A stretch of 23,642 bases of DNA from Vezdaea acicularis (lineage: Eukaryota), in NCBI GenBank assembly GCA_026025075.1, contig JAPEUI010000034.1, positions 124,001-147,642 on the forward strand, read 5' to 3'. Below the pieces are notes generated by a model. That model did not search any database. It had not been told where the DNA came from and saw only the letters and a list, made by a program, of their open reading frames with translations. Every line of letters begins with the position of its first letter. The first letter of the stretch is position 1. Positions 1 to 23,642 of the stretch are shown here, in pieces. A program made the position numbers and the translations under genes.

Positions 1-2
1 AA

Positions 3-2435
3 AAAACTGGCCCCTTTGAGATGATGCTTCAGGAGCTGCAGTCCTTTGAGGACCTCAAAGTAGCATTCATCACCGCCCCCGTACTGCAGCATTTTGATCC
101 CAAGAAGAGGATCTTGATTGAGACGAATGCCTTTGGCTTTGCTATTGCCGGCATCCTCTCACAACCTGCTGACGATGCGCCCAAGGACAGCACGCAACAG
201 CATTGGCATCCCGTCGCCTTCTGGTCAAAGAAGATGGAAGACGCGAAGACCCGCTATGAGACCCATGACGCTGAGCTTCTAGCCATCATCAAGGCGTTCA
301 AGCACTGGCGGCACTACCTCGAGGGTAGTCGCCATACCATTAAGGTCCTGACGGACCACAACAATCTTAAATACTCCATAAGCACGAAGGCGCTCAACAA
401 TCGGCAAGCCCGCTGGGCAGAGACTCTTGCCGCATATGACTTTGAGATTGAGTATCGGCCGGAGAAGAATAACCCCGCCGACGGACCCAGCAGGAGACCT
501 GACTATGGGTCCGATGATAAGGGATTAGGGGCTTCAATGCTGCCTACCCTACAACGCAAGCTTGCCTACCTTGCTAAGAACAAGGGAGGCGTGGAAGCTT
601 ATGTTCGCGTTGTGCGTAGGGCTACCGCTGAAGGTGAGCCCTACTCTTTTCACGGCTGTTTAGCCGGATACCACATGGCGGCCCTGCAGGATCAGCAGGC
701 CGACGCGCACCATGCGGTGAGCTTGCGGGATCAGCAAGCTGGAGTACGACAACGTCCAGACAGTGCTCAGGGCGACCCCATTGAGGTTGAAGAAGACCCC
801 AGTCCGATACCCACTGAGGGAATGTTGGCGGTGAGTACAGGTGTGTCGACGCACCTGGTACCCTGGTTGATGGCAGCAAGTGCTGCTTTGACCGAATTGG
901 CATATGAGGACCCAAGCCCTATCTTGCTCGAGCTGATATCATAGACGCAGAGCGGGAACACCTTAACAGCGGATATCAAGAAGAGTCTAGGGAACGATGA
1001 CAGGACCGTAGCCGGATCGCATCCAGATAAGTGGGGAATCGATAGCAAAAGCCTGTTACAATTTGAAGGCAAGATATATGTGCCACAGGATGCAGCGTTG
1101 AGGGCGGAGATCATAAAGATCCACCACGATGACCCGTATGCGGGACACTTTGGAGCCGCCAGGAAGACGGCTCTGTTGACCCGCAAATACTGCTGGCAAA
1201 CCTTGAGAAAGGAGGCCAGCGACTATGTCCGCGAATGCAACATATGTCAGAGAACCAAAGCACCGCGGCATAAGCTCTACGGGGAGATGCAAGCGCTACC
1301 TTTGCCCAGCAGGCCATGGGAATCAATCACCATGGACCTCATCACAGGGTTGCCGCCCAGCCTAGCTACCGTAGGCGGGGCGGATACGCAAGATGCGGAC
1401 CTCAATGAGGAGACAAGGGCCTACGATGCTATCCTTGTGATAGTCGATTGGTATACAAAGATGGCTATATATATCCCTATCCGTAAGACCCTTGACGCGG
1501 TAGGCCTCGCTGACATCATCTTTGAAAAGGTAATAAGATCCTACGGCACACCGGCGTCAATCGTCACGGACAGGGGAAGCATCTTTACGAGCCAGTATTG
1601 GTCCACCCTCTGCTTCCATATGAAGGTGAAGCGGCGGCTGAGCACTGCCTTCCATCTGCAGATGGACGGACAGACGGAGAGACAGAATCAGACGCTCGAA
1701 CAGTATTTGCGATGCTACGCCAACTACCATCAAGACAATTGGGTGTCACTGTTGTCGACAGCGGAGTTTGCGTATAATAAAAGCAAGCATTCCGCCACCG
1801 GCAAATCGCCGTTCAAAGCCCTGATGAGATATCTACCGCCCGCACCATGGGACATCGAGGACGATGCCCCTAGGGGGAAGGCGCCGGCTGCACGCGAGAG
1901 AATCAAGAGGCTCATAGAAGCCAGAGATGGAATGGCATCCCGATGGGAAGCCGCGAAGGAGGCACAGGCGCGCTATTATAACGCCCATCACAAGCCTCAG
2001 GGGTTTGCCATAGGACAACTTGTCCTGCTATCGTCTTGAAACATAAGAACGAGACGCCCTAACAAGAAGCTGGATCACCGCTGGCTGGAACCGTTTGAGG
2101 TGGAAGCGATCATAGGCAAGCAAGCCTATCGATTGAAGCTGCCAACGACATATAAGGCCATCCATCCGGTGTTCCATGTTTCATGTCTAGAGCCCTATAA
2201 GGGGACCGCCAAGGCTCCGCTAGGGCAACTACCCCTATTGGTAGAAGGCGAAGAAGAACGGATCGTAGAGAAAATCCTTGATGAACAAGGTTCCGGCAAA
2301 GAGAAGCAATATCTAGTACGATGGGAAGAATACCCGCCGTCGGAAGACACTTGGGAGCCTAAGTCAAATCTAAGCAATGCTAAAGAGGCGATAAAGACGT
2401 ATGAAGAGGATAAGAGGCAGCAGCGTCAACGGTAG
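3..2435 (+). pseudogene. pol: pol 3' part: RNase H, integrase (HHCC, DDE, GPY/F), chromodomain; two in-frame stops
   Basis: ORFs 21-944, 1080-2039 and 2100-2435 share one frame, split by TAG (942-944) and TGA (2037-2039). Motifs: HPVAFWSKK, ELLAII..FKHWRHYLEG, TDHNNL, HDDPYAGH..CNIC, MDLITGLP, TDRG, GQTERQN, IHPVFHVS, YLVRWEEY..EDTWEP. Conserved residues are mutated (ETNAF, VDWY, FHLQMDGQ). Confidence 0.93.
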
Positions 2436-2660
2436 CGTGCCACGGGCGCTACGATGGCGGCACTCTTTCTGAGTTTCTCCCACAAAGAGGGTTTTATCAG
2501 ATTTATTGAAGCCTACCAGACCAGGCGCAGGCACGTCACCGGCGGTAGACAAAGGGTTAGAGAAAGCAATGTATTAAGGCAAAGACTAAGCTTTGAAGCA
2601 GCAGAGCTATCTATCCATCCCTTTCCCGCAAAGAATCCTCCATATCTAGCACCATATCAA

Positions 2661-4024
2661 TTAATCCTCCGCCGCATCCTCCACTCCAGCGGCACCACCA
2701 GCATCCTTCCCATGGTCTTCGTCAGTCCCGAAATCAATGTCAGGGCTCGATTCCACTTTAATCTTACCCTTCTTCAGGCGCTTTGCCGCAGGCAGATTGT
2801 TGTCATCACCAGCGTCCAGGAGCTTGCCACGACGCTGAGTGGGCCGCTTGCGGGTAAGCACCTTACCAATATGAGTTACCCCTGAGAGTCGGTAAACTGG
2901 GGGACAGCAGTAGACTTGAAGCGCATTGTCAGAGGCAGGATGACAAGCTTCCTCTCCATCTCCTGCTGGCAATGGGTCTGGAAGAGCTCAAGACCATGCT
3001 GCCGCAGACATACCGTCAGCGGACATACGAGGGCAGCTGGAATAGGCACTTACAGTATACCGCATCATATCATGTACCCCAGCAGCAAAATCCCGCACAT
3101 CCTGCATGAAAACAACCATCCTCTCGTCGGCAGGCAGCTTATTGAACTGCTCATGGTCCGCATGAACGTCTTCAAACCGATTGACAAGGACATCAAGCAC
3201 CTGCTTATCCGGGAATTTGTCGTGTTTCATGGTGTCGAAATGCATTTAAATGTCCCAAAGGACAGGTCAGAGAGCTTGAGGAACCTAGTACCGTCAGCGA
3301 TATCCTAGCGGTACAAAAGGGAGATACTCACCGGATGACATGTTTTGCGCCCAAAGACGCACCAAATGCAGGCCAAAGCCCAAGAACCCACCGCCGGACC
3401 GCACATCTGCTTGGGATCGTCATAGTAGTGCTTGGCGCAGCGGACACAGCAGGGACGAAGAAGACCAGAAGAAGGTTGCATGGAAGCCAGCAAGTTGAAA
3501 AGGTCAGGAGCATCGCACCCCGGCTGAGCCCCTACAGTACGAGGAGCGCCAGCAGCGAGAACCGGATCAGGAAGAGGATCGAGAGGCGAAAGGTCAGCCA
3601 GAGGCGTCATTTCGACAAAGCCAGTTGGAGTAGTTGGCGCAGCAGCAGAAGATGGAGCTGCTTGTATTGCCGGCGAAAAGACAGGGGCAAGATCAGGCCG
3701 ACCAAGGAAACTCATCCGCTTGTCCAAAAGCGAGATAGGAACAATCTCCATACCATGAGGACGCAGACGAGGAAGATAGAAGCGGACGCCGTTAGCTATG
3801 TCTGCCGCCAGAGCTGTAGCAGGGTATGGAAGAACCATTGTTGGAGTAGCAGCCTGCCCAGCACTTGCCGTAGGCTCACCGCCAGAGGCAAGGACAGACG
3901 AAGGAGCCGGACCAGAAGAGAGAAAAGCCAAGACACCAGAGGCAGAGGCAGAAGCCACGTCAGAGAGCCGCAGAAGAAAGCCAGACGGAGAACCCCCGGA
4001 CGTATCGTCCAATGGGGAAGCCAT
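2661..4024 (-). pseudogene. Antisense spliced accessory gene of the retrotransposon; Pro/Ala/Ser-rich N-terminus, Zn2Cys6-like motif, basic NLS-like and acidic C-terminus
   Basis: Exons 4024-3332, 3284-3054, 2998-2661. Introns 3331-3285 (GTGAGT..GCTGAC..TAG) and 3053-2999 (GTAAGT..GCTGAC..CAG), both phase 0. Intron 1 joins ORF 3305-4024 to the frame of ORF 2988-3245. Exon 2 has two stops explicable as C>T; exon 3 needs one frameshift near 2880 to reach the KRP/KRLKK tail. Confidence 0.75.
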
Positions 4025-4539
4025 CGCTGTCTGTATGATCAGAGACAGCGAGAAGCAGAAGGCAGAGAGCGAAGAAGAGACGCCAGCGGCAAGAAGACGG
4101 AGAGAAGACAGGAAGTGTCAGGGCACGAGGTGTCCAGACACTGCAAGGACAAGGCGTCCTGATACGGGTTTATGATGAAAGAGATGCGTGGAGTGATGAA
4201 TAGGAAGGATGGTTGAGAAAGGCGGGAGATCCACGCTTTATGCGGGGCTTCCCTGGCTGCAGAAGTCGCCGATGACGCCTTCTATTCACTTCTTTGAGCT
4301 GCTATACGTCAGTATAGCATGCATACAACGTTCTAGCCGCCTACGAAGCATAGACGGCAAAGACGCAGGGTAGCTCACCTCACTGTTCAACTCACTTCAC
4401 TTCGTCAACTCGCCTCAGTACACCGCTTCACCTCATCTAGGGGATCTACCGAGCAGTCTCACGAGACAGCAGATAGCCGCAAGCGGCATATATGAAGGGT
4501 ACAACCCTAAGATATCTGAGAGGCTCGGGGATGAGCCTT

Positions 4540-4553
4540 AGGAAGAGAGGGGG
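4540..4553 (+). promoter_or_regulatory. Polypurine tract (plus-strand primer)
   Basis: AGGAAGAGAGGGGG, 4 nt before the LTR start TGTAAG at 4558. Confidence 0.88.
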
Positions 4554-4557
4554 CAGT

Positions 4558-5340
4558 TGTAAGACGCCGCAGTAGCTTTTTTGGTGGCCCGCCAGCGGAG
4601 CTAGGTGAGCTAAGCAAGATGAGCGCCGCCTAGGGCCTAGCCCAGGGGCAGAGCTGATCGAGCTCCTTACCTATATATGCCGATGGCATTACCCCGATGG
4701 CTCGTCATCGAATAGTTTCCTACTATATGCTATAGCTAGATTGTACAAAGCTTCATTATATCTATATGGCCCCATTGTATATATATTGCCCCATATAATT
4801 GGGCAAATATCATTATATCCCAAGCATATTATTATATCTAGTTATCGTAGCCCGCGTATGCCTAGTGAGCGTATGCTCCCTTGCCACAAGTAGGACGCAG
4901 ACGTTGTACGCCTGCCACGCTTTCAGGAAAGAAACAAAGCTTGTGTAAGAACGCGGTGGCATCCGCCTAGAGCGCGCCGGCGCGCCCTAGACGGCTGTTC
5001 TTGCTTAGACGCCAGCGGCGCTCAGGGGGCGCTTAGTCAGCACGCCCCTTATATATATATTGAGTCGGGTCCGCTAGGGACGCGGCATCAAATAGTCTTG
5101 ATCTATAGCTAGTTCTTGGAATCTATTCATGTAACCGCAATTCATTCATTATATCACCATACCGCTATATCTATATAGCCTTGTGACATCGCTAGCTACC
5201 GCCGGTGGCCTGTCTACCCCTATAGCCTATTGAACACGCAGTGACACCACAGGCGGGCCGCAAACAGCGCCGGCTTACCACGCTCTCAGAATCAGGGGCA
5301 GCTATCGTGCCCGTCTTTACAGCTCATGCCTACCCTTACA
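4558..5340 (+). repeat. 3' LTR (family A, ~400 bp), interrupted by a solo LTR
   Basis: TGTAAG (4558) and CTTACA (5340) inverted termini. Removing 4944-5326 restores a 3' end colinear with the older copy at 5341-5420. Confidence 0.85.
4944..5321 (+). mobile_element. Solo LTR (family B, 378 bp) nested in LTR A
   Basis: TGTAAGA...TCTTTACA termini. Flanks GCTTG and GCTCA are both one transition from GCTCG (5-bp TSD). Homologous reverse copies at 12297-12938 and 13180-13387. Strand is relative only. Confidence 0.85.
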
Positions 5341-5420
5341 TCTTTGCCGCAAGCAAGATGCAGATGTTATACGCCTATCACGCTTTCAGAAAAAGAGTAG
5401 AGCTTATGTTCATCCTTATA
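5341..5420 (+). repeat. Older degenerate 3' end of a family A LTR
   Basis: Aligns by eye to 4878-4943 plus 5327-5340 with mostly transition differences; ends CCTTATA versus CCTTACA. Confidence 0.8.
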
Positions 5421-5913
5421 TTATCATTGCATCTAGCTTCTATCTACAAGTTTATGAATTTTTAGGAGTTAACCCACACGCTCATAGATTTTTGTCTCTT
5501 AATAAAGCACTGGTTTATCCTTACAAGTCTTTTTTTATCAAGACCTCAAATTGTAAATACAATGCAAGAACCAGTATGTAAATTATTAAAAAAGAATGCT
5601 AATAGTCTAAAATATATATTTGCAGTTTTTTTTTACATGAATACTTGTGATATTAAAAGATTTTGAGCAGATTAAAAAGATAGAAGAAAATGTCTAGAAA
5701 TTGCAATTTTAACATAATATAAGCTAGCTATATGTGTTAAACTGATGAAAATAATTTTATATATAATATTTTATCTTTCATATCAATTCAAATACATTCT
5801 AGATTAAATTAATTAAGTTATGCTTGCTTGCGCTGCTTAACGGAGGATTTTTGGCTGCTTTGCCATTGCAACAATATTATGATGTTAAGCAAGAACCTGG
5901 AAAAGACTTGTAA
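5421..5913 (-). repeat. AT-enriched retroelement relic (internal 3' region, PPT, start of family C LTR); inverted copy of 11469-11955
   Basis: Reverse complement is colinear with 11469-11955 over ~490 bp, with differences mostly C>T/G>A. 5421-5525 matches the end of LTR 12362-12772. Confidence 0.85.
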
Positions 5914-6766
5914 GATCACCATTTTTTTTGATCTTGCCTCTTTCAAAATGAGATAACATAAATATATATCATAATATTACATATCCTTAATTATATCTAT
6001 ACTTTTAATATTTTTTCAAATCAATTAAATCCGAGTAAAATTTAAATCAAACTACAAAATGCTTTAGAGGAGAATCTATTTTCATTGTGAAACAACAAAT
6101 GAGAGTGCTTGTTGCATGTTAGGAAATGGGGTATTTTCCTAACCCTAACCCTGCTGGCTATCCAATGCGCGATGCGCGATTTATTCACCTGTCCGTGGCG
6201 GGGGGTTAGGTTTAAGGGCGGGACGCGGCGGTCGCGCATAAGACGATTAAATCGACAAATATTTACGTAAGCAGCAGAGCGAGAGCCTTGCAGCGCTCTA
6301 TTATTAGCTTAATTCACCACCCAATGATTCTTTAGCGGACCTTTTGTAAGGGAGCTAGTTTGTCAGCCTTCCCCTTATGCTAGTAAATACCCTTAGACTT
6401 GTCTTAACCATTGATTTCCTTCATTCTTGCTCTACAAGAATCCTGCATACCTACGCGCCCGCTAGATAGTCAACAAAAGCCGCCAGTCCCTCATCAGAGT
6501 TCCTGGTAAAATTTTGATGTAGGAGTTTTTTGTTACCTGCGTACGCTCTGCTATCTGCGCAGTGTTATTATGTGATGTGAGCTGTGTACTGCAGCCTAAG
6601 TCACGACTTTTAGAAGGTCTTATGTTAGTTCCACATTGTCAGTGTTCAAATTAGATTTAACACTAGGTTCTTTATGATATTGTCAAATTGGCATATTATT
6701 TCGTTGCAGCGCTTTGAAGACAAAACCATTTAACAAATACTAGGTTCACAGCATTTCTGTGTCACT

Positions 6767-9700
6767 ATGAATCGCCAGGCTGAGAAACTCGAGTCTCTTC
6801 AAGAGCTTCTTAAAGATACCAATATATCCTATCTAAAGGACTTGACAGCTCCCGAGCATCCGCAAGTAGAGTAAGTGTGCTATCTCCATCAAAATTGATA
6901 TAACTAATCATAGATATGTCGCCAGCCTTGTTGCGGTGCATGGCCTGAGAATACCATTCAATATTCCGCCTTGGAAAGATGAGCATGCATTTGGCGTCAA
7001 GACCTGGGTTGCTGGAAAGCCAAATAAGGAGGTACTATGGCTCAAAGATCTCCTTCCTGATAGGATTGAGAACGCAAGAGTACTCCTCTTTGGCTACAAT
7101 TCAAATGTTGGCCTGGACACAAGCACTGCAGGTGTTAGCGGTGCGGCAGAGAACTTGCTGGCAAAACTGAAGAACAAAAGACAGGTACTCTCTGTTAACA
7201 ATCTCACTTATTGTGGACGCCGTATTGACAAAAAGACAGGAGGACCCCAATAGGCCCATCATGTTTATTTGTCATAGCTTAGGCGGCATCGTGGTGAAAC
7301 GAGTTAGCATTTATCATTTCAGGCTTGGAGTTGTGCACAGCTAAAGCATATCTTCAGGCTATATCGAAAGCGAGGAGCAGTTTACAGTATCAAGAACTTT
7401 ACAAGCATGTACAAGCTATTGCTTTCTTTGCAACTCCTCATCGGGGTGGACTAGCGGCAAGGCCTGGGTAAGTTTTGATATCTCAACATCTTCCTCACTT
7501 TGACTTAATAGCAAGTAGCCAGGTAATCGCTGGTGCCTTAAGGCGTCTCACGGGGAATTTACGAAACTCCATATTGGAGGCTTTACGCGATGATTCTCTA
7601 ATCTCCTCTGACATTCATAAAGACTTCTTGGATTCATTAAGCGATGCCAAAATTCGTACCTGCAGCTTTTACGAAGCGAGAGCTATGCCAGGGCTAAATC
7701 GATTAGTAAGTTACCTTCAGGTTGAAGAGAATTCATACCTAATTTTTGTCAGGTGGTTGACCAGTACTCAGCTATACTCGGTCTTCCATTCCCGCAAGAA
7801 GCGACATATCAGGTTCCAGAATCGGACCATTCAACAATATGCAAATTTGAAGCCAAGACACAGAACTATAACGATGTTATCGAACAGATATCAGATTTAG
7901 TAGATTGGACCATCAATTCACCTGTTCTGTCCAATAAAACTAATACAGTGCTGCGCCCACCTCTCTTGCGCTCATTTTCCGATACAAGCTCTGTTACGGA
8001 CTCTCACATAGATGCCACCGATTCGCAGACCTCTATTTCTACCCTTCTGTCACCTTTTCGTATCTTCTCTAGAGCAGTCTCACCAAAACTTAGAGATGGA
8101 CCGTTTTATTTACTACCGGATACCACTAGCTTCAAGTTTACAGGCCGAGAGTTTATTATGACCCTTATCCGGGAGAACTTAAGTCTCAGTTACAATCAGC
8201 AGACAAGATTGGCGTTATACGGCTTAGGTGGTGTGGGTAAAACTCAAATTGCCCTCGAAGTTGCCTCGTGGTACAGGCAGGAGTATCCGCAACGCTCAAT
8301 ATTCTGGGTTCGCGCCGGAAGCACCACACTGTTTATGCAGTCTTTAAAAGACATCGCCACCATTTGCAACTTGGTTAGGCCGGGGGATGCCGCAACAAAC
8401 TGGCTCGATGAAGTGCAGCACTTTCTACTTGATGAAGATAATGGGAAATGGTTAATGATAATTGACAATGCTGACAATGCTGATACTTTCAGCAATACAA
8501 CTCAGTCTTCTCGCAACACCGAGCATAACTCTAAAGGCCCGCGGAGGGTTCCTCTTATCGCTTACATACCAAGGTGTGCTAACGGGCAAATCTTATTCAC
8601 GACAAACAGTAAGGCAGTTGCAGGACAGCTGACCACGCAGGGCCAGATGATTGAGGTACTACCCATGGACCAACACGACTCTTTGAACCTACTTAGGAGA
8701 CATCTCGACGAAACCATTTACCTATCCGTCAACCCTCCAAGCTATCAAAAGGAGGTCCCCGAAGAGCAAGATTTGAAAAAACTTTGTGGGCATCTTGGTT
8801 ATCTGCCGTTAGCATTGGCTCAAGCTGCAGTATATATACGCCAGCAGAGTCTGACCGTCAATGAGTATATAAAATTGCTCGAGCTTAACGATTCCAGCCT
8901 ATCAGATCTGCTCGAGTATGACTCTCAAGCATCGGCGTTAGATGACCATCTTTCCAAAGCGGTTGCAAATACTTGGAAAGTGGCATTTGATCAAATCGAC
9001 TCTAGATGGCCAGCAGCAACTGCCCTACTTTCGCTCATGGCATTCCTCGATTCACAGAGCATTCCCAAATTCTTGCTGAGAAAATTTGAGCCCGATGAAA
9101 GGCAGCTTACTGCAATAGCTTTGGGGACTCTTCAGGGATATTCTCTTGTAAATGTTGAGCCTGCGACTGAAACAGTCAATATACACAAATTGATACAGCT
9201 CGCAGTGAGGAAACGCCTCTCCTCTGACGGTTCTGCTGCCAAGTGGGCCAGCAAAGCGTTGAAACTCCTTGTCGAAACATTTCCCAACGGAGATTGGGAG
9301 ACCGATGCTGCTCTATTTCCACACGCTTTACAAGTTCTAACAAATGATTACTCCAAATCCTCCAACGAGGACAAAATAATGATTGCCACGCTAGCTTCAA
9401 GAGTCAGCTTGTACTATTTCAATCAATTCAACTTTACAGAAGCGGAGAACCTCAGTCAGCAATCATGGGAACATATACAGTTAGTATCCAATCCACCCGA
9501 AGAACTTATCCTAAACATCAAGGCTGTCTGGTCCTTAGCCTTTCGAGGTATGGATCATTTGCAGAAGGCGGAGAAGCTTGCGAAAGAGGTTCTATCAGGA
9601 CGCAAGAAGCTGCTCGGCAAAACTCACGTAGATACATTAGAAATTTGCAATATCCTAACGAGGATCCATCAAGATCGAGGGGACTTCAAATTGGCTGCCG

Positions 9701-10767
9701 GGATAGTAAGTCGGACGCTTAAGAGTCTGCAGAGTATAGAGAGTCTTGATGCAAAGGACATCAGAATTCAGAATGCAAAGGAACAGCTTGGCGTTCTCTT
9801 GCGCTTTCTCGGTGATTTCAACGACTCCGAGACGCTCTTACGTGAGGCCTTTGACGGCTATACGAAGGCACTAGGCAGCAAGAATCCGCGGACGCTAAAG
9901 GCAAATCGTAATTTGGCCGCCACTCTTTATTGCAAGGCGAAATACTCCGAGTCCGAGAAGATTGCTAGAGAGACGTGGGCAAATCAAAAACAAACGATTG
10001 GGGAAAATCATCCTGATTGTGTCATAACGCTACTGTTAATTGCGGACAACTTACAAGCGCAAGAGAACGTTGAGCTTGCATTAGCCTCCAAGCGAAAGAT
10101 CTATCAAAAAGCCATCGACAAATTCGGTAATCGGCACAGATACTCTCTACTTGCTGCTGCAAGTTTGGCGTCATGTCTTGTTGCTTCTTATTTGGCTCAC
10201 AATAGCAAAAAATCCCCAATACTCCTCCACGAAGCCGAAACCCTCTATAGACACGTTGCCGAGATTCTAACTACCCGGATACGTCTTAATCACCCAGAAG
10301 CACTAGCCGCGCAGACGGGGATAGCATGTGTGTTGGCCCAGTCTGACAGGCTCCAAGGTGCGGAGAAAATCCAACGCAAGGCGCTGCAGGAGCTGGAGAG
10401 CAGCCTGGGCAAAGAACACCCGTTAACGCTTGCTGCACATGAAAATCTGGTACGTATTTTGTGGGCGCAGGCGGCTACGAAAGGAAAGGTAAAGGAGGCA
10501 CGGAAGCGGGCGCTGAAAGTACTTGAGCTGCGGGAGAAGAAACTAGGTTATGCGCATATAGATACAAGGAAGATTGCGGTGCTAATAATTGAGATGAGTC
10601 CTGACGAGAGGGGAACAGAGAACTTGAAGAAAAAGATAAGGGAAAATGAATACGTAGACAGCGGTAAAGAAAGAATCGGATCAGAGGAGAGTGGGTGGGT
10701 GGACAAGGGGGAGGGGCTAGGAGAGCAGGTGGTTGAGAGCGGAAAGTACAAGGTGGATTGGAAATAA
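6767..10767 (+). CDS. Fungal NLR: SesB-like alpha/beta hydrolase, NB-ARC, TPR repeats (~1245 aa, 6 exons)
   Basis: Exons 6767-6870, 6926-7184, 7240-7302, 7358-7467, 7519-7705, 7753-10767 joined by GT-AG introns give 3738 nt in frame. Motifs: DLVAVHGL, WLKDLLP, ARVLLFGYNS, ICHSLGG, FFATPHRG, DHSTICKF; Walker A GLGGVGKT; Walker B LMIIDNAD; GYLPLALAQAA; TPR turns LGKTH, IGENHP, LGKEHPLTL. Confidence 0.92.
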
Positions 10768-11468
10768 GCTGGTCTATTGGCCTGGAGCAAGAGCTTTATC
10801 GTCTTGGAAGCGATGTGTCTGGGAATGTATGGCGTCTTCTGGAGTAAGACAGCCTTACACATCACGAGAGGATGACCAAAAGGGTCTGCACCATGCCCAA
10901 ACCATCGCAAGCAAATCTGATTTCCTACTACAAAAATAATTCAATAAAGTCAATCGAATTAGAGCAAAATTGATTGTCGAATATTGGTAGGTCGTTCGTT
11001 TAACCATTCCACCGACTAACGTGGCAGGTTTTGTGGACCGTTCCGCACGAGTTTGACCTTATGCCACTCATACATCAAAGAGCAACGATCATTGGAAGGT
11101 TCTCGCAAAGGGTCATCTGGCTAGGTTTGCCAAAGAAGGTATCGTAGGTTATAGATCAAGGTCCGAGCTCGTGGGAGTGGCTATAGAACTTTGCAGTCGA
11201 GTTACTCAAAAACCTCAAGAAAACGGAGGAGCACTACCAACTTTCAACTCTTAAATCTTGTTATTAGTTTGTGAAACATCGAAGAACGCTCAAAGCCCAT
11301 TTGACGGGAGTTCTGGACAGGTTTCGGTGCGTATGCAAGACTTCTGACAACAGCCTCATAGATCGTTATGTCCCATGGGTTATTGTGTCCTCGCAATGCT
11401 GTACCCGGATGTTCTAGTTCGCCAGTAACTTGACGTGGAGGAAAATTAACTTAAGTTAATCTTATTAA

Positions 11469-11848
11469 TTACTAGTCTTCCCCGGATTCTCGCTTAACAC
11501 CGCAACATCGCCGCAACGGCGGGGCAGCTAAAAATCCCCCATTAAGCAGCGCGAGCGAGCATAGCTTAACCAATTTAATCTAGAATGCGTTAAAATTGAT
11601 ATGAGAGATAGAATACTATGTAAAGAACCATATTTGGCACATCTAGCTAGCTTATGTAATGCCAAAGTTGCGATTTCTAGCCATTTTCTCCTACCCCCTT
11701 AATCTACTCAAGATCTTCTTATACCATGAGTATTCATGAGAAAGAGGACTGCAAATGTATGTTCCAGGCTGCTAGTACCCTCTTCTAATGACTTTTGCAC
11801 TGGCTCTTGCATCGGACTTGCGATTTGCGGCCTTGATAAGAGGAGATT
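11469..11848 (+). repeat. Retroelement internal 3' relic ending in a PPT-like tract; inverted copy of 5526-5913
   Basis: Colinear with the reverse complement of the left arm; GATAAGAGGAGA directly precedes TGTAAGG at 11849. Confidence 0.75.
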
Positions 11849-11955
11849 TGTAAGGATAGGCTAGTGCTTCGTCAAGAGATAAGAATCTATAGGCGTGTGA
11901 GCTAACTCCTAAGAACTCAAGAACTTGCAGGTAAAAGCTGAATGCAATGACAGTG

Positions 11956-12296
11956 TGTTGGGACACGGGGCGTCCTGGCATCAATACGTTAGGGCACGGG
12001 GCGTTCTGTCAGTAAACGGTGTTTATGAAGAAGTTGTTCTATTTATCTACCTAGGGGATTCATCTATATATAGAGCAAAGGGCATCCGGTTATGACTGCC
12101 TGGACAAGACAACGCTGCTAGTCGCGGTAGGCGCTGTCTGTCCTAGGGCAGTCGCATGACGTACAAGCGCTGCCCCTATTAGTAGACGCCATACAATCGC
12201 TCCTTATCCTTGCGTCCAGATGCCACTACCCTTTAGCCCCTATGTCCGGGCGATGCTTCCTCCTGTTCAGACGCCCCCTACCTTATGTCCCATAAC
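11956..12296. repeat. Unclassified insertion, possibly a further LTR
   Basis: Interrupts LTR C; starts TGTTGGGACA, ends near TGTCCCATAAC; has a TATATA box. No TSD and no second copy in the window. Confidence 0.35.
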
Positions 12297-12938
12297 GTAT
12301 AGATATAACAATATAATGGAAGAATTGCAATTGCATGAATAGACTCTAAGAACTAGCTATGTGTAATGACTGTACTAGCCCCTAGCTTCTATCAAGTCTT
12401 TTGGGATGAATAAGGGGTAAGGAGGCTAGCTTCGCTTCAGCTTCGCTTCTGCTTCGCCTAGCTCTCTAGCACCTAGCATAAGGCCAGGTGGTCCTTAGAT
12501 CACCTGACATAGACGAGCGTAGCTATTAGAGCTGCCGCTTCCCTTAGGATAGCTCTTTAGCAATCAACTCATCTATTCATCTGAATAACTAGTAGGAAGG
12601 CATCCTCGCTTTGCTTCATCTGACCTTTCTCCTATCTTGCCTTGCCTCGTCTTGCCTCGCCCCAGTACTATCACTGCACCTAGTCTTCGTCTGCAAGTTC
12701 TTGAGTCCTTGGGAGTTAGCTCACACGCCTACAGACCCTCGCTCCCTAACAAAGCACTGGCCTGTCCTTACACTATGAGCCAAAACTATTCGATGCCAAG
12801 TCCTTAACAGGACCGGCTTAATATATATGTCAGGAGCGCGTTGATAAAACGTCCTCTGAGCGCCGCCGGTCTCCAAGCAAAGACAGCCGTCTAAGGCACG
12901 CCGGCGCGCCTTAGGCGGATGCCATTGCGTTTCTTACA
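12297..12938 (-). repeat. Partial family B LTR (reverse), interrupted by solo LTR C
   Basis: 12773-12938 and 12301-12361 are contiguous reverse-complement matches to 4944-~5170. Confidence 0.82.
12362..12772 (-). mobile_element. Intact solo LTR (family C, 411 bp)
   Basis: TGTAA...TTACA termini with perfect 5-bp TSD CTATG (12357-12361, 12773-12777). Strand inferred from the PPT-linked copy at 11849. Confidence 0.9.
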
Positions 12939-13179
12939 GCTTTATTACTAGTTATTCAGATAAATAAATAAGTTGATTACTGAGGAGCTATCCTAAGACA
13001 AACAGCAGCTCTAATAATTACTCTCGTCTATGTCAGATGATCTAAAGATCATCTGGCCTTATGCTAGGTGCTAGGGGATTAGGCAAAGCAAAAACAAAGC
13101 TGAAATGAGGCTAGCTTTCCTATCTTTTATTTATCCTAAAGATTTTGATAGAAGCTAAGGACTAGTACAGCCATTACAT

Positions 13180-13387
13180 AATAGATAACATGATGTTATA
13201 TAAAAAAATGTTAATACCTAGCTTATGATTCAAAACTATTTAATGCCAAGTCCTTAATTGGTTCAACTTAATATATATTTTAAGGGCACACTGACCAAGC
13301 ATTCTTTAATAATCAGCAGGCCGTAAGTAAAAATAATTATTTAAGACCCGCCAGCATGTCTTAAGCAGTCAATGCAATGTTTTTATA
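13180..13387 (-). repeat. Heavily AT-mutated family B LTR fragment
   Basis: Colinear with 12773-12938 (e.g. CAAAACTATT.ATGCCAAGTCCTTAA); ends TTTTATA versus TCTTACA. Confidence 0.75.
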
Positions 13388-13923
13388 AGTATGGACATCT
13401 GAGTCATTAATTTGAGAATATGGACATTTAAATCTTTTATTAAAATATCAATGCTAATTTCCTTGTTTATACTAAATTTTCAACTCATAATGTAATTAAT
13501 TTTTGCAATATTCAAATATTAAAATAATTAATGTCTATTTTAACATTCCATTTATATATTTGTTCTTTTTTTACAATTCAAGTGGAATTTTTTTTGGCAA
13601 CCTCAGTAATTATGAGCTATTGAACTTGTAATGCTTGTCATTTCCACCTGTGATTGTCATGCCTTGGAACAGATAGAGTGGTTGTGCGGTGAAAATGCCA
13701 GGACCGGATTATACTGCAGATACTCTGGCACAAAGCGTTTCTGACACCTCTCTACCGTAGACTCTTTGCTTATTTGCTTCGCATCCAAGATTGTAATCCA
13801 TATTCCATTCTCCCATCGCGTCAATCGCCCAGTCCTTATCAGCAAGGAAATCTCTGAGGAGCGGTAACAAATTCCCTAGTAAAGCCCCCCTTCAGGTGCC
13901 CCTATCCCCAGCGATTGTCATGA

Positions 13924-15525
13924 TCAATTGAATTGCCCCCCGTAATATAAATACCCGCAATTCCCATTGGACACAATATATGTAAACCCATTATCTTGAG
14001 GGTTCGCCAAATACGCGCCTATCCTCAGCGCAAAAAGCCACTATCAGTACATCTTTCAAAAATCTCCAGGCCACCCAATCGCGCTCAAGGGTGGGGGAAA
14101 CCTTACGGCTAAACGCGCTTTGCGAACTACACTGCCCACTCTGCACCTGAATGCACTGTCCATACTGATCCTGGCTGCCTACCGAGAAGAAAGTGCCCGC
14201 ACACGTATTGCTGAGCTGGCAATCGACACAGCAGTCATAAGGGGTGGCGGGGTTGCTGATGATGAACGAATTTGTGCCAGTGATGGCTTCAATGAGGCCG
14301 TTGGGGGATTGGGGACCTAGGATATTGGAGCTGAGGGATGTGCATGCTGCGTAGACGGTTGATGTGCTTGTTATCGTTAGGGTCGAGGTCGTGGATGTTG
14401 TAACTGTGGTGTGAGCTGTGCTGGTTGTGTCGGTCGAGACTGTTACGGTTGTTGTGAAGGAGGAGGTTGTTGAGACGTCCTATAGGTGAGAAAGAGGGTT
14501 AGAATGTGAGGATGTAATGGAGGAGGAAGGCGTACTGGCGGGACTACTGTAGATGTGGATGTTGCTGTGACAGTTATGGTGGTGGTGGACGTTGCTGGTG
14601 CAAGAGTTGTGGTTGAGGTGGTCGTAGTGCGGACGTAGATGATTGTAAATAGGATTTCGATGTATTTGGTACCTGATCCTGTCTTTTAGCGCGACGAAAC
14701 ATCATTGGAGTGTTCAAAGTTGCACATACAGTAAACACCTTGCGGATAGGATGATTTGCAAATGCCGCCTTTCCTCCCTTCTCGTGCCATGAGCTCGTTT
14801 CTTGCTACGACCTCACCTCGTGCCACGAGCTCATCTCGGGCTACGGGCTCGTCTCGTGCCACTAGCTTGTCTCGCGCCATGAATCTCATCGGACTGTTCG
14901 GATAGGCTGTAGCAGTAGTTGACTCAACAGGCAAAAAGCCAGAGCTTGTGGGAACAGTTGAGACGACATTTGTGGTGGTTGTCTCGGAGAAGGTAGAAGT
15001 CACAGTGGATGTACTAGTAACGACTGTACTCTGCGTCGTAGTAGTAAAGATGGTCGTTGTGGTTGAGAATGTATCGGTCACAGCGGTGTTTGTTGTTGTG
15101 ACCGTAACCTAAGTGATTTGCAATTTGCAAGGTTAGGATATCTTCTTTGGAATACATGGCAGGAAAGATTTGCAAGATCAAGCATATATCTCGCGATCCA
15201 GAGAACAATATTAACGACATGGCAACGGCAAGACAACGACAGGAAGATCTTTCGGAAAGGTACGCACCGTTGTCTGTGTTGTGCCAGTCTGCGTAATGGG
15301 TGGCGGTGTGACGGTGGAGATTGGTGTAGAGACCGAAGTGCCAACCGAAGCCAAGAAACTTATCGTCTTGGTTGCCGTGGTCGTCTGCAGCGGCGGAGTG
15401 ATGCTCCTTGGACCATAGGAGGTGCTACATTTGAGTACGGAGCTGGTACTCGACTGCACTGTAAACGAGCCAGCAAACGAGAGTGGCGCCAAGGCCAAAG
15501 CAAGCCAGCAATGCTTGAACAACAT
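13924..15525 (-). CDS. Secreted Thr/Ser-rich protein with Cys-rich (Apple/PAN-like) C-terminal module (~413 aa, 5 exons)
   Basis: Exons 15525-15268, 15108-14730, 14672-14536, 14479-14107, 14018-13924 give 1242 nt in frame with GT-AG introns. Signal peptide MLFKHCWLALALAPLSFA, Thr tracts, YAAC, YDCCVDCQLSNTCAG, VSNGNCG. The domain name is inference. Confidence 0.85.
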
Positions 15526-16121
15526 GGTGAACGATGTGAGATGTCTAACAACTGCGGGAAGTATGATCCAGCAGACTGGTTTGGTAGAGAAGGATATGGA
15601 TCTGAACTCGAGTTTGGCTGCCTGATCTTAACAAGCCATATGACGGTCTTGACAGATACACTTCACTCGACGGGCCGAATGTAAGAGGGTTATTAAGAGC
15701 CATATAAGGTCATTCTAGAGCCACATGACGCGATCTTCATTTGCTCCCGACGCCGTAGAATATGGGGATTGATGACCACCGGGCCCTGAAGCTGGCCATT
15801 TCGTCCGAACCATATATTGGGATGTTAAGGCCAGATCCGGTTACGGCCAACATAGTGGCTTGCCATCCTAGCTCTCTCATCATTCGCTCTCGACAGCATA
15901 TTGCTTTTTTCAGTCGCTCCTTCCACCCGTAGCGTATGGCGATTGATTGTCATCAGACCCGAATATGGACGCTTGAGGACGTGCCGATTATCTGCTTTCC
16001 ACCTCCGCATTAGCAGTGTAACATCAAGATCCTCCCGCATGATCAGATCAGACCTTCCGCATGGTCAGATCAGATCACTGGCGTCCATTAGCGCTAGTTT
16101 GCCGCAAAAGTAGAGCGGGGT

Positions 16122-16403
16122 CGAAGCGGTGGACAAAATTGATGGCGCATTAAAAGGGGCTTCCCCCATAGCTAAAAGCTTCACCCACGAAAGTACAAAA
16201 TGGCCCTGCCAGGCAGCAGATATAACCCGGAACATGATAATCTAACAAGCGCAAGGAGTAACTTAGTACTACTGAGCTAATACTAAGAATATTCATCATT
16301 GATTGCCAACGATATCGGAACTGCTGAAAGTAACGCATGTCAAAAGATAAACATGCCCACTAACTTATTCACTTATGCGCCATCAGCTTTGTCCCCCGCT
16401 TCG
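16122..16403. mobile_element. MITE-like element (282 bp, ~29-bp TIRs) between 36-bp direct repeats
   Basis: Left CGAAGCGGTGGACAAAATTGATGGCGCAT versus right reverse complement CGAAGCGGGGGACAAAGCTGATGGCGCAT. Flanks 16086-16121 and 16404-16439 are identical. Confidence 0.8.
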
Positions 16404-16724
16404 CATTAGCGCTAGTTTGCCGCAAAAGTAGAGCGGGGTTGCAACCAGTGCGTCCAGTTAGGTAGAATCGGCGGGATGAACCGTTCCGATTCTGCACTAG
16501 TCCCGGAATAAGGTTGGCACCTTCAGCAATACAAAGCGGCCAATGTACGGCATCTCCCCTCGATTGCAGCTCTTTGCAACATAGTTATGATACAATCGAT
16601 TCTTTTTGAATTCATCGCGTCATCGCATTTATCACTTCTTTAGAATTCATCAGTCGCGTCATTATCGTCATCAGGTTGTGTCGTTGCATTCATCACATTC
16701 ATGTGAAACTCAATCCAATCCACG

Positions 16725-18551
16725 TGTCATGAACCTGCCTTCCCGTGACCGCTGCTACGGCAAGCACCCTTGGCATGCGGTTTTTCGTAAGCGAGTGCCT
16801 TTACGAATGGGTGGATGGTAGCCCTTCGACCGCCTATTCGTAAAGGCATGAACCATTAGCGAGCTATTAGCTACCGGCTGCCTGCGCTTCAAGCGCTCGA
16901 AGCCTGAGGCGGCCGGCTTCACCCTGGGGTCGCTGGGGCGCTCTCGCAAGCGCTTGAAGCGCCCAAAGCTCCGGGCAGCTGGCTTCGCTCCGGGCTCGCT
17001 GGGGCGCTGCTTCAAGCGCTTAAAGCGCTTGAAGCCTGAAGCGGCCGGCTTTGCCCTGAGCTTGCTAGGGTGCTTCCGCAAGCGTTTGAAGCGCTCTGAG
17101 CCTGGAGCGCTCCCGCGAGTGCTTGAAGCACTTGAAGCGCTTGGTTTCCCTGGCAGCTGGTTCCGCTCCAGGCTCGCTGGAAGTTCTGCTTCAAGTGCTT
17201 GAAGCGCTTGAAGCGCGGAGTAGCCGGCTCTGCTCCAGGCTTACTAGAGCTCTGTTTTAAGCACTTGAAGCACTTAAAGCCTTAGGCGACCGGCTCCGCT
17301 TTAGACTTGCTGAAGCGTTCCTATAAGTGTTTTAAGTGCTTTAAATGCTTGAAATTTAATACATTCATTTTTGCAATGTGTTTATTGAATCAAAAATTTT
17401 AAATCTTTACGCAATTGCAGTTTTGCTTATACTTGGTATTTTAATTTCTTCAAGTATTCTAAAAATAATAAATTAATCATGATACAACATGTATCAATAT
17501 GAACTGCATAAAGTTTTAAATATCACAAATGAAATAAATGAACGCATCTATTAAATCTAATTGATTTATGCTTCAATTATTTTTAAAATATCAAATTGCA
17601 AGGAATTTTTTAAAAATGTTAGTATTAGTTATTTTCAAATATGATTTGTTTTATTGCTCAAAAAAATTCTTGATAAAATCATACCAATGTTTTTCCATTA
17701 ATTATTTTCATCAATATCTAATAAGATTTCAACTATTTTTATCAATTATTTTCTTTTTTAATATTAAATTAATTAATTAAAAATTAATAATATTAAGATA
17801 CTAAAATATTCCATTCAATAATTGAAATAATTTTTTTAGCAGTGCAAAACGCTCAAAATAGGCAATTTGAGCGTGGAATGCATTGCGCTTCAAGTGCTTC
17901 AAGCGTTCCAAGCGCTCATAGAAGCGCTCTAGCAAACTCGATGAGAAGCTAGCTGCCGGGAACTTGAAGCGCTTAAAGCACTTCAAGCGCTCTTGAAAGC
18001 GCCTCAGCAAGCCTAGGGCACAGCCGATTGCTTTGGGCTTCAAGTGCTTCAAGCACTTGAAGCAGCGCTTGCGGCAGCACCCCAGCGAGCCCGAAGCAAA
18101 GCCGGCTGCCCCAGGCTTGGAGCGCTTCAAGCGCTTGTGGGAGCGCCCCAGCAAGCCCGGGGCGAAGCCAACTGCCCCAGGCTTCGAGCGCTTAAAGCGC
18201 AGGCAGCCGGTAGCTAATAGCTCGCTAATGGTTCATGCCTTTACGAATAGGCGGTCGAAGGGCTACCATCCACCTATTCGTAAAGGCACTCGCTTACGAA
18301 AAACCGCATGCCAAGGGTGACGGCAAGCCTGCGCTACCCCTGCGTCACGTGACCGCTGTCATATAGCAAAGCGGGGAAGCGCTGTAGAATAGCTCCCTAG
18401 TATTCAATCGTATAGATACTTACTATTGACTACTAAACCATTCTACCATCTATTGCGAGCCCCCTGCGTGTGTACTGCGTGCCTACTGCGTCCCGCATCA
18501 CTTATCCGAATTGATCCTAGCCGCTCCCTGCTCGTACGCTATATTCTCACA
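16725..18551. mobile_element. Solo LTR (~264 bp) split by the foldback element
   Basis: TGTCATGAA...TTCTCACA termini and 5-bp TSD CCACG (16720-16724, 18552-18556). Confidence 0.75.
16765..18319. mobile_element. Non-autonomous foldback-type TIR element (1555 bp), 8-bp TSD
   Basis: 16765-16906 and 18178-18319 are inverted repeats with 2 mismatches in 142 bp. TSD ACGGCAAG (16757-16764, 18320-18327). Subterminal ~66-bp arrays, AT-rich core, no transposase. Confidence 0.92.
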
Positions 18552-19406
18552 CCACGTACTCAATTTTCAGGCATCTGATAACCTGGGCTGATGGGCTCGT
18601 CTTGCGCTTTCCCGACTCGATCCGACCTGATGGACATGCAGCTAGTCGGTCGAGGCTAGAGAATGATGCAGTAGCAAGAATTGTGGCTGGCGATTGTGTG
18701 TTTGTCGAGCGATCTCGCCTCTTCTCTTGCTCATTGCTGCCCTATAGGTAGGGGACAGGTCTCGAGGTAAGGATTTATGAGGCCAACGACGATGGCCAAG
18801 TAGAGAATTGTGGCTGACGATAACTCGTATGTTGATTGATCTGGGCCCCTTCCGCGCAAATCGTTCTCTTATGAGTGGAGAAGATGTCAGACTTTTGTGA
18901 TCAGGTTGATCTGTCTTAGCTCCCGAGCGTCAGCTGTCCCATTGGACAAAGAACCCTGACGAAAAGCGGGAAGGGCCGCCAAAGATTGGAGGATGCAGCT
19001 CGTGGGGTCACGCTAAAAGCTCACCGGGTCATTCCGGCAATTTCCGTTGACCCTCTGAGCCTTAAGCGAGGGTATCTCGACATCTTTATTTAAGCACTAT
19101 TAAATGTAAGCTAAATGCAATTAGTTTGTTGTCTACCTATACACATATGCCTTAAAATAATGACATATTAGATGAATAAAAGAAAAAAAATCAACAAGAT
19201 TAAATGTTATTATAATATATTTTTCTTCAATCATCTTTTGAGAAATAAAAATATTCCATCAATTATTTTTGTTCTAATGCATCTGACAATACTTGGATTA
19301 AAGATAAGGATCAATAGTTTTCCTCGCAAAATGACTAGAGCAAATGATTTTTTAAATGAAATGACTAGGATGAATGGTTTTCAATAATAACTGGCTAGAA
19401 TCGGTA

Positions 19407-19562
19407 CGAAGCGGTGGACGATGTTGATGCCGCATAAACAGGAGTTCTTCGATATATCAATTGAACGAATGTCTTACTGAGTGCAGGCAGTTCTTGATTT
19501 CTGGGTATTATACCATATATTAGCGGTCTCGTAAAATGTACAACACTTACGTGTCCTCACTG
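19407..19562. repeat. Juxtaposed fragments of the two MITE families
   Basis: 19407-19450 resembles the left end of 16122-16403 (here preceded by TA). ~19480-19562 is a reverse copy of the left end of 23126-23375. Confidence 0.65.
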
Positions 19563-20773
19563 TGGACAATTTACGACTTGGCGATAGTGGAAGTGTTGAG
19601 CTGTACGCGATGATTGCGGGAAACGGAGGGCCAGGTTATGAGCAAGCGCTTTACTCTCTTCTATCCCTTGCCTGTCTAAAAGTTCTGCATGTATTGAATA
19701 TCGTCCAACTACCCGACTATCATTTGAGTTGGTCCGATCCGCTGAATTCCCACTACATATTTCCATCACATTTGATTCCGGCTAGAGCTCCAGTTATGCT
19801 ATTCTTATCCAGCAGCTATTCTTTGAATCCCACCCAGCTCTCCGCTTCTAGATCATTAATCCAACTCCATCCTCAGCGCTGCCCATTTCTCAATCTCGTT
19901 GCTGTGGACCTACCTGCCGCCTTGCTTGTTCTTGAAGGATTTTTTTCGCCTCTCTATAAGGGACCTTTGACACTGCAATTTTCGAAATCGTCAACAATGA
20001 CAGGGTAACCTCCAAAGTCGCCTTCTAAATCACTATTTAAAACCGGAGAACTTTCGGTACTATTATTGGAGACACTAATGATGATGGGATAACCCTTATG
20101 AAGCCCTCTGGTATGGTTAAGTAACGGATAACCGTAGATTAACTCATGAAGCGTCGAAAACTGCGCTTCATCGTCCGAAGACCACGCACGTTTGCCGGAG
20201 TCCCGAATGCTATTCAAGGGTGATTGAATCGGGATTTGCCTCTTTTGTTCTCGCTGCCCGTTCACCAACACTAACGAGAGTGAAGGCGCGGTCAAAACGA
20301 TTGTCGTCAACCGTATTGATCAAGGGTGACAAGTCGTAGTGGTATTGAGGACTATAGAAGTTGAACTGACTATGGAGAACTGTGAGGCCATCACGGTACG
20401 CGGTGGAAAAATAAGCAAGTCTAGGTATTTACCGGTAATGGAGTTCCTCATAAGGAAGTGGATATTGTAGGGCGTACCTGCAACGCATTAATTGTGTGAA
20501 GAAAAGATATTGGTGTCCTGATCTATAGGTTCTGGCCAGGCGCTCTCCGTGATCGAGTCCGCAAAGACACAAATATTACTATTTCTACCCCTTGGTTTCC
20601 TAAGTTCTTGCCAGTCTTTGATCAGGTCCGCGAAGAGACAAAGTCTCGATCTGCTATGTTTCGCTTTCCCACATTTTTCACAACTCTTGAACTCCTCCGC
20701 TGGGTTGAACGCCTCGAACCCTCGTCGTCAATCTGATGCCACTACCGTCACAAATCTCCCCATCTAGATGCCC

Positions 20774-22420
20774 TCACACTATCCAAGTGATCTGGGATGT
20801 TGCCTGCGTGACACCAAGTTCTTGTTGTGCCTCGACGCCAGTCGTATACGGTGACAGGTGCGCGTAGTTGTTCTCTGCCTGCGCGATCCACACCTCGACT
20901 TTCTTGCTCTCCGTATTGGCAGATTTGATCATGTACAAGTCTCCATTCGCGCCGATATTGATAATTTCCGAGCCGAATTTGAAAGGGACGGCAACAGACT
21001 GGCTAGTTTTGGAGTCCCCTAGATAGTTCGCATTCCCGCGAAGGCAACGAATTCGGAGGGATGATGCATCCTGCTGGTTGTCTTTGTTGATCAAATATAG
21101 ATCTCCACCACTGATGGTGAATTTGTCTGCCGTGACGGAAGCTTCGAAGCCTGTCACATAGCGTTGAATGGTCTGGAAGTGCTGCTCGCACGGGGCAAAA
21201 TAAACCTCAATAAAGCCACTGCTGGTATTTTTCATCTTGATGAAATACAAGTCCCCATTGTCGATCGTAAAGACACCATTTGCCACAAGCTTGGATCTGA
21301 AAGCCGTGACGATGGGTTTATCATACTCGGACTCGTAAAATGCAGGGCCAGGCACGCGAATGACTTCGACAAAGTCTTCAGCCGTCTCGGTTCTGATGTG
21401 ATAGAGGTCACCGTTATCGACTAATAAATCTCGTCCGGAAACATTCTTGTTCAAGATCGGTGTAATTGCAAGAACAGGAGGAGCGCTGTAGGTTGCCTGC
21501 GAGCTGTCTGCGGAAGCAGTGACAATGGTGTTGATTTCGAGGAACAAAAACTTCTTCGAGGGCTTTTCCGGAGGTGGAAGTATGTAATAAACATGGTCCG
21601 AAGGCTTTTCCGGAGGTGGAAGAATATAATGAACATGGTTCAGACTTGGTTTTGGGAGTTTCAGAGGGGTATTCGTAAGCTTCTCAAACTCGTTGCGCAG
21701 TTGATTCAGATTCACGCCCTTCATGAAGCGGCGGCTTGCGAGATGTTCCGGCCAAACAACCACCCAAGCCTCTACCATTCGATTCGCGGCGAATTCTTTG
21801 GTGACCTGGACCGTTTGCCCCCAGGTCACCAATTTCAGACTGCTGTTGTCTGAATAGCCCCCGACGAGCACTGAGTGTGACTCGGGAGGCTCATTCGAAC
21901 TGGTTGGAGGGGTCCAAGGTTGTCGATAGTCGAACTCGTCCCTGTTTGACGTTTTGACCTGCAACCCAACCCACACACTGCCGAATATGGCCAGAGCTTG
22001 GCGAATCTCATCCAAATTTTCAGTGATCTTGACCTCTGCAAATGCGATTGCACGCACTCCGTCAGGCCCGCCATTGTCGACGAGATACTTTAGAAGATCC
22101 TGAATGGCTACACCTTGTTTCGGGTCGAAGTTTGGATTTTGAGTCCGATAGAGCTCCATCACCTGATGCATGGAAGGATAGACCTCACGGCCGGTGAGCT
22201 TCGAAGTCACCAGCCGCCGCATGTTAGCCCATGTCACAGGCACGCAGTTGGCATAGCGATCATTTCCGAGCTTCTTCCATGTTCTGAAAGGAGCAAGGTA
22301 GTCCGCAGCTGATGGTAAGACGAGAGGCTCAAGTTTGGGCTGGACTGATGTTTCGGCCACGAGGTTTGCGAATTGAATGGCCGGACCTGGGCTGTCAGGG
22401 ATGTAGCACCCACAAAACAT
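20774..22420 (-). CDS. Papain-fold (C1-like) cysteine peptidase domain plus four ~50-aa NGDLY repeats (beta-propeller-like); intronless
   Basis: 548-aa ORF. LGNDRYANCV (nucleophile Cys), ESHSVLVGGY (His), LVTWG; repeats DNGDLYHI, DNGDLYFIK, SGGDLYLI, ANGDLYMIK..NT..KVEV. Confidence 0.8.
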   Translation of the reverse strand: MFCGCYIPDSPGPAIQFANLVAETSVQPKLEPLVLPSAADYLAPFRTWKKLGNDRYANCVPVTWANMRRLVTSKLTGREVYPSMHQVMELYRTQNPNFDPKQGVAIQDLLKYLVDNGGPDGVRAIAFAEVKITENLDEIRQALAIFGSVWVGLQVKTSNRDEFDYRQPWTPPTSSNEPPESHSVLVGGYSDNSSLKLVTWGQTVQVTKEFAANRMVEAWVVVWPEHLASRRFMKGVNLNQLRNEFEKLTNTPLKLPKPSLNHVHYILPPPEKPSDHVYYILPPPEKPSKKFLFLEINTIVTASADSSQATYSAPPVLAITPILNKNVSGRDLLVDNGDLYHIRTETAEDFVEVIRVPGPAFYESEYDKPIVTAFRSKLVANGVFTIDNGDLYFIKMKNTSSGFIEVYFAPCEQHFQTIQRYVTGFEASVTADKFTISGGDLYLINKDNQQDASSLRIRCLRGNANYLGDSKTSQSVAVPFKFGSEIINIGANGDLYMIKSANTESKKVEVWIAQAENNYAHLSPYTTGVEAQQELGVTQATSQITWIV

Positions 22421-23125
22421 GTCCCTCGCTTCCTGGGGATTCTGTTTAGCATCGCCAATCTTTCAGAGAAGGTGTACTCACCCCCATGATTATGGTGATG
22501 GTGCGGAAGAAACACGGAAGTCCGAGTATGCAAATTCCAGTAGGATAGGTGACAAATGCAGAATACTAGAGGTTACAACCAGCTGTAGATAGTACAGTTC
22601 TATATCATAAGTCTTCGTCCGATTTTAGCGACGCAGCTCCACATCAAAATACTTGCCTGGATAAACACCTCATATCAGCACCAAATCTGACCCAAAATGT
22701 ATAATTCCGATGTCAAATTAATCTAGAACCAAAGGCCTTTAGCTTTTTCAATTTTAATTCTCGATACTTCTGAGCTGTGGCGGTAGATGTGGTGCGAATT
22801 GTTGTTAACAAAAAGTCGGTTGAAATCGGACGAAGACTTATGACATGGGACTGTATATATGTGCTATAGCTGAAATCGGACCACGAAGATTTACTTTAGC
22901 CTACGCAGCAGGATGGCTTAGCCTAACTGGCAATAATGCTTAACCACGGCTGTACTAATATAGAGCTAAGTTGTTTATGACCATTTGGTGGCTAGCTGAA
23001 TAAAATGCATGCTTGGGTGTTCTCGACCGGCCAGGATCAGTCAGTTCGCCACGACCCGAGCAGCTGCAACGGCCCGACTAGCGTGCTGGACTAGGCGCAG
23101 TATGGCAACAGCAACCCCTGCATTA

Positions 23126-23375
23126 CAGTGATAGGTCATAAGTGTTGTACATTTTGCGAGATCGCTAGTATTTGATATAACCACCCCAAGGATCAAGGGA
23201 TACCTGAATTCGACGGTGTGTCAATTTAATTACGTTATCAAACGCCTTGCTGCTCTGTATGCACCTTCTATCTGAAACTCATTGACCGCAATACGCTTCA
23301 TTGTGATAGTTTTGTTGGCTTGCGGTGCTCGTGATCTGGGGGAGGCGAATGTACAACACTTATGACCTGTGACTA
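23126..23375. mobile_element. Tc1/mariner-type MITE (250 bp)
   Basis: 28-bp TIRs CAGTGATAGGTCATAAGTGTTGTACATT (3 mismatches), flanked by TA (23124-23125, 23376-23377). Confidence 0.85.
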
Positions 23376-23390
23376 TAGTTACATCATACT

Positions 23391-23642
23391 CTGCGTCTCA
23401 ACCAGCCATGATCGAATCCATCCTGCCTCTCAGCCAGCCATGATCGAATCCATCCTGCCTCTCAGCCAGCCATGATCGAATCCATCCTGCCTCCCAGCCA
23501 GCCATGATCGAATCTATCCTGCCTCTCAGCTAGCCATGATCGAATCCATCCTGCCTCCCAGCCAGCCATGATCGAATCCATCCTGCCTCTCAGCTAGCCA
23601 TGATCGAATCCATCCTGCCTCCCAGCCAGCCATGATCGAATC
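23391..23642. repeat. 32-bp minisatellite, about 8 copies, runs off the window
   Basis: Unit CAGCCAGCCATGATCGAATCCATCCTGCCTCT; ATGATCGAAT recurs at 23408, 23440 ... 23632. Confidence 0.97.

Follow-up and report, generated by a model that had tools for sequence, protein, structure and literature searches.

An antisense, intron-containing gene with a zinc-cluster-like domain in the pol–3′ LTR spacer of a decayed ascomycete chromovirus

What occupies the approximately 2.1 kb that separate the pol stop codon (TAG, 2433–2435) from the polypurine tract (PPT, 4540) in a retrotransposon of Vezdaea acicularis? The window, the whole stretch of 23,642 nucleotides analysed here, starts inside this element, and the 5′ half of the element lies outside it. 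What the window holds is the 3′ half of a Ty3/gypsy chromovirus, now decayed, from an ascomycete host: Pol contains RNase H (Pfam RT_RNaseH, 2e-32), the H2C2 and core domains of integrase (Integrase_H2C2, 5e-17; rve, 1e-8), SH3_Tf2-1 and a C-terminal chromodomain (Chromo, 6e-17), with a PPT and then an LTR downstream of it (Table 1). In metagenome run X3, contig depth was 131–283 in the bins spanning 4489–5423 at the LTR, mostly ~4–25 across the internal part of the element, and 1.9 past 5423. A scan for bacterial-type promoters and terminators, which is irrelevant to a fungal element, found nothing.

Table 1. Features of the element and of its antisense gene, in window coordinates
Feature	Position	Strand	Basis or remarks
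pol, 3′ part, Ty3/gypsy chromovirus	3..2435	+	translation and Pfam
Antisense accessory gene, three exons, pseudogene in the window copy	2661..4024	-	ORFs, splice signals, homologues P0003–P0008
Exon 1, 231 codons	3332..4024	-	translation, alignment A1
Zinc-cluster-like domain	3338..3448	-	residues 193–229 of P0001, CVRCAKHYYDDPKQMCGPAVGSWALACIWCVFGRKTC
Intron 1, 47 nt, phase 0	3285..3331	-	GTGAGT...GCTGAC...TAG
Exon 2, 77 codons, predicted helical	3054..3284	-	two stops
Intron 2, 55 nt, phase 0	2999..3053	-	GTAAGT...GCTGAC...CAG
Exon 3	2661..2998	-	short conserved stretch, then KRP../KRLKK basic motifs and acidic tail
5′ flank of the antisense gene	4025..4539	-	promoter/5′ UTR role presumed
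Polypurine tract (PPT)	4540–4556	+	AGGAAGAGAGGGGGCAG
3′ LTR, ~869 nt	4558..5426	+	TG...CA, boundaries approximate
Palindrome in the LTR, 32 nt, near-perfect	4963..4994	not assigned	CCGCCTAGAGCGCGCC / GGCGCGCCCTAGACGG, CCG/CGG ends

The sequence-only reading had placed an antisense gene in this spacer, and the architecture that it described is present in the DNA, including the minus-strand ATG at 4024, both predicted introns with their GCTGAC branch sites, and a C-x2-C-x11-C-x10-C-x2-C-x6-C motif. The ORF that begins at this ATG runs to 3305 and encodes 239 aa (P0001), while an intact spliced gene (intron phases counted by hand) would encode a protein of ~420 aa, with a long disordered N-terminal part, the six-Cys cluster, a helical middle, NLS-like basic motifs and an acidic tail. 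The part of exon 1 that precedes the cluster is of low complexity, rich in Ala, Pro and Ser, and variable in alignment A1, in which the block SS[GD]LLRPCC.RCAKHYYDD is conserved. On the genomic RNA of the element these spliceosomal-type introns read CT..AC, so that splicing cannot remove them from this RNA and every transposition copies them along. In the 5′ flank, a 69-nt segment (4116–4184) is replaced by 15–32 other letters in relatives. The plus strand of this region is purine-rich (AT skew 0.32–0.34) and also carries a 275-aa ORF (3335..4162), so that the length of an ORF by itself favours neither strand.

Two other splicing schemes were considered. A third short intron at the junction of exon 3 and the tail was rejected, its GT..AG span being ~34 nt and the homologue P0008 reading through it. 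P0006, a gene model from the database, shares the donor of intron 2 but takes a later acceptor, its next exon starting from 2861, and thereby skips exon 3 in a 192-nt intron; because exon 3 is conserved and P0008 reads it in one frame with the tail, we do not take this as the main form, and it is a possible alternative.

That the ORF goes beyond chance is indicated by the database homologues of P0001, at E 1e-97 and 7.5e-12. An exhaustive search of 1.84 billion protein representatives with exon 1 of the window returned three matches only: P0003, with 79% identity to the window protein, and P0004 and P0005 (E 7.5e-12 and 7.7e-5), which represent a second family at 46% identity. P0006–P0008 provide homologues of exon 2 and the tail, the tail being matched by P0007 and P0006, and one database protein, identical to the gene over parts of its length, has a V. 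acicularis MAG as its source. P0003 and P0004, both unspliced, extend into intron 1, after which P0004 shifts frame, while P0005 goes on in the homologue of exon 2 past the intron 1 site; the position of intron 1 is thus common to the window gene and the 46%-identity family.

This conservation bears on the possibility that there is no gene here, the ORFs arising only because the spacer is strand-biased and poor in stops, or the product being a regulatory antisense RNA. The strong skew of the region and its 275-aa plus-strand ORF agree with such an account, as does the N-terminal part, where the 12 substitutions listed for relatives in exon 1 (best-supported rows only) fall 4/5/3 at codon positions 1/2/3, so that no constraint is visible. 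However, conservation across families is concentrated on the six Cys and their flanking residues, and both the placement of the intron and the splice signals are kept. Related families have dN/dS values well below 1, and the motif appeared in none of 54 scans of sense frames of related loci (see below). Together these results make such an account scarcely credible.

Membership in the element, another claim of the sequence-only reading, was borne out by metagenome contigs from relatives, which span 1506–2714, joining pol to the 3′ end of the antisense gene, and 3383–4579 or 3642–4668, joining exon 1 to the LTR. The antisense gene is real and carried by the element itself. The relatives whose contigs keep it between pol and the LTR are diverged, being 80–95% alike, and this speaks against the capture, on a single occasion, of a host Zn2Cys6 gene fragment, or the chance nesting of a host gene or another element, without any role in the retrotransposon. 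The three matches of the window family among 1.84 billion representatives would suit a single capture, and two database gene models do treat parts of the gene as ordinary hypothetical genes. Yet a second family exists at 46% identity, and antisense genes of this kind recur at the same site in three chromovirus lineages, following the integrase tree and showing signs of purifying selection. A host gene captured only once, the outcome that the sequence-only reading had set against its own proposal, is thus largely refuted and, in our estimate, very improbable.

Several searches added little to the picture of these families. Among sequencing runs, a small share of the window DNA turned up in only three, all of them DNA metagenomes from a single study, and no RNA run was listed. 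A metagenome scan with the alignment of the antisense protein gave 124 pattern matches, none of them confirmed. When integrase neighbours of P0005 were sought among longer proteins, none from the source of P0005 was among the best 120 of 2302 matches, within which the best identity was 56%. A search of the ESM Atlas with P0005 gave no usable match.

The copy in the window is dead: its antisense gene has two stops and one frameshift, and its pol has two in-frame stops. The stops in exon 2 are TGA (3269–3267) and TAA (3248–3246). On the plus strand, position 3267 is C in all relatives compared with the window, so the TGA is TGG in relatives, and the homologous stretch of exon 2 is open in P0005. 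The KRP..KRLKK/acidic tail of the window copy lies in another frame than the preceding part of exon 3; because the ORF of P0008 runs through exon 3 and tail in a single frame (...AVPQFTDSQGVTHI...), the window copy has lost one base from the G run at 2882–2879. Both the stops and the probable frameshift that had been read from the window letters are accounted for in this way.

The same arrangement occurs in other chromovirus lineages. Of 54 distantly related chromovirus loci with at least 900 nt after pol, 12 have the six-Cys pattern antisense, 330–780 nt past the pol end; the sense frames of the 54 gave no match, nor did the antisense strand in 20 shuffles. With tblastn, the approach that had been suggested for scoring the location after pol, 14 of 79 loci were positive, all of them antisense, and in L074 and L067 the antisense ORFs sit within LTR pairs. 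Antisense genes of this kind, whether homologous or analogous, occur at the same site in three chromovirus lineages. Canonical GAL4 spacing is seen in 11 related loci, and the type of cluster tracks the integrase tree (a quick version), on which the x6 label needs 4 changes, a number that none of 500 shuffles reached (shuffled mean 10.5). The motif was not found in the other 42 of the 54 loci, and loci without it inside motif-bearing clades include L001, L007–L009, L011, L061 and L072; we count this against the reading of the gene as a regulator of the element. Six close pairs from related families (amino-acid identity 0.52–0.92) gave dN/dS of 0.10–0.33 in the test that the sequence-only reading had called for, values that point to purifying selection on the antisense genes of these families.

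Some of these loci have an intron of their own. In group-E loci a GTAAG donor lies just upstream of the cluster in all four cases and a CTGAC/CTGAT branch motif in three of the four, and the upstream exon is open in L067; such genes are interrupted by introns in two of the three lineages, and only antisense genes keep introns through reverse transcription. In groups A–C the antisense ORF abuts or overlaps the pol end, and the cluster is followed by a coiled coil, which is the GAL4 DNA-binding architecture, with an acidic end in relatives. An exact look-up of nine antisense ORFs from related loci found none in the protein collection searched, and the look-alikes in the ESM Atlas form clusters of 62–210 unnamed ascomycete proteins, which suggests that fungal annotations contain many genes of this sort that have gone unrecognised.

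Is the Cys domain a zinc cluster of the Zn2Cys6 type, as had been proposed with the word "like" attached? The proposal stood in alignment. The six Cys columns are invariant among the 16 sequences of alignment A5, which include canonical-spacing clusters, and hhalign joined A1 to A3 (probability 70%, E 4e-5) and A3 to A4 (73%, E 3e-5). A Zn2Cys6 domain folds as two short helices, each beginning at a C-x2-C, about two zinc ions, and binds DNA that contains CGG. In an AlphaFold model of the window domain (pLDDT 69), helices 15–23 and 41–45 follow C14-x2-C17 and C40-x2-C43, and the structural matches of this model, though weak, were to Zn2Cys6 domains only: Foldseek gave three rows (Pho7, LAC9; E 3.5–5.7), and VIA-align against 48,161 chains also gave three (LAC9, Z 2.4; GAL4, 2.4; Pho7, 2.2), the best being LAC9 with an rmsd of 1.7 Å over 32 of 33 residues. 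A fold of full-length P0001 from four sequences was unusable (pLDDT 39). The proposal did not stand in Pfam. The first long spacer of the window protein, x11, is 5 too long for the PF00172 spacing (C-x2-C-x6-C-x5-12-C-x2-C-x6-8-C), P0001, P0004 and P0005 had no Zn_clus match at E up to 1, and the matches in 3 of 10 related antisense ORFs (E 0.057–0.67, 10.6–14 bits) remained below the gathering threshold of 21 bits. In profile searches of the PDB, A4 gave LEU3 (E 0.64) and LAC9 (E 0.66) amid coiled-coil noise, neither significant, and A5 gave only spurious matches to N-terminal columns.

We lean towards the reading that the element makes a Zn2Cys6-like, dimeric, nuclear DNA-binding regulator that most likely binds its own LTR. 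Such a protein, encoded by the element, would enter the nucleus as a dimer and bind the LTR, where it may tune sense transcription or counteract silencing; the CCG..CGG palindrome, of which a 76%-similar copy lies at 12884–12928, is a candidate binding site only. More tentatively, we entertain a broader version, in which several ascomycete chromovirus lineages would long have possessed, and vertically inherited, their own antisense GAL4-type (Zn2Cys6-like) factor, its introns protected by orientation, that binds CGG-type sites in the LTR for switch-on or anti-silencing, with possible exchange of zinc-cluster domains with the transcription-factor family that is the largest in the host. Alternatively, the Cys cluster might be a zinc module that binds protein or RNA, in an element-encoded protein that does not regulate transcription through DNA, serving as a tether for the integration complex, in particle assembly, or in copy-number or dominant-negative control. 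The Zn_clus scores, below threshold in every case, and the x11 departure from the canon are what such a module might show, and the function of antisense ORFs in retrotransposons is stated as unknown in the available text of PMC7264820. We nevertheless consider it unlikely, because the sole structural matches are DNA-binding Zn2Cys6 domains, groups A–C combine cluster and coiled coil as GAL4 does, and the basic and acidic stretches are in keeping with a nuclear activator.

Extra antisense genes are a long-known feature of LTR retrotransposons, with function unassigned according to the portion of PMC7264820 at hand, and what the zinc-cluster reading adds is a concrete, testable identity for one of them, a zinc-cluster module of a fungus-specific transcription-factor type. 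If the protein does bind the LTR, fungal retrotransposons would possess a self-encoded expression switch, and this would matter for the ways in which elements evade genome defence or come to terms with it. In our literature search, beyond the reach of which lay Zhao et al. (2011, Virology 417:248), no paper connected an antisense gene of a retrotransposon with a zinc cluster. Judged from the papers that cite that work, what appears to be new here is the identity of the zinc cluster and its breadth, the antisense gene per se having been published as brtn, a precedent absent from the sequence-only reading.

As described in the accessible text of those papers (PMC7264820, PMC8365987, PMC4227169, PMC5987419), brtn is an antisense gene of Boty-like Ty3/gypsy elements in Botrytis cinerea and Sclerotinia, and thus, like the window gene, an extra antisense gene that a fungal chromovirus carries after pol and ahead of its 3′ LTR; the two are likened by position and orientation alone, and not by BRTN sequence. 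No protein named BRTN was among the matches of the exhaustive search with exon 1, and the supplements of PMC8365987 hold no mention of brtn. A Monilinia transcript that, in the part of PMC5987419 available, matched both truncated Pol and BRTN would fit an ORF placed at the pol end as in groups A–C. Plant Ty3/gypsy elements (Grande1, RIRE2, Retand, PvRetro13) have antisense aORFs in the same position and orientation that are conserved across copies (PMC7264820), although they belong to another kingdom and to non-chromovirus lineages, the accessible text mentions no zinc cluster, and the likeness is one of description only. The features of aORF-3R genes, namely a site after pol and before the 3′ LTR, the strand opposite to gag-pol and presence in sister copies, are all found in the window gene, its relatives and the other lineages. 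With the Zn2Cys6 factors (GAL4, LAC9, LEU3, Pho7; PF00172) the protein shares six Cys arranged as C-x2-C...C...C-x2-C...C, and the related loci add canonical spacing, a coiled coil and an acidic end, whereas the window protein has a spacer of 11 instead of 6, a Pfam score below threshold and a retrotransposon rather than a host gene as its source. HBZ of HTLV-1, a nuclear bZIP factor encoded by a spliced antisense transcript, modulates LTR transcription, and it resembles the window gene in logic only, as the transcription-factor-like product of an antisense, intron-containing gene at the 3′ end of a retroelement, although its bZIP fold is unrelated and its source is an animal retrovirus. VANC of Arabidopsis VANDAL21 is a sequence-specific accessory factor that acts on its own transposon family; VANDAL21 is a DNA transposon and the protein is unrelated, and an anti-silencing role for the window protein would be an analogy only. 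If the broader and more tentative version of our reading is true, the antisense factor of these chromoviruses would be a fungal counterpart of HBZ or VANC.

The 2.1-kb spacer between the end of pol and the polypurine tract of the Ty3/gypsy chromovirus in the window, whose start falls within the element, carries an element-borne, antisense, intron-containing gene that encodes a conserved six-Cys module and is dead in this copy, as the evidence below demonstrates. The minus-strand ATG, two introns, Cys motif (C-x2-C-x11-C-x10-C-x2-C-x6-C, at the end of exon 1) and tail described in the sequence-only reading are all present in the spacer. The translation of pol contains two in-frame stops. In metagenome run X3, the depth of related contigs goes up within the bin 4489-4675 and comes back down past 5423, which indicates an LTR of about 870 nt.

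Features of the element, its antisense gene and the neighboring DNA (window positions)
Feature	Position	Strand	Description
pol, 3′ part	3-2435	+	Translation and Pfam: RNase H, integrase zinc finger and core, Tf2-type SH3 domain, chromodomain
Exon 1 frame	ATG at 4024	-	239-codon frame (ORF translation)
Intron 1	3331..3285	-	47 nt, GTGAGT..GCTGAC..TAG
Exon 2	between the two introns	-	77 codons, carries TGA and TAA
Intron 2	3053..2999	-	55 nt, GTAAGT..GCTGAC..CAG
Last exon	3′ of intron 2	-	Basic/acidic tail, in a different frame
Polypurine tract AGGAAGAGAGGGGGCAG	4540-4556		Followed by TG...
LTR palindrome	4963-4994		32 nt, CCG/CGG ends
Palindrome copy	12884-12928		76% similar, within another LTR-like stretch
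Inverted copies of LTR parts	12311-12949 (-), 13195-13300		77-86% similar, adjoining AT-rich stretches (GC 0.35-0.39); probably a decayed solo LTR or second copy
Fungal NLR-like gene	7753-10767	+	1004-aa ORF; NB-ARC/STAND NTPase, DUF7779, TPR_10/TPR_12 repeats (Pfam)
Inverted AT-rich repeats flanking NLR-like gene	5424-5913, 11469-11950		75-77% complementary
Direct-repeat arrays	16765-17356, 17896-18319		66-nt and about 75-nt units, AGCGCTT..GAAGCGC motifs; form a 256-nt inverted pair, 91% complementary
ORF	20774-22420	-	548 aa; without a Pfam match (E up to 0.1)
Tandem array	23359-23642		32-nt units, reaching the window end

Because the plus strand of the spacer is purine-rich (AT skew 0.32-0.34) and has a 275-aa ORF of its own, ORF length is no proof of a gene, and the decision falls to homology. 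Searched exhaustively with HMMER, a set of 1.84 billion representatives yielded three proteins, P0003 (79% identity, E 1e-97), P0004 (46%, E 7.5e-12) and P0005 (46%, E 7.7e-5). P0003 and P0004, both unspliced reads, enter intron 1 at the same point, after which P0004 changes frame; P0005, a spliced eukaryotic gene model, goes on into a clear exon 2 homologue and the basic/acidic tail. Conservation is strongest in SS[GD]LLRPCC.RCAKHYYDD and the Cys after it, and the N-terminal half is variable. The tail as query gave three further proteins: P0006, identical to the window's exon 2 plus tail; P0007, 81% identical to the window tail; and P0008, in which one ORF reads ...AVPQFTDSQGVTHI... from exon 3 into the tail, supporting the three-exon model proposed earlier. 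P0005 and P0006 are both named by their source as Vezdaea acicularis MAG proteins, and both gene models look mis-spliced, the former with half of the Cys cluster cut out, the latter with a start within exon 2 and a 192-nt intron that leaves out exon 3.

Position 3267 is C in all relatives aligned to the window, so that the first exon 2 stop is TGG in them, and the continuous frame of P0008 places a one-base loss in the window at the G run 2882-2879. This copy, with the two stops and the frameshift suspected from the sequence, is therefore the pseudogene of a genuine gene. Upstream of the antisense ATG, 69 nt (4116-4184) are without counterpart in the relatives, which have 15-32 other letters instead; in run X3 this stretch has high depth as well as loose ends, so it looks like part of another repeat. 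Among contigs of three metagenome runs from one study that are 80-99% like the window, one covers 1506-2714 (pol with its stop, continuing into the antisense gene's 3′ end), and others cover 3383-4115 plus 4185-4579, and 3642-4668, running from exon 1 to the LTR. In diverged sister copies, then, the segment is not missing: the gene still lies between pol and LTR.

The gene's occurrence in other elements bears on whether it represents a one-off capture. A metagenome scan with the antisense protein as query found no match; one with an integrase alignment yielded 79 chromovirus loci (integrase identity 37-49%), whose translated frames were scanned for C..C.{6,11}C.{5,12}C..C.{6,8}C. For 54 of these loci the sequence extends 900 nt or more beyond the end of pol; among them, this pattern occurred on the antisense strand in 12, 330-780 nt past pol, and in sense frames in none; the remaining 341 kb held one match, in the circularly permuted contig L002, again just downstream of pol, and 20 shuffles with a looser pattern gave no antisense match. 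By tblastn, such a gene was present in 14 of the 79 loci, antisense in all 14. Two more loci, L006 and L060, have decayed motifs of the window's x11 type (11 residues between Cys2 and Cys3), and in L074 and L067 the antisense ORF lies within an LTR pair. The motif is absent from 42 of the 54 loci, some of them inside motif-bearing clades, which counts against generality. In L002, L022, L023 and L027, the contig ends match one another along 127-155 nt; each contig is an entire LTR element, circularly permuted in assembly, its two LTRs merged into one.

Several types of antisense protein can be told apart. Groups A-C cover six loci. Counted from the first Met, their proteins are 164-191 aa long and have an N-terminal cluster with canonical x6 spacing followed by a coiled coil; in 6/6 the frame, taken from stop to stop, overlaps with the 3′ end of pol. 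Proteins of groups D/E (five loci) combine CVRCAKH.., again spaced x6, with a basic patch (TSPRGGEKRKK), a helical region and a tail that is acidic, and the x11 type comprises the window's own family, L002 and L005. Group E genes also carry an antisense intron, since their open frame reaches only 2-4 codons ahead of the cluster, 4/4 loci have a GTAAG donor about 51-58 nt upstream of it, followed in 3/4 by a CTGAC or CTGAT branch motif, and an upstream exon, open over about 165 codons, is present in L067. Nei-Gojobori dN/dS values of 0.10-0.33 in six non-independent pairs (0.52-0.92 amino-acid identity), read with the overlap of group A-C ORF 3′ ends with pol in mind, speak for purifying selection on the proteins of related loci. 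A quick maximum-likelihood tree of the integrases unites the six A-C loci in one clade (support 100) and places the D/E loci within another (support 100), and 5/5 x11 rows fall inside one 13-row group; the x6 label requires four changes, whereas shuffled labels averaged 10.5 and came down to four in 0/500 shuffles. Gene type thus follows element lineage.

Only the six Cys columns are invariant across an alignment of 16 sequences, in which the window's x11 spacer aligns as a 5-residue insertion relative to x6. Profile-profile comparison connected the window family with group E (probability 70%, E 4e-5), and the latter with A-C (73%, E 3e-5), in each case over the cluster region only. The claim that the domain is zinc-cluster-like is partly upheld: although a Pfam search recognized no family in the window's antisense protein, and Zn_clus appeared in 3/10 relatives at 10.6-14 bits, below the cut-off of 21, every structural match, each weakly scored, is a Zn2Cys6 domain. 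The AlphaFold model of the 52-residue domain (mean pLDDT 69) has a short helix after each C-x2-C; Foldseek returned three weak rows in total, Pho7 twice and LAC9 (E 3.5-5.7), and VIA-align against 48,161 chains gave three, all weak, with Z 2 or higher: LAC9 (2.4; 32/33 residues at rmsd 1.7 A), GAL4 (2.4) and Pho7 (2.2). We describe the domain as Zn2Cys6-like without placing it among the Zn2Cys6 members.

On genomic RNA, antisense-strand introns read CT..AC and so survive reverse transcription, the principle of antisense-intron retrotransposition reporters. A cluster with a coiled coil or helical part, basic patches and an acidic end would match the build of a dimeric fungal activator, and the most likely role of the product would be that of a putative nuclear DNA-binding regulator of the element's own LTR, to which we assign slightly better than even chances, and for which the LTR palindrome at 4963-4994 would be a candidate site. 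Its rivals are that the Cys cluster is a zinc module without DNA binding, that the gene was captured just once, and that there is no gene or only an RNA with a function. Of the earlier interpretation, the element-borne, conserved gene, dead here, stands, and the regulator remains putative.

Antisense genes between pol and the 3′ LTR are an already known kind of gene. One of them, brtn of Boty-like chromoviruses, was reportedly described by Zhao et al. in 2011. Its position between pol and the 3′ LTR is given in portions of PMC7264820, PMC8365987, PMC4227169 and PMC5987419, the first of which calls the function of such genes unknown and also mentions likewise placed ones in several plant gypsy elements, and a figure legend of Novikova et al. 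(2010) shows fungal chromoviruses with an ‘add. ORF’ whose function is unknown. Neither the excerpts returned by full-text literature searching nor those from the papers cited above tie a zinc cluster to a retrotransposon's antisense gene. In the ESM Atlas, the look-alikes of an A-C protein are unnamed clusters that comprise 62-210 ascomycete proteins and have no Pfam family. The window's gene resembles brtn, as described, in its antisense position, and groups A-C may well be the brtn family; what is new, as far as the literature above goes, is that such a gene has a zinc-cluster identity and introns and recurs across lineages.
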